Source of the DNA: Vicinamibacterales bacterium
Lineage (GTDB): Bacteria > Acidobacteriota > Vicinamibacteria > Vicinamibacterales > JAMQPK01
Assembly (NCBI GenBank): GCA_035281225.1
Contig: DATEEI010000117.1
Location: 62,720-126,719 of the forward strand
Length of the DNA stretch: 64,000 nt
Direction: 5' to 3'
The translations under genes and the position numbers were made by a program. Under the pieces are notes generated by a model. That model was given only the letters and a program-made list of their open reading frames with translations. It did not search any database and was not told the origin of the DNA. Shown here one piece after another: positions 1 through 64,000 of the stretch (position 1 is its first letter; each line of letters starts with the position of its first letter).

Positions 1-1806
1 ATCAATCGCAAAGGCTGTGAGCTTCTCGGGTGCACGGAGCTGGAATTACTCGGGCGCGATTGGATCGAGACGTGCCTTCCGGCGCGATCTCGGCAAGCAC
101 TCCGAGAGAGCTTTCACAACGTTCTCAGCGGAGAGCTTGGCATCGTCGAACATCCCGTTCTGACGAGATATGGGGAGGAGCGGCTGATTGAATGGCGTAA
201 CCAAGTGCTGCGAGACGAGACGGGGTGCGTCATCGGCACGCTCAGTTCCGGCACCGACGTTACGGCACACAACGAGGCGGTCGAGGCCCTGCGAGTCTCG
301 GAAGAGCGTACGCGATTTGCGCTGCGGAACGCAGGCGTCGGAATCTGGGACATGGACTACACGACCGGCGTACTCCGATGGTCCGAGACAATCGAGGCCC
401 ACTACGGTCTCGAACCAGGGACCTTCGGAGGTACGTTCGACGCCTTTGTCGAGCGGATTCATCCCGACGACCGCGCCGCAGTGCTCGCCACTGTGGAGCA
501 AGCCGTGAAGGCCGGCTCCGATTTCTCCCTGCAAAACCGATCAATTTGGCCGGACGGCACGGTTCGATGGTTGAGCGGCATCGGCCGGATTCTCCTCGCA
601 GAAGACGGCAAGCCGGTGCGGGCCGTTGGCATTTCCCTCGATGTCACCGATCGGCACAGCCTGGAAGAGCAGTATCACCAGGCACAGAAGATGGAGGCGG
701 TTGGGCGGCTGGCGGGTGGCGTCGCGCACGACTTCAACAATCTGCTCACCGCGATTCTCGGCTACTGCGAACTGCTCCTAGACGCCGCAGAGCCGGGCGA
801 CCCTCGCCGGGCCGATATTTCCGAGATTCAGAAGGCGGGGTTGCGTGCAGCCGGGCTAACGCGCCAGCTTCTGGCTTTTAGTCGCAAGCAGATCATCAAC
901 CCGATCCTGCTCGACCTCAATGTGATTGTGGCGGACATGCGAGGAATGCTCGAACGCCTCATCGGGGAAGACGTAACGGTCGTGCTCCGCACCCAATCCG
1001 AGCTGGCGCCCGTCAAGGCCGATCGCGGGCAGATCGAGCAGATTGTGATGAACCTTGCAGTCAACGCCCGTGATGCGATGCCGCGAGGGGGCACCTTGAC
1101 GATCGAGTCGGCCAACGTCGAGCTCGACGAAGAGTATGCAAAAACACACCTCTCCGTGAAACCAGGTTCGTACGTCATGCTCGCGGTGTCCGACACGGGA
1201 ACGGGCATGACGCCGGAAGTGCAGGCGCGACTGTTCGAACCCTTCTTCACAACCAAAGATGTCGGGAAGGGAACGGGCCTCGGCCTTGCCACCGTTCATG
1301 GCATCGTGGCGCGATCCGGAGGCAACATCGACGTCTTTAGCGAAGTCGAACGCGGAAGCTCCTTCAAAGTGTACTTCCCGCGAGCCGACGCCACGGAAGC
1401 AATCCCCGAGGCGCCACCGATCTCTCCACAGCTTAACAAAGCGACACAGACCGTGCTCGTTGTCGAGGATGAACCGGGGCTGCGCGAGCTAGCGAAGCGA
1501 CTGTTGGAACGACAAGGCTATACCGTCTTTGTCGCAGCCAATGCCGACGAAGCAAGCCGGTTCTTCGACGAAACGAGCGCTATCGATGTGCTCCTCACCG
1601 ACGTCGTGATGCCCGGTGCGAGCGGGCCCGAGCTCACGCAGGCGCTCATCGGCCGGAAGCCCGGGCTCCATGTCATTTACATGTCTGGGTACACTGAAGA
1701 TGCCATCGTCCATCATGGAATCCTCGCTCCCGGCATTGCCTTCCTGCAAAAACCGTTCACCTCGGAAACGCTCGGAAGAAAGATCCAACAGATTCTCAAG
1801 ATATGA
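1..1806 (+). CDS. Hybrid sensor histidine kinase/response regulator with PAS domains (5' end cut by window edge)
   Basis: Frame 1 is open from nt 1 (INRKGCELLGCTELELLGRDWIE..., PAS-like) into listed ORF 205..1806. H-box 'GGVAHDFNNLL'; HATPase blocks 'NLAVNARDAM', 'DTGTGM', 'GTGLGLA'; C-terminal receiver 'VLVVEDEPGLRE...LLTDVVMPG'. Confidence 0.9.
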   Translation: MNRKGCELLGCTELELLGRDWIETCLPARSRQALRESFHNVLSGELGIVEHPVLTRYGEERLIEWRNQVLRDETGCVIGTLSSGTDVTAHNEAVEALRVSEERTRFALRNAGVGIWDMDYTTGVLRWSETIEAHYGLEPGTFGGTFDAFVERIHPDDRAAVLATVEQAVKAGSDFSLQNRSIWPDGTVRWLSGIGRILLAEDGKPVRAVGISLDVTDRHSLEEQYHQAQKMEAVGRLAGGVAHDFNNLLTAILGYCELLLDAAEPGDPRRADISEIQKAGLRAAGLTRQLLAFSRKQIINPILLDLNVIVADMRGMLERLIGEDVTVVLRTQSELAPVKADRGQIEQIVMNLAVNARDAMPRGGTLTIESANVELDEEYAKTHLSVKPGSYVMLAVSDTGTGMTPEVQARLFEPFFTTKDVGKGTGLGLATVHGIVARSGGNIDVFSEVERGSSFKVYFPRADATEAIPEAPPISPQLNKATQTVLVVEDEPGLRELAKRLLERQGYTVFVAANADEASRFFDETSAIDVLLTDVVMPGASGPELTQALIGRKPGLHVIYMSGYTEDAIVHHGILAPGIAFLQKPFTSETLGRKIQQILKI

Positions 1807-2540
1807 TGTCAGCATCTGACGTGACACCAAAATCGCACCGAATAATCGTCCTGACCATGCTGGTCATCTCGTTCGCCCTACTCATCCCCGGACTCTTCCT
1901 CCCGGTGCTGACCATCCGCGGCGTGCTCACCCGCGAGGGCATCGGGCACGTCGCACCGATGATGCTGGAGCGAGGCCTGAGCGACGAGACCGTGACGACC
2001 CTCAAGTCGATGATGAACCCGAGCATCGTGTCGTTTCTGGATGCGACGGGCGGAGACGTCCGCCGGATCATCCTCGACAAGCTCACGCCACAGATCACCG
2101 CAGCGCTTCAGCAAAACGTGGACGAGATCGAAGTCTACCAGCAGACCCGCAGCATCATCGGATCGGTACGGCGACTGTATGAAGTCGGAAGCCCTGTGCC
2201 CGCGACGCTCATCCTGCTCTTCAGCGTCATCGTGCCGTTCGGCAAGGGAGCGCTCGTGGCCCTGGCGATGTTCATCGGCGATGCAGGCCGGCGCCGCACG
2301 CTGCGATTCGTGGAGCTGATTGCCAAGTGGTCGATGGCCGACGTGTTCGTGGTCGCGCTGTTCATCGCATATCTGGCAGCACAGGCCAGCACCACCGCAC
2401 CGGGTGCGGCCGAGCCGGCGCTGGTGTCCTTCAGTGCTCGGTTCGGCGCAGGATTCTACTGGTTCGCCGCCTACTGCGTGTTCTCGCTGGCGTCCCAGCA
2501 AGTCAGCGTCGCGCTGGCCGGATCAGAAAAAGGGGTCTGA
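1803..2540 (+). CDS. PqiA-family (paraquat-inducible protein A-like) integral membrane protein
   Basis: ATGA overlap with the kinase stop. 245 aa with TM segments at both ends; block 'IAKWSMADVFVVALFIAYLAAQ' is typical of PqiA-type proteins. Confidence 0.65.
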   Translation: MMSASDVTPKSHRIIVLTMLVISFALLIPGLFLPVLTIRGVLTREGIGHVAPMMLERGLSDETVTTLKSMMNPSIVSFLDATGGDVRRIILDKLTPQITAALQQNVDEIEVYQQTRSIIGSVRRLYEVGSPVPATLILLFSVIVPFGKGALVALAMFIGDAGRRRTLRFVELIAKWSMADVFVVALFIAYLAAQASTTAPGAAEPALVSFSARFGAGFYWFAAYCVFSLASQQVSVALAGSEKGV

Positions 2541-2549
2541 CCCCTTTTT
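2527..2549. terminator. Bidirectional intrinsic terminator between convergent genes
   Basis: AAAAAGGGG-tctga-CCCCTTTTT: perfect 9-bp stem with an A-tract on one side and a T-tract on the other. It overlaps both stop codons (TGA 2538-2540 on +, TAA 2548-2550 on -). Confidence 0.65.
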
Positions 2550-3432
2550 ACGCGATCTCGACGCTGCAGATGTATCCGCTGTGCGGGCTCTCGAGGCCCT
2601 TCCATCCCGGGTGGATGCCCGCATCGCAGGTGATGAATCGTCCGTCGTGCCATTCCAAGCCATGGGGATCACAGGATCCTGGCGCAAAATCCACCGTCAT
2701 CAGCAGCTGGCCGGTCTTACCGTCGTATTTGTTCAGGCCGGCTTTGCCGTCAACGTAGCTCGTGCTGTTGTTTCCAGTCACAACCCAGATATGGCCCTCG
2801 TTGTCGAACGCCAGGTCGTGGAGGCGAGGCTTCTCCTCCGAGCTCACGCGAATCAGCACTTCGGGAACCCACGTCGTGGGATCGACCCGCAGAATGCCTC
2901 CCAGGCGTAGCACAGCAATCCACAGCTTGCCGTCATGCCACTTCATGCCATGGCACCCACCGCCGTTGCCGTCAATGCTGAGCGGAATTTGACGATGGCT
3001 GACTTGCTTGGAGTTCATATCGACTTGAAAGACGCCGCCTGGATCGATGTTTGCGCCCATCCAGATGAAACCGCCACCATACGCCAAGCCGGACGTGTTG
3101 CGCGAATTCGTAGTAACCGTCTTGAGCAGCTTGCCGTTCCAATCGACCAGCCATGCCATCTCCTCGCGGTTCGGCTCGAGGGGCAGGTTCAATCTCGTCG
3201 CATTCAGAGCGGTGACCTTCTGCTGCCCGATCCATAAGCCCCCCGGGGCATCCGGCATCACGGCAAGCGCGTTGGGATACAGGCCCGGCGACTTGAACAT
3301 CCGTGTGGTCTTCGCCACACGGGTCGGTACGGCGCTGGGTGCCTGGCCGACCTGCTGCGCCAGAGCAATCGCCGTCGAACTGAAGTTCAGTGCAAGACCG
3401 GCCGCCAGAAACTCTCTTCGTTTCATGCTCAT
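2548..3432 (-). CDS. Tat-exported beta-propeller-like protein, function unknown
   Basis: Start moved to the ATG at 3432 (GAGAGG 7 nt upstream). Twin-arginine signal 'MSMKRREFLAAGLAL...AIALA'. Repeated Gly/Trp/Asp-rich blades ('GGFIWMG', 'GKLWIAV', 'GHIWVVT'). Confidence 0.6.
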   Translation of the reverse strand: MSMKRREFLAAGLALNFSSTAIALAQQVGQAPSAVPTRVAKTTRMFKSPGLYPNALAVMPDAPGGLWIGQQKVTALNATRLNLPLEPNREEMAWLVDWNGKLLKTVTTNSRNTSGLAYGGGFIWMGANIDPGGVFQVDMNSKQVSHRQIPLSIDGNGGGCHGMKWHDGKLWIAVLRLGGILRVDPTTWVPEVLIRVSSEEKPRLHDLAFDNEGHIWVVTGNNSTSYVDGKAGLNKYDGKTGQLLMTVDFAPGSCDPHGLEWHDGRFITCDAGIHPGWKGLESPHSGYICSVEIA

Positions 3433-3501
3433 GGCACTACCTCTCAAAGCAGAGCTTATATCACAGGCGAAGGCCAGATTTTTCTGGCACCTGGTGACGC
3501 A

Positions 3502-4149
3502 CTACTGAGATCGCCGAGTGCCAAGGTTCACCGATGACCGGTTTACCTTGCTGGCGTCAAAGGCGGCGTTCGAACAATTGCCGTTCCACGCTGGTGGTGG
3601 TAGAAAGCCCGTATTGTCCGTCTCAAAGCTGATCTTGCCGAGCGATCTCGATGACGTTACAGAACTCGAACGAAGATCATAGATCACCGGGATCAGTTGG
3701 TGATCGTCGCTGAGTCCCCAGTATGCGAAAAATGCGGAACAGAAGCTGCCATTGGAAAAGCTCGTTTCGTGAGGCAAGCGAACCGGGCTTGCAACCAAAT
3801 CGCCATTACGTTTGAGTCGCGCCTCCTCCCAGAACTCGTTCTCACCACCGTGCCGCGACCCAGCTGTTTGTTCCTGGCTTGGATCACCCTCAACACATCG
3901 CTTAACGAGCAGTCGTCCCTTGAATCCATATGCGCGTGCCAGCCAGCCGACGACGCGCCCCGACATCATCAATGGGTGGCACTCTGTAGTATCAATTTCG
4001 TTTTCAAACAAGACCGGCTTGCCGAGTATACCGCCCCGAAGGTGACCAAACGGACCCTGTTTTAGCTCTAGCTCCTGGGGTTGTTGAGCGGCCGCGACGC
4101 TAGCTGCCAGCTGAAACATCAACGGTGCGAGATAGATCCGAAGGCTCAT
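3502..4149 (-). CDS. Secreted hypothetical protein
   Basis: Sec-type signal 'MSLRIYLAPLMFQLAASVAAAQQ'; several Cys; coding-like composition. No family recognised. Confidence 0.5.
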   Translation of the reverse strand: MSLRIYLAPLMFQLAASVAAAQQPQELELKQGPFGHLRGGILGKPVLFENEIDTTECHPLMMSGRVVGWLARAYGFKGRLLVKRCVEGDPSQEQTAGSRHGGENEFWEEARLKRNGDLVASPVRLPHETSFSNGSFCSAFFAYWGLSDDHQLIPVIYDLRSSSVTSSRSLGKISFETDNTGFLPPPAWNGNCSNAAFDASKVNRSSVNLGTRRSQ

Positions 4150-4195
4150 TCACGTCGTATCGGGATTGTTCGAGCTCGGCTTCATTGTTGGAGGC

Positions 4196-4990
4196 CTATG
4201 GTGCGCGGTAGATGTAGATGAGGTCCCCTGTCTTGCTGCCGAACGCGCGGTATCCAAGAAACCCCGTCGCGATCGGGAGTCCAACTAAAGAAAGCCCCAT
4301 CAGCACTCCCTCGTCACTACAGTCGCCGCCACAGTGCTTGAATGCGAGGTTCACCGCGAAGAATGCGCCGAGCAACAACCCTCCTGCTGCCCCGCCGACA
4401 GCACCAGCCACTGACCCACGAGGTCTTTCGCGCCCGGTGATCTCCCGGATATCACCTCGCATGAATCTCTGGACCACCTGGTCAAGATCCGCAACCTTCC
4501 GATCGGCCACGAACACACCATCGGGTGCCACACGCACGTTCGTGCCGACAAAGTGCGCGCGATCCGCCGCAAAATAATCCGGGTGCTTTGAGGCGGCGTT
4601 GAGCAACTCGCGCCTGGCTTCCTCGGATAGTTCCGGGTGTGTCAAGTTCAGCGTCGTGAGGTCGAAGTCGTCGGTCAGCACGACATACCTTGAGCCGAGC
4701 TGCGCGCCCAAAGCGGTCACGAAGATTTCTGTCCCCGGCTTGAGCTGACGAACGCGCGCCCAGCCGACGTCGGCTTGCAGGCCGGTCGCCGATCGTTCCG
4801 ACAACGCAGGGGCGGCAGCGAGCCGGATGCCCTCACGGGTGATGGCCCTGGCGAGCGGACCAGCGGTAGGGCCTGACGTCGGGCTGCGAGCATCGAAGGA
4901 GCTGCGTGCTGGTGTTTGCTCCTGCGCGGATACTGGAAAAGCCGATGCCGTCAGACTGATGATCAACGCGAGCGATAGCAGGGATCTCAT
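4196..4990 (-). CDS. Exported hypothetical protein with C-terminal glycine-zipper membrane anchor
   Basis: Start moved to the ATG at 4990 (GGAGG 5 nt upstream), giving signal 'MRSLLSLALIISLTASAFPVSAQ'. C-terminal 'GAVGGAAGGLLLGAFFAVNLA...GLSLVGLPIATGFLGY'. Confidence 0.55.
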   Translation of the reverse strand: MRSLLSLALIISLTASAFPVSAQEQTPARSSFDARSPTSGPTAGPLARAITREGIRLAAAPALSERSATGLQADVGWARVRQLKPGTEIFVTALGAQLGSRYVVLTDDFDLTTLNLTHPELSEEARRELLNAASKHPDYFAADRAHFVGTNVRVAPDGVFVADRKVADLDQVVQRFMRGDIREITGRERPRGSVAGAVGGAAGGLLLGAFFAVNLAFKHCGGDCSDEGVLMGLSLVGLPIATGFLGYRAFGSKTGDLIYIYRAP

Positions 4991-5237
4991 CTTGCCTCCG
5001 TACTTCGAATGCGAAAGTCCTGCAACAAACTCTTGGCCAATTTTCGCAAAGCTGTTATTCTCTGCCCGCACATAACATCGTGCCGGTCGCCGACCCAGAC
5101 GTGCAGCCGTCGTCAGCAGCTCTGCAGTCCCCAGCTCGCAGCGCATTCAACCGAGTTTAGTCGAGAAACAGCCGTCGGGTGCCGGCTCGGCTATCGGTAC
5201 GTACGCCCACTGAAGACACGTTCGCTAACGCGTCCTT

Positions 5238-6236
5238 TTGCTCGACGAGTGTTCGATGAAGAACATCCTGGGACGGATCTGTACAACTCGCGTATTCACG
5301 ATGTTCGTTCGACACGTTTTGTCGAGCGCGATCATTCTTATGTGGTCGGTCACCGCGGCCGCTGCGGCCACGGTCGAGCTGACCTGGGATCCGAATCCCG
5401 AACCGAACATTGCCGGATACATCGTCTTCTATGGCACAAGCTCGGGGCAGTACACCGTCAGCGTTGACGTCGGCAACCACACATCCTTCCGATTTGTCAC
5501 ACCCGATCCCTCGAGCCGCTACTACCTCGCTGTTCGCGCCTACAACGTGTCGGGAATGCAAAGCGGCTTTTCAGCGGAGGTCAGCACAAGCAATCCCTCG
5601 GCGTCCGAGCTCACGGGCATCACCTCGAGCTCGCCAATCGCAGCGCCGCTCGCGCTTACCAGCCTGAAGGCCAGTCTCCGTTCACCGCAAGCGGTAGGGA
5701 CGAGCATCATGCTCACGGCTTCCGCCACCGGAGGAACAGCACCACATCAATTCAAGTGGCTGATCTCGAACGGGAAGGGATGGAGCGTCGCCCGCGGGTG
5801 GTCGACCAGCAACAAGCACGCTTGGACTCCCACCACAAACACGAAATACACGGTGATGGTCTGGGCGCGCAGCGCGACGAGCGGGCGCGACGCACCGGAG
5901 GGCCCGAACGCGGATGGCAGCATCCCCTACACGATTACGCCGGGGGTCGCCGTAACGAGGCTCAGGGCGGACAAGCCGGCTCCTCAACGCGCCGGTTCGC
6001 AAATCGTATTTACTGCGACCGCGTCCGGCGCCAGGTCTTACAAGTACAAGTGGTGGGTCTTCAATGGCGTCAAGTGGGCCATCGCAAAAGAGTGGTCGTC
6101 GAGCAATAAATTCTCCTGGAAGCCGGCAACGGCGAACGCGAAGTATCAGGTTCTCGTGCGCGTACGAGACGGCTCGAGTCCGTCGCGGACCAGTGCCGGC
6201 ACCGCCATGCCGTTTCCAATCGAACGCAGACGGTAA
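5238..6236 (+). CDS. Fibronectin type III domain protein with two tandem Ig-like (Y_Y_Y-like) repeats
   Basis: 'VELTWDPNPEPNIAGYIVFYGTSSGQY...YYLAVRAYNVSGMQSGFS' is FN3. Two ~95-aa repeats follow ('HQFKWLISNGKGWSVARGWSTSNKHAWTP' / 'YKYKWWVFNGVKWAIAKEWSSSNKFSWKP'). The likely true start is the ATG at 5301 (signal 'MFVRHVLSSAIILMWSVTAAAAA'). Confidence 0.7.
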   Translation: MLDECSMKNILGRICTTRVFTMFVRHVLSSAIILMWSVTAAAAATVELTWDPNPEPNIAGYIVFYGTSSGQYTVSVDVGNHTSFRFVTPDPSSRYYLAVRAYNVSGMQSGFSAEVSTSNPSASELTGITSSSPIAAPLALTSLKASLRSPQAVGTSIMLTASATGGTAPHQFKWLISNGKGWSVARGWSTSNKHAWTPTTNTKYTVMVWARSATSGRDAPEGPNADGSIPYTITPGVAVTRLRADKPAPQRAGSQIVFTATASGARSYKYKWWVFNGVKWAIAKEWSSSNKFSWKPATANAKYQVLVRVRDGSSPSRTSAGTAMPFPIERRR

Positions 6237-6259
6237 ACCGATTCCCTCGGGAGGAAGGC

Positions 6260-8572
6260 TCAGTCTTTCTCTTTTTCCCCGCGGCCGAAGATCTTCCCCC
6301 AGAATCCGCGCTTCTTCTTCGGCTGCTCCTTGCCATCCACCGTGTCCGCAGCGACGACGAGCTCCGGTGTACCGGCGGAGACGGTCGACACCAGCGCGTC
6401 GCTCGCCTGTGCCTGATTCTGATTCGAGGCCGGAACTATTTCGCTGCCACCCGTGCCAACCGCGACGAGCTGTCCGGATGACGCGAAGAAGTAGTGCTCC
6501 TGGCAGACCTGCGAGGGTGCCGCACCGCGCACGAAGTAATCCGTGATGATGCGATCGCAGGCCTCGCCCGGCAACTGGCCCGAAAGCCGGCATACGTTCA
6601 CCGCCGTGAGGCCGGACGGCGCCTTGAACGTGTCTGGCTTATGGGCCGTCGTCGCCACTTTCATGAACCGCGCCCACATCGGCACGGCGAGCTCGCCGGC
6701 GAAACCGTGAGAAACAATCGTGCGCGGCTTGTCGAACCCGATCCAAACACCGGTGGCGAGATTCGGCGTGTAGCCGACGAACCACGCGTCCACGTAATCG
6801 TTGGTCGTACCGGTCTTGCCGGCGGCCGGAAGCGTGAACCCCTCCTGGCGCGCTCTGTAGGCCGTTCCGTAGTTGATGACATCGGACAACATGCTCGTCA
6901 TGAGGAACGCCGTCTGGGGCGCCAGCACCTGCGTGACAGACGGCTTCGCCTCGAAGAGCAGATTCCCCTCGGCATCTTCGACGCGGAGGATGAGCGTCGG
7001 CGGGCGAAGCTGGCCCCGATCGGCGAACGTCGAATACGCCGACGTCATCGCCATCAGCGTGACCTCGCCCGATCCGAGCGCCAGCGACGGCACGCTGGGC
7101 ACGCTTCCCATCCCCATGCGACGCGCCTGATCTACGGTCTTCGAAATTCCCACCTGCTCGAGCATCCGGACGGCCGCGCGATTGCTCGACGTGCGAAGAG
7201 CGGTGCGCACGGTCATGGCAGCGGAGATCGAGTGCTCGTCCTCCGGCATCCACGCGCCCTGCAGTGTCGCAACCGGCTCGTCGAGCCGAGTAACCAGCGA
7301 CGCGGGCGTGTAGCCATTCTCGAGCGCCGCCGCATACACAAAGGGCTTGAACGCGGAGCCCGGCTGGCGCAGCGCCTGCGTCGCGCGGTTGAACCGGCTC
7401 GCCTTGAAATCGCGGCCGCCGACCATCGCGCGCACTTCACCGGTCCGCGGATCCATGGCGACGAGTGCGGCTTCGAGGCGGTCTTCGGCAGGGCCGACCT
7501 GAAGGTCGGCACTACGTGTTGACTTCGGGTCAGCGCTATGTCGCGGCTTCTTCGACAGGCGCGCCGCACGCCGCGCCTCGATCTGCTCGAGCGATTTCGC
7601 GATCGTCGCTTCGGCCGCTCGCTGCATGTCCGGATCGATCGTGGTGTAGACGCGCAGGCCGCCTTCGGACAGGCGCTCCCAACCGAACTGTTTGACGAGC
7701 TGCTGGCGGACCTCTTCCTTGAAGTACTGACCGAGCGGCTCTTCGCGGCGAAGCACGTCGCGCAGCGTCACTTTCTCTTTCGTCGCACGCTCGAACGCGT
7801 CCTTCGTGATGATCTCCTGGTCGTTCATCGCCTTCAGGACGAGCGCGCGCCTCCCGACCGCGCGCGCCATGTTTACGGTCGGCGCGTTCACCGATGGCGC
7901 ATTCACGAGACCCGCCAACAGGGCAGACTCGGCCAGGTCGAGATCGGCCGCCGATTTTCCGAAGTATCCCCGTGCGGCCGCTTCGGCCCCGTACAATCCG
8001 TCTCCGAAGTACACCTTGTTCAGGTAGAGCTCGAGGATTTCCTCTTTGGAGTACATCCTCTCAATCCTGACAGCCAGCGCGATTTCCTGAAGCTTTCGCC
8101 AGTACTTTTTTTCACGGGTGAGAAAAGATTGCCTGGCCAGCTGCTGGGTGATGGTGCTGGCGCCCTGCGCCTTGCGGCCGCGCTGCAGGTCGGCCCAGGC
8201 GGCGCCGAAGATGCGAAACGGGTCGTAGCCCTTGTGATCTTCAAACCGCTGGTCTTCAAACGCGACAATCGCCTTTCGCAGGTGTGGCGACACCCGCGCC
8301 AACGGCACCTCGATGCGATATTCCTTGAAAATGGTGAAAACAGGCCTCTTGTTCACGTCGTAGAGCGTCGTGGCCTGAGGCATGTCGCCGAGAGTACGAA
8401 GCTCGTTGCGGTTGGGGAGTCCAGCAAACAACATCCCGATGGTCACAACGCCGACAACGACAACCGCTGCGATACCCCACAGGATCGGCCGCTTGTGCCT
8501 GTAAAACTGCTGTTTCAGACCCTGGAGAGCCTGGTCGAACGATCGGATGGGGACCATTGGTACGGTGCTCAT
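6260..8572 (-). CDS. mrcA: Penicillin-binding protein 1A (bifunctional transglycosylase/transpeptidase)
   Basis: GT51 motifs 'FEDQRFEDHKGYD' and 'GASTITQQLAR'; transpeptidase 'SAFKPFVYAAALE' (SxxK) and 'KTGTTND'; N-terminal TM anchor. Confidence 0.9.
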   Translation of the reverse strand: MSTVPMVPIRSFDQALQGLKQQFYRHKRPILWGIAAVVVVGVVTIGMLFAGLPNRNELRTLGDMPQATTLYDVNKRPVFTIFKEYRIEVPLARVSPHLRKAIVAFEDQRFEDHKGYDPFRIFGAAWADLQRGRKAQGASTITQQLARQSFLTREKKYWRKLQEIALAVRIERMYSKEEILELYLNKVYFGDGLYGAEAAARGYFGKSAADLDLAESALLAGLVNAPSVNAPTVNMARAVGRRALVLKAMNDQEIITKDAFERATKEKVTLRDVLRREEPLGQYFKEEVRQQLVKQFGWERLSEGGLRVYTTIDPDMQRAAEATIAKSLEQIEARRAARLSKKPRHSADPKSTRSADLQVGPAEDRLEAALVAMDPRTGEVRAMVGGRDFKASRFNRATQALRQPGSAFKPFVYAAALENGYTPASLVTRLDEPVATLQGAWMPEDEHSISAAMTVRTALRTSSNRAAVRMLEQVGISKTVDQARRMGMGSVPSVPSLALGSGEVTLMAMTSAYSTFADRGQLRPPTLILRVEDAEGNLLFEAKPSVTQVLAPQTAFLMTSMLSDVINYGTAYRARQEGFTLPAAGKTGTTNDYVDAWFVGYTPNLATGVWIGFDKPRTIVSHGFAGELAVPMWARFMKVATTAHKPDTFKAPSGLTAVNVCRLSGQLPGEACDRIITDYFVRGAAPSQVCQEHYFFASSGQLVAVGTGGSEIVPASNQNQAQASDALVSTVSAGTPELVVAADTVDGKEQPKKKRGFWGKIFGRGEKEKD

Positions 8573-8620
8573 TGCAAGATTCCTACCGCGTCACGATATA
8601 GTCATCCGAGGAGTTGATCA

Positions 8621-9997
8621 ATGCTCCGTCATCTGACGTGTGTCGCTGTCCTCGCGCATACCCTTTTCCAGATTACCAGTTCTGCCCAGCCGGCTTTTTC
8701 GACGCGGGTCGTCGCCAGCGGATTGCACGCGCCATGGGAGATGGTCTGGGGACCAGACGATCACCTGTGGGTGACCGAACGCACCGGACGCCGGGTGATT
8801 CGGGTCAACCCCACTAGCGGCGCGATCAGTCCCGCATTATCGATCGTTGAATCGTACGATCCGGGCGTTAGCTGGCATGAAGGCGTGCTCGGTCTTGCCC
8901 TCCACCCCGACCTGCTCAAGGGAGTCGGTCGCGACTACGTGTACGTCGCGTACACGTACGACGCGGATCCCGGCGATACGCTCTCGCGAAAGTTGAAAGT
9001 GCGGCGGTACTCGTACGAGCCCGCAAAGGAATCTCTCAGCAATCCGGTCGAGCTGATCGCGAACCTTCCGGCTCACGACGACCACGGAGGAGGCCGCCTC
9101 GTGATCGGCCCGGACCACACGCTGTATGTCTCGCGAGGCGATAACGGCAGCAATTGGCTCGCGAACTACTGCACGCCCATCCGCTCGCAGGAGCTTCCAA
9201 CCGCTGCGCAGATTGCGGCGGGTGACTGGTCAACATATGAGGGAAAAATTCTTCGGCTGAATCTCGACGGATCCATTCCTGCCGACAATCCGGTGCTCAA
9301 CGGGGTGCGAAGCCACATCTATTCGTATGGCCACCGTAATCCTCAAGGTTTGGCGTTCGGGCCGAATGGACTGCTCTACTCTTCGGAGCACGGACCGGGC
9401 ACAGACGACGAAGTGAACCTGATTCTGCCTGGCAGAAACTACGGCTGGCCGCACGTGGCGGGATATCGCGACGACCGTGGGTATGCGTACGCCAACTGGC
9501 GTCAGTCGAAAGATGTTCCATGCGCATCGCTGACGTTCGACGCGCTCGTGGCGCCCCCTTCGGTACCGCAACAGAAAGAAACGGATTGGAAAGGCACGTT
9601 CGAGACGCCGCTGCGCACGTTCTTCACCGTCGGCGAAGATTACAACCCGCGCGTCAGCGGCAGCGCGACGATTGCCGCAGGCGGCATAGAAGTGTACTCG
9701 GCTCGCGCGAGTGGCATTCCGGGATGGGCGAATTCGATCCTGCTGCCGGGGATGACGATGGGCCGAGTCTACCGGTTGACGCTGAGCGAAGACGGCCGCT
9801 CGGTCGTCAGCGAGAACGAAGAGCTGTTCAGAACGGGCAATCGCTACCGCGACGTCGCCATCGGCCGCGACCAACGGACGTTCTACTTCGCCACGGACAA
9901 CGACGGGCTCGGACGATCCACTGATCCATCCGGCGCATCGATCCGCACGTTCGCAAATCCCGGATCGATACTGGAGTTTAAATACGTAGCGCCTTAG
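8621..9997 (+). CDS. PQQ-dependent sugar (glucose/sorbosone) dehydrogenase, secreted
   Basis: Signal peptide; 'HGGRLVIGPD', 'YGHRNPQGLAFGPNG', 'EHGPGTDDEVNLILPGRNYGWP' typical of the soluble aldose dehydrogenase family. GAGGAG SD. Confidence 0.85.
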   Translation: MLRHLTCVAVLAHTLFQITSSAQPAFSTRVVASGLHAPWEMVWGPDDHLWVTERTGRRVIRVNPTSGAISPALSIVESYDPGVSWHEGVLGLALHPDLLKGVGRDYVYVAYTYDADPGDTLSRKLKVRRYSYEPAKESLSNPVELIANLPAHDDHGGGRLVIGPDHTLYVSRGDNGSNWLANYCTPIRSQELPTAAQIAAGDWSTYEGKILRLNLDGSIPADNPVLNGVRSHIYSYGHRNPQGLAFGPNGLLYSSEHGPGTDDEVNLILPGRNYGWPHVAGYRDDRGYAYANWRQSKDVPCASLTFDALVAPPSVPQQKETDWKGTFETPLRTFFTVGEDYNPRVSGSATIAAGGIEVYSARASGIPGWANSILLPGMTMGRVYRLTLSEDGRSVVSENEELFRTGNRYRDVAIGRDQRTFYFATDNDGLGRSTDPSGASIRTFANPGSILEFKYVAP

Positions 9998-11454
9998 AAC
10001 AGGGTGCTTAGCGAGAACGCGGCAAACAGACCATAGAAGCACGCCATCGCGACGAGCGCGATGCGCCGCCAGAGCGCGGGGTGCAACTCCCGCGGCAACA
10101 GGTGCGTGTTCACATAGAGGAGATGGAGCGACGAAACCGTGAACACGGTCGCTGCGACATTCGCCGCGAGCATGATCAGGACGATCGGCTGCGCGAGGCG
10201 CAGCGCCACGATCCCCCACAAGCAGATGACACCCAGTGCGCAGTAGTACACGACCCGCACATCGCCGCGGCTCAGCGTGCGAACCCGTTTGCTTCCCGTC
10301 CAGAGAATGTCGGTGAGCGAGCGCACCATGCCCTCGACGATGTCGAGCTGGGTCTTGAACAGAATCCACGCGCCGAGCGCGGCGACGATGCCACCGAGCA
10401 CGGCTCCCGATCGCGTGCCGATGCTGGATGCAAGGGCCGCGCTGATCCCCAATCCCTGAATATTGCTGCCCACTGGAAGCAACGTTACGTACAAGACCGC
10501 CGGCAACACCATGCCGAACAGCGCGCCGGAGAAGAAAATTCCCCACTGATCGGCGCGAACGATTCGCCACCAGCCGCGCCAGCGACGCATGTTCTCCTCG
10601 TCGGGCTGGAAGATGAACCCGGCGTGGGCAAGCTTCACCTTATGTCCGCCGACCGCCGCAGGAATGTACCCGACGCGCTCTCCCATGCCGTAGCCCTTGT
10701 CGCGTGCCCAACTGGACAGCGCCATGTTCACCATTCCACCGGCTCCGGAATATCCGGCCAGCGCCGCCAGCAGTTGGAAGTCGGCGCCGCTCGGCAGAAA
10801 GTTGAATCCGCCTGCGACTCGGTCGAAGCCAATCAACCCCACGGCCGCGCCGAGCCACGTACCGCCGGGAACAAACACCAGCGAGAGGATGAGAAACCCG
10901 CCGAGGATGCAGACCACCATCACCCAATTGAGAAGCTCGAGTGTGTGCTCGATGCGGCGCCCGACCAGCAGCAGCGCGATGCAGATTAGAAATGTCGCAG
11001 CGCCGATGTTGTAGATCGACGCCGCATCCGCCGGGGCGGCGATGCGTCCCGTGGCAAGAAAGAAGATCGCCCCGGCCGACAGGCCTGCAGCATACGGCCA
11101 GCCGGTCTGCAGAAAGTACATGCCTGCGTAGAACCATGCCCAGAATGCACGCGATGGACGCGTGCGCATGAACCCGGTGAACACCGGCTCGCCGGTCGCC
11201 ACGGCATAGCGCATGAGCTCGGTGTTGAAAACGGTTTGAAAGAAGACCGAAACGAGGGTAATCCAGAGCAGGGAGAGGCCGTATCTCACGAAGGCGGCAG
11301 GACCTAGCAGGAACTCACCGCCTCCGATGGATAATCCCAGCACGATGACGCCGGGACCGACGACCCCCAGCCATTGGAGACCCTGGGGCGCTGGTGCTTC
11401 GGGGAGGTCGGCGCGGGTCCAGGGATCCAGGCCGGTGGTAGTTTCTTTGCTCAT
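9994..11454 (-). CDS. Nramp-related polytopic membrane transporter (substrate unknown)
   Basis: 486 aa, about 11-12 TM; 'GPGVIVLGLSIGGGEFLLGP' resembles the TM1 region of Nramp-like carriers but lacks the canonical DPGN motif. Confidence 0.55.
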   Translation of the reverse strand: MSKETTTGLDPWTRADLPEAPAPQGLQWLGVVGPGVIVLGLSIGGGEFLLGPAAFVRYGLSLLWITLVSVFFQTVFNTELMRYAVATGEPVFTGFMRTRPSRAFWAWFYAGMYFLQTGWPYAAGLSAGAIFFLATGRIAAPADAASIYNIGAATFLICIALLLVGRRIEHTLELLNWVMVVCILGGFLILSLVFVPGGTWLGAAVGLIGFDRVAGGFNFLPSGADFQLLAALAGYSGAGGMVNMALSSWARDKGYGMGERVGYIPAAVGGHKVKLAHAGFIFQPDEENMRRWRGWWRIVRADQWGIFFSGALFGMVLPAVLYVTLLPVGSNIQGLGISAALASSIGTRSGAVLGGIVAALGAWILFKTQLDIVEGMVRSLTDILWTGSKRVRTLSRGDVRVVYYCALGVICLWGIVALRLAQPIVLIMLAANVAATVFTVSSLHLLYVNTHLLPRELHPALWRRIALVAMACFYGLFAAFSLSTLF

Positions 11455-11488
11455 GGAGTAGGAAGTCTAAAGCCGATAAGAGAGTATC

Positions 11489-14400
11489 TTGGAAATTTTC
11501 TACCTCGTCGGCCTGTTCCTGGTCGTGGTGCCGTTTGTGCTCCCGATCGTGAGCCTGGTGCGCTCCAGTCGAACGCGGGCGCGCCTCAACGCGCTCGAGC
11601 GCAAAGTGGCCGATCAGGAACGGATGATCGAGCTCCTTGTAGAGAAAGTCCGCCAGGGGGAGAAGGCGGCGGTGGCCACACCGAAAGTCGAGCCGCCACC
11701 AGTCGTGCAGCCGCCGGTCGCGCAGCCGCCGCCGGTCGTCAAGGCCGAACCACCACGCATTCCGTCACCACCACCAGTTCCCCCGCCAACGCCAGGTCCC
11801 ACACCACCGCCGGCACCAGCAACCGTTCGACCGCCTTCACCACCAGCGCCGATGCGCCCTCCGGCCGCACCGCCTGCTCCGCCCACGTTCAAGAAACCGT
11901 CGCTGACGCTGCCGGCGTTCGAGTGGGAAAGCCTGATTGGCGTCAAACTGTTTTCCGGCATCGCCGGCGTGGCGCTCGTCATCGCCGCGATCTTCTTCCT
12001 GCGCTATTCGATCGAACACGGATGGCTCGAGCCGCCCGTCCGCGTGGCGATCGGCATCCTCGTCGCGATTGCACTGCTCGTAGTGTGCGAGTTGAAAGCG
12101 GCGCGACAGTATCGCGTCACCGCGAATGCGCTCGATGCCGCGGCCATCGCGATTCTGTTCTCGACGTTCTTTGCGGCGCACTCGCTGTGGAATCTCATTC
12201 CCGCCGGCGCCGCCTTCGGGCTGCTTGCGCTGGTGACCGCCGTCGCGGTGGCGCTGTCGATCCGCCGCGACTCGATGTTTATCGCGGTGCTCGGTCTGCT
12301 CGGCGGCTTCGCCACGCCTGCGCTACTGTCCACCGGCGAGAATCGCCCGATTCCCCTGTTCGCGTACCTGCTCTTGCTGAACCTCGGGCTCGCCTGGGTC
12401 GCCTATCGCAAACACTGGCCGCTGTTGAGCACGCTGACGGTCGCGCTGACGGCGGTGTACCAGTGGGGCTGGGTCTTCAAATTCCTGACGACCTCGCAGC
12501 TATCGCTCGCCGCCGGCATCTTTCTGCTGTTCCCGGTCGTGACGCTGGTCGGGCTCATGTTGGCGCGGCGAGCGCCAGCGGGCGAGGGCGCAGACGCGAC
12601 GGAGTTGACGTTCGAGCGGACAGCGCTGATAGCGGCCGGGCTGCCGTTGTTCTTCGCCGTGTACCTGGCTGCCGTGCCGGCCTACGGGCAGCACACGGGA
12701 ATTCTGTTCGGTCTTCTCCTGATCGTCGATGTCGGACTGCTGGCAATCGCGCTGGCGCGCAAGGAGGAGCTGCTGCACGCTGTCGGCGCCTCCGGCACGA
12801 TCGCGGTGTTCGCGTTGTGGCTATCCAAATCGTACGAGTCCGGTAGTTACACAACGCCATTGTGGTTTCTGCCGATCTTTGTGGCGTTCTTCCTGTTCGC
12901 TCCGCATCTGGCTCATCGGCTCGCGCGCTCGTTCCGCGGAGAAGCACGACACGCCGTTTACGTCGCACCGCTGCTGCTCGTGGCGTTCTCCGTGTTCGCC
13001 AGCACGCCGCCAGCTGCGGCCTCGCCACTGCCGCTGTTCGCTGTGCTGTTCGGTCTTGTGACTCTTCTGTCCTGGCGAGCCCTCGCGACATCGGATGGGT
13101 TCCTCTATTTCCCCGCCGCGTTTCTATCGGTCGCAGCACAGGCCGTCTGGTCGAGCGAGAACCTGTCGCCCGAGCGTTTCCTGGACGCCATGGGCATCTA
13201 CGCCGCGCTCGGCGCGCTGTCGATTGGTGTGCCGCTCGCCGCGCGACGGCTCGAACGGGTACTTGTCCCCCACTGGGGTTCGGGAGCTGTCCTTCTGGCC
13301 AGCGCCGGTCTCATGTGGTTCCTGACCAAGGCGTCGGTGGCTCCCGCCGCTTCGTGGGGATTTGCCCTTCTGATTGTGATGCTCCATGCGGGCCTGTTCA
13401 TCGAAGCCGCCGCCGGCAGACTCCCGACAATCTCGGTGGCGGCCGGTGTGATGTCATCGCTCGTGCTGGCCGTATGGTGGTCGGAATCGGCAACGGCTAT
13501 CGGTCTATTGCCGTCGCTGCTGGTGATTCTGCTGGTGACATTGGTGATGCTGGCTGGCCACGCCTGGTCGTCTTCACCAGCCGTCGCCCGCTCGAACGAT
13601 GCGGGCTTCGGCGAGGATGGACTACAGAGTGGTTCCTTTCTCGCGTTAGGCGGACACTTGTTTCTGATCTTCCTCGCGGCCGAGCCGGTATGGGCGATTC
13701 CACCATGGCCGCTGTTTGCGACGATCGGCATCATGACGCTGGCGGTTAGCATGACTGCGTTGCATGCGAACGTGCAGACGCTTCATGCCGGTGGCGTCGC
13801 CGCCGCCATGCTCGCGATCCTGTTCTGGACCAGCGCCGCGCAGATCGCTCCGTGGCCCTCAATCGCGCTCGTGGCCGGAGCTGTCGTCGCTAGTTTCACG
13901 CTGGTGTGGATTCTGGTGGCCGACCGCAGATGGGCGTCGCAGGTGCCTCGCGTCGCGGCGGGCGTGGCACTCTTTCTCTTCGAACTGATCATCATCACGA
14001 CCGCCACGGTGCGCGGCGCACCGCAAGTGGGAGTGCTGGTCGCCGCGCACATGATCACGTTCGCCGTGCTGCTGGCTCTCACGTGGCGAGCCGGATGGGC
14101 ATTCGTCGCGCCCGCGGCGATCGTTCCGGCGGCCATGGCGCTGGCGAGCTGGCACGAGCTGCATCAGGATCCGGAATCCTGGCGAGGTCTCCTCGCACTG
14201 AGCGCCGGAATCTACGCCGTGTTTGTCGCCTATCCGTTTGTGCTCGGGGCTCGTGCGCGGACGAACCGCGAACCGCACCTCGCGGCTATTCTGGCCAGCG
14301 GACTGTTCTTCTTCGGAGCGCGGGCGGCGCTTCTGCAGGGTGACCTGGACCATCTGGTGGGCGCGATTCCCGTATTCGAGGGCGCGGTGCTCGCGCTGCT

Positions 14401-15178
14401 GCTTCGCCAGCTGCTCAGCATTCAGGCACCGGGCACGCGCGACCTCGGCCGACTTGCGCTGGTCGCCGGCGCGTCGCTGGCATTCCTCACGGTGGCAATC
14501 CCGCTGCAGCTGAACCAGCAATGGATCACGATTGGCTGGGCGCTCGAAGGCGCCGCGCTGGCCTGGCTGTATCGGCGTATTCCTCACCGCGGGCTTCTGT
14601 ATGCGACGGCCGGTCTGCTGGCGGTGGTCTTCGTGCGCCTCGCCCTGAATCCGGAGATCTTCCGCTACGAGCCACGCGGGTCGCTTCGCATCTGGAACTG
14701 GTACCTCTACACCTATGTCACGTGCGCGGCCGCGTTCTTTCTCGCAGCCTGGTCCCTGTGGCGCACCGAAGACCGTCTCGGACCGTGGAAATGGCGACTG
14801 TCGCAAATCGCCCCAGCCTGCGGCACCGTTCTGTTATTCATCGTCCTCAACATCGAGATCGCCGATTATTACGCGACCGGTCCTGAGATCATGTTTCGCT
14901 TCGGCGTGACGCTCGCACAGGACCTGACGTACACCATCGGCTGGCTGGCCTTTGGGATTCTGATGCTCATCGCCGGCATCTATCTGAAGGCGCACGCCGC
15001 GCGGATCGCGGCACTCATCCTGATTGCGATCACGACGTTCAAGTGCTTCCTCTACGATCTGAGCTCGCTCGGCGGCCTGTATCGAGTCGGGTCGTTTGTC
15101 GGATTGGCGTTCGCCCTCATACTCGTTTCGCTCGCGCTGCAGAAGTACGTGCTGCGCGCGCCCAAGGACACACGATGA
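11489..15178 (+). CDS. DUF2339-family giant polytopic membrane protein
   Basis: TTG start. N-terminal TM, coiled coil ('RLNALERKVADQERMIELL'), ~90-aa Pro-rich linker, then more than 25 TM segments. This is the architecture typical of DUF2339. Confidence 0.75.
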   Translation: MEIFYLVGLFLVVVPFVLPIVSLVRSSRTRARLNALERKVADQERMIELLVEKVRQGEKAAVATPKVEPPPVVQPPVAQPPPVVKAEPPRIPSPPPVPPPTPGPTPPPAPATVRPPSPPAPMRPPAAPPAPPTFKKPSLTLPAFEWESLIGVKLFSGIAGVALVIAAIFFLRYSIEHGWLEPPVRVAIGILVAIALLVVCELKAARQYRVTANALDAAAIAILFSTFFAAHSLWNLIPAGAAFGLLALVTAVAVALSIRRDSMFIAVLGLLGGFATPALLSTGENRPIPLFAYLLLLNLGLAWVAYRKHWPLLSTLTVALTAVYQWGWVFKFLTTSQLSLAAGIFLLFPVVTLVGLMLARRAPAGEGADATELTFERTALIAAGLPLFFAVYLAAVPAYGQHTGILFGLLLIVDVGLLAIALARKEELLHAVGASGTIAVFALWLSKSYESGSYTTPLWFLPIFVAFFLFAPHLAHRLARSFRGEARHAVYVAPLLLVAFSVFASTPPAAASPLPLFAVLFGLVTLLSWRALATSDGFLYFPAAFLSVAAQAVWSSENLSPERFLDAMGIYAALGALSIGVPLAARRLERVLVPHWGSGAVLLASAGLMWFLTKASVAPAASWGFALLIVMLHAGLFIEAAAGRLPTISVAAGVMSSLVLAVWWSESATAIGLLPSLLVILLVTLVMLAGHAWSSSPAVARSNDAGFGEDGLQSGSFLALGGHLFLIFLAAEPVWAIPPWPLFATIGIMTLAVSMTALHANVQTLHAGGVAAAMLAILFWTSAAQIAPWPSIALVAGAVVASFTLVWILVADRRWASQVPRVAAGVALFLFELIIITTATVRGAPQVGVLVAAHMITFAVLLALTWRAGWAFVAPAAIVPAAMALASWHELHQDPESWRGLLALSAGIYAVFVAYPFVLGARARTNREPHLAAILASGLFFFGARAALLQGDLDHLVGAIPVFEGAVLALLLRQLLSIQAPGTRDLGRLALVAGASLAFLTVAIPLQLNQQWITIGWALEGAALAWLYRRIPHRGLLYATAGLLAVVFVRLALNPEIFRYEPRGSLRIWNWYLYTYVTCAAAFFLAAWSLWRTEDRLGPWKWRLSQIAPACGTVLLFIVLNIEIADYYATGPEIMFRFGVTLAQDLTYTIGWLAFGILMLIAGIYLKAHAARIAALILIAITTFKCFLYDLSSLGGLYRVGSFVGLAFALILVSLALQKYVLRAPKDTR

Positions 15179-17217
15179 CCGTGCGACGCATTCCCGTCTG
15201 GCTCCTGTTGCTCAGCGCGAGCGTCGTGACGTTGACCGCGCAAGAGCCTCGCCGTGTGCCGCAGTTCGGGTTCGAGCGCCCGATTGTCTCGGCCGCCGGC
15301 CCTCAGCGGTTGCGCCCCGACGTGCCGCTGCTGACCGGCAGCCGGACTCGACTGGGCGATGTCCGGTTGTTCGATTCGTCGGGGCGCGAGGTGCCGTATC
15401 TCCTCGTGCAGTCGGCGCCGCCGCCGGACGAGTGGTCGATCGGAAGCGTCGCTGCAATCGCCGACACGAAGACCACGAGCGGTTTCGAAGTGGACTTCGA
15501 AGGCCTTGCGACGATCGATCGCGTGCGGCTTGTCGGCATTCCGGCGCCGTTCATGAAGCGCGCGCTGCTCGAAGGCAGCGGCGACCGCTCTCGCTGGACG
15601 GTGCTGCTCGATCAGACGACGATCTTCGACCTGCCCGGCAGTGAGCTGCGTCATCTCGATCTGGCGTTTGCGTCAGGCGCATACCGATATGTTCGCGTTA
15701 CTTGGGATGACACGAACAGCGCGAAAGTGCCGCCGCCTGCCACCGTGACCGCACGCAAGGTGCAGCGGGCTTACGTGCAGACCGCACCATTGAGCGCACC
15801 GGTCGTCTTCGAACGGCGCCCGAGCGAACCCGGCAAGAGCCGGTATCGCATCCGGCTCCCGGGCGCGCGCCTGCCGATTCTCGCGCTCGAACTGAATGTG
15901 GGCGGTGGCTATCTCCTGCGCCGCGCAACCGTCACCGAATCGCGCCTGATGGGCGGCAAGGTCGTTCCGGTCGTGGTCGGCAGCGCCACTCTGAGGAAGG
16001 TCGTCGAGGGACCTCTTGCCGCGACGGCGCTGCGAATATCGATCGCCTCGGCCAGCGAGCCGGAGCTCGATCTCGTCGTCGATGACGGCGACAATGCTCC
16101 GCTCGATCTGAGCGGGATGTCGATCACCTTCGCGGAACTGCCGTGGATTTATTTTGAGTCGGACGGTCAGGCAATCGTTGCGCGGTACGGTGACGCCGCT
16201 CTGCAGGCTCCGCGATACGACCTCGAAGCGGCGCGAACGACGATCTCCACGGAGATCGCCGACGTCGCAGAGGCACGCTGGGGCGATCCGCGGCCAATCG
16301 CGCCGACCGACACGATGTCGGCCGCGCCGGCAACCATGCCGACCGGAGGTGCCGCGATCGATGTGAGCCTGTTTCGGTTCACCAGAGCGCTGCCGGATGG
16401 CGAGGCCGGGCTGATCGCCGTGCCTCTCGATGCCGCCGCGCTCGCCCACAGCTCGGGACCTCAGACAGATTTCGCGGACGTACGTGTCGTCGATGCGAAC
16501 GGCCGGCAGGTGCCCTACGTCGTGGAGCGCCGCGACGAGCCATTGACGTTGGCACTCGCGCTCGAGCCGCGCAGCGCACCGACGCAGCCGTCGCACGTGT
16601 TGCAGAGCGGCGGCACGACCACGTATTACCGGGCGCGGCTGCCGATGGCCGGACTTCCTCAGGGACGCCTGGTGCTGTCGACGAGCGCGCGGGTCTTCGA
16701 TCGCACGGTGAGCGTCGCCGTCGAGCGGCCTGCCGATCGTCAACGGCGCGACGCCTGGCAGGAACAGATCGCGATCGCGCGGTGGGTGCATGCGAATCGC
16801 GACACCGCCGCTCCCGCTCTGACGCTGCCGTTGTATTCAGTCGACGTCGCGGAGCTCTTGATTGCAGTGGCCGAGGGGGACAACAGTCCGCTACCGATCA
16901 CCTCGGCGCAGGTGTTGTTGCCGTCGTATCGACTGCGTCTGTTTCGCGCCGAGCGGATGCCGTTGCGCGTGGTGTACGGGCAGACGAAATTGGGACCACC
17001 CAGCTATGACTTGGCGCTCCTCGCGCCTCAGGTGCTGGGCGTCGCGGCTCGCGAGGTGAGCCTGTCGCAGGAGCAGGGCGCGTCCGGAGGAACGAACCCG
17101 GCCATCGCCGCGCTGGTGTCCCCTCGGGTGTTCTGGGGCGTGTTGGTCGTCGCCGTGATGGCGCTGCTCGTGCTCCTCGCGCGTTTGTTGAAGCGCGAGC
17201 CGCCGATGAAGGTGTGA
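15175..17217 (+). CDS. Secreted, C-terminally anchored protein (DUF3999-like by context)
   Basis: The ATG at 15175 overlaps the DUF2339 stop (ATGA). Signal 'MTVRRIPVWLLLLSASVVTLTAQ'; C-terminal TM 'VFWGVLVVAVMALLVLLARLL'. DUF3999 commonly neighbours DUF2339. Confidence 0.6.
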   Translation: MTVRRIPVWLLLLSASVVTLTAQEPRRVPQFGFERPIVSAAGPQRLRPDVPLLTGSRTRLGDVRLFDSSGREVPYLLVQSAPPPDEWSIGSVAAIADTKTTSGFEVDFEGLATIDRVRLVGIPAPFMKRALLEGSGDRSRWTVLLDQTTIFDLPGSELRHLDLAFASGAYRYVRVTWDDTNSAKVPPPATVTARKVQRAYVQTAPLSAPVVFERRPSEPGKSRYRIRLPGARLPILALELNVGGGYLLRRATVTESRLMGGKVVPVVVGSATLRKVVEGPLAATALRISIASASEPELDLVVDDGDNAPLDLSGMSITFAELPWIYFESDGQAIVARYGDAALQAPRYDLEAARTTISTEIADVAEARWGDPRPIAPTDTMSAAPATMPTGGAAIDVSLFRFTRALPDGEAGLIAVPLDAAALAHSSGPQTDFADVRVVDANGRQVPYVVERRDEPLTLALALEPRSAPTQPSHVLQSGGTTTYYRARLPMAGLPQGRLVLSTSARVFDRTVSVAVERPADRQRRDAWQEQIAIARWVHANRDTAAPALTLPLYSVDVAELLIAVAEGDNSPLPITSAQVLLPSYRLRLFRAERMPLRVVYGQTKLGPPSYDLALLAPQVLGVAAREVSLSQEQGASGGTNPAIAALVSPRVFWGVLVVAVMALLVLLARLLKREPPMKV

Positions 17218-17239
17218 GTTGTGTAATTATCTGAGCACG

Positions 17240-17315
17240 AGCGCCCGTAGCTCAGTGGATAGAGCACCGGCCTTCTAAGCCGGGGGTCGCAGGTTCGAGA
17301 CCTGCCGGGCGCGCC
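17240..17315 (+). tRNA. tRNA-Arg (anticodon TCT), CCA encoded
   Basis: Folds by hand into a 76-nt cloverleaf: GCGCCCG/CGGGCGC acceptor, GCTC/GAGC D-stem, CCGGC-CTTCTAA-GCCGG anticodon arm, GCAGG-TTCGAGA-CCTGC T-arm, discriminator G, CCA. Confidence 0.95.
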
Positions 17316-17409
17316 ATCCGCCTCCGCTCGGTGTGAACTCAGGCGAGCTACGGCGCGATGGCGCGAGAGTGCTTGTGCCTCGCCGAAGCAACGCATGTTG
17401 CGCAGGCGG

Positions 17410-17422
17410 GCCGGGCGCGCCA
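17410..17422 (+). repeat. 13-nt direct repeat of the tRNA-Arg 3' end
   Basis: GCCGGGCGCGCCA occurs at 17303-17315 (tRNA 3' end) and again at 17410-17422. Confidence 0.6.
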
Positions 17423-17447
17423 ACGATTCGCCACCAAGGGGCCGACG

Positions 17448-17699
17448 ATGACGCTGACCGATCGGATCGAAGTCAATCCGCAGGTAATGCTCGGTAAGCC
17501 GGTCATCCGCGGCACGCGGATTCCGGTCGAGCTGATCCTTCGCAAGCTCAGTGAAGGTGCATCCGAAGCGGACCTTCTCGACGGATATCCTTCCCTGAAG
17601 CGCGAGGACATCCAAGCCGCGATACGTTACGCTGCGGACGCGCTCGCTCACGAAGAAGTCGTCTTCATCGGGACGAAGTCCCCGGAGCATCGGGACTGA
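17448..17699 (+). CDS. DUF433-family antitoxin-like protein
   Basis: 'NPQVMLGKPVIRGTRIPVELILRKLSEGASEADLLDGYPSLKREDIQAAIRYAA' matches the DUF433 consensus. It lies immediately upstream of a DUF5615 gene. Confidence 0.8.
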   Translation: MTLTDRIEVNPQVMLGKPVIRGTRIPVELILRKLSEGASEADLLDGYPSLKREDIQAAIRYAADALAHEEVVFIGTKSPEHRD

Positions 17700-17701
17700 A
17701 C

Positions 17702-18058
17702 TTGCGGTTCCTCGCCGACGAAAGTTGCGACTTCGCTGTCGTCAGAGCATTGCGAGAAGCAGGTCATGACGTCACGGCGGTAGCCGAGATCAACCCGGGA
17801 ATCGACGATGGCGTCGTGATCGCTCTGGCGCATTCTGAATCACGAGCGCTCCTGACCGAAGACAAAGACTTCGGACAACTCGTATACGCCGGCGGCCAGG
17901 AAGCCGCTGGAGTGATTCTGATTCGCTTTCCGAGTGCGACTCGGAGCACGCTCGGGCAAACGGTCGCAAATATGGTCGATGAGCTCGCTGATCGGTTGGC
18001 CGGGGCGTTCATCGTCCTCGAACCTGGGCGCGCACGCATCTCACGACCTAGTCGTTAG
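17702..18058 (+). CDS. DUF5615-family PIN-like toxin candidate
   Basis: TTG start 2 nt after the DUF433 stop. 'RFLADESCDFAVVRALREAGHDV...ALLTEDKDFGQLVY' is the DUF5615 pattern. Confidence 0.75.
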   Translation: MRFLADESCDFAVVRALREAGHDVTAVAEINPGIDDGVVIALAHSESRALLTEDKDFGQLVYAGGQEAAGVILIRFPSATRSTLGQTVANMVDELADRLAGAFIVLEPGRARISRPSR

Positions 18059-18241
18059 TTGCAGATGTACCTTCAAATGAAAGGCAAGACTGCCGCCGCC
18101 ACACCCGAGCTCGAGGAGAGTTCTTGGTTCGGCATCAGCCGCATGCATCAGGATTGGCAATAGATCGGCTGCTTCGTCCACGTAGTGCGACGGCGGTGAG
18201 ACCATCGGCCACCACGAAGCGAGCTCACTGTACATCTTCAT
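18041..18241 (-). pseudogene. N-terminal fragment of a class I SAM-dependent methyltransferase
   Basis: 'YSELASWWPMVSPPSHYVDEAADLL...PRTLLELGCGGGSLAFHLK' (motif I) stops after 66 aa, where the TA cassette ends (overlap 18041-18058). No motif II/III follows. Confidence 0.55.
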
Positions 18242-18275
18242 AACCGATGCTCGTTTTCAAAGATCGTCGGGATGT

Positions 18276-18506
18276 TCACGTCAGCACGCGCTTCGCTCGT
18301 CGCAACGCGCTCCGCACGAGAAGGCCAATCACTATCATTGCGCCGATGTCCCAGGCGCAGAGCTGGCCGACGCGGTAATACGGCATATACTCCCAGAGGC
18401 CGTGGCGATCCACGACGGTTTCTTCAAACAGGACCCACGTGTTGAAGAAGGTCAACCAGATCGCAAGTCTGACGATCCCAGGCGTGTGGTTCTCGTATCG
18501 GTTCAT
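18276..18506 (-). CDS. Small (76 aa) two-TM membrane protein, unknown function
   Basis: Two hydrophobic helices ('VRLAIWLTFFNTWVLF', 'IGAMIVIGLLV'). Divergent from the MerR/SoxR-like gene; the promoter geometry points at its ATG. Confidence 0.5.
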   Translation of the reverse strand: MNRYENHTPGIVRLAIWLTFFNTWVLFEETVVDRHGLWEYMPYYRVGQLCAWDIGAMIVIGLLVRSALRRAKRVLT

Positions 18507-18513
18507 GTTAGAA

Positions 18514-18544
18514 AGGATGCGACTTCAAGTCGGCTTGAAGTCAA
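18514..18544 (-). promoter_or_regulatory. soxbox-like palindrome embedded in a 19-bp-spacer promoter
   Basis: Palindrome GACTTCAAG-tcgg-CTTGAAGTC (18521-18542). On the minus strand: TTGACT, 19-bp spacer, CATCCT, then ATG 7 nt later. Confidence 0.5.
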
Positions 18545-18551
18545 GAAGCTG

Positions 18552-18968
18552 ATGGCGATGAGCACGATTGGGGAAATCGCCTCGCGAACGGGACTGCGCG
18601 CGTCGGCGATCCGGTACTACGAGGCACAGGGATTGCTGCCGACCGCGGCGCGACAAGGCGGTAAGCGCGTGTACGATTCGTCGATCTTCCAGCGGATCGC
18701 GATTATCAACCTCGCGAAAGCGGCGGGCTTCAGTCTGTCGGAGATCCGCGACGTGCTGACAAAAGTCCGATCGAGTCAGCCGCGAACCGCATGGAAAGGA
18801 TTTGCGAAAGTCAAGCGCGCAGAGATCGAACACGAGCTCGAGAGACTTTCACTGCGGAAGCGTATTGTGACGGCGCTTGGGCGGTGCAGGTGCGCCAGTC
18901 TTGACGATTGTGGTCGGGCCTTTGCCGACGCTTTGGCCGTGAACAGCTTCACGCCCCGCCTCAAGTAG
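18552..18968 (+). CDS. MerR-family regulator, SoxR-like with C-x-C-x5-C tail
   Basis: Start moved to the ATG at 18552. HTH 'STIGEIASRTGLRASAIRYYEAQGLL'; C-terminal 'GRCRCASLDDCG'. Confidence 0.85.
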   Translation: MAMSTIGEIASRTGLRASAIRYYEAQGLLPTAARQGGKRVYDSSIFQRIAIINLAKAAGFSLSEIRDVLTKVRSSQPRTAWKGFAKVKRAEIEHELERLSLRKRIVTALGRCRCASLDDCGRAFADALAVNSFTPRLK

Positions 18969-19215
18969 AGAGATCACGTCCTCGCCTAGCTGTCCCGGCG
19001 ATCGCACGCGCTTGCACTGCGATCGAATGTGCGTGTATAAATGACGCTCCTGATGTCGTCACAGTCTCTGCGTCTCGTCCTCGCCGTTCTCGTCCTTACC
19101 AGGACGAGCGGGGACGTCCACGTGTAGGCACACGACGACGAACCCCGGCTCGACGAGCCGCGGGTTCATGGTGAATCCTCCGGCTGTCCAGCCCTTTCAC
19201 ACAAGGACACGCCGA

Positions 19216-20127
19216 ATGGAACCCCTCATTTACTTCAATCGCGAATTTCGAGCTGAGCGAGACGCGACCATCTCTGTGCGCTCGCGTGCCCTGAACTACG
19301 GTCTCGGATGCTTCGCCGGTATCCGTGGCTACAAGACCGACGACGGTCGTCAGGTCCATGTGTTTCGTCTCGATCGCCATATACGTCGCCTGGTGCAATC
19401 GGCGCGGATTCTGCGCCTCCGTCTGTCTGGGTCGGCGGCAGAAATCGCCGACGTCATTGTCGAACTTCTGCGGCGAAACGAGATGCGTGACGACGTGTAT
19501 ATTCGTCCGATCGTGTTCGCCAATTCGAACGAACTATCCCCGGTGCTGGACCCCGAGACCAGCGAAACAGCAATTTTCTGCATGCCGCTCGGACGTTACC
19601 TCTCTGCTGAGCCGATTGACGTGTGCGTGTCGAGTTGGTGCCGCGTGAGGGAGAACGCCATTCCCGCCCGCGCGAAGGCTACGGCCGGGTACCTCAACAG
19701 CGCGCTTGCTCGCCGGGAAGCCATGGACGACGGCTATATGGAAGCGATCTTGCTCACGGAGGACGGTCACGTCTCGGAAGGTTCGGCCGAACACGTATTT
19801 ATCGTGCGTGACGATCAACTGATTTCGCCGCCGAGCACGGCCGACAACCTCGACGGCATTACACGCCAGAGTCTCATCACGCTGGCGCGTGAGGATCTTG
19901 ACATCCCATTCGTGGAACGACCGATCGGGCGTACCGAGCTGTATGTCGCCGATGAAGTCTTCTTGTGCGGCACGGGCGCTGAGGTCACGCCAGTGCGTTC
20001 GGTTGATCGGCGCATCGTGGGCGACGGCGTCATCGGACCAGTCACGAAGCGACTGTCGGCGCATTTCGAATCGGTGGTTCGTGGTCGCGTGCCGGAGCGG
20101 TCCGCTTGGTTGACACCCGTCTGGTAG
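19216..20127 (+). CDS. ilvE: Branched-chain amino acid aminotransferase
   Basis: 'FNREFRAERDATISVRSRALNYGLGCFAGIRGY', 'AKATAGYLNSALARREA', 'LCGTGAEVTPV' are class IV aminotransferase blocks. AAGGA SD before the ATG at 19216. Confidence 0.85.
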   Translation: MEPLIYFNREFRAERDATISVRSRALNYGLGCFAGIRGYKTDDGRQVHVFRLDRHIRRLVQSARILRLRLSGSAAEIADVIVELLRRNEMRDDVYIRPIVFANSNELSPVLDPETSETAIFCMPLGRYLSAEPIDVCVSSWCRVRENAIPARAKATAGYLNSALARREAMDDGYMEAILLTEDGHVSEGSAEHVFIVRDDQLISPPSTADNLDGITRQSLITLAREDLDIPFVERPIGRTELYVADEVFLCGTGAEVTPVRSVDRRIVGDGVIGPVTKRLSAHFESVVRGRVPERSAWLTPVW

Positions 20128-20288
20128 CGCACAGGAATGTTGAACAGAGAACGGTATGACACGTGGGCGATGGGTGCGCTGATCTTCGCCTGTGGAACGA
20201 TGGTCACTTGATCCTCGGCCATGGTAGGCCGTCGATCAACCGGCCTTGTTCACGTTGAACGGGTTCGATTCCTATTAGGCTCACCACC

Positions 20289-20708
20289 TCAAGCGTCGAA
20301 AGGAAGCAGTCGGAACGACTTGCCACCTGAGCCCCTGAGCGCCCGGAAATGGCGCTCGTCCGTGCACAAGAGGTTCAACGTCCTGTGGCGGTTGGCGAGA
20401 ACGACGACCGACGCATCCGCCAATCCGATCCGAAGATCCGCGTACCGCTCCATGATTCGCTTGGCGTGGCCCATATCCTCAGACGAGAAGAGCTCGAGCT
20501 GGTACGCCCCGCGCGTGACCTCCTCGATGAGCGCCATCTGCGCCTGGTGGCCGACTCGATCTCCAATCAAGTAGTCCAGTTCCGCGAGAACAAAGGGAGA
20601 GATCACGCGCGGTGGCGTCGAGGCGACCAGTGCCGCGACGGTGCGGCCGTGCAGCGCTTCATTCGCGTCGAGCGCGGCGTAGAGCCCGCCTGTGTCCAAC
20701 ACGATCAC
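20289..20708 (-). CDS. vapC: PIN-domain toxin VapC
   Basis: 'MIVLDTGGLYAALD...', 'DASVVVLANR', 'LLCTDERHF' give the PIN acidic residues. ATGA overlap with the upstream antitoxin. Confidence 0.85.
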   Translation of the reverse strand: MIVLDTGGLYAALDANEALHGRTVAALVASTPPRVISPFVLAELDYLIGDRVGHQAQMALIEEVTRGAYQLELFSSEDMGHAKRIMERYADLRIGLADASVVVLANRHRTLNLLCTDERHFRALRGSGGKSFRLLPFDA

Positions 20709-20926
20709 CGGACGCCGAAGCCCTCCAGTGCGCGGTCGACATGCTCGGCAATCGACGGTCCGGTTGAACGGAAGAGCGGCAGCTTGGGGACCGGCGCGAC
20801 GGTTTCGCCAGTGAGCCGCGAGATCGCTTCGCGAAGCACCTCGGCCTCGCTACACCGGCGCTGCGCAGCAACTTTCTTCAAGGCTCGCTTGAGCTCGGGC
20901 GGGAGGTAGACCGTCGTTTTTGTCAT
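20705..20926 (-). CDS. vapB: Ribbon-helix-helix (CopG-type) antitoxin VapB
   Basis: 'TTVYLPPELKRALKKVAAQRRCSEAEVLREAI' is an RHH fold signature. Confidence 0.8.
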   Translation of the reverse strand: MTKTTVYLPPELKRALKKVAAQRRCSEAEVLREAISRLTGETVAPVPKLPLFRSTGPSIAEHVDRALEGFGVR

Positions 20927-21246
20927 ACCCTACATATACCATACATTCTGCTACCCACTGGGTGGCGTGGTGCCCAGGCGGTACAGGAACCGCTCATCAG
21001 GGTCGGCTGCCCAGGCTGGCGTCGCTCGTCCTCATCGCCGCCGCTGAAACGACGATCAGCACCTCAAACAGGTCAACACGAGATCAGAGCGCTTCAGCCG
21101 ATCACAATCGTCACACATGTAGCTTCTCGCGGTCGAAATTTACGTCCTTTTTTCCTCACCCTCCAACGCACGTCATCGTCCGTTCACAGCCGACGTCTAC
21201 TCTTGCGTGCATCGGTCACGTTCCGATCGATCGAGCCACACTGGAG

Positions 21247-22653
21247 ATGTCGATGCGTCGAATCATGTCTGCGATCTTTCTCGTCATGCTAGCGGTCTCA
21301 GCCACCTCGGCATCCGATGCCATTTTTCAGCTGAGCGGCTGGGCGGAGATCCCGTCCACCTATCGCCATCCCGGTCCGACTTCGGGTCAATTCACGACGC
21401 CGAACAACGGCGTGACACCGCCCTACGATGGCCAACCGATTCCAGGCTTCTCGGGCATGATCCCGGCACCGACGCCGGGCAGCTTCTTTGCGCTCCCCGA
21501 TAACGGGTTTGGCGCGCAAGGCAACAGCGCCGATTTCGTCCTCGGCTTCTACGAAGTCACGCCGACGTTCAAGACGGTCGCAGACGGCACCACCACGCCC
21601 GGGCCGGTTGCGGTGCACGCCTTTACGCCCTTCAGCGATCCATTCGGACTGCTCGATTCATCCTTTATTACTGGCGGGCCGGTCTACGAGCGGGACTTCT
21701 ACTACTCAACGGGACCGCAGATTCCGGTAGCACCCTCCATCAAGGCAGGAAACCTGCTGACCGGCGCCGATTTCGACGTGGAGTCCATCGCGCGGATGAA
21801 CGATGGCTCGTTCTGGGTGGGCGAAGAGTTCGGTCCTTACTTGCTGCACTTCAACGCGCAGGGTCAGCTTCTGAGCCGGCCGGTTCGCCATCCCGTGCTG
21901 CGCGCACCGCAGAATCCGGACAACGTCACGATGGGTCCTTTCAATCTCCCGAGCTCACGCGGATTCGAGGCGATGACCCGCAACGCCGACGGCAGCAAGC
22001 TGTACGTGACAACCGAAGCGTCGATTCTCGCAGAGCCCGATAAGCGGCTGCTGGAGATCTACGAGTTCGACACCGTCGCCGGACGCTATACAGGCAAGAC
22101 GTTCACGTATGCGAAGGACAGCTCGGACTTCATCACGGGCGCCGTCAACAACGCCACGAACATCTTCGTGACGGGCGACATGACGCATGTGGCGGACGAC
22201 CGCTACATCATGATCGAGCGAGACGATTTCCAGGGCCCACCGAGCATCTCCAATCCGCCGCGCCAGAAGAAGTTGTACCTCTTCGACTTGAACGAGCAAG
22301 ACGCCAACGGCGTGTTGGGGAAACGGCTGCTCGTCGATCTGCTCGATATCGAAGATCCAGAGGACATCGGCGGCCCGCTTCCGGAGATCCCCGACGACAC
22401 GTTCAGCTTCCCCCTGCAATCGGTCGAATCTGTCACGCCGATTGACGCGTTCACATTGCTCGTCGGCCTCGACAACAACTACCCTGGCGGAAACGGCCGC
22501 ATTCCGGGCACACCAGACGACACCGAGATCATCACCATTCGCTCGAAGGTGCCACTCCGCACGCTGCATGTGCAGCCCTGCAAAGAGGCCAGCATCGGCG
22601 CTCGCAACGGCTTCCCACACGGCAACGGCGACAAGAACCAGGACTGCCGATGA
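21247..22653 (+). CDS. Secreted esterase-like-activity-of-phytase family protein
   Basis: Start moved to 21247 (signal 'MSMRRIMSAIFLVMLAVSATSA'). 'DVESIARMNDGSFWVGEEFGPYLLHFNAQGQLL' is typical of the phytase-like esterase family. Confidence 0.7.
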   Translation: MSMRRIMSAIFLVMLAVSATSASDAIFQLSGWAEIPSTYRHPGPTSGQFTTPNNGVTPPYDGQPIPGFSGMIPAPTPGSFFALPDNGFGAQGNSADFVLGFYEVTPTFKTVADGTTTPGPVAVHAFTPFSDPFGLLDSSFITGGPVYERDFYYSTGPQIPVAPSIKAGNLLTGADFDVESIARMNDGSFWVGEEFGPYLLHFNAQGQLLSRPVRHPVLRAPQNPDNVTMGPFNLPSSRGFEAMTRNADGSKLYVTTEASILAEPDKRLLEIYEFDTVAGRYTGKTFTYAKDSSDFITGAVNNATNIFVTGDMTHVADDRYIMIERDDFQGPPSISNPPRQKKLYLFDLNEQDANGVLGKRLLVDLLDIEDPEDIGGPLPEIPDDTFSFPLQSVESVTPIDAFTLLVGLDNNYPGGNGRIPGTPDDTEIITIRSKVPLRTLHVQPCKEASIGARNGFPHGNGDKNQDCR

Positions 22654-22890
22654 TCGCCAAGACCAAAGGGACAACAACACGCGAGCGGATTGTCATCGTG
22701 GTCGTCGTGCTCGCACTGTCGTGGCTGGCTGCGGCAAAGGAGCGACGCGAGACACGAGAACAGCGGAGGTTGACGTCGTTCACGTCGGTGTCGCCTGAAG
22801 GCGGCCTGTTTGTCACGCGGGGTCGCTACTGTAAATCGGCGCATCGCTCAGCAGGACCACCCACTGTTGAAAAGTTGCGCGTGTTGGATA

Positions 22891-22917
22891 GGCCGGCCGT
22901 CCCGAGGGCGGCCGGCC
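22891..22917. terminator. GC-rich hairpin between convergent genes (possible bidirectional terminator)
   Basis: GGCCGGCCG-tcccgaggg-CGGCCGGCC, perfect 9-bp stem. It lies downstream of both the phytase-like gene (+) and phoU (-). No clear U-tract. Confidence 0.45.
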
Positions 22918-22949
22918 ACTTTGTGAGCACGGTGGCTGTCCCTCCGGGC

Positions 22950-23690
22950 TCAGACGGGAAACACGCGGGAGTCCTTTCGGCGTTCGATCGTCGGGACGCC
23001 CGCCTGATTCGTCGTGGCGATGGGCTTGGCGGAAGCGTGGCGGACGTCTCGCCCCTCGACGATGAGAATCACGTCCTCCGCGATATTCGTGGCGTGATCG
23101 CCGACGCGCTCCAAGTGACGCGACATGAGAATGAGGTCGACGCCAGGTTCGATCGTCCGCGGATCCCCCAGCATGTGCGTGAGCACCTCACGGAAGACTT
23201 GATTTTTTAGCGCATCCAGCCAGTCGTCCTCTCTCAATACAGTTTTGGCAAGACTCACGTCATTCGAGAGAAACGCGTCGAGCGCTTCGCGCAGCATCTT
23301 GAGCGCCAGGTCCCCCATTCGCGGCAAATCGATCAGTGGCTTGACTGGTGGGTGCAAGAGATAGCGCTGCGCCACCTCGCTGATGTTTACGGCGAGGTCT
23401 CCGATGCGCTCCAGGTCGGCGCTGATTCTCGGAGTCGACACGAGCATTCGCAGATCGAGCGCGACAGGTTGATGCAGGGCGAGGAGGATGAAGCATCGAT
23501 TATCGATCTCCATCTGGAGATCGTCGATACGAACATCGGCGGCAATGACGTCGGCCAGCAAGAACTCATTGCGATCGACGAGGCCTCGCATGGCTCGGCG
23601 CAAATGATCTTCCGCCAATCCACCCATCGCCAGGAGGCGTGTCCTTAGCTCTTCGAGCTCGTGGGCAACGTGGCGGCGATCTTCATTCAT
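22950..23690 (-). CDS. phoU: Phosphate signalling complex protein PhoU
   Basis: Start moved to the ATG at 23690. Duplicated PhoU repeats 'ADLERIGDLAVNISE' and 'RHLERVGDHATNIAEDV'. Confidence 0.85.
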   Translation of the reverse strand: MNEDRRHVAHELEELRTRLLAMGGLAEDHLRRAMRGLVDRNEFLLADVIAADVRIDDLQMEIDNRCFILLALHQPVALDLRMLVSTPRISADLERIGDLAVNISEVAQRYLLHPPVKPLIDLPRMGDLALKMLREALDAFLSNDVSLAKTVLREDDWLDALKNQVFREVLTHMLGDPRTIEPGVDLILMSRHLERVGDHATNIAEDVILIVEGRDVRHASAKPIATTNQAGVPTIERRKDSRVFPV

Positions 23691-23877
23691 CGCGTCCTCG
23701 TGGCAATCGCGCTGGAGGGCCTGCGAACGTTGCGTCAAGTCCAGTGGCTGGGCTCATGCGCCGTGCCATCATGACGCGATGGCGTTACGTTCCTGTTACG
23801 AACGTCATACACCCCCCTGGCTAATGATTCCCGTCGACGGGATTGCACGCGAGCGGCGCCCGTGAGACGATCAGGCC

Positions 23878-24099
23878 ATGCCTTCGAGTCCGCTTCCCGA
23901 ACTCCTCAAGCTTCCCGCCGGCGATCGGGCTGAACTTGCGATGGCCTTGTGGGAGAGCCTGGCAGACGCCGAACGTGAAGCCGAACTTCAGCTGACCGAC
24001 GGGCAACGAGACGAACTTGATCGTCGCTGGGCCGAACACATCGCGAACCCGGGCTCAGCCGTCGCTTGGTCCGCTGTACGCTCCAAGTTGTTGGGTTAG
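23878..24099 (+). CDS. Putative addiction-module antitoxin component (TIGR02574-like)
   Basis: 'LLKLPAGDRAELAMALWESL...LTDGQRDELDRRWAEHIANPGSAVAWSAV' matches the 'addiction module component' pattern. No intact toxin follows. Confidence 0.7.
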   Translation: MPSSPLPELLKLPAGDRAELAMALWESLADAEREAELQLTDGQRDELDRRWAEHIANPGSAVAWSAVRSKLLG

Positions 24100-24200
24100 C
24101 CGTGGCGCGGCAAGCCTTGGTAGCGCGCACCCGCGCGCTGCTGATTCGATCGTTCATCCGCAAGTTCGACACGGATGCGTAGACGTTCATCGGGCCATCG

Positions 24201-24542
24201 GTGTCGGCGATGAAGGTGCCGAACGCGGATCGCGCGATCATTGCCGCGGACAAGCTCACCAGCTACGTGCTGAATGTGTCACACAAGCGGGGCGGCCCGA
24301 AGGCGAGATTGCTCCTGAGCGTCGGCTATCGTTCGGACAATCCGCACTCGCTGGAGTCGGACCTGCGCGTTCAGCACCTTTCGCTCGATGTGGCCCGCAC
24401 GCATGCGAATGCGTACGGCGTGGTCTACGAGATTGAGGGGCCGATCAAGACGCCCGGCGGCAGGAGTGTCCGCTTCTGCTCGGTCTGGCAGATTGATACT
24501 GGCACCGACGTGCCGCGATTCATTACCATGTACCCGAGGTAG
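24201..24542 (+). CDS. DUF6883-like protein
   Basis: 'MKVPNADRAIIAADKLTSYVLNVSHKRGGPKARLL...SVWQIDTGTDVPRFITMYP' matches the DUF6883 pattern as I recall it. The likely start is the ATG at 24210. Confidence 0.6.
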   Translation: MSAMKVPNADRAIIAADKLTSYVLNVSHKRGGPKARLLLSVGYRSDNPHSLESDLRVQHLSLDVARTHANAYGVVYEIEGPIKTPGGRSVRFCSVWQIDTGTDVPRFITMYPR

Positions 24543-24545
24543 GCC

Positions 24546-24788
24546 ATGCCCTTCGAGATGTACGGCGACGTGATCCTGACCCGCGACGTCACCGAGCACG
24601 GACTCCGTGCTGGCGATGTCGGAACGGTCGTGGAACGACACGCCGCGCCCGGTGTCCCCGAGGAAGGCTACTCCGTCGAGTTTTTCGACATGACCGGGAA
24701 CACGGTGACCATGGCGACGCTGCCAGCAAGCGCCCTGCGCCTGCCCACGCCAGCCGATCGGCCGGCTGTGCGCGCTCTCAGCGCCTGA
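24546..24788 (+). CDS. DUF4926-like protein
   Basis: 'DVILTRDVTEHGLRAGDVGTVVERH...YSVEFFDMTGNTVTMATLPASAL' is the DUF4926 pattern. It starts 3 nt after the DUF6883 stop. Confidence 0.65.
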   Translation: MPFEMYGDVILTRDVTEHGLRAGDVGTVVERHAAPGVPEEGYSVEFFDMTGNTVTMATLPASALRLPTPADRPAVRALSA

Positions 24789-24814
24789 GCTCTCGGATCG
24801 CACAGGTGATGCCG

Positions 24815-25225
24815 TCAGACCGCGTAGGCCGCATTGATCGCGGCGCTGTTGCAGAACTCCTGAAAGCGCGTCACTCGCCCGTTCTGCAGCGTGAACACCA
24901 TCGCGAAATCCGAATCGAAGCGTTTCTTCACCGGCGTCGTGGCGGTGTAGTGCCCGAGCGCCACGACCTGGTCGCCGGTGGCGATGAACGTCGTCGGCTC
25001 GAACCGCGAGAATTTGATGTTCTCCGCGACCTGCGTGAAGAACTCGGCGACCGCCGCCTTGCCGCGCCGTTCACCCGCGGTCGGAACGTGGGATCCTGCC
25101 CCGTATACCGCCGTCCAGACAATGTCGTCGGCAAATTTCGAGAGCATCGTCTGAATATCGCCCCGGCTGAACGCCGCGTACGTCTCCTGGACGACCTTGG
25201 TGTTGCGTGCTTCCTCCATTGACAT
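24815..25225 (-). CDS. SnoaL/NTF2-like (ketosteroid isomerase-like) protein
   Basis: 'VVQETYAAFSRGDIQTMLSKFADDIVW...' is a typical NTF2-fold N-terminus; 136 aa. Confidence 0.8.
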   Translation of the reverse strand: MSMEEARNTKVVQETYAAFSRGDIQTMLSKFADDIVWTAVYGAGSHVPTAGERRGKAAVAEFFTQVAENIKFSRFEPTTFIATGDQVVALGHYTATTPVKKRFDSDFAMVFTLQNGRVTRFQEFCNSAAINAAYAV

Positions 25226-25302
25226 CTCCGTTTCACCTCCACAGCCATCTACGGAGCGTGGCCGCGAACGGATGTCGCCCGAAAGGAATGGTGTCGACGA
25301 AT

Positions 25303-26103
25303 TTACAGAGCCGCCCCCGGTGAGCCGATCAGGTAGAACGCACCGGTCGGCGCCGGCAGCCCCCCGGCGGGCTCAATCGTCACCGCCACAGCCGTGGGAG
25401 GCGGAATATCCGGTGGGGTTTCGAAGAAGATCAAATCTCCACCCGCCACGTCCGGCGTCAACAGTCCGGCGCTCACCGGCCCCGGCTGCGTGACGACCCA
25501 TACCTGGTACACCTGTCCAGCAGGCAGAGGAGGTAGAGCGGCCGCAGTAAAGATCATGCCGCGGGCGCGACTCCACAGCGCGCGGCCGCGGGCCCGCGGC
25601 GCCGCGGGCTGTCCCGTCAGGTCGATGCGCACTAAATCGGGGGCCGCCAGCACGCTCATCGAAACCTGTAATTCCGCACCAACACGGCGCGCCACGCCAA
25701 CCGCCCGATCGGCCGCGGATGCCTGCACGAGCGCCTGCTGCAGCCGCACCTCCAGGTCGTCCACTCGGATCTGAAGCCTGGCCGCATGGACGCCAGCACC
25801 AACCGCCACGATCAGAGTTGCCGCCAGCGGAAGCCAGGTACGCCACCGATTTTCCACCGCCGACGACTTTGTGTGCGTCGCCGGTCCGCCTGTCAGCGAT
25901 TGGAGGACACGCCGACGCAACTCCGGCGGCGGTAGCGGCTGCGGGACGCTTCGGGCCACGGCCACTGCCACTCGACGGAGAGAACGCACCTCACCCGCAC
26001 ACTCGTCGCATTCAGCGAGGTGGGCCTCGAAGGAAGCGCGGTCCCCCGCATCGAGGCTGTCGAGCGCATACGCGCTCGCGTCGTCTTTTAGATCGCTATG
26101 CAC
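25303..26103 (-). CDS. Zinc-binding anti-sigma factor with RskA-type extracytoplasmic domain
   Basis: GTG start. zf-HC2 'HLAECDECAGEV', one TM ('WLPLAATLIVAVGAGV'), C-terminal 'YQVWVV...AVTIEPAGG' RskA-like. Confidence 0.8.
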   Translation of the reverse strand: MHSDLKDDASAYALDSLDAGDRASFEAHLAECDECAGEVRSLRRVAVAVARSVPQPLPPPELRRRVLQSLTGGPATHTKSSAVENRWRTWLPLAATLIVAVGAGVHAARLQIRVDDLEVRLQQALVQASAADRAVGVARRVGAELQVSMSVLAAPDLVRIDLTGQPAAPRARGRALWSRARGMIFTAAALPPLPAGQVYQVWVVTQPGPVSAGLLTPDVAGGDLIFFETPPDIPPPTAVAVTIEPAGGLPAPTGAFYLIGSPGAAL

Positions 26104-26150
26104 AGCCGGAGCTCTCGTCTTCGTACATTACGTGTGCCGGACGCGTTTGG

Positions 26151-26753
26151 ATGGAACTCGGATTGACAAGCCCCGCAGTGCGCTACAATGACGCCGCTTT
26201 GAAGCCCGAGTCGGACTTTGTGCTCCTCGAGCGGATCGCGGCGCGCGATGAGGCGGCCGTGGGCGAGCTGTACGACCGCCACAGTCGGCTGCTGTACGGC
26301 CTGATTCTGCGCATCCTGCGCGACCGCGGCGAAGCGGAAGAAGTGCTGCAAGAGGTGTTCGTCTCGGTGTGGAACCGGGTTGCCACATATAACGCGGGGC
26401 TCGGCCCCCCGGCGGCGTGGCTGGTCGGCATCGCGCGTAACCGCGCGATCGATCGCCTTCGCGCGAACAGCGCCCGCAGTCGCGCGATCGCATCGGTCCG
26501 CGTCGAGGTGGAATCGCGCGAGAATCCGGAGAGGGACGCCTCGCTCGGTGAGGAACAGAGGGCGATACGGCATGCCCTTGACGCCATCCCACCTGAGCAG
26601 CGCGACCTGATCGAGGAGGCATACTTCCTCGGATTGACGCATTCCGAGCTTGCGGAACGACACAAGCTGCCGCTCGGCACGGTGAAGACCCGTATTCGCA
26701 CCGGACTCCTGGCGCTTCGCGAGCAGCTTTCACAGATCGGTGTTGAGCAATGA
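26151..26753 (+). CDS. ECF-type RNA polymerase sigma factor
   Basis: Start moved to the ATG at 26151. Region 2 'LYDRHSRLLYGLILRILRDRGEAEEVLQEVFVSVW'; region 4 'QRDLIEEAYFLGLTHSELAERHKLPLGTVKTRI'. Confidence 0.9.
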   Translation: MELGLTSPAVRYNDAALKPESDFVLLERIAARDEAAVGELYDRHSRLLYGLILRILRDRGEAEEVLQEVFVSVWNRVATYNAGLGPPAAWLVGIARNRAIDRLRANSARSRAIASVRVEVESRENPERDASLGEEQRAIRHALDAIPPEQRDLIEEAYFLGLTHSELAERHKLPLGTVKTRIRTGLLALREQLSQIGVEQ

Positions 26754-27235
26754 GTGACGATTCCAAATCGGATGTGGTCGAGTTCGATCCGCTGCTGTCG
26801 CTGGCGCTTGCGGGCGTAGCCGGCGGCGACGCGGCACCACGACCCGAGGTCAAACGGCGACTGATGGACGCGCTGTCGGCTCCGCCTGTACCTGATGGAT
26901 TCTCATTCCGGTTTGCCGCAGACGCGGATTGGCTGCCTCATCCGGTGCCCGGCATTCGCATGAAGGTGCTCGCGCTGAACCGCGCAGCCGGCTATACCAC
27001 GCTCCTCCTCGACGTCGCTCCGGGCACACGATTCCCGGCGCATCATCACCGCGCCGCCGAGGAATGCTATGTGCTGTCCGGCAGCCTGTACACCTGCGGT
27101 CGGCGGCTGGCGGCGGGCGATTTCGTGCACGCGGACGCCAATACCGATCACGGTGAGCTCTGGACCGAGGAAGGGTGCCGCGTCCTGCTCGTGGTTCCGC
27201 CCGAGGATTACCTGCCCGAGCCGCCGCGACCATAA
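26750..27235 (+). CDS. ChrR-type cupin domain protein (anti-sigma C-terminal domain only)
   Basis: ATGA overlap with the sigma stop. 'PGIRMKVL...LLLDVAPGTRFPAHHHRAAEECYVLSGSL...GDFVHADANTDHG' is the ChrR cupin pattern. There is no N-terminal H/C zinc motif. Confidence 0.7.
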   Translation: MSDDSKSDVVEFDPLLSLALAGVAGGDAAPRPEVKRRLMDALSAPPVPDGFSFRFAADADWLPHPVPGIRMKVLALNRAAGYTTLLLDVAPGTRFPAHHHRAAEECYVLSGSLYTCGRRLAAGDFVHADANTDHGELWTEEGCRVLLVVPPEDYLPEPPRP

Positions 27236-27271
27236 ATCCATCCGGGCAGACGCTGCGTATGTGTAGCAGCG

Positions 27272-29626
27272 ATGCCAGTCCGACGTTCTCGCAACGCGAT
27301 CTCCAATTGCATTCGGCTGGCGTGCGGTCTTCTGGCGTTCTACTGCCCGCCGGCCGACGCCCAGTCCCTCTCTCTCGCAGGTCGCGTGAGCGATACGACG
27401 GGAGCCCCATTGCCGGGCGTGTCCGTGCAATTGCGCACGCCTGACGCAAGGCAGCGCGTTGAAACCGTTACCGACGTCGCCGGAAAGTACCGCCTCGACG
27501 TGCGCGAGTCCCGGCAGTATCAGCTGTCGTTCTCGCTCATGACGTTCGGTCGGGTCACGAAAACAATCACGGCGGCGGCCAGCGATACGATTGTTGACGC
27601 CGTACTGCCACTGGCGTTTACGGCGGACGTCACCGTCACGGGACGCCGCACGTTTCGCAACATCGAAAACGCGGAAGACCCGGCGCGCAACCTGATCGGG
27701 CTGGCCAGCGCTGCGTCGGAAGGCGCCGTGACGGCGAAACAGTTGGAGAACCGGCCGCTGCAGCGCCCTGGCGAGGTGCTGGAAGCGGTACCAGGACTCG
27801 TCATCAGCCAGCATAGCGGTGAAGGAAAAGCCAATCAGTACTATCTACGCGGCTTCAACCTGGATCACGGAACCGACTTTGCCGTCAGCGTCGCCGGAGT
27901 CCCGGTCAACATGCCGACCCACGCGCACGGACAAGGATGGTCCGACGTCAATTTCCTGATCCCGGAGCTCGTGAGCGGCGTGCAGTTCAAGAAGGGCCCG
28001 TACTACGCCGAGGAAGGCGACTTCTCCACCGCGGGCGCGGCGAACATCAACTACGTCGGCGTCCTCGAACGGCCACTCGTGCGGCTCACTGCCGGCGGCG
28101 ATCGATTCGGGAGGTTCCTTGCGGCGGCGTCGCCTCGACTGGGCCCTGGACATCTCCTTGTGGCCGTTGAGACCGGACACAACGACGGCCCCTGGCAGAA
28201 CCCTGAACGGTACCGAAGACTGAACGGTGTTGTGCGCTACAGCCAGGGTGACACGCGACAAGGGTCGTCGATCACGGCGATGGCCTACGACGCCCGGTGG
28301 ACAGCAACCGATCAAATACCCCGGCGTGCTATCGACAAAGGGCTGATCTCACGCTTCGGCACGCTTGATGGTTCTGACGGTGGGAAGACGCACCGCTTCA
28401 CGCTCTCCGCCGACGTCCAGCGATCGGGCCCGTCAAGCACGACGAAAGTTGTGGGGTACTTCATGGACTACGGGCTGGACCTCTTCTCCAACTTCACGTA
28501 CCAACTGAACGATTCGGTCAACGGCGATCAGTTCGAACAAGTCGACGATCGCCGGGTGTTCGGCGGCCGCGCCAGCCATCGACGCCAGAGTCTGTGGGCA
28601 GGCCGCACGCTCGAGCACAACATGGGTGTGCAACTTCGGCACGACGAGATCGGCGCGCTCGGACTGTACGCCACACGGGAGCGCCAGCGGTTGACGGCAA
28701 CCCGTGAAGATCGTGTGCGCCAGACCTCGATCGGCATGTACTACCAGGGCGAGTTGGCATTCACCGACAGACTTCGGGCGACGGCGGGCCTCCGTGGTGA
28801 CCTCTATCGCTTTAGGGTGCGGAGCACCAGGCCCGAAAACGCAGGGACCGATCTGGCCGGGCTACTCAGCCCCAAGCTCGGCGTCGTGTTTGCCCCGTCG
28901 GGCAAGCTGGAACTGTATGGAAATTTCGGGTACGGGTATCACAGCAACGACGGGCGCGGCGCCACCATGTCGGTCGATCCGATGACGGGCACACGAGTGG
29001 AGCCTGTTACACCGCTCGTCCGCACCCGCGGTGGGGAGCTCGGACTCCGCACCATTCTCATTCCCAAGGTCCAGACGACAGTAGCCGTGTGGGGGTTGAG
29101 CCTCGATTCCGAGCTTGTCTTCGTCGGCGACGCCGGGACGACAGAACCGGGGCGACCAAGCCGGCGGTCGGGTGTGGAATGGGCGAGCTCCTATAGTCCT
29201 CGTCCGTGGCTCTCGTTCGACGCGGACGTCTCATGGTCGTCGGCCAGGTTCACGGATGGTGGTTCGTCAGGATCGGCGATTCCGGGAGCGGTACGGCAGG
29301 TCGCGTCGGTTGGCGCATCGGTCAGCGAACACCATCGAATCTCCGCCGGGCTTCGCCTCCGCTATCTTGGCCCGCGTCCGCTCGTCGAAGATGCCACGGT
29401 GACGTCGACACGCTCGCTCGTCGTCAACATGGAGGCCGGGTACCGCATAGCGCCGCGGACACGGATTGTGGTGGACGTGCTGAACCTGTTCAACTCGAGT
29501 GCTAGTGACATCGAGTACTACTACGCGTCGCGCCTGGCGGGTGAGCCATCCGGGGGCCGCGACGATATTCACACACACCCGTTGCAACCGCGCACGGCGC
29601 GCATCGGCGTTCAGGTCGAGTTCTGA
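27272..29626 (+). CDS. TonB-dependent receptor with N-terminal carboxypeptidase-regulatory-like domain
   Basis: 'LAGRVSDTTGAPLPGVSVQL...TDVAGKYRLD' (CarboxypepD_reg); plug 'PGEVLEAVPGLVISQHSGEGKANQYYLRGF'; beta-barrel ending in terminal Phe. Confidence 0.85.
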   Translation: MPVRRSRNAISNCIRLACGLLAFYCPPADAQSLSLAGRVSDTTGAPLPGVSVQLRTPDARQRVETVTDVAGKYRLDVRESRQYQLSFSLMTFGRVTKTITAAASDTIVDAVLPLAFTADVTVTGRRTFRNIENAEDPARNLIGLASAASEGAVTAKQLENRPLQRPGEVLEAVPGLVISQHSGEGKANQYYLRGFNLDHGTDFAVSVAGVPVNMPTHAHGQGWSDVNFLIPELVSGVQFKKGPYYAEEGDFSTAGAANINYVGVLERPLVRLTAGGDRFGRFLAAASPRLGPGHLLVAVETGHNDGPWQNPERYRRLNGVVRYSQGDTRQGSSITAMAYDARWTATDQIPRRAIDKGLISRFGTLDGSDGGKTHRFTLSADVQRSGPSSTTKVVGYFMDYGLDLFSNFTYQLNDSVNGDQFEQVDDRRVFGGRASHRRQSLWAGRTLEHNMGVQLRHDEIGALGLYATRERQRLTATREDRVRQTSIGMYYQGELAFTDRLRATAGLRGDLYRFRVRSTRPENAGTDLAGLLSPKLGVVFAPSGKLELYGNFGYGYHSNDGRGATMSVDPMTGTRVEPVTPLVRTRGGELGLRTILIPKVQTTVAVWGLSLDSELVFVGDAGTTEPGRPSRRSGVEWASSYSPRPWLSFDADVSWSSARFTDGGSSGSAIPGAVRQVASVGASVSEHHRISAGLRLRYLGPRPLVEDATVTSTRSLVVNMEAGYRIAPRTRIVVDVLNLFNSSASDIEYYYASRLAGEPSGGRDDIHTHPLQPRTARIGVQVEF

Positions 29627-30309
29627 TGGACGCACGATCTGTGTTTGTCACCGGCGGCACCGGGTACATCGGCCGGCCGCTCATTGCCGCACTGCTCGAC
29701 CGCGGGTATGCCGTTCACGCACTCGTGCGGCCGGGCTCGGAAGCCAAGCTGCCGCGCGGTGCACTGCAGGTATTCGGGAATGCGCTCGACCCTTCGACGT
29801 TTGCGGCCGGTATCCCGCCCAACGCCACAGTGGTTCACCTCGTGGGCACGCCGCATCCCAGTCCGGCGAAGGCAGCTGAATTCCGTCGCGTGGATCTCCC
29901 TTCGATCCGCGCGACGACGACCGCGGCGCAACAGGCGACTGCGCGGCACATCGTCTACGTGAGCGTGGCGCACCCGGCGCCGATCATGCGGGCCTATATC
30001 GCGGTGCGGCAAGAGGGTGAATCGCTCGTGGAGGCGACCGGAATTCCCGCGACGATCCTGCGGCCCTGGTACGTGCTGGGGCCTGGTCATCGGTGGCCGT
30101 ATCTTCTGATCCCGATCTATGCCGCGCTTCGCTGGTTGCCCGCGACGCGCGCCGGGGCCGAGCGGCTTGGCCTCGTGACTCGGGACGCGATGATCGCGGC
30201 TCTGGTCAGAGCTATCGAGGCGCCACCGGCGCAAGGCGTCCGCCGCGTCGGCGTCCCCGAGATCCGGCGCACCACATTCGACACATCCAAATCAATCTCG
30301 ACTGCGTAG
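29626..30309 (+). CDS. NAD(P)H-binding SDR/NmrA-like oxidoreductase
   Basis: 1-nt overlap (TGATG) with the receptor stop. Rossmann 'VFVTGGTGYIGRPLIAALLDRGYAV'. Confidence 0.8.
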   Translation: MDARSVFVTGGTGYIGRPLIAALLDRGYAVHALVRPGSEAKLPRGALQVFGNALDPSTFAAGIPPNATVVHLVGTPHPSPAKAAEFRRVDLPSIRATTTAAQQATARHIVYVSVAHPAPIMRAYIAVRQEGESLVEATGIPATILRPWYVLGPGHRWPYLLIPIYAALRWLPATRAGAERLGLVTRDAMIAALVRAIEAPPAQGVRRVGVPEIRRTTFDTSKSISTA

Positions 30310-30383
30310 ACACACACGGAGCGTGGATTCTCTGGAACACCCGCCGCCTTCGGCGCCTCCAGGGCCGCTCCAAGGAGAGTGTT

Positions 30384-31907
30384 ATGAGACGAGTACTGAA
30401 GGGCCTGATCGCGGCGGGCCTCGTGGCCTCCGCCGCGACGATGGTTCAGGGATCGAGCCACAGGGAAGCGCTGGCGGTTCTCAACGAGCCGTGCGCCGAC
30501 AACACGGATACCTATGCCTGGGTCTCCGACGGCGCGCACGACAAGCTGTACCTGATCATGAACTTCAATCCGCTCCACGAGCCGGGTCAAGGCAACCAGG
30601 GTCTGCGAGCCTGTAACGGGTACCGCTACGAGTTCCACATCGCCAAGGGCGCGAGCCTAGAGGACGAGGCCGTGTACCGCGTCGAGTTCACGAACACGCT
30701 GCCCTCCGAGCCAACACCGAGTGCTGGAGATGCTGTGGGTGGCGGTAACGAATTGCTCTGGCAGCTCACCGGCGGTACCGAGACCATGACGGTCACGCGA
30801 GTCTTTGCACCGGTCAGCGGCGCACCCGTCGTTCTCGGCCAGAATTTGCCGGTCCTGCCGAACAACCACGGCCCGCAGACGGACCGGCTCATTTACGGTC
30901 TTGGGGCCTTCGAGGGTTACGATTCCGGAGATCGCACGAGCCGGGAGGAGGGTCTCTACGACCAGCCTTTCGTCGACACCTTCATTCACACCCTCGGGAA
31001 CGGCGGGCGGGCGATCGCCGGCCAATTTGACGATCCGTATCAGCTCGACGAGAAGGGGATCTTCGATCTCGTCAACCTGAGCCGGGACGATCTCGGCGGC
31101 ATCCACGGGGCGCGCCGGGCGCCGGCCCATGATGTGTTCACGGGCTTCAACATCTTCTCAATCGCGCTCGAAATCCCGATAACCGACGTGTTCCCTAGTG
31201 GCATCCCGCACAACGGCACGCTCGCGCCAGGCTCGACCGACAGTCTGCTTCGTGTGTGGACGAGCATCAGCCGCCAGCAGATGCAGACCGTCGATACCAA
31301 CAACAAGATCACCGGCGTCCAGGGGTCCGGTCCTTTCGTGCAGGTCGGTCGCAATGCCCTGCCGCTCTTCAACGCCGGCCTGGTTGGGACCCAGCGTCAT
31401 ACGCTCTACCTGCACAGCAGCCCGCTCCAGGACGTGAGCAACTTCGGCGCCGACGTGCTGTTCCCGGTGCTGGTGCGCGATGCCGAGGCGCTCGGCATCT
31501 ACCGTGCCCTGGGTGTCCCTCCCGGTACGGTTGCCACGTTGAAGGGGCCACGCCTCGACATCATCAACGCGATCAATCTGGGCCGGCCAATCCCGATCGC
31601 CGATGGCTCGACAGGGGACGTCATCACGCTCGACGCGGCCATCGACTCGAGCTTTCCCAACGGCCGGCGCGTCGGCGGTGGATCAGAGCCGAACCGCAAT
31701 CAGGTGAACGTGAACACGGTGCTGATCAGCCTGATTGTGGCGGGCAACCCGGCGGCCCGCCTGGCCAGGGGCATTGAAGTCAACGACAAGGACTATCTCG
31801 ACCGATTCCCGTTCCTGGCTCCGGCACACCAGGGTCTGTTCCAGGGACATGGTGGTGACAACGTTCCAACGGAACCGAACATCCCGAAACCGAAAAATAA
31901 TCCCTGA
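30384..31907 (+). CDS. DUF4331 domain-containing secreted protein
   Basis: Start moved to the ATG at 30384 (AAGGAGAG SD). Signal peptide then 'GSSHREALAVLNEPCADNTDTYAW', the signature N-terminus of DUF4331. Confidence 0.8.
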   Translation: MRRVLKGLIAAGLVASAATMVQGSSHREALAVLNEPCADNTDTYAWVSDGAHDKLYLIMNFNPLHEPGQGNQGLRACNGYRYEFHIAKGASLEDEAVYRVEFTNTLPSEPTPSAGDAVGGGNELLWQLTGGTETMTVTRVFAPVSGAPVVLGQNLPVLPNNHGPQTDRLIYGLGAFEGYDSGDRTSREEGLYDQPFVDTFIHTLGNGGRAIAGQFDDPYQLDEKGIFDLVNLSRDDLGGIHGARRAPAHDVFTGFNIFSIALEIPITDVFPSGIPHNGTLAPGSTDSLLRVWTSISRQQMQTVDTNNKITGVQGSGPFVQVGRNALPLFNAGLVGTQRHTLYLHSSPLQDVSNFGADVLFPVLVRDAEALGIYRALGVPPGTVATLKGPRLDIINAINLGRPIPIADGSTGDVITLDAAIDSSFPNGRRVGGGSEPNRNQVNVNTVLISLIVAGNPAARLARGIEVNDKDYLDRFPFLAPAHQGLFQGHGGDNVPTEPNIPKPKNNP

Positions 31908-31921
31908 AGATCGTTCGATCG

Positions 31922-31953
31922 GAACGGCCCTCGCATGAGGGCCGTTCTTTTTT
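31922..31953 (+). terminator. Rho-independent terminator
   Basis: GAACGGCCCTC-gcat-GAGGGCCGTTC followed by TTTTTT. Confidence 0.8.
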
Positions 31954-31966
31954 CGTGAGGACATCC

Positions 31967-32803
31967 ATGACATCACATGCATCGAGTGCATCGATCTTCC
32001 GTCTTCTCGGCAGGCTCGCGGCGGTGGTGGTCGTCCTAAGCGTGGCACCGCCGCTCTTCGCTCACGACATGTGGATCGATCCGACCACGTTCTTTCCCGA
32101 ACCTGGCACGCTCGTGGGCGTCCGACTCCGGGTCGGTGAGAATCTGATCGGCGATTCGCTGCGGCGCGATCCCTCCCTCATCAATCAGTTTGTTTTCGAG
32201 GACGAAGGCGGGCGCAAGCCGGTCGTCGGTCGCGATGGCGCCAACCCAGCGGGACTTCTGCGCGTCGCCGCGCCAGGCATGCTTGTCGTCGGCTATCGCA
32301 GCAACCCCAGAGCAATCGAGCAGACGGCCGAGAAGTTCAACCAGTATTTAAAAGAAGAAGGGCTCGACGCGATCGCTGCGCTCAGGGCGCGCCGGAATGA
32401 GACGGGCGCCAAGGCGCGCGAGATGTTTTCGCGCTGCGCGAAGAGCCTGGTGCTGTCAGGGCCGGCGAAGGAGGGATCGGGCGACCGGCCACTTGGCTTC
32501 ACGCTCGAGCTCGTCGCCGAACGGAACCCGTACGTGGTCGCGAACGGTCGGGCGCTCCCCTTCCGCTTGATCTACGAGAACCACCCGCTGGCTGGAGCTC
32601 TCGTGGTGGCCATCAATCGGGTCAATCCATCCGAGAAGCTGACCGCCCGCACGGACGCCGACGGCCGAGTGCGATTCCGGTTGACGCGGGGAGGCATGTG
32701 GCTGGTCAAAGCCGTTCACATGGTTCCTGCGCCGGCAGGCGCGAACGCGGAGTGGGTCAGCTACTGGGCCTCGCTCACGTTCGAAACTCGTGCTGCCCGC
32801 TAG
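31967..32803 (+). CDS. DUF4198 domain-containing periplasmic protein
   Basis: The ATG at 31967 follows GAGGA. Signal peptide ending 'PPLFAHDMWIDP', the typical DUF4198 mature N-terminus. Confidence 0.75.
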   Translation: MTSHASSASIFRLLGRLAAVVVVLSVAPPLFAHDMWIDPTTFFPEPGTLVGVRLRVGENLIGDSLRRDPSLINQFVFEDEGGRKPVVGRDGANPAGLLRVAAPGMLVVGYRSNPRAIEQTAEKFNQYLKEEGLDAIAALRARRNETGAKAREMFSRCAKSLVLSGPAKEGSGDRPLGFTLELVAERNPYVVANGRALPFRLIYENHPLAGALVVAINRVNPSEKLTARTDADGRVRFRLTRGGMWLVKAVHMVPAPAGANAEWVSYWASLTFETRAAR

Positions 32804-32822
32804 CGAAATAGTCTGACGGACG

Positions 32823-33281
32823 TTACTCGGAGCGAGGCTTGGCCTGCGACCTCTGAAGCCGGGACGAGGGGGGCGGAGACGACGTCGCTCCCTTCCAATC
32901 CTCGACCTTCAGGCCCGGCACGCGTTGGAACTCCGTGGTGTTGTGTGTGACGAGTGTCAGCTTGCGGGCCTTGGCTTGGCCGGCGATCAGCACATCGTAG
33001 GGGCCAATCGGCGTCCCCTTCGATGCGAGATGCGCACGAACCTCGCCAGCCCGCCGCGCGTCCTCCTGGTCGAACTCCAGCACGGGGAGCTGGAGTGCAT
33101 CCACGCGCGCCACATTCTTCTCGATCCGCTGACTCTTGAACGCGCCGTAGTACAGCTCGTGGATGACGACGGCAGAGATCCCGATGTCCCGCGGCGCATA
33201 CCGTCGGATGCGGCGCGCGATCGGAGACGTCGTGTCGTTGAGCAGGGCAATGACGGCGTTCGCGTCGAGGAGATACCGCAT
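32823..33281 (-). CDS. vapC: PIN-domain toxin VapC
   Basis: 'MRYLLDANAVIALL', 'ISAVVIHELYYG', 'YDVLIAGQA', 'LVTHNTTEF' form the PIN catalytic pattern. 1-nt overlap with the antitoxin stop. Confidence 0.85.
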   Translation of the reverse strand: MRYLLDANAVIALLNDTTSPIARRIRRYAPRDIGISAVVIHELYYGAFKSQRIEKNVARVDALQLPVLEFDQEDARRAGEVRAHLASKGTPIGPYDVLIAGQAKARKLTLVTHNTTEFQRVPGLKVEDWKGATSSPPPSSRLQRSQAKPRSE

Positions 33282-33526
33282 CAGCGGAACACTGTGCCCA
33301 GCTCAGGCCGCTCCGTCGGTTCCGGCTGCTCGCGCACGGCGGACACGAAGTCGTCATCGAGCTCACCCGCGAGGGCATCGAGCCATTCCCATGTGTCGGG
33401 CACCGGTTCCAGCACGATTGCCCGGCCTCGCCGCCGAATCCGGACTTCTCGCCCCTCGACGCGAAAGGCACGCGGCAGTCTCACCGCCTGCGACCGCCCC
33501 GACCAGAAGACCTTCGCCGTTTCCAT
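33281..33526 (-). CDS. vapB: AbrB/SpoVT-type antitoxin VapB
   Basis: 'AKVFWSGRSQAVRLPRAFRVEGREVRIRRRGRAIVLEP' is a SpoVT/AbrB swapped-hairpin signature. GGGAGG SD. Confidence 0.8.
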   Translation of the reverse strand: METAKVFWSGRSQAVRLPRAFRVEGREVRIRRRGRAIVLEPVPDTWEWLDALAGELDDDFVSAVREQPEPTERPELGTVFR

Positions 33527-33592
33527 GATGCCACCTCCCAGTGAGATATACCAAATGAATATAGCATACCCATCCGGCGCCCTCGCTGCGGC

Positions 33593-33748
33593 GTGGTCCG
33601 CACGTCCTTACGCCACGCGGCGAAGCACTATTTGTTCGGCGACTATGGTTTCTACAAGCTCGAAGGGCGCGGCCGGATCGAAGGCCGCTGGACCGAAAAG
33701 CCCGGCAAGCGGCGGAGGCGCGTCTACACGTTCGCGCTGCCCTACTAG
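33593..33748 (+). pseudogene. Possible C-terminal remnant of a PadR-family regulator
   Basis: Frame-2 translation '...YKLEGRGRIEGRWTEKPGKRRRRVYTFALPY*' resembles the PadR wing region ('LE..GLIE.RW.E..G.RRR.Y.LT'). No N-terminal HTH and no credible start. Confidence 0.3.
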
Positions 33749-33847
33749 CAGCGGCGGTCAACTGCCACGTGCGAGACGTCACCTTCTGCAGTTCTGCTCG
33801 TGCGTTTACGTTGCTGGGATCAAGCTCGCAGACGAAGGCGCACCTAC

Positions 33848-33874
33848 GAGACGATTGAGACGGTGAGACGATTG
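33848..33874 (+). repeat. Direct repeats GAGACGATTG (x2, 17-bp period) upstream of the HTH antitoxin gene
   Basis: GAGACGATTG at 33848-33857 and 33865-33874, with related GAGACGG and GATACGATCG copies. They lie 16-40 nt before the 33890 start. Confidence 0.5.
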
Positions 33875-33889
33875 TGATACGATCGGCGC

Positions 33890-34174
33890 GTGGCAGCAGG
33901 AGCAATGGTCACCGTTGAGGAGGCGGGGCGTACCCTTGGCGTCTCGCGTTCGACCGTCTGGCGTCTGATTCAGCGAGGCGACCTCCCGAGCGTTCGTCGA
34001 GGTGGACGGCGCCTCCTCCCGGCGAGCGCCATTCACACGCGCGCCCGGCGGCGCCGGACGGGAGGAATTCCTCCGTTTTCTCACGACCATCCGCTGTTCC
34101 GTCTCGTCGGCGCGGGCCGCGGCGGAGGTCGCGCACCCGGCGCCCGCGACAAGCACGCCCTCCTCGATCGGTGA
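33890..34174 (+). CDS. Excisionase-type HTH (HTH_17) DNA-binding protein, probable antitoxin
   Basis: 'VTVEEAGRTLGVSRSTVWRLIQRGDLPSVRRGGRRLL' is the HTH_17 pattern. GTGA overlap with the downstream PIN gene. Confidence 0.7.
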   Translation: MAAGAMVTVEEAGRTLGVSRSTVWRLIQRGDLPSVRRGGRRLLPASAIHTRARRRRTGGIPPFSHDHPLFRLVGAGRGGGRAPGARDKHALLDR

Positions 34175-34581
34175 CCCGCAGCGTTCTCTGGGATTCGAGC
34201 GCCATTCTCGCATTGCTTGACGCCGACGATGCGGATCATGCGCGCGCGGTCGCCGCAGCTCGTGACATCGCTTCCGAACGGCGGCCGAGCTTCATCACCA
34301 ACTACGTCGAAGCGGAGACCCACGCACTCCTGTTGCGCAAGCTCGGCAGAGGGATCGCTCGCGAGTGGCTCCTGACGGGCGGGTTGACGGTTGTGCCGGT
34401 TCTCCCAGCCGAGGAGCAAAGAGCCAAGGAGATCCTGGCTAGGCACACCGACAAAGACTGGACGTTGTGCGACGCGATCTCGTTCGCCGTGCTCGACGCT
34501 CGTCACGTGACGAGGGCGTTCACCTTCGATCATCACTTCCGACAGTACGGGCGCATTCATGTGCTCGGGTTGAGCCGGTGA
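34171..34581 (+). CDS. PIN-domain toxin (VapC-like)
   Basis: 'VLWDSSAILALLDADDADH', 'ITNYVEAETHALL', 'TLCDAISFAVL', 'AFTFDHHF'. Confidence 0.8.
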   Translation: MTRSVLWDSSAILALLDADDADHARAVAAARDIASERRPSFITNYVEAETHALLLRKLGRGIAREWLLTGGLTVVPVLPAEEQRAKEILARHTDKDWTLCDAISFAVLDARHVTRAFTFDHHFRQYGRIHVLGLSR

Positions 34582-34644
34582 CGCGTCATGCGCCATGCGG
34601 CGACCCTCAGGTGCGTCAGCGAGGCCGTCGTCGGGATTGAACCT

Positions 34645-36156
34645 CTAAGGCACGGCTCGCCCCCGTAGCGTCACCGTACCGATCTCCGTCGGTTCGGATG
34701 CGAAGATGATGACGTCATCGCCGCGGAACTCAATGTCGAATAGATACCGATTGATGCGGACGAGGCGATTGAACTCGATGCGGAATCGTCCGCTAGGCAA
34801 CCAGTCGCCGCGACCCGCGGATGCGGCTCCTGTCTCGTCTTCGCTCATGCGGTAGACGCCATCCAGACCCAGTCGTTGCACCAGCTCTGCGCCATCTGTC
34901 AGTCCCAATCGGAGTATCGCCTCGGGTTCAGCAAATGTGACCGAGAACGAACGGATGCGAAGAGAGTTCTCTTCGAGGCGGTAGACGCGACCTGCCACTC
35001 CGTCGATGCCGGGTGGCGCGACCGACCTCGCTGGAGGCCGCGTTTCGATCGACCGGAGCGCCTGAGCAAGCCGAGCCCTGCCCTGCGAATTATCGGGAAG
35101 CGGTGTATCCGCGCGAATTGCTGCAAGAAGATAGCGACCTATGTCGCCGGGCTCGAAACCGCCGCCGGTCATCACGACAACGACGTCTTTGCCAGGAACG
35201 ACACTGATTCGCTGTCCTCCACGACCGTTGGCTTCGAACAGTGTGGGGACAGTCTTCGATACCCACCATCCAGCCCCGTAGTCTTCATTGTGACTAACCT
35301 TCGCGGCGGCCGTGCGCGAACGCTCGACCCACGCAGCGTCGACCACTTGCCGGTCTGCCCACCGGCCATTGCGAAGCATCAAGAGTCCCAACTTCGCCAT
35401 GTCGCGAGGGCGAAGCTGCAAGTCACCCCATCCGTGATTGATCCCCTGCGGATCCACTGGCCAATAGACGTCGGTGATTCCAAGGGGCGCAAACAGACGT
35501 TCCCGCGCGTAGTCAAGCGTCCGCCGTCCTGTGCCCGCGGTAATCGCTGCTGACAGCAGATGGAAATTTGGACTGCAGTACCGAAAGCGCGTCGCCGGAT
35601 CTTCCGTCACCGGCAGGTCCAACGCGTACCGAATCCAATCAGGACTGGCGGTCATGTCTCGAAGCTCAGGCTCGCCAGCGTTTACGCCACAGCGGAAACC
35701 TGATTGCATCGACAGCAGGTCGCGGATTCGAACGTTGGCGTTCCGACTAGCTGAGCGGGCGGGCGCTCCTGGCCGGAGCACAGAAACGATCGTTTGGTCG
35801 ACGTCACGCAGAGATCCGTCCTTGACTGCGATTCCGGTGAGCACGGACACAACGCTCTTGGTGACTGAAGCCACGTCGTGACGCAGATCCCGCGTGAACG
35901 GATAGAAATATGCGTCGAGCACCAAGACCCCGTTCCGTATCATGAGCAGGCTATGGATGTTGAGGTCCCGCGCTCGCGCGAACTCCAACGCGTCCGCCAG
36001 GTCGCGCGAGTCGATGCCCTGCGCCTCGGGCATCGATTCGGCCCATGCCCCAGTAGGCCATCGTTCGGGCTTGGACGGGCTCTCGGCAGTCTGACCAGCG
36101 CTCGGCAGCTGGCCACCGATCAGCGCAACAACTAATGTCAGGGCGGCGCGCCTCAT
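34645..36156 (-). CDS. Secreted beta-lactamase-family serine hydrolase
   Basis: Start moved to the ATG at 36156 (the listed ORF's first 286 codons overlap the upstream gene). Signal 'MRRAALTLVVALIGG'; catalytic 'ASVTKSVVSVL' (SxxK). Confidence 0.85.
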   Translation of the reverse strand: MRRAALTLVVALIGGQLPSAGQTAESPSKPERWPTGAWAESMPEAQGIDSRDLADALEFARARDLNIHSLLMIRNGVLVLDAYFYPFTRDLRHDVASVTKSVVSVLTGIAVKDGSLRDVDQTIVSVLRPGAPARSASRNANVRIRDLLSMQSGFRCGVNAGEPELRDMTASPDWIRYALDLPVTEDPATRFRYCSPNFHLLSAAITAGTGRRTLDYARERLFAPLGITDVYWPVDPQGINHGWGDLQLRPRDMAKLGLLMLRNGRWADRQVVDAAWVERSRTAAAKVSHNEDYGAGWWVSKTVPTLFEANGRGGQRISVVPGKDVVVVMTGGGFEPGDIGRYLLAAIRADTPLPDNSQGRARLAQALRSIETRPPARSVAPPGIDGVAGRVYRLEENSLRIRSFSVTFAEPEAILRLGLTDGAELVQRLGLDGVYRMSEDETGAASAGRGDWLPSGRFRIEFNRLVRINRYLFDIEFRGDDVIIFASEPTEIGTVTLRGRAVP

Positions 36157-36170
36157 TGGGTGGAGCTTAC

Positions 36171-37820
36171 TCACCGCAGGCGCTGCCTCACCGCGGCGTA
36201 GAGCGGATCCCGGCCGGCCTTGTAGTCGTCCCACGTCGTCTCGACGACGACATCTGGAGTGAGGCGGGCAACCTGGAGCTCGAAGTAATACGGCTTCAGC
36301 AATGGATAGTCGCGTTTCGAATACCTGTGGAAACCGTTGGTGTAGTGGACAGCAAGCTGCGAGTTCGGTAGGAGTAGGTTGCCACCTTCGGACCAGAAGT
36401 CGAGCCCGTCGCCTACCGGCTCGCCGATCAGGACGGCGCCCCGCTGCTTCCACTGCGCAGCGTGCGTGATGCCGGCCGAAAAGGTGGCGCGCCCCGTCAG
36501 CACGAACAGCCGCCTTCCATTGAGCAGCGGTGCGATCGTGTGTACGAGCGGCGTCGCCAAGTTGAGGTTGCCGCCGGTATTGAAGCGAAGATCGACGACA
36601 AACGCCTTCGGCGTGGTGCGTTTCGCGGCATCGGCAAGCTGGGTCGCGAACGCGGCCATGGGCTTCGACGCCATCGCGTCCGCCCGGTTGTACTGGAAAT
36701 AGAGGACCGAGTCTTCCGGAACGAGCTCGAACCAATAGTGTTCCCGCACGTTGCGGAGATAGCGCGGCGCCCGTTCCGTTGGCAACGCGAACGCACTGAG
36801 CGCCGCGTCGCTCTCTCGGTACGCTGGCGCGAGATCCCACCACGCCTCCACCGCAGCGGTCGATCGACGTACGGGCGGCGCCGGCAGCATGACTTGGCGC
36901 CTGCCATCCTCGCAGGCGACCGTGAACACCACCCGTCGAGCGTCTGCGATCACGCCGGCACCGGCAAGTACCTCTGGGCTGGTCAAGTAGTACGCGGACA
37001 TGTAGCGCCGCCACGAGGCGTTGCCTGCTTTGACATCACGCACCAGCCGGAACGCTTCGTCTGCCGATCGTCCACCGATCCGGATCACGCGGCACCCGAG
37101 CAGGTTCTGCTGCTCCGCCGCTGTGCGGACGATGCGCAGCTCGTTGCCGAACCACCATACGCGAACCGGGAGGCGGCTCACCTCCGTCCGGTTGCGGATG
37201 AAGTAAAGACGGGTGTGCGCGTTACCACTCATCGCCACCACGCGCGAGAGGCCAACGAACAGCTCCGCGTCGCTCATCGATCCGGCACCCTGCTTCAGGC
37301 GCTCCAGCGCCCGCTGTACCTTGGCCCGAGCCGCCGCGTCGAAGCTCCGATCGTAGCGGAGAAACCTGGTGGCCACGGCATCGAGATCCTGCTGCCACGC
37401 TTCGACGCGGTTGCGTGGCGGTGTCTTCGACGGGAGCCGGCCAAACGAGAACGGAAATGACTGCCCTTCCCGATCCAGCGTCCCGAAGATGCGGTCGCCG
37501 TCACGGCGCCCGGAGAATGTGAGGACGCGCGTGCCGTTGATTAGCTCGAAGGTGACCTGCGCTTCGGAGATGTCGCGCTTCGCGATCGGTAGCGCGGGCC
37601 CGCCGCTGAGCGACGCCACGCCCGCGTCGAAGTCGATCGTGCCGACCACCGGTCGTTCGGGATCCTGAATTTCGCCTTCCCAGACGCCCATCGCTGTCTG
37701 TGCGCGTGGTGGTTCAACAATCAGCAACACCAGCGCAATGCCGACGCAGAGAGCTCTCGCACGTATTGTCACCGCATTCTCGTTACTGGGCTTGTCGGTA
37801 TCCATTCGCAGCACTATCAA
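36171..37820 (-). CDS. S41-family (tail-specific protease-like) peptidase
   Basis: 'FVVDLRFNTGGNLNL' and 'LTGRATFSAGITHA' resemble the S41 Ser region; N-terminal signal anchor. It ends 14 nt before the hydrolase start. Confidence 0.6.
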   Translation of the reverse strand: MIVLRMDTDKPSNENAVTIRARALCVGIALVLLIVEPPRAQTAMGVWEGEIQDPERPVVGTIDFDAGVASLSGGPALPIAKRDISEAQVTFELINGTRVLTFSGRRDGDRIFGTLDREGQSFPFSFGRLPSKTPPRNRVEAWQQDLDAVATRFLRYDRSFDAAARAKVQRALERLKQGAGSMSDAELFVGLSRVVAMSGNAHTRLYFIRNRTEVSRLPVRVWWFGNELRIVRTAAEQQNLLGCRVIRIGGRSADEAFRLVRDVKAGNASWRRYMSAYYLTSPEVLAGAGVIADARRVVFTVACEDGRRQVMLPAPPVRRSTAAVEAWWDLAPAYRESDAALSAFALPTERAPRYLRNVREHYWFELVPEDSVLYFQYNRADAMASKPMAAFATQLADAAKRTTPKAFVVDLRFNTGGNLNLATPLVHTIAPLLNGRRLFVLTGRATFSAGITHAAQWKQRGAVLIGEPVGDGLDFWSEGGNLLLPNSQLAVHYTNGFHRYSKRDYPLLKPYYFELQVARLTPDVVVETTWDDYKAGRDPLYAAVRQRLR

Positions 37821-37962
37821 TGTCAGTTATTACGCCGCGGGCCCGCAAAGGTTGCAAAAGGCCGTGGGGAGCGCGATTGAGCGCTTGTCCGCTGGCAGAC
37901 TACGAACCTGCGGCCTATACTGCTGCGTGCGGTTGAGGCGTCTAGCTAACGTGGAGGCTGAG

Positions 37963-38148
37963 ATGACTGACTCGATGACGTCGATCGATCGGATGGCCGG
38001 CGCTGCGGTGGCGGTCGTAAGTATTTTCATTGCGTATTGGGCAGGTATCAGCGACTGGCGCCTCTTGCTTGTGAGCACCGCGGCGATGGCCGGCTATCAG
38101 CTGGGTTGGGTTCGCGGCCGTCAGTCCACGATCTCCGCGACGAACTGA
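37963..38148 (+). CDS. Small (61 aa) two-TM membrane protein, hypothetical
   Basis: GGAGG 5 nt before the ATG at 37963. 'AGAAVAVVSIFIAYWAG' and 'LLLVSTAAMAGYQLGW' are hydrophobic helices. Confidence 0.35.
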   Translation: MTDSMTSIDRMAGAAVAVVSIFIAYWAGISDWRLLLVSTAAMAGYQLGWVRGRQSTISATN

Positions 38149-38179
38149 CGGGCCTTCGGTTTTCGGACTCTGCATTTCC

Positions 38180-38791
38180 TTAGAGCTTGCGCGCGACTCC
38201 CTCGAACATAAACGTCATCGGCTTAAGCCCCTTCATATGGCCGGTTTGAATCTGTTCAACGTCAAACCCGCTTTCGCGAATGAGCTGGTCAATCGGCCGG
38301 TTCAGATGGCATCCGCCGCCAATGCGTTTCCAGACGGGCGTGAGTCGATTCTGCCATTGCGCGACGTTGGCTTCTCTGGACAGACCATGCTCGGCAAACA
38401 GCAGTCGACCGTCGGCCTTCAGAACACGCCGCACTTCTGCAAGCGCGGTCGGCAGATCCGGTATCGAGCACATCGTCCAGGTCGTCACGACTGTGTCCAG
38501 GCTGTGGTCCGGTAGCGGAATGGACTCAGCGGAGCCCTCAATCAGCTCGATTGACGGCAAGCGATCGCCAGCGACCGAGCGGGCCATGGAGAGCAGCTTT
38601 GGCGAGGGATCCAAACCAACCACGTAAGTGCCCGACGGATACAGAGACAGATTGAGTCCCGAGCCGACGCCGATCTCCAAGACTCGGCCACGCGCGGCCC
38701 CGGTAACTCGGCGGCGATACGGCTCGAAGTGCGCCTGGCTCATTGACATCTGAATCAGATATGGCAGGATGCGCTCGCGGTAGAAGCTCAC
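38180..38791 (-). CDS. Class I SAM-dependent methyltransferase (Methyltransf_11-like)
   Basis: GTG at 38791 is preceded by AGGAGG (8 nt) and overlaps the upstream ORF stop by 1 nt. Motif I 'VLEIGVGSGLNL', 'LDTVVTTWTMCSI', 'LKADGRLLFAEHG'. Confidence 0.8.
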   Translation of the reverse strand: MSFYRERILPYLIQMSMSQAHFEPYRRRVTGAARGRVLEIGVGSGLNLSLYPSGTYVVGLDPSPKLLSMARSVAGDRLPSIELIEGSAESIPLPDHSLDTVVTTWTMCSIPDLPTALAEVRRVLKADGRLLFAEHGLSREANVAQWQNRLTPVWKRIGGGCHLNRPIDQLIRESGFDVEQIQTGHMKGLKPMTFMFEGVARKL

Positions 38792-39030
38792 TACGAAGAC
38801 CTCCTGCCGCGATCCGCGCCAGCTCGCGTCGTGCAAGCGGACGGCGGATCCTTCATCACCAAGTGAATACCAGCGAAGTACGCGAAGCAGGCACCTACTA
38901 CAGTGGTTCCAAAGCCCACCGACAGCTCGTTGAAGCCCGCGATCGGGCTGTTCGGAATAACGACACCGTAGCCAATTACGAGAGTTGGAACGACGAACGC
39001 GATCAAGGGGACGATGTATTTGAACTGCAT
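38791..39030 (-). CDS. Small (79 aa) membrane protein, hypothetical
   Basis: AGAGG 5 nt before the ATG. Two TM helices ('IVPLIAFVVPTLVIGYGVV', 'FGTTVVGACFAYFAGIHLV'). Tightly packed between tetR and the methyltransferase. Confidence 0.5.
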   Translation of the reverse strand: MQFKYIVPLIAFVVPTLVIGYGVVIPNSPIAGFNELSVGFGTTVVGACFAYFAGIHLVMKDPPSACTTRAGADRGRRSS

Positions 39031-39773
39031 TTACGCCTCTGTCTGGAACGCGTGGCGGCTGGGTTGGAGACGGCTTGATACGTCGCCGACACTAACGATC
39101 GTGTTATGAGATCAACAACCGTCTGACGGACGACGTCGTCGTCGAGCTCCTGCGGATACGGGTCCAGGAAACGATGTCGAGCAAAGAAGGTAACGCTCTC
39201 AACGATGAACCGCGCGGTTGTTGGCGGATCTGCCGAGTGAAAGGCACCGTCCTGCATGCGTATCGCGACATACCTGGTCAAGCGAGCAAACAGATCGCGA
39301 CGCACCTGCTCGAAGAACAATCCAAAGAGCTCAGGCACGTCACGCGCTGACCGCTCGAGAATGGTGGCGCCATCACGCGAACGCTCGGTCTGAAGAAACA
39401 GCTCCAACACGATGGCACGCAGCTCCTCTTTCGTATTGCCGGCCTTCCTGCGCTTCAAGGCTGCGTCTAGCGCCGGGAGCGGGAGCGTGTCGTGCACGCG
39501 CCGGCGAAGCCGCTCCACGATGTTCGCCATCGACGGCGTCCGAAGAGGAAGCTCGCGGCCGTCGAGGTTAAGGCCGGGACGTCCCCATTGCTCGACGAGC
39601 AACAGGAATAGTGCCTCCTTGGATTCCACATAGTTGTAGAGAGACCCGTGCGCCACGCCCATCTCACGAGCGATGTCCGTCATGCGGGCTTGCTTGAGCC
39701 CGGTGCGAGCAAACACGCGCGCGGCTGCCGCCAGCATGCGAGGGACGAACTCCGGCGCGCGAGGTCTGACCAC
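39003..39773 (-). CDS. TetR/AcrR-family transcriptional regulator
   Basis: GTG start. 'AAAARVFARTGLKQARMTDIAREMGVAHGSLYNYVESKEALF' is the TetR HTH. Confidence 0.85.
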   Translation of the reverse strand: MVRPRAPEFVPRMLAAAARVFARTGLKQARMTDIAREMGVAHGSLYNYVESKEALFLLLVEQWGRPGLNLDGRELPLRTPSMANIVERLRRRVHDTLPLPALDAALKRRKAGNTKEELRAIVLELFLQTERSRDGATILERSARDVPELFGLFFEQVRRDLFARLTRYVAIRMQDGAFHSADPPTTARFIVESVTFFARHRFLDPYPQELDDDVVRQTVVDLITRSLVSATYQAVSNPAATRSRQRRKCSSNTSSP

Positions 39774-39790
39774 GTCGACGCACTTTATAA

Positions 39791-39809
39791 TGACTGACTA
39801 TATCAGTCA
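39791..39809. promoter_or_regulatory. Inverted repeat TGACTGA-N5-TCAGTCA (candidate TetR operator)
   Basis: Perfect 7-bp arms inside the 80-bp AT-rich divergent intergenic region. It overlaps the minus-strand TTGACT / TAAAGT promoter elements. Confidence 0.5.
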
Positions 39810-39818
39810 ATAATTAAC

Positions 39819-39847
39819 TTGACACATATATTCAAGTATTCTATTTA
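39819..39847 (+). promoter_or_regulatory. sigma70-type promoter TTGACA-17-TATTTA for the arsR-rhodanese operon
   Basis: TTGACA 39819-39824, 17-bp spacer, TATTTA 39842-39847. The ATG at 39854 lies 7 nt after the -10, implying a leaderless start. Confidence 0.5.
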
Positions 39848-39853
39848 ATATGA

Positions 39854-40561
39854 ATGCACATGAGAGAGCACCGGCAGTTCAAGGACCGCCTCTATGGCCA
39901 GTTCGCGAGACTCGGCAAGGCCCTGGCGAGCCCGCAGCGCCTCGAACTGCTCGACCTACTCGCTCAAAGTGAACGCACAGTGGAGTCGCTGGCCGCGGAG
40001 ATCGGTTCGTCAACGGCCAACACCTCGCAGCATCTCCAGGTGCTGCGTCGAGCGAGCATGGTCGACACCCGTAAGGACGGGCTCTTCGTCCACTACCGGC
40101 TCGCCGATGCGAGTGTGCTGCAGCTCTGTGCGGCGCTTCGAACGGTCGCGGAACGGCAGTATGCGGACCTCGATCGGATCGTTCGCGATCACTTTGGCGA
40201 CCGGTCGGATCCTGAACCCGTGCAAATGGATGAACTGCTCAGGCGCGCGCGAAAAGGTGACGTCGTAATTCTCGATACACGACCGGCGCGCGAGTACGCG
40301 GCCGGCCACCTCGCCGGCGCCATCTCGATGCCGATTGATGAGCTCCACCGTCGACTCCGCAATCTCCCGAAGGCCAAGCCATACGTCGCGTATTGTCGCG
40401 GTCCCTACTGCGTCTATGCGGATCAGGCCGTGACGGCGTTACGACAGACCGGGCGCCGCGCGCAGCGACTCGCCGGAGGATTTCCCGAATGGAGGTCAGC
40501 AGGCCTGCCGATCGAAACAGGTGCGCCGACCGCGCGCGCCGAGAATGCGATGGCGACGTGA
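39854..40561 (+). CDS. ArsR/SmtB-family regulator fused to a C-terminal rhodanese domain
   Basis: wHTH 'LGKALASPQRLELLDLLAQSERTVESLAAEIGSSTANTSQHLQVLRRASMV', then rhodanese 'VVILDTRPAREYAAGHLAGAISMP...AYCRGPYCVYA'. No ELCVCDL-type metal site. Confidence 0.85.
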   Translation: MHMREHRQFKDRLYGQFARLGKALASPQRLELLDLLAQSERTVESLAAEIGSSTANTSQHLQVLRRASMVDTRKDGLFVHYRLADASVLQLCAALRTVAERQYADLDRIVRDHFGDRSDPEPVQMDELLRRARKGDVVILDTRPAREYAAGHLAGAISMPIDELHRRLRNLPKAKPYVAYCRGPYCVYADQAVTALRQTGRRAQRLAGGFPEWRSAGLPIETGAPTARAENAMAT

Positions 40562-41853
40562 GTACCAACGCTGCATCGGCGCCTTCGATCACACTCGGGC
40601 TGCGCGAAAACGCCGCGCAATTCACACTCCTGGTCGTCGTCAACGCCTTTGTCGGCGCGATGGTCGGCATCGAACGCAGTATTCTGCCGGCTATTGCAGA
40701 ACAGGAGTTTGCGCTCGCGGCACGCTCAGCGATTCTGTCATTCATCGTGGTGTTTGGCGTGTCGAAGGCGCTCACGAACTACGGCGCCGGTCGATGGTCC
40801 GATCGATTTGGCCGCAAGTCCGTTCTCGTGCTCGGCTGGCTGGTCGCAGCGCCGGTTCCATTCCTGCTGATGTGGGCTCCCAGCTGGAACTGGATCCTGT
40901 TCGCGAACGTGCTGCTTGGCGTCAGTCAGGGACTCACCTGGTCCACGACCGTCATCATGAAGATCGATCTCGTCGGCCCGAAAGAGCACGGATTGGCGAT
41001 GGGATTGAACGAGTGCGCCGGATACGTGGCCCTTTCCGGGAGCGCTCTCGCGACGGGTTGGGTTGCCGCACACTACGGCCTGCGGCCGCAGCCGTTCTAT
41101 CTGGGTGTAGGCTTCGTCGCCATCGGCCTCGCCCTCTCGGCGATGTTCGTGGGTGAAACACGTCACTTCGCGCACGAATCAGCACGACTCGCCTCGCGGC
41201 GTGACGGCCGCGCAGCCACGTCTCGCGACGTCTTCTGGCGGACCACCTTGCTCGACCCCAACCTTTCAAGCGTCAGCCAAGCCGGGCTTGTCAGCAATCT
41301 AAATGATGGAATGGCATGGGGACTTTTCCCATTGGTATTCGCCGCGGCCGGTATGGACCTCGCTCAGGTCGGACTGCTCGCGGCCATCTATCCCGCCACC
41401 TGGGGCTTTGGGCAATCTGTGACTGGAGCCCTGTCGGACCGCTTGGGCCGGAAGCCACTCATCGTCTGGGGCATGTGGATTCAGGCTGGCGGCATCGCGG
41501 TGATCACCATGGCGCATGCGTTCATGGGATTTGTCGTCGGGGCTTTGTTGATCGGCCTCGGAACCGCGATGGTCTATCCCGCGCTCCTCGCCGCCATCGG
41601 CGATGTTGCGCATCCTTCGTGGCGCGCCTCGGCGGTCGGGATCTATCGCTTGTGGCGGGACCTCGGGTATGCAATCGGGGCGCTGCTGGCGGGACTAGTT
41701 GCCGACTCCTTCGGGTTGTCGGCTGCGATGTGGTTCGTCGCGGCGCTCACCTTTGTGTCGGGAGTGCTGTCGGCAATTCGCATGCGGGAAACACTCTCAC
41801 CACCCACGGTGACGGGGCGAGCAGCTGATTGTGCTGCGGTAGCCGGTTTGTAA
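40558..41853 (+). CDS. MFS transporter
   Basis: GTG at 40558 overlaps the arsR stop (GTGA); alternative ATG at 40489. 12 TM; 'GRWSDRFGRKSVL' is the MFS loop 2-3 motif. Confidence 0.8.
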   Translation: MSTNAASAPSITLGLRENAAQFTLLVVVNAFVGAMVGIERSILPAIAEQEFALAARSAILSFIVVFGVSKALTNYGAGRWSDRFGRKSVLVLGWLVAAPVPFLLMWAPSWNWILFANVLLGVSQGLTWSTTVIMKIDLVGPKEHGLAMGLNECAGYVALSGSALATGWVAAHYGLRPQPFYLGVGFVAIGLALSAMFVGETRHFAHESARLASRRDGRAATSRDVFWRTTLLDPNLSSVSQAGLVSNLNDGMAWGLFPLVFAAAGMDLAQVGLLAAIYPATWGFGQSVTGALSDRLGRKPLIVWGMWIQAGGIAVITMAHAFMGFVVGALLIGLGTAMVYPALLAAIGDVAHPSWRASAVGIYRLWRDLGYAIGALLAGLVADSFGLSAAMWFVAALTFVSGVLSAIRMRETLSPPTVTGRAADCAAVAGL

Positions 41854-41868
41854 GGAAGGTCAGGAAAG

Positions 41869-42975
41869 ATGGCGAAGCAGATTGATGTCGAAACCCTGCG
41901 TCAGTGGCTTGACACCCAACACCCAGTCACCGTCGTCGATGTTCGAGCCGACGAAGACCGCGCCCGGTGGGCTATCCCCGGAAGTATGCACGTGAACGCC
42001 TACCAGTCCTTGCGATCGGGACAACCGGGAGCGCTCGCAGACGCCGTGCTCGCGACTGATCGACCAATCGTGACGGTGTGTGGCGCCGGTCGCATGAGTC
42101 AGACTGCGGCCGACTTCCTCACAGAACGCGGGTTTGATGTTCGTTCGCTGGCCGGGGGTATGAACGCCTGGACTCTCGCATGGAATACAGCGCGCGTCCC
42201 GATTGAATGCGACGGAATCACGATTGTTCAGGTGCGCCGAACCGGCAAGGGCTGCCTGTCGTACTTCGTCATATCAGACGGCGAGGCAATCGTGATCGAC
42301 GCTTCCTTGCCGGTGACTGTCTACGTCGACATCGCCAAGTCGCATGGCGCAACAATCCGTGCGGTGCTCGACACCCACATCCACGCAGATCATTTCTCTC
42401 GCGCGCGGCAGCTCGCCGAGCATGTTGGCGCACCGTTGCTGATGCCACAACAAGAACGCGTTGCGTTTCCATTCAAGCCACTGAAGGACGGCGACGAAAT
42501 CACGGTCCGACAAGCGACACTCATCGCCCGACGCACGCCCGGTCACACCCTTGAAAGCATGTCGTACGTGTTGCCAACGGTCGCCGTATTTACCGGCGAC
42601 ACGCTCTTCATAAAAGGCGTCGGTCGCCCGGACTTGCACGCAGACGCCGCCGGCGCAAGAGATCGTGCGCGCGCACTCTTCCACTCTTTGCAAGCGATCA
42701 GGGCACTTGGTCCAGAAGTCATCGTGCTACCTGCCCACACGAGTGAACCGATTGCATTCGATCGGCATCCTGTGATGACCCGGGTGTCCGACATCGACGC
42801 GTGGCTTGCCGGATGGCTGGCGTCCGAATCTTCTTTCGTAGACCGCGTCGTCTCACGACTGCCGGAGACGCCGCCCAACTTCGGACGCATCGTGGAACTG
42901 AACGAGCGCGGAGAGATGCCGGACCGTGACGTCACGGAACTTGAGGCCGGCGCCAACCGTTGCGCGGTGTCGTGA
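41869..42975 (+). CDS. Rhodanese - MBL-fold metallo-hydrolase fusion (persulfide-dioxygenase-like)
   Basis: N-terminal rhodanese 'VTVVDVRADEDRARWAIPGSMHV...VTVCGAGRMS'; MBL 'VLDTHIHADHFS', 'TPGHT'. Confidence 0.85.
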   Translation: MAKQIDVETLRQWLDTQHPVTVVDVRADEDRARWAIPGSMHVNAYQSLRSGQPGALADAVLATDRPIVTVCGAGRMSQTAADFLTERGFDVRSLAGGMNAWTLAWNTARVPIECDGITIVQVRRTGKGCLSYFVISDGEAIVIDASLPVTVYVDIAKSHGATIRAVLDTHIHADHFSRARQLAEHVGAPLLMPQQERVAFPFKPLKDGDEITVRQATLIARRTPGHTLESMSYVLPTVAVFTGDTLFIKGVGRPDLHADAAGARDRARALFHSLQAIRALGPEVIVLPAHTSEPIAFDRHPVMTRVSDIDAWLAGWLASESSFVDRVVSRLPETPPNFGRIVELNERGEMPDRDVTELEAGANRCAVS

Positions 42976-42992
42976 TGATGAAGGGGGGAGCG

Positions 42993-43826
42993 ATGACAGC
43001 AGGTACTGTGAATCCTAATCAGGCTCTGTGGGAAAAAGGTGACTTCACGCGCATTGCCGCGAGCATGCGCGAGAGCGGTCAAGCGGTGGTCGCCGGTCTC
43101 GGCCTCACGCCTGGGACGCGCGTTCTCGATCTTGGGTGCGGCGATGGCACAACGGCGCTGCCGATGGCCAAGCTCGGCGCTGATGTCACCGGCGTCGACA
43201 TTTCGCGCAATCTGGTCGACGCCGGCAACCGCCGTGCGAGCGAGGCCGGATTATCCAATTGCCGATTTCAGCACGGCGACGCGACCAATTTGCATAGCCT
43301 TCCTGATCGGGCATTCGATTTGGTCGTGAGCATGTTTGGGGCGATGTTCGCGCCGAAGCCGTTCGACGTCGCGAAAGAAATCGTGCGCGTAACCCGGCCC
43401 GGAGGCAGGATCGTGATGGGCAACTGGATTCCAGGCGATCCGACACTCGTCGCGCAGATCCTGAGAATCAGCTCCGCGTACTCTCCACCGCCTCCCGAGG
43501 GGTTCATCAGTCCGATGACATGGGGCATCGAGACCAATGTCATCGAACGGTTTGTCGCCGCCGGGGTTCCCAGCGAGGCAGTGTCCTTCGCCAAGGATGT
43601 TTACACGTTCCGCTTCCCAGGCTCGCCGTCTGCGTTTCTGGCTGAATTCCGGACCTGGTATGGGCCGACGATGAATGCCTTTGCCGCCGCCGAACAATCC
43701 GGCCGGGCCGCGGATCTGCAAACCGAGCTCGAAGCGCTCTTCAATCGTGAGAACCGGAGCGGATCTGCGGACACGACCGAGATCCCGGCGACGTTCCTTC
43801 GGGTGACGGTGATCGTTCCGGCATAG
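42993..43826 (+). CDS. Class I SAM-dependent methyltransferase
   Basis: GGGGGGAG precedes the ATG at 42993 (alternative ATG at 42975 overlapping the upstream stop). Motif I 'VLDLGCGDGTTAL', 'FDLVVSMFGAMF', 'TRPGGRIVM'. Confidence 0.8.
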   Translation: MTAGTVNPNQALWEKGDFTRIAASMRESGQAVVAGLGLTPGTRVLDLGCGDGTTALPMAKLGADVTGVDISRNLVDAGNRRASEAGLSNCRFQHGDATNLHSLPDRAFDLVVSMFGAMFAPKPFDVAKEIVRVTRPGGRIVMGNWIPGDPTLVAQILRISSAYSPPPPEGFISPMTWGIETNVIERFVAAGVPSEAVSFAKDVYTFRFPGSPSAFLAEFRTWYGPTMNAFAAAEQSGRAADLQTELEALFNRENRSGSADTTEIPATFLRVTVIVPA

Positions 43827-43833
43827 GCGCACG

Positions 43834-45600
43834 CTAAGGCACGCGGGACCTTATCGTCTCGCTCTCAGTCTGGCGCGTCGGATTCTCCAGATCGTACAAA
43901 TCGGCGCGAGTACTTCCGTAGTACGTGGCAACAGGCGTGAAACGTAGAGCGCCGATTCGTGACTGGCCTGAAAATCTCTGAACAAACTGTGCTCGCTCCA
44001 CATCCTCCATTAAGAGGAAGGGTTTGTACCCGTTTGATGTGAGAAACACCAACGAGCGGTCGAGCCACTCAGGAGGGAGCCAGTCCCAACGGAACGTCAA
44101 CCGGCCCGAGTAATACCGGATGCTGCCAGAGTGAAGGATCGAGAACACGATGGCATTCCGTGGGAGCTGCTCGTGCACATACTGACCAATCACCGCAAAC
44201 CGCCGATCGTGCGGCCGGACCGGCTTGAAGCCAGCCACATCCCACCGCCAAGCCAGAAACACGACGAAACATGCGACGAGAAGAAACTTCGAAGGAAATG
44301 AATTCAACCGCTCGCCGACGTACGAAACAGCTACGGCGCAAAGCAGTAAGCACAGCGCTATCGCCGGCAGCAGAAACCGCAAGAACGTCCAGTTATCAAA
44401 TGGAATGTAGGAGGCATAACAACCGTACAAGACCGCCGCAAACGCCACGAACAGGTTTGAGAATCTTCGTTGGTGGCCTTCACGTCGCCTCAGCAGGAAC
44501 CACCCAACAGCGGCGAGCACGATAAAAGGCGTTTCCATGTCGAGGAGCCACCTGGAGTACTGCGAGAGATTCGTCCAGAAATATTCGACACTGAACAAGA
44601 CCGACATGTCGCCGTATCCGGATGAAAGAGGCGAACCATAAAGCCTGGCGTTCACGACGGCGACACCGATGCACCCGGGAACAACCCCCGCAGCAAACAT
44701 GCACGCGTTCAACAAGCCGCGACGTCGTCTTTCCGCCGAGTAGAACAGCACAAAGATCCCAAGTAGAAGAGCTAGTGGGACAAGATTCGGCCTGGTGAGG
44801 AGCGCGGCCGATGTGGCGAAGCCTGCCGCAATAGTGGACGCAGGCGTGGTCCTCGAGGCAAGGAGTATCGCAAGGAGCCACCATGCCGTGACCGGCACAT
44901 CGCTCATCGGCTCTTTCAGGTGGAACAGGAATACCGGGCTCGTCAGCAACAAGGCGGCGGTCGCGAGGCCGCACGCCTCGCCACCAACGCGCCGTCCAAG
45001 CAGGAATGCCGTGACGATTGCCACACCGCCAAGCAGTGGCACGACAAAGAACGGACCGTCCCTACCGAAGAGCACGAGCATGCCTCCCATGAGCAGGGGG
45101 AGGCCAGGGGGATACGTTGGCACGATCGTTCCACGTTCCAGGCCGGGACGGTATCCAAGCGGCGAAAACGTCCACTCCGTTTCAGGCCAGGGCGCACGAA
45201 GAGAAAGGGGTTCGTGCTGAACGAGAGCGCCGGACACCCACAAGTGGGCTTGACTGACGTATCCATACACATCTGCGCCAACCACCTCGAACGCAGACAC
45301 GCGAAAAGCCATGACAACGGTGACTGCGGCGAGGGCAATCGCGACGGCCGTGGCGTGCTGCAGTATCTGAGACGCAATTCTTGTGAGCGTCTGTTGGCGC
45401 AATTCAGAGCGGTACAGCAAGAACGCACTGGCGACAACGGCGACGATCGCCGGGCGCCAGAGTGTCTGGGATGAGAGCCGAATGCCGTACGCCGATGTGT
45501 AGACGCCCGAGCCGAACACCGCGATGAACGCAAGGATGGCGCTTGCGACAATAGCGATCAGGGAAATTGAATCAATCAGCCTGGAACGAAGGGAAGGCAT
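43834..45600 (-). CDS. Polytopic GT-C-type (GT39/ArnT-like) membrane glycosyltransferase candidate
   Basis: 588 aa, more than 12 TM plus a soluble C-terminal domain. The overall architecture resembles PMT/ArnT-like enzymes, but I saw no diagnostic motif. Confidence 0.45.
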   Translation of the reverse strand: MPSLRSRLIDSISLIAIVASAILAFIAVFGSGVYTSAYGIRLSSQTLWRPAIVAVVASAFLLYRSELRQQTLTRIASQILQHATAVAIALAAVTVVMAFRVSAFEVVGADVYGYVSQAHLWVSGALVQHEPLSLRAPWPETEWTFSPLGYRPGLERGTIVPTYPPGLPLLMGGMLVLFGRDGPFFVVPLLGGVAIVTAFLLGRRVGGEACGLATAALLLTSPVFLFHLKEPMSDVPVTAWWLLAILLASRTTPASTIAAGFATSAALLTRPNLVPLALLLGIFVLFYSAERRRRGLLNACMFAAGVVPGCIGVAVVNARLYGSPLSSGYGDMSVLFSVEYFWTNLSQYSRWLLDMETPFIVLAAVGWFLLRRREGHQRRFSNLFVAFAAVLYGCYASYIPFDNWTFLRFLLPAIALCLLLCAVAVSYVGERLNSFPSKFLLVACFVVFLAWRWDVAGFKPVRPHDRRFAVIGQYVHEQLPRNAIVFSILHSGSIRYYSGRLTFRWDWLPPEWLDRSLVFLTSNGYKPFLLMEDVERAQFVQRFSGQSRIGALRFTPVATYYGSTRADLYDLENPTRQTESETIRSRVP

Positions 45601-45681
45601 GTGGGAGTGTGGAACGCTGCGCCGGCAACTCTACCATGGTCGGGATCTTGACGAATTGGCAGAGAGTGGTAACGTCAGGGA

Positions 45682-46185
45682 ATGACACTCTCGCAATTAT
45701 TTCTTGAAGAGCTCGATCGCGAAAGTCCACGCACACGCCGCGCGCTCGCGCAAGTACCGCTTGGCCGTGATGACTGGACACCGCATCCGAAGTCGATGCC
45801 ACTGGGGCGTCTGGCAGGGTTGGTCGCCGCGATGCCGTCGTGGGTAACGCTCATCATCGGACAGGACGAGCTGGATCTCACACCGCCCGGCGCCGGCCAG
45901 TCCAAACAACCCACCATCGACACGCTGGTGGAGATTCACGACGGGCACGTGACGAAGGCACGCGAGTCGCTCTCCAAGACCACCGATGACTTCCTCATGA
46001 CGACGAGCTGGCGCCTGCGTGCGGGTGGAAAAGTCGTAATGGAGGCGCCGAGACATGTCGTCTTACGCGACACGCTCAACCATCTGGCCCACCATCGGGG
46101 ACAGCTCACGGTGTATCTGCGGCTCAACGATCGCACGGTGCCCGCCATCTATGGGCCGTCTGCCGACGACCAGCAATTTGCGTAG
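45682..46185 (+). CDS. DinB-family protein
   Basis: 167 aa; 'LRDTLNHLAHHRGQLTVYLRL' is the characteristic DinB His-rich helix. Confidence 0.85.
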   Translation: MTLSQLFLEELDRESPRTRRALAQVPLGRDDWTPHPKSMPLGRLAGLVAAMPSWVTLIIGQDELDLTPPGAGQSKQPTIDTLVEIHDGHVTKARESLSKTTDDFLMTTSWRLRAGGKVVMEAPRHVVLRDTLNHLAHHRGQLTVYLRLNDRTVPAIYGPSADDQQFA

Positions 46186-46231
46186 TTTGGCACTGGTGGC
46201 CTGAGGAAATCCGCCCGATAAGGGGTCTGAG

Positions 46232-46963
46232 ATGGCTATGACCAGGCCTCATGCGAGCGCGCCGAGATTTCGTCGTCAATGGCGAGGGTACGACCGTACA
46301 GAGGTCGATGCATTCCTCGCAGCGACGGCTGCCGATCGAGAGCGGCTTCGGGACAACCTGAAACGGATTGAAGACCTGCTCGCCACCTGCGAGCGGCCCG
46401 CCACGAAGACGACCCATTCGTACTCAGAAAGCTCGGAGCCTAATTTTCTATCGGAGCCGTCGAGCCCAATCCGGACTGATAGACGGCGCCGCACGCTGTT
46501 GACTCTGGCGTTTGCCGCCGCGTGCGTCTCCGTTGTCGTCGCGCTGAATTCCCGGGTGGACTCTGATACGCCAAGCGCTGTTGAGCGCGTGAACACCCCG
46601 ACGGCCACCGCACCCGCGTCCAGGTCACGTCTCGCACAGACATTGCCGGCGAAGACACAGGCGTCGCCACTGCAAACCGCTGCACCACACGCGGCCGACC
46701 TCACCATGACCCTCGCGGCTCAACGGGCGTGCTGGATCAGTACGCTGGTCGACGGTGCACAGCCCATGGAGCGTCTCCTCAAGCCGGGTGAATCGTTGAT
46801 GCTGCACGCTCGCGAGGAAGTCCTCCTCAAGATTGGCGACGCTGGCGCGGTGTCGCTGGTCATCAACAACCGCTCTGCGAAGCCGCTCGGCCGCGATGGC
46901 GAGGTGGTCACCAAGCGAATCAAGCGCACGAACTATTCAAGCTTTTTGAACGATTCGTTCTAA
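46232..46963 (+). CDS. DivIVA-N-like / TM / DUF4115 (RodZ C-terminal domain) protein
   Basis: 'FRRQWRGYDRTEVDAFLAA' (DivIVA-domain start), TM 'LLTLAFAAACVSVVVAL', C-terminal 'CWISTLVDGAQPMERLLKPGESL...IGDAGAVSLVINN' DUF4115-like. Confidence 0.65.
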   Translation: MAMTRPHASAPRFRRQWRGYDRTEVDAFLAATAADRERLRDNLKRIEDLLATCERPATKTTHSYSESSEPNFLSEPSSPIRTDRRRRTLLTLAFAAACVSVVVALNSRVDSDTPSAVERVNTPTATAPASRSRLAQTLPAKTQASPLQTAAPHAADLTMTLAAQRACWISTLVDGAQPMERLLKPGESLMLHAREEVLLKIGDAGAVSLVINNRSAKPLGRDGEVVTKRIKRTNYSSFLNDSF

Positions 46964-46983
46964 AGTTTGGTCGACAGGTCTGA

Positions 46984-49230
46984 ATGGCTGGTAACGCAGC
47001 TCGTAGCACCACACTCCGGCGATGGGTCCTTCGCCGGTGGGTGCCCTATGCGCTCTTCGCCTTTGCCTGCATCCTTTCTCTCGCGGCCACCTGGTACGTC
47101 TCCTCCGCGACCGAGGCCCAGCTTCGCGCGACCTATCAGTCGGACCAGGCGCGATTCCTGACCGAGGCAGAGAAAACACGCGAACAAATTCAGGTCAGGC
47201 TGAACACCAACATCGAGCTCATCCGTGCGGGAGCGGCCCTGCTGGCGGCCAGTAACGAAATCAGCCAGGTGGAATTTCGCACCTTCGTCGCCGGCTTGCA
47301 GTTGCGCGAGCGCTACACCGGCATGGAAGCCATCGGCTTTGCTCAACGTGTCCGGCACCGGCAACTGCGAAGGTTCCGCATTGCGGTCGAACGTGACGGC
47401 ATAAGAAGTCTTCGTGGATGGCACCCTCCTCCACAACCGGAGTACTACCCGGTGCTGTTCCTCGAGCCTCGCGGTGAAATCAGCCGGACGATTCTCGGCC
47501 ACGACATTTCCACCGACCCTACGATCGAGGAGGCTATGAAGCGGGCCGCCGATACCGGGCAGCCCGCGGCATCGGGCAAGCTGAACACGGCCTCCTCTTT
47601 CGATCGCGAAGACGAGGGCACGTTTGTCGTCCTCGTTCCGGTCTACCGGATAGGAATGCTGTTGGATACGGTCGAGGATCGACGGCGAGCGCTGTTCGGG
47701 TTCGTCTTCAGTCCGTTCAGCGCCTCGAAGCTGTTTCAGCAGGTCGTTGCAAATATCTCCCCTGCAATCGTGTTCGAGGTGTACGACGGCAAAGTCGCCA
47801 GCAAGGCGAACCTGCTGGGCGATCGCGCTCACAACACACACGCTGGAGCCTACCAGTCGGCCGATATCGTGAGCGCCGTCGGCCGGCCATGGCTGGTGGT
47901 GGTGAGATCCACGGAGGCCCCCGTCGCCGTGGGACCACGGCCGGCAGTCGGCACGTTGTTCGGAGGGTTGCTTTTCTCGCTGCTACTGCTGCTGATCACA
48001 CGGGGCCAAGTGCGTGCGTGGGAGACCTCTGCCCGACAGGAGATGGAGCTTCGAGCGTCTCAGGCCTCGCTTCGTGAACGAGAAGTGCAGGCGCAGGCCG
48101 CCGACCGCGCGAAGGATGAATTCCTCGCCACGCTCTCGCACGAGCTCCGCACGCCGCTGAATGCCATCCTGGGATGGGTGACGATGATGCGCAGCGGATC
48201 GGTACGTGCGGAACGGCAGGCTCATGCCCTCGCAGTGATCGAGCGCAACGCTCGTCTGCAGTCGGAGCTGATCGAAGACCTCCTCGACATCTCCCGCATC
48301 GTGATGGGAAAGGTCCGGCTCCGTCTGCGGCCAATCGCCATCGCCCCAATCGTGACAGCCGCGGTCGAATCACTGCGCCCGGGCGCAGAAGCAAAAGATG
48401 TCCAGCTTCAAGCGCCTCCGCCTGCAGACACGCTCGTCATCCGCGCCGACCCGGAGCGCGTGCAGCAGATCGTCTGGAACCTGGTGTCCAACGCCATCAA
48501 GTTCACGCCTCCAGGTGGCCGCGTTGACGTCGAGCTCACGAGAGACCAATCGCATGTCCATCTGTCGGTGCAAGATACCGGCATCGGCATCGCGCCGGAA
48601 TTCCTTCCGCACGTATTCGAGCGGTTTCGTCAGGCTGACAGTTCCACCACCCGTCCCCATAGTGGGCTAGGCCTCGGCCTGGCGATCGTGCGTCACCTTG
48701 CGGCTCTGCACGGCGGATCCATCGAAGCATTCAGTGACGGTCACGACCGTGGTTCCCGCTTCGTCATTCACTTTCCGGTGGCGGCGATGACAAGCGCCGA
48801 CGCCCTCGCAGCCCTCAACGCGCACGATGTCGTACCGTCCGCGACGCTCGATGGCGTCCGGATCATTGTCGTGGACGACGATGCAGGCACGCGGGAGCTG
48901 CTGAGCGAGGCTCTGAGTACTGCAGGCGCTCACGTGGTAACGGCCGAGTCGACGGCGCAGGCGCTGGAACTGCTCACCCGCGACGGCGCCGACATGCTGA
49001 TCAGCGATATCGCGATGCCAGAAGAGGATGGGCTTTCGCTCATACGCCGGGTCCGGGCCCTGTCGTCGGACATCGCTCGTATTCCGGCCATCGCGCTCAC
49101 CGCGTTCGCCCGCGCGGAAGACCGCACTCGCGCCATCGAGGCTGGATATGACATGCATCTGGCAAAGCCCGTGGAATTGAGCGAGCTGCAGGCGGCGGTG
49201 GCAGAGCTCGTACAGGCAAACGCCGGCTAA
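46984..49230 (+). CDS. CHASE-domain hybrid sensor histidine kinase/response regulator
   Basis: TM; CHASE-like periplasmic region ('EFRTFVAGLQLRERYTGMEAIGFAQRV'); 'DEFLATLSHELRTPLNAILGW'; HATPase; receiver 'IIVVDDDAGTRE...LISDIAMPEEDG'. Confidence 0.85.
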   Translation: MAGNAARSTTLRRWVLRRWVPYALFAFACILSLAATWYVSSATEAQLRATYQSDQARFLTEAEKTREQIQVRLNTNIELIRAGAALLAASNEISQVEFRTFVAGLQLRERYTGMEAIGFAQRVRHRQLRRFRIAVERDGIRSLRGWHPPPQPEYYPVLFLEPRGEISRTILGHDISTDPTIEEAMKRAADTGQPAASGKLNTASSFDREDEGTFVVLVPVYRIGMLLDTVEDRRRALFGFVFSPFSASKLFQQVVANISPAIVFEVYDGKVASKANLLGDRAHNTHAGAYQSADIVSAVGRPWLVVVRSTEAPVAVGPRPAVGTLFGGLLFSLLLLLITRGQVRAWETSARQEMELRASQASLREREVQAQAADRAKDEFLATLSHELRTPLNAILGWVTMMRSGSVRAERQAHALAVIERNARLQSELIEDLLDISRIVMGKVRLRLRPIAIAPIVTAAVESLRPGAEAKDVQLQAPPPADTLVIRADPERVQQIVWNLVSNAIKFTPPGGRVDVELTRDQSHVHLSVQDTGIGIAPEFLPHVFERFRQADSSTTRPHSGLGLGLAIVRHLAALHGGSIEAFSDGHDRGSRFVIHFPVAAMTSADALAALNAHDVVPSATLDGVRIIVVDDDAGTRELLSEALSTAGAHVVTAESTAQALELLTRDGADMLISDIAMPEEDGLSLIRRVRALSSDIARIPAIALTAFARAEDRTRAIEAGYDMHLAKPVELSELQAAVAELVQANAG

Positions 49231-49366
49231 CGGCGATCACAAAACTGTGCGCTCCCACAAGAATTTCGTCAGTCCGATTGCAACTCTGAACACTGTTCTC
49301 ACAGATCTGCATAAGGGTTTCTGAAGATTTTCTGCGGCACGTTCCTTGCCCTCCCTTTCAAACTTC

Positions 49367-50035
49367 ATGATGCAGGTCCTGATCGTCGGCACGAGCGCGG
49401 AACGGTCCGCCGCCACGGTGAATCTTCTGAAAAGCGCCGGCCACGACGTCATCGGTGCGACTAGCTTCGGCGAAGCGGTGGCAGCTCTTGCGGCCTACTC
49501 ACCGGACCTCCTCATAACGGAGGTCCGCCTCGACGCATTCAATGGGTTGCAACTGGTCATCCGTTGTCACATCTCCCATCCCCGGATGCGCACGATCGTC
49601 ATCGATCGGGTTTACGATTCGGTGCTCGAGTTCGACGCACACCGGCACGGCGCGCTCTATCTCGTCGAACCTGTCGATGAAAGGGAATTGCTTACGCGGG
49701 TTTCTCGGATCCGGGCGGAGAGCACGCCGCATCGCCGCTGGCCACGCAAGCAACTGGGGGAAGGTTTACTCGTCGCACGCGTGGCACATGGGCCCGCGCG
49801 CGTTGTCGACTTGAGTTATGGCGGCCTGCGCCTCGAACTACCGGAGCCTGCCGATGTGGCGTCAGGATTCCAGGTCCCGCTTCCCGGGTTCGGCAGGTCC
49901 ATCCATGCCAAACCGGTCTGGACCTCTCCCGCGCCGTCCGGCTGGTTCTGGTGCGGCGCCAGACTCTCTGAAGACAACCTCGAAACTGTTTCCGTCTGGC
50001 GCAAGCTCGTCGACTCCGTTCACCACGCAACGTAG
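49367..50035 (+). CDS. Degenerate receiver (pseudo-REC) - PilZ domain protein
   Basis: Start at the ATG at 49367. REC fold with 'VLIVGTS' and 'LLITEVRL' (acidic pocket and phospho-Asp replaced). PilZ motifs 'RRWPR' and 'DLSYGG'. Confidence 0.7.
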   Translation: MMQVLIVGTSAERSAATVNLLKSAGHDVIGATSFGEAVAALAAYSPDLLITEVRLDAFNGLQLVIRCHISHPRMRTIVIDRVYDSVLEFDAHRHGALYLVEPVDERELLTRVSRIRAESTPHRRWPRKQLGEGLLVARVAHGPARVVDLSYGGLRLELPEPADVASGFQVPLPGFGRSIHAKPVWTSPAPSGWFWCGARLSEDNLETVSVWRKLVDSVHHAT

Positions 50036-50067
50036 CATCAGTACCAAACGGCGTACACTCCAAAGCC

Positions 50068-51069
50068 GTGCACCTGCAGATCGCGCTCCTTCTGCTGTTC
50101 GCCACGACCTCTCCAGCCACGGCGCAAGTCCTGGATCTGTCACCACTCGAGACGACCTTCAACCGCATTGCAAACAGCGCGCGCGCGAAGATCGGCGTTG
50201 CGCTGATTCATCTCGAATCAGGACGGCTCATCGTGATTCGAGGAGACGAACGTTTTCCGATGGCGAGCGTGGTGAAGCTGCCGATCGCAATCGAGGTGCT
50301 GGCACAAATTTCCGAGGGCAAGCTCTCGCTCGATCGACAGGTCTGGATCGGACCGAGCGATATCCGGCCCTGCTGCACGCTGTCGCGACGCCATCCAAAC
50401 GGCGCCATATCGAGAACGGTGGGCGAGCTGCTCGAGCTGGCGTTGATCGAGAGCGACAACACGGCGGCCGATTCGCTGCTGGCGCTCGTGGGTGGACCGC
50501 CTCGGGTCGAGTGGCGGCTGCGCGCACTTGGTTTCACGACGATCAACGTGAACCGGTCCGAGGGGCAACTGCTCCTCGATATGGCCGGGGTTGTCGGCGC
50601 GCCGCCGCCGGAGCAATGGACGTTGGAACTTCAGAGGCGGCTGGTCGATGAAGTGTCGAAGGATGCCCTGAAAATCGGACGCGAGCGCTTCCTGCAGGAC
50701 GAGAGGGATACCGCCACTCCCTACGACATGGCCTTGTTGCTCGGCAGGCTTCAGCTCGGCAACCTGCTCCCTGCAGCCCAAACGAACGCGTTGTTGAATC
50801 TGATGTCTCGATCGAAAACCGGGCCACGAAGAATCAAGGGCCGTCTGCCGGCCGATACCCACGTGGCCCACAAGACGGGCACCACCACTGTCGTCATCAA
50901 TGACGTGGGGGTCATCACATTGCCGCCCGATAGCGCAATCGGCGGCCATCTGGTATTGAGCGTTTTCGTGACGAACGACTCCCACGTTACACGAATGGAG
51001 CGGGCGATTGCACAGCTCAGCGCCGCCGCGTTCGAGTACTTCACGGGAAAGACGATTTCGCCGCGCTAG
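50068..51069 (+). CDS. Class A beta-lactamase-like serine hydrolase
   Basis: GTG start; signal peptide; 'MASVVKLPIA' (SxxK), 'IESDNTAAD' (SDN), 'HKTGTT' (KTG). Confidence 0.75.
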   Translation: MHLQIALLLLFATTSPATAQVLDLSPLETTFNRIANSARAKIGVALIHLESGRLIVIRGDERFPMASVVKLPIAIEVLAQISEGKLSLDRQVWIGPSDIRPCCTLSRRHPNGAISRTVGELLELALIESDNTAADSLLALVGGPPRVEWRLRALGFTTINVNRSEGQLLLDMAGVVGAPPPEQWTLELQRRLVDEVSKDALKIGRERFLQDERDTATPYDMALLLGRLQLGNLLPAAQTNALLNLMSRSKTGPRRIKGRLPADTHVAHKTGTTTVVINDVGVITLPPDSAIGGHLVLSVFVTNDSHVTRMERAIAQLSAAAFEYFTGKTISPR

Positions 51070-51080
51070 TGGCCCACTAG

Positions 51081-54000
51081 GTGTTTAACGGAAACGGCGT
51101 CATCATCTTGGGGATGCCCCGCGCAGCGCGATTCGTCGCGATTGGGACCATTGTCGGCCTGACGTATTTCCTCGCAGCACTGATTGGATTTCGGGCGGCA
51201 TTTGTCGCCGAGCAGGTCACGACCGTGTGGGCTCCCACCGGCATTGCGATGGCCGCGCTGCTACTGTGGGGAATCAGGCTCTGGCCGGCAATATGGCTCG
51301 CCGCCTTTGCCGCGAACGCATCGACGCAGCTGCCGCTATGGGCCGCTGCTGGCATCGCGACGGGAAATACGCTCGAAGCTGCGATAGCGGCAGGGGCACT
51401 TTCAGGACTGCGCAGCATCGACCCAGGGTTCAGACGAACACGCGACGTCGTCGCCTTCATCGTGATCGCCGTCGTCGCAAGCCCTGTCTTCAGCGCCAGC
51501 ATCGGCGTCACGATGCTCTGCGCTGTCGCCGAACCGTGGGCGCGTTATGGCGATCTCTGGCGAGAGTGGTGGGTGGGCGACGCTTTAGGTGCACTGATTG
51601 TAGCGCCGGCGATTCTGACGACGCTCCGCGCTCGCCGGCAAAGCTTGCAGCGCAAGCTGGATACGCTGGCGCTCGTGACGATCACCGCATGCATCACCGC
51701 TGTCGTATCCGGACGATTCTTTTCAGCCTCCATCGGCGACCCACCGCTCGCGTTCGCCATTTTTCCGTTGGTCATCCTGGCGGCCGTGCGGTTCGGACAA
51801 CCCGCTACGGCGCTCGTCACTCTTAGTACAGCCGCGGTCATGGTGTGGAACACCATGTCGGGTCACCGCGCACTCCTCACCATTGGCCCTCACGAAAACC
51901 TGCTGGTGGTGCATGCCTTCATGGGGGTGCTGGCGGGCAGCGGCCTGTTGCTCGCCGCGGCCACGACCGAGCGGCGTCTGCTTGAACAGCGCCGCGCCGC
52001 TGCGTATGCCGCGGGTAATGCCATCACCATCTCTTCCAGCGTCGAAGATGCGGCTCCGCGCATTCTGCAAGCGATCTGCTCCAGCCTCCGCTGGCAGGCT
52101 GGAGCATTCTGGATTGTCGATCCGGCGCGCGACAGGCTTCGCTGCATCGCGACGTGGGCGGAAGACGAAGCTCGATCGTCCACGTTCCTGACGGCTACGA
52201 GAGAAATGACCCCCACGGCCGGGGTCGGGCTACCCGGGTGTGTGTGGGCTGCCGGCGCCCCATCTTGGATTGAAGATGTCGTTCACGATCCGAATTTTCC
52301 CGGCGCCTCTGTTGCCAGACACGCGGGACTCCATGGCGCATTCGGCTTCCCCATCCGCCAGAACCAGCGCATCGCCGGCGTGGTCGAGTTTTTCAGCGAA
52401 TCGGTCGCCACGGTTGACCACGATCTGCTGGCCGCCATGACGGCCATCGGCCATCAGATCGGTGACTTTCTCAGCCGACGACATATCGAGTCGGCCGTGT
52501 CGGACCAACAAACTCGCACTCGCGCCATTCTGGAAACAGCGCTCGATGCCGTCATCAGCATGGATCACCAGGGACGCATCACGGAGTTCAACAGCGCAGC
52601 CGAGCGGATGTTCGGCTATTCCCGCGAACAGGCGATCGGCCAGGAGCTCGCGACACTCATCATCCCCAAGGCGTTGCGCGACGGGCACCGGGCGGGACTG
52701 CACACCTATCTGCTGTCCGGAACAGGGCCTTTTATCGATCGGCGCGTCGAGACGACCGCCGTGCGATCGGATGGTCACGAGTTTCCTGTGGAGGTATCGA
52801 TCACACGAGTCCCGACGGTGCCTCCCCTCTTCACGGGATTCGTCAGAGACGTCACAGACCGCGTGACGGCCGAGCTCGAACGTCGGGCGCTGCTCGAGGC
52901 CGAGCTCGCGGCACGTCTCGATGCGGAAGCCGCAAACCGGGCCAAAGACGAGTTTCTTGCCACGCTCTCGCACGAATTGCGTACGCCCTTGAACGCCATC
53001 ATCGGCTGGACGCGCATGCTGCTTGACGGCACGCTTGACGAGACCAGTGGACGCCGTGCGCTGACGATCATCGATCGCAATGCCCACGCCCAGGCCCAAC
53101 TGGTGACCGATCTCCTCGACGTTTCTCGTATCATCACCGGGAAGCTCTCCCTGAACCTTCGGCCGGTCGATCTCGGCTCCGTGATCGGCGCTGCGCTCGA
53201 TACCGTGCGACCCGCCGCCGACGCGAAACGGATTCGGCTCACATCGAAGCTGTCCGGCACTTCGAGGCTGACAAACGGCGACTTTCGGCGTCTCCAGCAA
53301 GTCGTCTTGAATCTCCTCTCCAACGCCATCAAGTTCACGCCGGAAGGCGGTGTCGTCGACGTGAAGTTGTCGGAATCGACGAACGGCAGGCTGCGATTGA
53401 CCGTCACCGACAGCGGCATCGGTATCGATCCAGCATTCCTCCCATACATCTTCGATCGCTTCCGCCAGGCTGACGGATCGTCAACGCGCCAGCACGGAGG
53501 GCTCGGGCTCGGTCTCTCGATTGTCCGCCACGTGGTCGAACAGCACGGCGGCACCGTCAGCGCCGAAAGCGACGGCCCGGGAAAAGGCAGCGCGCTGATC
53601 GTGGAACTGCCACTATTAGAGGATGACCCTACACTGGCCACCATCCTCGACACGACAGAGGAACGCCGATCGCGCGAGCTGCGGCCGCTGACAAATTGCC
53701 AGGTCGTCGTTGTGGACGACGACGAGGATGCCCGGCACCTGCTCGGGACGCTTCTGACGGCCGCGGGCGCGATGGTGCGCGAAGTCTCGTCGGTCGATGC
53801 CGCGATGTGCACGCTCGACGAACAGTCGGCTGATGTCGTGCTCACCGACGTCGGCCTTCCCGGCAAGGACGGCTACGCGCTGGTGCGCGAGCTGCGCGCG
53901 GCCGAGACCAGCGGATCGCGCACAAGAGTAGCCGCAGTAACGGCGTATGCGCGGGATGAAGATCGAGCGAGCCTCCTGGCGGCCGGTTTCGACGCCCACA

Positions 54001-54095
54001 TTGCAAAACCTGTCGACGTACGAATGGTCACTCAGACAGTCCTCGCGCTCTGGAAGGGACTGCCTCGTGTTGACATCGGCGGCCGACAAGCGTAG
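51081..54095 (+). CDS. MASE1-GAF-PAS hybrid sensor histidine kinase/response regulator
   Basis: N-terminal MASE1-like 8-TM region; GAF ('WQAGAFWIVD...'); PAS ('AILETALDAVISMDHQGRITEFNSAAERMFGY'); 'DEFLATLSHELRTPLNAIIGW'; HATPase; receiver 'VVVVDDDEDARH...VLTDVGLPGKDG'. Alternative start at 51114. Confidence 0.85.
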   Translation: MFNGNGVIILGMPRAARFVAIGTIVGLTYFLAALIGFRAAFVAEQVTTVWAPTGIAMAALLLWGIRLWPAIWLAAFAANASTQLPLWAAAGIATGNTLEAAIAAGALSGLRSIDPGFRRTRDVVAFIVIAVVASPVFSASIGVTMLCAVAEPWARYGDLWREWWVGDALGALIVAPAILTTLRARRQSLQRKLDTLALVTITACITAVVSGRFFSASIGDPPLAFAIFPLVILAAVRFGQPATALVTLSTAAVMVWNTMSGHRALLTIGPHENLLVVHAFMGVLAGSGLLLAAATTERRLLEQRRAAAYAAGNAITISSSVEDAAPRILQAICSSLRWQAGAFWIVDPARDRLRCIATWAEDEARSSTFLTATREMTPTAGVGLPGCVWAAGAPSWIEDVVHDPNFPGASVARHAGLHGAFGFPIRQNQRIAGVVEFFSESVATVDHDLLAAMTAIGHQIGDFLSRRHIESAVSDQQTRTRAILETALDAVISMDHQGRITEFNSAAERMFGYSREQAIGQELATLIIPKALRDGHRAGLHTYLLSGTGPFIDRRVETTAVRSDGHEFPVEVSITRVPTVPPLFTGFVRDVTDRVTAELERRALLEAELAARLDAEAANRAKDEFLATLSHELRTPLNAIIGWTRMLLDGTLDETSGRRALTIIDRNAHAQAQLVTDLLDVSRIITGKLSLNLRPVDLGSVIGAALDTVRPAADAKRIRLTSKLSGTSRLTNGDFRRLQQVVLNLLSNAIKFTPEGGVVDVKLSESTNGRLRLTVTDSGIGIDPAFLPYIFDRFRQADGSSTRQHGGLGLGLSIVRHVVEQHGGTVSAESDGPGKGSALIVELPLLEDDPTLATILDTTEERRSRELRPLTNCQVVVVDDDEDARHLLGTLLTAAGAMVREVSSVDAAMCTLDEQSADVVLTDVGLPGKDGYALVRELRAAETSGSRTRVAAVTAYARDEDRASLLAAGFDAHIAKPVDVRMVTQTVLALWKGLPRVDIGGRQA

Positions 54096-54098
54096 CTT
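54070..54098 (+). promoter_or_regulatory. Candidate promoter TTGACA-17-TAGCTT for the riboswitch-kimA transcript
   Basis: TTGACA 54070-54075, 17-bp spacer, TAGCTT 54093-54098 (contains the kinase stop TAG). The predicted TSS is just before the riboswitch. Confidence 0.4.
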
Positions 54099-54104
54099 GG
54101 CATC

Positions 54105-54247
54105 TATTGCCTAAGTTCCGCGCCATTCGCGGAACGCGGGGGACCCAGAGGAGCGCACGACGCTCCGGGGGCGAATTGGCGATTCCGCCATAGGACACTT
54201 CCGAGTCCGAGCCCGTCAGCTAACCCCGCCGGCTCGTAACGGAAGCC
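54105..54247 (+). promoter_or_regulatory. c-di-AMP riboswitch (ydaO-yuaA class)
   Basis: Ordered hallmark blocks: ACGCGGGGGACCCA (54134-54147), hairpin GGAGCG-cacga-CGCTCC then GGGGGCGAAUUGG, CCGAGUCCGAGCCCGUCAGCUAACCCC (54201-54227), CGUAACGG (54235-54242). It lies directly upstream of a kimA homolog, the classic genomic context. Confidence 0.8.
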
Positions 54248-54250
54248 ACC

Positions 54251-56092
54251 ATGCCCGAAGAGGGACTGTTCGGTCAGATCAAGCGATTTGTCGTCGGCGA
54301 GCCTATTCCTTCACACCTGGCCCACCACGAGCGTCTCTCCCGTTTCACCGGTCTTGCCGTTCTTTCGTCCGACGCTCTTTCGTCGGTTGCCTACGCGACG
54401 GAAGAGGTTCTGCGAGTCCTCATTCTCGTCGGCATCAGCGCCCTGAGTGTCGGGACACCGATCGCCATTGTCATTGCCGCCATTCTGGCGGTGGTCGTCT
54501 TCTCGTACCGGCAGACCATCTATGCGTACCCGACAGGCGGCGGCGCCTACATCGTCGCGCAGGACAATCTCGGCGAGACGCCTGCGCTCATCGCGGCGGG
54601 CGCACTGTTGATCGACTATGTGCTGACGGTGGCCGTCAGCATCGCAGCGGGGGTCGCCGCCATCACGTCCGCATTTCCAGCGTGGCACCTCAATCGTGTC
54701 GAGATGGCGCTCGGCTTCGTGGCCGTCACGATGCTGGCCAACCTGCGTGGGATTCGCGAGTCGGGCCGGATTTTCGCACTGCCCACATACTTCTTCGTTG
54801 TCAGCCTGCTGGCGCTCATCGCCGTGGGCGCCTGGCGCGCGCTGAGCGGTACCGTCGAACCCGTTCAACCGCTCAACCCGATTCAGCCGACAGGCGAAAC
54901 GCTCACACTGTTTCTGCTCCTCACGGCTTTCTCGAACGGCTGCACGGCGATGACCGGCGTGGAGGCCGTGTCGAACGGCGTCCCGGCCTTCAAGCCACCC
55001 GAAGCCAAAAATGCCGCGTCGACGATGCTGATGATGGCGGCACTCTCGATCACGATGTTCCTCGGCATCACGTTGCTGGCGCACTCCTACCAGGTGACCC
55101 CGAGCGATCAGGAAACAGTCGTATCGCAGATCGCTCGTGGCGTCTTCGGGGGACGTGGCGTCGCGTACTACCTCGTGCAGGCGGCGACGGTGCTGATTCT
55201 CGTTCTGGCGGCTAACACCGCGTACGCGGACTTTCCCAGGCTGGCGTCGATCCTCGCGCGCGACCGCTACCTTCCGCGTCAGCTCATGAATCAGGGCGAT
55301 CGGCTCGCCTTCTCGAACGGCATCGTCGCGCTGAGCGTGTTCGCCGGTCTTCTCCTGGTTCTCTATGGCGGCGATACCCACTCGCTGATTCCGCTGTACA
55401 TGATCGGCGTCTTTGTCTCGTTCACCTTCTCGCAGGCGGGAATGGTGATGCACTGGCGCAGGCTCGGAGGGCCGCGCTGGAAAACCAGCGCCGCCATCAA
55501 CGGATTCGGCGCGACGGTGACCGGCATCGTCCTGATCGTGGTGGCCGTGACAAAGGCCCACGAAGGCGCCTGGATCGTCCTGGTCTTGATTCCGGTGGCC
55601 GTGTTCTTCTTGCGCCTCACGAAGCGCCACTACGATGTCGTCGCCTCGCAACTTTCCTTGGACGGCTGGAGGACTGACAACCTGCGCCGCGAGAACATCG
55701 TGCTCGTGCCGATTAGCGGGGTGCACCGAGCCGTGGTCCAGGCCGTCGAGTATGCCAAGACGCTGTCCCATGATGTCCGCGCGGTGTACGTCAGCATGGA
55801 TCCGGCAATCACCAGCCACTTGCGATCGGACTGGGAGCGGTGGGGGCAGGGCGTGCCGCTCGTCGTCCTGGAATCTCCCTATCGCTCTCTGATGGAGCCG
55901 TTCCTCGAATATATCGAACAGGTTGACGCCGAGCGCCCCAGCGATTTTCTCACCGTGGTTCTGCCGGAGTTCGTGCCGGCGAAATGGTGGCACCATCTTT
56001 TCCATAATCAGCGCGCGCTTCTCATCAAGGGAGCGCTCCTCTTCAAGCCCAACGTGGTCGTCACCAGCGTGCCGTTCCATCTTGTAAGGTGA
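54251..56092 (+). CDS. kimA: KimA-type K+/H+ symporter (APC superfamily)
   Basis: Collinear similarity to B. subtilis KimA as I recall it: 'IKRFVVGEPI...LAVLSSDALSSVAYATEE', 'YRQTIYAYPTGGGAYIVAQDNLGE', 'LLIDYVLTVAVSIAAG', 'VLAANTAYADFPRL', C-terminal cytoplasmic domain. Confidence 0.85.
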   Translation: MPEEGLFGQIKRFVVGEPIPSHLAHHERLSRFTGLAVLSSDALSSVAYATEEVLRVLILVGISALSVGTPIAIVIAAILAVVVFSYRQTIYAYPTGGGAYIVAQDNLGETPALIAAGALLIDYVLTVAVSIAAGVAAITSAFPAWHLNRVEMALGFVAVTMLANLRGIRESGRIFALPTYFFVVSLLALIAVGAWRALSGTVEPVQPLNPIQPTGETLTLFLLLTAFSNGCTAMTGVEAVSNGVPAFKPPEAKNAASTMLMMAALSITMFLGITLLAHSYQVTPSDQETVVSQIARGVFGGRGVAYYLVQAATVLILVLAANTAYADFPRLASILARDRYLPRQLMNQGDRLAFSNGIVALSVFAGLLLVLYGGDTHSLIPLYMIGVFVSFTFSQAGMVMHWRRLGGPRWKTSAAINGFGATVTGIVLIVVAVTKAHEGAWIVLVLIPVAVFFLRLTKRHYDVVASQLSLDGWRTDNLRRENIVLVPISGVHRAVVQAVEYAKTLSHDVRAVYVSMDPAITSHLRSDWERWGQGVPLVVLESPYRSLMEPFLEYIEQVDAERPSDFLTVVLPEFVPAKWWHHLFHNQRALLIKGALLFKPNVVVTSVPFHLVR

Positions 56093-56274
56093 ACCAGATG
56101 AACATGCGAATGCGCCTCACCCTACTCCGACTCGGAGCTGTCGTATTGATGGTGGTCTCGGTCTATCTATTGAACCGCGTCATGCTGCGGTTGCCCTGGC
56201 AGGTTGACTGCATTATCGCGGGTGTTGCTGCGCTCGCGTTCGCCTACCGATACGAACGTCAGGAGTCCCATTGA
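56089..56274 (+). CDS. Small (61 aa) two-TM membrane protein, hypothetical
   Basis: GTGA overlap with the kimA stop and TTGA overlap with the next ORF. '[14 protein letters not shown]' and '[12 protein letters not shown]' are helices. Alternative ATG at 56098. Confidence 0.45.
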
Positions 56275-58139
56275 CATTTCACGAGTGGTTCTTTCACGGC
56301 AGTAAACCATCACCTGAGGGCCCTCATACAGCCGCACCTCATCACCAGGCGCCATGGTGGAAGGTGATGTGCCTGACGGGCGTCGACTACTTCTCGACGC
56401 TCGGCTACCAACCTGGCATTGCGTTCGTCGCCGCGGGCGCGCTGGCGCCCATCGCGACGCTCATTCTCGTGCTCCTCACGCTATTCGGCGCGCTGCCTGT
56501 CTACAACAGGGTGGCGGCCGCGAGCCCGGAAGGCCAAGGCAGTATTTCGATGCTCGAGGACCTGCTGCCGCGATGGCGCGGCAAGGCGCTCGTGCTCGCG
56601 CTGCTCGGGTTCGCGGCGACCGATTTCGTCATCACCATCACGCTCTCGGCCGCCGACGCGACCGAACACATCATCCACAACCCGTTCGTCCCGCACGCAT
56701 TCGATCATCCAGTCGCGGTCACGATCGTGCTGCTCACCGCGCTTGGGGCGGTCTTTCTCAAGGGATTCAAGGAAGCCATCGGCATCGCCGTGGCGATTGT
56801 CGTGGTCTACCTCGGGCTGAACGTGTTCGTGATCGGGCACGGCATGCTGGAAATCGTCCGCCATCCAGAATACCTCCCGCGGTGGACGAATGCGCTCTCC
56901 GCACAACACGGGAATCCGGTGATGATGGTTGCGTTTGCGTTGCTGGTCTTCCCAAAGCTCGCCCTCGGCTTGTCCGGCTTCGAAACCGGCGTCGCGGTCA
57001 TGCCGCTCGTCGCCGGCAACCGCGTCGCGAACACCAGGAAGCTGCTGCGAACGGCCGCGCTCATCATGAGCGTCGCCCTTCTCGGCAGCTCGATCGTCAC
57101 GACGCTGCTCATCCCCGCCGAGGCGTTTACCGAAGGCGGTGAGGCATCCGGCCGCGCGCTCGCGTATCTCGCGCATCGCGACCACGGTGAGCTGTTCGGC
57201 ACCATCTACGACGTGAGCACCATCGCCATTCTCTGGTTCGCCGGCGCGTCGGCCATGGCCGGACTGTTGAATCTCGTGCCGCGCTATCTGCCGCGCTATG
57301 GTATGGCGCCCGAGTGGACCCGCGCGACGCGGCCGCTCGTCACCCTGTTCACGGGCATCACCTTCCTGATCACCATCATCTTCAAGGCGGACGTCGAAGC
57401 CCAGGGCGGCGCCTACGCCACCGGCGTGCTCGTGCTGATGACCTCCGCGGCCGTAGCGGTGACGCTGGCGTTGTGGCGCGCCCATCAAGGCAGCTGGATG
57501 CCCTTTGGCGCGATCACGGTGGTGTTCGCCTACACCACCGTCACCAACGTCATCGAACGGCCCGACGGCGTCAAAATCGCCGCGTGGTTCATCGTGACGA
57601 TCGTCGTGACGTCACTGATCTCACGGGTGCTTCGCTCGACCGAACTGCGCGTGCTGGGCGTGACCGCCGACCCGCTGGCCGGCAGGTTTCTCAAGGAGGT
57701 TGCCCACTCTCCCATCCGCATCATCGCGAACCGGCCCGACAAGGGAATACCAGAAGAGTACGCGCACAAGCTGCGCGAAGCCCAGGAGACGCATCACCTA
57801 CCGCCCGGGACACGGGTGCTGTTCGTTGAAGTACAGCCGTCGGACGCGTCGGCGTTCAGTGAGGTGTTGAAGCTCGAAGGGGCCGATATCGGCGGGCACC
57901 GTGTGCTCCGCTGCGTCAGCCCGGCCATCCCGAACGCCATCGCCGCGCTACTGCTGTTCATTCGAGATGAGACGAAGCAGATTCCGCACGCGTACTTCGG
58001 CTGGACCGAGGGCAATCCGATTGCGTATCTCCTGAAGTTTCTGGCGTTCGGCGAGGGAGATACGGCGCCGGTCACGCGCGAGGTGCTCAGGCAGGCCGAG
58101 CCCGATCCCGAGCTGCGGCCCCGCATTCACATCGGCTAG
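56271..58139 (+). CDS. APC-fold permease with C-terminal cytoplasmic domain, substrate unknown
   Basis: TTG start overlapping the upstream stop. About 12 TM ('[28 protein letters not shown]...') plus a ~180-aa soluble tail. Family not recognised. Confidence 0.7.
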
Positions 58140-58146
58140 TGGCCCG

Positions 58147-58545
58147 TTAACCAGCCGCCTTCTGACCCAGGAACATTCTGACAATCTTCCAGTCGGCCAA
58201 TCTTCCAATGGCCCCGAATGCGGACCCGCTCCAGGTGATGGTGAGCTTGATGGCAAGCGGGCCTGAGGAGGGGACCGGTTGTGACGCGGCGGGTTCGACC
58301 TCGAGCGGGTCCGGATAACGTTCAACGAACTCGCGCACGACGGCCTCGGGATCCATCCCGATGGCCTCGGCGTACGCGCGCACGAAAGATTTTCTGAAGA
58401 TGCCCGATGGCCATCGCGATACGTCGTCTCGTTCCAAGCCTTCGAGCAAGCTCAGACCGATCTTCGTTCCCTCGGCAATCGATCGGAGAGCAATCTGCCG
58501 GCGCTCGCGCTCGTAGCGCAAGCGCGCTCCCAGGGTGTCGGGCAT
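58147..58545 (-). CDS. HTH_25 (RodZ N-terminal-like, XRE-type) DNA-binding protein
   Basis: 'LGARLRYERERRQIALRSIAEGTKIGLSLLEGLERDDVSRWP' is the RodZ-type HTH. No TM or DUF4115. Confidence 0.75.
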   Translation of the reverse strand: MPDTLGARLRYERERRQIALRSIAEGTKIGLSLLEGLERDDVSRWPSGIFRKSFVRAYAEAIGMDPEAVVREFVERYPDPLEVEPAASQPVPSSGPLAIKLTITWSGSAFGAIGRLADWKIVRMFLGQKAAG

Positions 58546-58578
58546 GGTGAGATGTGGCCCCTCGATGGTGAGAAAATG

Positions 58579-58614
58579 TACAGGGACACCGCAAGGGAAT
58601 GCGATGCCCCTGTA
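58579..58614 (-). other. 15-bp stem-loop in the predicted 5'UTR of the HTH gene
   Basis: Minus-strand RNA UACAGGGGCAUCGCA-uucccu-UGCGGUGUCCCUGUA pairs 15/15 including two G-U pairs. On the plus strand those two positions are A-C mismatches. Confidence 0.45.
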
Positions 58615-58690
58615 TTGCGTCGTCGGCCCAGCTCCCCCAGCTCACGGACCTGCCGTGTTTTTGATAAGCCGGCGACGCGCCGCGTGCTTA

Positions 58691-58706
58691 GGCAAACCGC
58701 GTGCCT
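58691..58706 (-). promoter_or_regulatory. sigma54 (-24/-12) promoter
   Basis: The minus strand reads AGGCACG-cggt-TTGCC against the consensus TGGCACG-N4-TTGCW, with correct GG-to-GC spacing. It is oriented toward the HTH gene at 58545. Confidence 0.55.
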
Positions 58707-58880
58707 TCCATTAGCCCCGCCAAACGTACTATTACCGGATGAGTACCATGTAAATTTTTCCGTGTACTGAATTTTTTTCTCTCCGCGACGTCACAAAGCT
58801 GTAAGGCTGTAAGCGTAAGACGACAGGAAAATCGGGTACGGTTCCTGCTGTATGGGTGGGCCAGGAAGGGAGAAACGCCA

Positions 58881-59555
58881 ATGAGTCAACTCCGTAGAAC
58901 CATTCACGTGCTCGCCGTCGGCGTCATCGTGGTGGGAACGACCACCGCATGCGCCACCAAGAAGTTCGTCCGCACCGAGGTCAACGCCGTAGGAACGCGC
59001 GTGGAAACGCTCTCGCAGTCGCTCGAGACCACCCAGGAAGCCACCCGCCAGAACCAGGCGCGCATCACACAGGTCGATGCCAAGGCCGATCAGGTCGGGA
59101 TCTGGGCGAAGGACGCGCAAACCTCCGCCGCCACCGCGCAGAACGCTGCCACTGCTGCGGCCGCACGCGTCGACGCCGTCGAGGCCTCGACGAAGCGCCT
59201 CGTGTATGAAGTCGTCATCAGTGAAGACCAGGGAGAATTCAAGTTCGGATCGGCCGCACTGCCTGATGGCGTGCGGGCGCGCATTGACGAAATGATCGCG
59301 CAGCTCAAGGCCGAGCCGAAAGGCAACTTCGTCGAGATCGAGGGGCACACGGACTCGAGCGGCGACAAGATGGTCAATGCGCGCATCGGTGAGGCACGCG
59401 CCGAGGCCGTCAAGCGCTATCTGTATGACACGCATCAGGTGCCGCTGCACAAGATGAACGTCATCAGCTACGGCGAAGAGAAGCCTGCCAGCCCGAACAA
59501 CACCCGCCAGGGTCGCGCTCAGAACCGTCGCGTCGTGATCCGAATCCTCGCGTAA
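58881..59555 (+). CDS. OmpA-family peptidoglycan-associated lipoprotein with coiled-coil N-domain
   Basis: GGAAGGGAG SD; lipobox 'VVGTTTAC'; OmpA_C 'FKFGSAALP...VEIEGHTDSSGDKMVNARIGEARAEAV...NRRVVIRI'. Confidence 0.85.
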   Translation: MSQLRRTIHVLAVGVIVVGTTTACATKKFVRTEVNAVGTRVETLSQSLETTQEATRQNQARITQVDAKADQVGIWAKDAQTSAATAQNAATAAAARVDAVEASTKRLVYEVVISEDQGEFKFGSAALPDGVRARIDEMIAQLKAEPKGNFVEIEGHTDSSGDKMVNARIGEARAEAVKRYLYDTHQVPLHKMNVISYGEEKPASPNNTRQGRAQNRRVVIRILA

Positions 59556-59562
59556 CCTCATG

Positions 59563-59588
59563 GGCCGGGTCTACGGCAAGACCCGGCC
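59563..59588 (+). terminator. Hairpin after the ompA-like gene (no U-tract)
   Basis: GGCCGGGTCT-acggca-AGACCCGGCC, perfect 10-bp stem 8 nt after the stop. Confidence 0.45.
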
Positions 59589-59602
59589 TACGCTCCACCC
59601 CC

Positions 59603-59642
59603 CACGCATCCCACGTCACCACGCATCCCACGTATCCCACGT
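59603..59642 (+). repeat. Short tandem repeats: CACGCATCCCACGT x2 plus ATCCCACGT
   Basis: CACGCATCCCACGT at 59603-59616 and 59620-59633; ATCCCACGT again at 59634-59642. They lie 23-60 nt upstream of the EBP gene start. Confidence 0.6.
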
Positions 59643-59664
59643 TCCCGTTGTATCCTGAACGCCC

Positions 59665-61026
59665 ATGAGGGTCCTCATAGTCGAAGACGACGCCGCCGCC
59701 AGGCGCGGGCTGACGGAGCTCGTGCGGGCGTGGGGCTACGACGCCGAAGGGGCCGCGGACGGCCAGGAAGGCCTCGAGCGCATCACGACATACCGCCCGT
59801 CAGCCGTGCTGGCCGACATGGTCATGCCGCGGATGGACGGACTCGAGCTGCTCCGCCACGTCAAGGATCAGCTGTCCGATCTCACGTTCGTCCTGATCAC
59901 CGCGCAAGGTAGCGTCGATACGGCGGTGTCGGCCATGAAGGAAGGGGCATACGACTATCTGACAAAGCCCGTCGATCCGCAGCGTCTTCGTATGCTGCTG
60001 AGCCACGTGGCCGAGCGTCAGAGCGCGCTGCGTGAGGTCGCGAACCTGCGGCACCAGCTCCACGAACACGGACGATTCGGGCAGATGGTGGGAAACGCGC
60101 CGGCGCTCAGGGCGGTCTATCGCGTCATCGAGCAGGCGGCCCCCACGGCGGCGTCGGTGCTCGTATACGGTGAATCGGGCACCGGCAAAGAGCTCGTCGC
60201 GAAAACCATTCACGAGCTGAGCGGCCGGAACAAGCATCCGTTCGTGGCGATCAATTGCGCCGCGATTCCGGAGTCGCTGCTCGAGAACGAGATCTTCGGC
60301 CACGAGCGTGGCGCGTTCACGGGTGCCGTGGAGCGCCGTCCGGGCTGCTTCGAGCTGGCGCACACCGGCACGCTGTTCCTCGACGAAATCGCCGAGGTCG
60401 CGCCGGGAATCCAGACCAAGCTGCTCCGCGTGCTTCAGGAGCGCACGATCAGGCGTCTTGGCGGACAGAAAGAGCAGCCGGTCGACGTGCGGCTGATCGC
60501 CGCCACTAACGTCGATCCCGCGAAGGCGGTTCAGCAAGGCAGGCTTCGCGAGGATCTCTACTACCGCATCAACGTCATCGCCATCTGCGTACCGCCTCTG
60601 CGCGAGAGAGTTGAGGACATCCCGCTGCTCGTGCAGACGTTCATCACGGAGTTCAACGAGCGCAACGGCAAATCCGTGCGTGCAGTGTCACCTGAGGCGC
60701 TGCGCCTGCTCCAGCGGTACGCGTGGCCCGGCAACATCCGCGAGCTTCGCAACGTGATCGAGCGCGCGGTCATTCTGAGCCCCGGCGAGTTCATCGACGC
60801 CGGGCACGTGCCGGCCGATCTGTCCGGTCCTCCCCCACCGTCGATTCACTCGGCCGGCCTCACGGCAGGCATGACGGTCGACGAAGCCGAACGGAAGCTG
60901 ATCGAGCTGACGCTCGCGCACACCCACGACAACAAGACGCGCGCCGCCGAGATTCTGGGCGTCACGGTGAAGACCCTGCACAACAAGCTCAAGCGATTCA
61001 GACGGGAAGCGGAAGAAAAGACGTAG
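59665..61026 (+). CDS. sigma54-dependent response regulator (NtrC-type enhancer-binding protein)
   Basis: Receiver 'VLIVEDDAAARR...VLADMVMPRMDG'; AAA+ 'GESGTGKE', 'GAFTGA' (GAFTGA loop), 'RVIAATN'-like 'RLIAATN'; C-terminal Fis HTH. Confidence 0.9.
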   Translation: MRVLIVEDDAAARRGLTELVRAWGYDAEGAADGQEGLERITTYRPSAVLADMVMPRMDGLELLRHVKDQLSDLTFVLITAQGSVDTAVSAMKEGAYDYLTKPVDPQRLRMLLSHVAERQSALREVANLRHQLHEHGRFGQMVGNAPALRAVYRVIEQAAPTAASVLVYGESGTGKELVAKTIHELSGRNKHPFVAINCAAIPESLLENEIFGHERGAFTGAVERRPGCFELAHTGTLFLDEIAEVAPGIQTKLLRVLQERTIRRLGGQKEQPVDVRLIAATNVDPAKAVQQGRLREDLYYRINVIAICVPPLRERVEDIPLLVQTFITEFNERNGKSVRAVSPEALRLLQRYAWPGNIRELRNVIERAVILSPGEFIDAGHVPADLSGPPPPSIHSAGLTAGMTVDEAERKLIELTLAHTHDNKTRAAEILGVTVKTLHNKLKRFRREAEEKT

Positions 61027-61031
61027 CCGAT

Positions 61032-62501
61032 ATGCGCGTCAGTCTTCGAGCGAGGCAAACCGCGGCGGTGACGGTGCTGATCGCGCTGGCGATGACCGTG
61101 CTGAGCGTGCAACACCTCGCCAATCTGGCGCGTGTCGGGCTCGAAGACAGCAGGGGCATCGGCGAGCTCCTGGGGAGGATGATCTACCAGCGGGCGCGCG
61201 AAGCGATCGCGATCGGCGGCGACCCGATCGTTTCCCTGCGAACCGACCAGGGTATCCGATCGATCCTCGAATCGACGGCCGCCTACGGCCGCAATGTCAC
61301 CTACGCCGCTGTGGTCGACAACGACGGCATCGCGATCGCCCACAGTTTTCCTGCCATTGAAGGACAGAAGATCGAGCCCGGCGAGAATCTGTCTGCCGTG
61401 CTCGACGGCAGCACGGCGATGCAGGTGCGCACCGTGTACGCCGATCGCAGCCTCGAGGTGGTGCTGCCGCTGCAGCTCGGAGAATCGCCGTTCGGCGCAA
61501 TCCGCGTCGGCCTGTCGCCCGTGCTCATCCGCAACGATCTCTCGCAGGCGCTCCAACCAATGTTGTGGACGACGTTGTTCGTGTCGGGTACGGCGCTGCT
61601 GGTCGGATTGGTGCTCGCGAGGCGCATTCTCCGGCCGATCCACGTCATCAACAGCGGGCTCATGAAACTTGGCCGCGGCGAGAAGGTCGGCAGTATCGAT
61701 CTACCACCGGATGAGGAGCTCGAGGGTGTCGGCGAGTCGTTCAAGGCGATCAGCGAAAAGCTCGCGTCACGCTCGCTCGGGCGGCTGATGGCGGGCGTCA
61801 CGCACGAGGTTCGCAACCCGCTGAACGCGATGACGATCCATCTGGAGCTCGTTCGAGAGCATCTGCTCCGCATGCAGAGGAGCACGCGCACGACGGTGGG
61901 TGCCGTGCTCGGGTTGGAAGGAGGCGAAGAACGCACGCCGGAATTCGATGGCGCGCGCGAGCACATCGACGTAATCGCCTCCGAGATCAGGCGCCTCGAC
62001 GAGGTCATTACGGGATTCGTGCGGTTCATCCGGCCGGAGGAGCTGCAGCTCCAACCGGTGAACGTCGCGTCGCTCATCAACGAGGTGATCGCGCTGGTCG
62101 AGCCAGATGTCCGTCGAAATGGCGTCACCTGCCGCGCCCAGATAGCCGCCGAGTTGCCGGAGCTCAGCGCCGACCCGGCCCTGCTCCGCCAGGCGCTTCT
62201 GAATCTCGCGCTGAACGGATGCCAGGCGATGCCCGAGGGTGGGAAACTGACCATGTCGGCAACGACGGAGAAAGATCACCGCATTTCGCTGACGATCGAA
62301 GACACCGGCGTGGGCATCCCCGCGGACAAGCTCGATCTGATTTTCGATTTGTACTTCACGACCCGGCCCGAAGGCAGCGGCATCGGATTGTCGATCGTGT
62401 ATCGCATCATCCAGCTGCACGGAGGAGAGATTGAGGTACAGTCGACTGAGGGGCGAGGGACGCAGTTTCGGATTCTGCTGCCCAGGGGAACCAGGGACTA
62501 G
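61032..62501 (+). CDS. HAMP-domain sensor histidine kinase (cognate to the EBP)
   Basis: Start moved to the ATG at 61032, 5 nt after the EBP stop. Two TM; HAMP; H-box 'MAGVTHEVRNPLNAM'; HATPase 'LNLALNGCQAM', 'DTGVGI', 'GSGIGLS'. Confidence 0.85.
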   Translation: MRVSLRARQTAAVTVLIALAMTVLSVQHLANLARVGLEDSRGIGELLGRMIYQRAREAIAIGGDPIVSLRTDQGIRSILESTAAYGRNVTYAAVVDNDGIAIAHSFPAIEGQKIEPGENLSAVLDGSTAMQVRTVYADRSLEVVLPLQLGESPFGAIRVGLSPVLIRNDLSQALQPMLWTTLFVSGTALLVGLVLARRILRPIHVINSGLMKLGRGEKVGSIDLPPDEELEGVGESFKAISEKLASRSLGRLMAGVTHEVRNPLNAMTIHLELVREHLLRMQRSTRTTVGAVLGLEGGEERTPEFDGAREHIDVIASEIRRLDEVITGFVRFIRPEELQLQPVNVASLINEVIALVEPDVRRNGVTCRAQIAAELPELSADPALLRQALLNLALNGCQAMPEGGKLTMSATTEKDHRISLTIEDTGVGIPADKLDLIFDLYFTTRPEGSGIGLSIVYRIIQLHGGEIEVQSTEGRGTQFRILLPRGTRD

Positions 62502-62529
62502 AGGCTGGAAGCTGGGGGCTGGGAGCTTG

Positions 62530-63084
62530 ATGAAGAAGGTGATCGCGAGCGGGCTCGTCGTCGGCGCGGTATTTGTGGCCGCGTGCGCGTCGAATCCTGC
62601 GCGATCGTCCGTTGCGGTGCCGCTGGTCATACCCGAACCGCCGCCCCGGGTGGAGATTGCTCCAGTGCCTTCAGCAGAGGCGCCTCTGCCCGAGCGCCCG
62701 ATGCCGGCCGCCGTACCCGCAGCCAAGACATCGCCGCCGACATCGACGCCGGCCGCGAACGGCACCGCCGCGTCGTCGGCACCCCCACAGGCCGCGGCGG
62801 TGACGGTGCCGGAGCCGCCTCGCACGACACCCGCTCCTGAGTTGCGACCGGGCGGTCCCGCAGGCCGGATGCCCACCGCCACACAAGTGCGCGAGCGGCT
62901 TTCCCGCACCAAACAGAAGCTGGATCGGATCGACCGGCGCAACCTCAATGTCGGCAAACGGGCAGACTACGATTCCGCGCAGCGCTTTCTGGCGCAGGCC
63001 GAGGGTGCGGCAAGAGACAACAACTTGCTGCTGGCGGAATCCTCAGTCGAAAAAGCAGAAACGCTGGCCGACGGTCTTCGATGA
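62530..63084 (+). CDS. Lipoprotein with Pro/Ala-rich linker, unknown function
   Basis: Start moved to the ATG at 62530 (GGGAG SD). Lipobox 'FVAAC'; Pro-rich spacer; helical C-terminus 'DYDSAQRFLAQAEGAARDNNLLLAESSVEKAETLA'. Confidence 0.6.
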   Translation: MKKVIASGLVVGAVFVAACASNPARSSVAVPLVIPEPPPRVEIAPVPSAEAPLPERPMPAAVPAAKTSPPTSTPAANGTAASSAPPQAAAVTVPEPPRTTPAPELRPGGPAGRMPTATQVRERLSRTKQKLDRIDRRNLNVGKRADYDSAQRFLAQAEGAARDNNLLLAESSVEKAETLADGLR

Positions 63085-63100
63085 CCGACGGCCAACCTCA

Positions 63101-63952
63101 TCATCTCTGAATCACGGTGCGCGCCAGCTTGAGCGTGGCGTCCATTGGCGCCTCGAGGCCGCCGCTCGGCAGCGAGGCGATGCGGAATCCTTCTTTCAAT
63201 CGGCGTACAACGTCGGCCTCAGTCACCGTGATGGCCGCCGGGATGTTTCTCGCCATGCACGCTTTCAACACGGTTTGAACGGCTGCCTCGTGCTCGGGCG
63301 AGCCCTGCGGCACGCCGAGGGACCACGATAGGTCGTTCGGTCCCACGAAGAGCACGCCGATACCGGGTACCGACAGAATCTCGTCGATGTTCTTCACACC
63401 CTCTACGGTTTCCACCTGAAGGAAGAGGAGCAACTCGCCTTGCGGGTTCGCCGGCCAAATATCTGCGCGCCGAGAGTACTCCGGTCTGGATAATCCCCAG
63501 AACCACGCCGCCGGCATGTTGCCGTTGCCGCGCCGACCGACCGGATTGGGGTACTTAGATCCTTTCATCTGTGGATAACGCGCGGCGGACACGGCGTTGA
63601 GCGCCTGTTCTCTGTTCTCGATGGCCGGAAACATGATCCCGAAAGCGCCCATGTCGAGCACCTGCTTCACGATGGCTTCGTTCGGCGCACGGCCATAGGT
63701 CGGGATCCGGACGATAGGAGGTACGCGCACCTGGAGGTTGCCTTGCTTGGCAATCTCTGCCTTATTCGTCGAACCGAGCAGGAACGTTTCCAAGCGCTCG
63801 AAATCGAGCCCCCGGTGTTCCATGTCGATGATGATGAAATCGAGGTCGGAAGACGCGAATTGCGCCGCCGCATAGAGGGAAAAATCGTACATGATCGCGC
63901 CCGCCAGCGACTTGCCCCGGGCCAGCTTGTCGATTGCGCCGTTGAGCCGCAC
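63101..63952 (-). CDS. HpcH/HpaI-family aldolase
   Basis: 'LDFIIIDMEHRGLDFERLETFL', 'VRIPT', 'MFPAIENREQA', 'LFLQVETVEGVKNIDEI', 'LFVGPNDLS' are HpcH/HpaI blocks. Confidence 0.8.
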   Translation of the reverse strand: MRLNGAIDKLARGKSLAGAIMYDFSLYAAAQFASSDLDFIIIDMEHRGLDFERLETFLLGSTNKAEIAKQGNLQVRVPPIVRIPTYGRAPNEAIVKQVLDMGAFGIMFPAIENREQALNAVSAARYPQMKGSKYPNPVGRRGNGNMPAAWFWGLSRPEYSRRADIWPANPQGELLLFLQVETVEGVKNIDEILSVPGIGVLFVGPNDLSWSLGVPQGSPEHEAAVQTVLKACMARNIPAAITVTEADVVRRLKEGFRIASLPSGGLEAPMDATLKLARTVIQR

Positions 63953-64000
63953 TGCGCTCTCTTGAGCCGAGACGAATCCCGCACTCGCCCAGACCGCTAG

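Follow-up and report, generated by a model that had tools for sequence, protein, structure and literature searches.

A conserved ArsR-rhodanese, MFS and persulfide-dioxygenase-like cassette in a soil Acidobacteria genome: a candidate reactive-sulfur stress module

The fusion of an ArsR-type regulator to a rhodanese domain has already been noted in the literature (PMC3817168), and with at least 7,997 homologues in sequence searches it is not rare. Among described enzymes, the Burkholderia persulfide dioxygenase (PDO)-rhodanese fusion BpPRF has been assigned to sulfur assimilation (as summarised in PMC9163753). For the bacterial H2S/MeSH methyltransferases MddH and MddM1, an extended similarity to the human proteins TMT1A/B has been reported, and MddM1 homologues from Acidobacteriota are active (PMC12904073). 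Here we analyzed a stretch of 64,000 nucleotides (the window) from a Vicinamibacterales (Acidobacteriota) metagenome-assembled genome, a soil Acidobacteria locus. The features of the locus are as follows.

38180-38836, minus strand: MT1 ORF, class I SAM methyltransferase (ORF list; 203 aa from NCBI's GTG start at 38791)
38791-39030, minus strand: small ORF of 79 aa, between tetR and MT1 (ORF list)
39003-39773, minus strand: TetR-family regulator, first gene of the minus operon (TetR_N, E 4e-11)
39791-39809, no strand: palindrome, probable TetR operator (inverted repeat)
39819-39849, plus strand: putative plus-operon promoter (sequence reading)
39830-39849, no strand: probable ArsR-rhodanese operator (motif upstream of the regulator in relatives)
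39854-40561, plus strand: ArsR-rhodanese regulator (HTH_5 + Rhodanese)
40558-41853, plus strand: MFS transporter, 12-TM (MFS_1, E 1.6e-44)
41869-42975, plus strand: rhodanese-MBL (Pfam, PDB phmmer, AF2/Foldseek)
42975-43826, plus strand: MT2, class I SAM methyltransferase (start options 42960, 42975 and 42993; Methyltransf_11/25, E 1e-22)

An earlier note on this DNA had described seven ORFs in two divergent, tightly packed operons, and all seven were found where it placed them, with each of its domain calls upheld by Pfam and NCBIfam (HTH_5/HTH_20 + Rhodanese; MFS_1; Rhodanese + Lactamase_B; Methyltransf_11/25 twice; TetR_N) and its motifs CRGPYC, CGAGRMS and THIHADH legible in the translations. 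The packing of the plus operon is likewise as described, with the MFS start GTG at 40558 overlapping the regulator gene in a GTGA and a 15-nt gap, containing GGAAGG, ahead of the rhodanese-MBL gene; MT2 starts at ATG 42975 (TGATG overlap) or at ATG 42993 (after GGGGGGA). On the minus strand, MT1 read from GTG 38791 shares 1 nt with the stop of the small ORF, which in turn overlaps the 3' end of tetR by 28 nt. By Pfam and a flank survey of the window, the flanks contain neither ars or metal-efflux genes nor further sulfur genes, and SQR and DsrE are both absent from the window.

The core of the locus, the ArsR-rhodanese regulator, the MFS transporter and a PDO-like MBL protein, is a conserved, widespread and uncharacterised cassette. 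The 39 regulator loci compared span at least six phyla, with Acidobacteriota, Actinomycetota, Chloroflexota, Myxococcota and Alphaproteobacteria represented; 27 of them have an MFS gene no further than 4 kb away, 23 a PDO-like MBL gene and 20 both. Where at least 4 kb is available on each flank (n=18), the counts are 14, 13 and 11. The neighbourhood, whose conservation the earlier note had named as a test of its proposal, is conserved in relatives, and the trio is kept across at least five phyla although order and strand are rearranged. The entire seven-gene layout recurs as well on independent metagenome contigs, L055 carrying six of the seven genes (80-87% identity) and L056 all seven (61-81%) plus one extra methyltransferase. 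Because of this recurrence, together with that of the three-gene core across phyla, the layout is more than a chance arrangement. The MBL partner is always of the PDO type and comes in three forms: an N-terminal rhodanese followed by MBL, as in the window; a CstB-like MBL-RHD-Rhod protein of ~448 aa that keeps the CstB loop Cys; and a plain MBL of ~245 aa, also with a Cys-Gly loop. A fuller operon is found in L048-L050, three near-identical contigs that sample one relative, and runs ArsR-rhodanese, MFS, DsrE, SQR-like, rhodanese-PDO and a NifS/IscS-like cysteine desulfurase. Its SQR-like flavoprotein matches human SQR (8dhk, E 5e-30) and the NCBIfam type III SQR model, and DsrE is also found in L001, the closest genome relative. 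The presence of DsrE, SQR-like and cysteine desulfurase genes in this operon points to the handling of sulfide or persulfide rather than arsenic; the window has either lost SQR and DsrE or never had them. Metal-resistance genes surround the cassette in L051, L055 and L056, and methyltransferases are grouped around it, up to four of them in L055 and L056.

The regulator consists of an ArsR/SmtB winged helix (NF033788, 75.6 bits, cut-off 55; best PDB match 2kko/3gw2 from M. bovis, E 6e-17) and a C-terminal rhodanese domain with the active-site loop C181-R-G-P-Y-C186 (YCRGPYC), a loop type shared with BH2092 (3nhv, CWGPAC). As the earlier note had read from the translation, the CVC type of metal site is absent, and an alpha5 His/Asp site is absent as well. 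In a comparison of 43 sequences (44-100% identity) C181 and C186 are invariant and C92 is not conserved; neither metal-site cysteines nor the cysteines typical of BigR/SqrR are present. The only conserved cysteines being those of the rhodanese loop, the data are consistent with the suggestion, made before, that sensing occurs through the fused domain.

Two palindromes occupy the divergent intergenic region. Of 46 loci, 41 carry the motif ATTCAA-N8-TTGAAT (2 mismatches at most) in the 160 bp preceding the regulator gene, where its density is 6.5 per kb; in the remainder of the loci it is 0.017 per kb. The motif's single copy in the window, ATTCAAGTATTCTATTTAAT at 39830-39849, has one mismatch and probably serves the ArsR-rhodanese repressor as its operator. 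This copy overlaps both the -10 and the preceding spacer of a putative plus-operon promoter that can be read directly as TTGACA (39819-39824), 17 nt and TATTTA (39842-39847); the A at position 6 of this -10 is why the consensus scan missed the promoter. In most Acidobacteriota relatives a TTGAC-type -35 is seen at equal spacing to the operator. Since the regulator ATG (39854) begins 7 nt past the -10, the plus-operon mRNA is probably leaderless. The second palindrome, the inverted repeat TGACTGACT-A-TATCAGTCA at 39791-39809, occurs once in the window (0.01 expected by chance) and overlaps a predicted minus-strand promoter, TTGACT-17-TAAAGT at 39810-39782. Near-perfect copies of TGACTGACT-N-AGTCAGTCA are found only in loci with a divergent TetR gene (L001, L055 and L056), and the Myxococcales locus L005 has a degenerate version; the palindrome is probably the TetR operator. 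TetR homologues adjoin the ArsR-rhodanese gene in L001 (81%), L055 (82%), L056 (80%), L005 (39%) and L048-L050 (54%).

The rhodanese-MBL protein (368 aa) has an N-terminal rhodanese with the catalytic Cys71 followed by a PDO-like MBL domain, and this order of domains, called reversed in the earlier note, defines by sequence a large family with at least 7,825 matches. PDOs rank above glyoxalase II both by sequence (PDB phmmer: 3tp9 8e-30, BpPRF 1e-19, 3r2u 2e-18, ETHE1 7e-11) and by predicted structure, the best 22 Foldseek PDB matches of the AF2 model (pLDDT 88.6, pTM 0.86) all being PDOs, with glyoxalase II following. Alignment with solved PDOs shows the Fe ligands and the Arg conserved (H170, H226, D244, R253), and Cys129 and the C-terminal Cys365 are invariant in the family. 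However, where canonical PDOs have AHDY at the GSH site this protein has AHTSEP, the Thr of the canonical hydrogen-bond network is replaced by Cys, and the Cys201-Gly202 loop of CstB is missing. A lack of PDO-specific substrate-binding residues was among the outcomes that the earlier note had listed as refuting its proposal. The proposal that the MBL domain is a persulfide dioxygenase therefore stands as to its relatives and falls short as to these residues: the protein has the PDO fold and the Fe triad, and it is PDO-like, not a proven PDO.

The MFS transporter is the regulator's most constant partner (homologues 51-86% identity). It lacks a characterised relative, with every NCBIfam model below its cut-off, and its best weak matches are multidrug exporters; we know of no MFS exporter of sulfite or thiosulfate. 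The earlier guess that the methyltransferases act on thiols has gained a real basis in the homology of MT1 (Methyltransf_11, E 2e-20) to the human thiol S-methyltransferase TMT1A. The BLASTP alignment to TMT1A, whose sequence was verified as exact, covers 151 aa at 32% identity (E 3e-23), reaches through the C-terminal W..L.P.W...GC.L.R region and is stronger than that to any PDB methyltransferase (best 54 bits), which makes MT1 a candidate TMT1/METTL7-like thiol S-methyltransferase. MT1 orthologues hold the same position in L001, L055 and L056 (74-82% identity), as does the small ORF (79%, 81% and 81%; 51% in the Myxococcales MAG L005), which has two hydrophobic stretches or helices, matches nothing in Pfam or NCBIfam, and has an annotated length of 65 aa in L055 and L056. 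MT2 has a C-terminal extension of ~110 aa and, in L056, a 77% identical orthologue downstream of rhodanese-MBL.

Considering these findings together, we favor the reading that the locus is a stress module for reactive sulfur (sulfide, persulfide, polysulfide) built around the conserved three-gene cassette, with a probability of roughly 0.55. Reactive sulfur, which the earlier note had preferred to arsenic, is also the better fit here, given the PDO-like MBL, the conserved neighbourhood, the additional genes of L048-L050, the loop cysteines of the regulator and the TMT1A homology of MT1; the missing GSH-site residues and a window devoid of SQR count against the reactive-sulfur reading. A dimeric ArsR-rhodanese protein would bind ATTCAA-N8-TTGAAT over the -35/-10 and repress its own gene, the MFS gene, rhodanese-PDO and MT2. 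When sulfane sulfur rises, C181 would accept a persulfide as a rhodanese does, and C186, five residues on, could attack it to form an intraloop di- or trisulfide; the change in the loop would be relayed via the long linker helix to the winged helix, releasing the repressor from DNA. The rhodanese-PDO would then gather sulfane sulfur on Cys71, and its Fe site would oxidise this sulfur to sulfite or thiosulfate; by analogy with Cys201 of CstB, the persulfide may be carried by Cys129 or by Cys365 in the flexible C-terminus. We infer that the MFS protein might export the oxyanion product or other sulfur species. As a second line, the TetR-controlled divergent operon (the small membrane protein and the TMT1-like MT1) and MT2 would S-methylate H2S, methanethiol or other thiols to volatile, non-toxic products.

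The same genes could instead serve the detoxification of Se, Te or As, the soft-ligand Cys pair of the regulator's loop acting as the sensor for selenide, selenopersulfide, tellurite or an arsenical, the methyltransferases volatilising the element and the MFS protein exporting methylated or thiolated species. In favor of such a role, MT2, which falls below the cut-off of all NCBIfam models, scores above that of Pfam TehB (tellurite/selenite methyltransferase; 29.7 vs 20.4 bits), and the role is in line with the metal-resistance genes and methyltransferase clusters noted above and with the sub-threshold NCBIfam matches of the regulator domains, namely TsoR and the rhodanese/DsbD selenoprotein TsoB. 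An ArsM-like methyltransferase also accompanies the cassette in 7 related loci; an in-frame TGA with a hairpin behind it takes the place of its third conserved Cys codon, making it a probable selenoprotein (Sec-containing). Together with the TehB score of MT2, this enzyme fits Se, Te or As chemistry just as well as sulfur. But these ArsM-like proteins have only one of the three cysteines that bind As(III), and their gene is not in the window, from which ArsB/Acr3, ArsC, ArsH and ArsI are all absent too; MT1 and MT2 lie far under the NCBIfam ArsM cut-offs, and the winged helix has no As(III)-binding cysteines. With the constant enzyme partner a PDO-type MBL, linked in L048-L050 to SQR-like, DsrE and cysteine desulfurase genes, we regard this explanation as unlikely.

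Similarly doubtful is a role in sulfur acquisition, modeled on BpPRF, in which thiosulfate or an organic persulfide would be the donor, and a thiol the acceptor, of sulfane sulfur moved by the rhodanese, the PDO would free sulfite for assimilation, the MFS protein would import the source and the regulator would report sulfur status. BpPRF is a significant match to rhodanese-MBL in sequence and structure, the lack of SQR leaves the window without a dedicated sulfide-oxidising step, and the desulfurase added in L048-L050 is a sulfur-mobilising enzyme. Yet that same fuller operon has the SQR-like gene and DsrE, the surroundings contain neither cys nor ssu assimilation genes, methyltransferases would, if thiol-specific, remove reduced sulfur instead of conserving it, and release of a repressor by sulfane sulfur suits the logic of detoxification more than that of scavenging. 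That the genes share no function at all, TetR/ArsR and MFS being an ordinary drug or xenobiotic efflux unit with MBL and methyltransferases as chance neighbours, is already disfavoured and very improbable, for although TetR-MFS linkage is frequent in efflux units and the transporter's weak matches are of that kind, the translational coupling of the MFS gene is to ArsR-rhodanese and not to tetR, and both the trio and the seven-gene layout are found again elsewhere.

A further point against the reactive-sulfur reading is that the regulator family is not bound to a single regulon, since in Porticoccaceae the same type of regulator adjoins a fatty-acid hydroxylase and a DedA-rhodanese protein.

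The seven open reading frames that the earlier note had placed in two divergent operons are all present as described, each of its domain calls is matched by Pfam and NCBIfam, and the tight packing it had remarked on is also there, as a GTGA overlap, a 15-nt gap and overlaps of 28 nt and 1 nt. The genes of the locus and its downstream, apparently unrelated neighbors are as follows:

38180-38791, minus strand: MT1, a class I SAM methyltransferase, read from the GTG start that NCBI uses; overlaps the 79-aa ORF by 1 nt
38791-39030, minus strand: 79-aa ORF with two hydrophobic stretches; overlaps tetR by 28 nt
39003-39773, minus strand: tetR, a TetR-family regulator (PF00440, 43 bits against a cut-off of 24)
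39854-40561, plus strand: ArsR-rhodanese regulator; the MFS start overlaps it via GTGA
plus strand: MFS transporter (PF07690, 152.7 bits; 12 TM segments), ending 15 nt upstream of the rhodanese-MBL gene
41869-42975, plus strand: rhodanese-MBL enzyme, 368 aa
plus strand: MT2, a class I SAM methyltransferase, starting at a TGATG overlap or 17 nt later, after a G-rich ribosome-binding site
43834-45600, minus strand: PMT_2 / LA_3751-family putative glycosyltransferase, 588 aa
45682-46185, plus strand: DinB-family protein
46232-46963, plus strand: protein with DivIVA-like and RodZ_C domains

No NCBIfam subfamily model matched the MFS protein at its cut-off. The MFS frame can also be read from a TTG/ATG further upstream, inside the regulator gene (window 40393-41853; 5087-6901 of the related locus L051), and in L051 the gene caller gives a 604-aa "Rhodanese + MFS" protein, which is probably an annotation artefact and not a true fusion. 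The flanks encode an S41-like peptidase, a serine beta-lactamase-like protein, the PMT_2-type glycosyltransferase, DinB, the RodZ_C protein, a TonB receptor and histidine kinases, all functions unrelated to the locus, and a scan of the locus genes and 13 flanking ORFs found no ars, sox or sqr genes in these flanks; therefore, the seven genes form a self-contained island. Searching the rest of the 64-kb window by tblastn with proteins of L048, a relative described below, gave no SQR, DsrE, PNP or cysteine desulfurase, and an Rfam scan of 37-47 kb gave nothing above chance.

The regulator joins a wHTH of the HTH_5/HTH_20 type (PF01022, E 3.6e-10; NF033788, 75.6 bits against a cut-off of 55) to a rhodanese domain (PF00581, E 1e-16, and 3e-14 for the rhodanese of the enzyme), and in both rhodaneses an invariant catalytic cysteine, C181 in the regulator and C71 in the enzyme, opens the six-residue loop. 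The lack of a metal site, as had been claimed, was borne out: the regulator has neither the alpha3 cysteines (CVC/ELCVCDL) nor a His-rich alpha5. Across 43 sequences of 44-100% identity, C181 and C186 of the loop YCRGPYC are the only invariant cysteines, and C92, the sole cysteine of the wHTH, is variable. A C-x-G-P-x-C loop is also found in the structural-genomics rhodanese BH2092 (3nhv). The AF2 model of the regulator (pLDDT 63) was too poor for use.

In its design the locus resembles the BigR/SqrR/PigS/YgaV-type systems (bigR-blh of Xylella and Agrobacterium; ygaV-ygaP of E. coli), where an ArsR-family repressor without a metal site sits on its own promoter and has a PDO-type MBL enzyme, a rhodanese and a membrane exporter under it, the likely signal being sulfane sulfur acting on a Cys pair. 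Likewise, the regulator loci bring together the sulfurtransferases, PDO or SQR, and sulfur transporters that co-localize with BigR/SqrR-type sensors. However, the alpha2 and alpha5 Cys pair that defines these sensors and forms their polysulfide bridge (PMC10054925) was not found in the regulator sequences, that of the window included, and the match of the regulator to the BigR model NF040642 (52.2 bits) is below the cut-off of 155. The candidate sensing cysteines of the window lie instead in the active-site loop of the fused rhodanese, whereas the ygaVP rhodanese is a separate gene, and the candidate exporter is an MFS protein where BigR-type systems have TauE/SafE. The locus is probably a new version of the known reactive-sulfur regulatory and detoxification systems, and one that is common in nature. 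To our knowledge, the known bacterial persulfide sensors (CstR, SqrR/BigR, FisR) all sense via cysteines of the regulator core, and a sensor built on a borrowed sulfurtransferase active site would depart from that design.

For the wHTH, the closest proteins are M. bovis Mb0332 (2kko) and Rv0081. Mb0332 and its M. tuberculosis counterpart Rv0324 (2kko/3gw2) give the best solved match (E 6e-17 for the window protein) and are 40-52% identical to the N-terminal domains of the whole regulator family, a likeness that resides in the wHTH; Rv0324 presumably has a C-terminal rhodanese domain as well. A Mycobacterium MAG, L038, carries a cassette of ArsR-rhodanese, CstB-like and MFS genes. The ArsR groups of Mb0332 and Rv0081 have been described as mostly uncharacterised (PMC10054925), and Rv0324 is known only from network studies, which place it in hypoxia modules and bedaquiline tolerance (PMC4916473); neither a ligand nor a sulfur link for it is reported in the literature that we searched. 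Should Rv0324 belong to the ArsR-rhodanese class, the regulon behind its links to hypoxia and bedaquiline tolerance would be a response to sulfane sulfur. The architecture itself was noted long ago, as cited in PMC3817168, and our literature search found no functional study of ArsR-rhodanese fusions as sensors or of Rv0324 together with a rhodanese. The chromate-responsive ChrB is also a transcription regulator with a C-terminal rhodanese-like sensing part (PMC3817168), but its DNA-binding domain and loop are different and it senses an oxyanion; the regulator has no significant similarity to ChrB, with weak NCBIfam matches to the rhodanese ChrE only.

The earlier note had proposed conservation of the gene neighborhood as a test of its reading, and the regulator, MFS and PDO-like MBL genes did prove to be linked across phyla. 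A regulator-based genome scan gave 47 loci, against which the window proteins were compared by tblastn, with gene content read from these matches and strand-specific ORF maps. Counting was restricted to 39 loci in which the regulator is nearly full length. The MFS gene (51-86% identity) is within 4 kb of the regulator in 27 of them, the PDO-like MBL in 23 and both together in 20; the corresponding figures for the 18 loci flanked by 4 kb or more on each side are 14, 13 and 11. The genes of the cassette all run in one direction in Acidobacteriota and diverge in many Actinomycetota, with order and strand varying between phyla, which argues that the linkage is under selection rather than a product of recent common descent. 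Its MBL partner takes three forms: the 368-aa type with an N-terminal rhodanese (the window, its closest genome relative L001, L027 and L048-L057), a CstB-like MBL-RHD-Rhod protein of ~448 aa (3tp9, E 5e-65) that keeps the CstB loop cysteine, and a plain MBL of ~245 aa. The seven-gene layout recurs in two metagenome contigs, L055 (six of the seven genes) and L056 (61-87% identity), the latter with an MT2 orthologue of 77% identity. The regulator has at least 7,997 homologues and the enzyme at least 7,825, about 8,000 each, which among the matches listed come mostly from soil metagenomes; the family ranges over Acidobacteriota, Actinomycetota (including mycobacteria), Chloroflexota, Myxococcota and Proteobacteria.

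Several neighborhoods hold further genes. Metal-resistance genes (OEP/CzcB/RND efflux, multicopper oxidase, YHS/HMA copper P-type ATPase) often adjoin the cassette, as seen in the flanks of L051, L055 and L056. In the Mycobacterium MAG, the ArsR-rhodanese gene is separated from the CstB-like/MFS genes by those of a DUF4395 protein and an NnrU-like membrane protein (L038:6587-7941), and an MT1-like methyltransferase (35-36% identity) is found ~1.6 kb downstream of the regulator gene; DUF4395 is near the cassette in L048 too. In L053 (4878-8107) and L054, a rhodanese-MBL gene with 76% identity to the window enzyme occurs without the regulator and MFS, behind a pair of other class I methyltransferases and a Pyr_redox_2 protein of only 220 aa; thus methyltransferases are again linked to the rhodanese-MBL enzyme.

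A fuller operon is found in one relative, represented by the three near-identical contigs L048-L050. Here the order is TetR-like, ArsR-rhodanese, MFS, DsrE, a 414-aa SQR-like flavoprotein, rhodanese-MBL (64% identity to the window protein), a nucleoside-phosphorylase-family protein and a NifS/IscS-like cysteine desulfurase. The SQR-like protein has human SQR as its top PDB match (E 5e-30) and type III SQR as its top NCBIfam match, and DsrE is also present in L001. The standard route by which heterotrophs oxidise sulfide combines SQR, PDO and rhodanese (PMC9163753), and by this analogy the SQR-like, PDO-like and rhodanese genes of the L048-L050 operon are the strongest argument for a sulfur function. 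The PNP_UDP_1 neighbor, considered as a SAH nucleosidase serving the methyltransferases, was ruled out, as it has only weak matches to uridine/purine phosphorylases.

That the MBL domain is related to persulfide dioxygenases is clear from both sequence and fold. Its best sequence matches are 3tp9 (8e-30), BpPRF and the S. aureus CstB-like 3r2u, with ETHE1 at 7e-11, and in a Foldseek search with the AF2 model of the enzyme (pLDDT 88.6, pTM 0.86) the top 22 PDB matches were all PDOs, glyoxalase II ranking lower. Compared with the active sites of ETHE1 and CstB, the persulfide-oxidising role that had been proposed finds partial support: the Fe triad H170/H226/D244 and R253 are present, aligned with ETHE1 H79, H135, D154 and R163 and invariant in the family, but the GSH-site residues and the Cys-Gly loop of CstB are not. 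In the GSH site, Cys129 replaces Thr, AHTSEP replaces AHDY and LNERG is at the PAN..CG position, so that the S-T-[FY]-T-Y Thr network, the AHDY motif and the PAN..CG C-terminus of ETHE1 and type I-II PDOs are all missing at the aligned positions. With these enzymes and BpPRF the window enzyme shares the MBL fold, the Fe ligands, the Arg of GRxD and, in related loci, linkage to an SQR-like gene as in sqr-pdo operons; the overall structures agree at TM 0.5-0.57, normalised to the 368-aa query, and the domain order of BpPRF is the opposite.

The CstB/type III fusions (3r2u, 3tp9; cst operon) are closest in sequence and structure, sharing the Fe His2Asp triad, the Arg, the RPDL motif, the helical extension and a covalently attached catalytic rhodanese, and they too are without the GSH-site residues. 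Yet CstB-type proteins run from PDO through a pseudo-rhodanese to a C-terminal rhodanese, whereas the window enzyme has one N-terminal rhodanese in 368 aa and no middle pseudo-rhodanese, and the cst regulator CstR is of the CsoR family rather than the ArsR type. The equivalent of the CstB-specific loop is shorter by 3 residues and contains no counterpart of Cys201-Gly202; according to a 2026 preprint, this pair is a built-in substrate in CstB, S-sulfonated and then passed to the rhodanese (10.64898/2026.02.20.707092). The 120 family members compared (63-100% identity) all keep Cys71, the catalytic Cys of the rhodanese, as well as Cys129 and Cys365. Cys129, in VRRTGKGCLSY, aligns with ETHE1 Thr35 and CstB Gln13, next to the metal site, and Cys365 is in an invariant, family-specific C-terminal tail, LEAGANRCA (pLDDT about 67). 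In an Acidithiobacillus PDO, a C-terminal Cys is essential (PMC6060420). We hypothesize that Cys129 or the Cys365 tail may be the counterpart of CstB Cys201, and regard the enzyme, from its sequence, as a distinct PDO-like subtype with putative dioxygenase activity. Such a subtype, with neither the glutathione site nor the CstB loop, is directly testable. The ~245-aa plain MBL partners of two related loci (L005:6507-7244 and L008) have a Cys in the ETHE1 Thr35 / CstB Gln13 column together with a CstB-like G-S-x-C-G loop, and look intermediate between the two PDO subtypes.

Of the two methyltransferases, MT1 (203 aa) has a class I SAM fold with GxGxG and matches human TMT1A, a thiol S-methyltransferase whose query sequence was confirmed as exact, with 32% identity over 151 residues (E 3e-23), extending through the C-terminal motif of the substrate region; this exceeds its match to any solved methyltransferase. 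TMT1A has an N-terminal membrane anchor that MT1 lacks. A resemblance to TMT1A/B is reported for the bacterial enzymes MddH and MddM1, which methylate H2S and methanethiol; MddM1 homologues of Acidobacteriota are active, and the mddM1 gene of Mycolicibacterium is induced by H2S (PMC12904073). By published description, MddM1 proteins (204-221 aa) are of the same size class as MT1 (~203 aa), but are assigned to the UbiG family, whereas the MT1 family is under COG UbiE at JGI; membership in that study was E <= 1e-30 to MddM1 (PMC12904073), and the MddM1 accessions MDE3069982.1 and MCZ6599416.1 are absent among the MT1 cluster members listed. A TMT1-like MT1 would connect the sulfide stress of abundant soil bacteria with a possible production of dimethylsulfide. 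MT2 passes the Pfam TehB cut-off and is without a close characterised relative.

Seven other loci have, beside the cassette, an ArsM-like methyltransferase gene distinct from MT1 and MT2, of which the window has none:

L002, 8745-9365: ArsM-like gene
L021, 299-874: ArsM-like gene
L022, 3301-3954: ArsM-like gene
L024, 4032-4640: ArsM-like gene
L032, 9438-10082: ArsM-like gene
L035, 9447-10076: ArsM-like gene
L056, 10056-10670: ArsM-like gene

In each of these genes, an in-frame TGA takes the exact place of the third conserved Cys of ArsM (W-x-G-C), with a hairpin 11-13 nt downstream of it and conserved coding past it (IAGALLEAE...) for about 60-85 codons, and the top NCBIfam matches of the proteins are the "ArsM_..._UU" selenoprotein models. 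They are probably selenocysteine proteins in Acidobacteriota, Actinomycetota and Chloroflexota, and are without the two other As-binding cysteines.

The operons meet back to back in a control region of 80 bp. In 41 of 46 loci, the 160 bp preceding the regulator gene contain ATTCAA-N8-TTGAAT, with up to two mismatches; its density there is ~390-fold that in the rest of the same loci, and divergent cassettes have two copies ~44 bp apart. The window copy, at 39830-39849, lies between TTGACA (39819-39824) and the ATG, over the likely -10; the match alone is not significant (0.61 expected), and its significance comes from the conserved position across loci. A second palindrome, TGACTGACT-N-(AG/TA)TCAGTCA, is found once in the whole window, at 39791-39809, overlaps the predicted minus-strand promoter and is seen only in loci with a divergently transcribed TetR gene. 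With one palindrome on each promoter, the two regulators thus each appear to control the promoter of their own operon. The position of the ATTCAA-N8-TTGAAT copy would suit an autorepressor and an mRNA with little or no leader. In the plus operon, the probable -10 stops only 7 nt short of the regulator ATG (window 39842-39856), and the mRNA of this operon is thus probably leaderless. Among the closer, mostly Acidobacteriota loci (at least 62% identity), the operator is 23-31 nt upstream of the start codon in 14 of the 15 that bear it.

Taken together, the observations of the earlier note stand and its interpretation holds in part, in that sulfur is preferred over arsenic and the canonical PDO site is not there. 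We favor a reactive-sulfur role, with a probability of roughly 55%, because it explains the PDO-type partner, the SQR-like, DsrE and desulfurase companions, the rhodanese domains and the thiol-methyltransferase homology. A role in Se, Te or As metabolism would account for the ArsM-like probable selenoproteins beside the cassette, the TehB match of MT2 and the frequent metal-resistance neighbors, but we consider it improbable. An arsenic operon was rejected as the main reading, since there are no ars genes and no As-binding cysteines, and MT1 and MT2, at 44 and 53 bits, are far under the ArsM cut-off of 263; the locus genes and 13 flanking ORFs include no ArsB/Acr3, no arsenate reductase and no ArsM with three As(III)-binding Cys. 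Sulfur assimilation in the manner of BpPRF would suit a window without SQR and seems to us similarly unlikely, the SQR-like gene of L048-L050 pointing to oxidation. Chance juxtaposition of genes linked across phyla can hardly be credited.

The reactive-sulfur role could be taken further, although only tentatively. The ArsR-rhodanese proteins might form a new and very widespread class of reactive-sulfur sensor, in which the rhodanese loop is the switch, C181 taking the persulfide and C186 closing a di- or trisulfide, with ATTCAA-N8-TTGAAT as operator and a dedicated MFS and PDO under control; the Acidobacteriota PDO would then be a third architectural class, with an N-terminal rhodanese, Cys129 in the active site and a swinging C-terminal Cys365 replacing the Cys201 loop of CstB. 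The conserved operator, the defined regulon and the two-cysteine switch make this directly testable, and the highly conserved, unassigned MFS may be the missing exporter for the products of sulfide oxidation. Even if no reading holds, the locus is a useful example of a conserved yet unannotated stress cassette.

In Porticoccaceae MAGs (L015:6044-7937; also L017, L019 and L042), the ArsR-rhodanese gene has a perfect ATTCAATTGATTAATTGAAT operator, and its divergent neighbors, a gene of the fatty-acid-hydroxylase family and one for a DedA(VTT)-rhodanese membrane fusion, take the place of the MFS/PDO genes. The regulon there is therefore a different one, and the regulator family is not tied to a single regulon.
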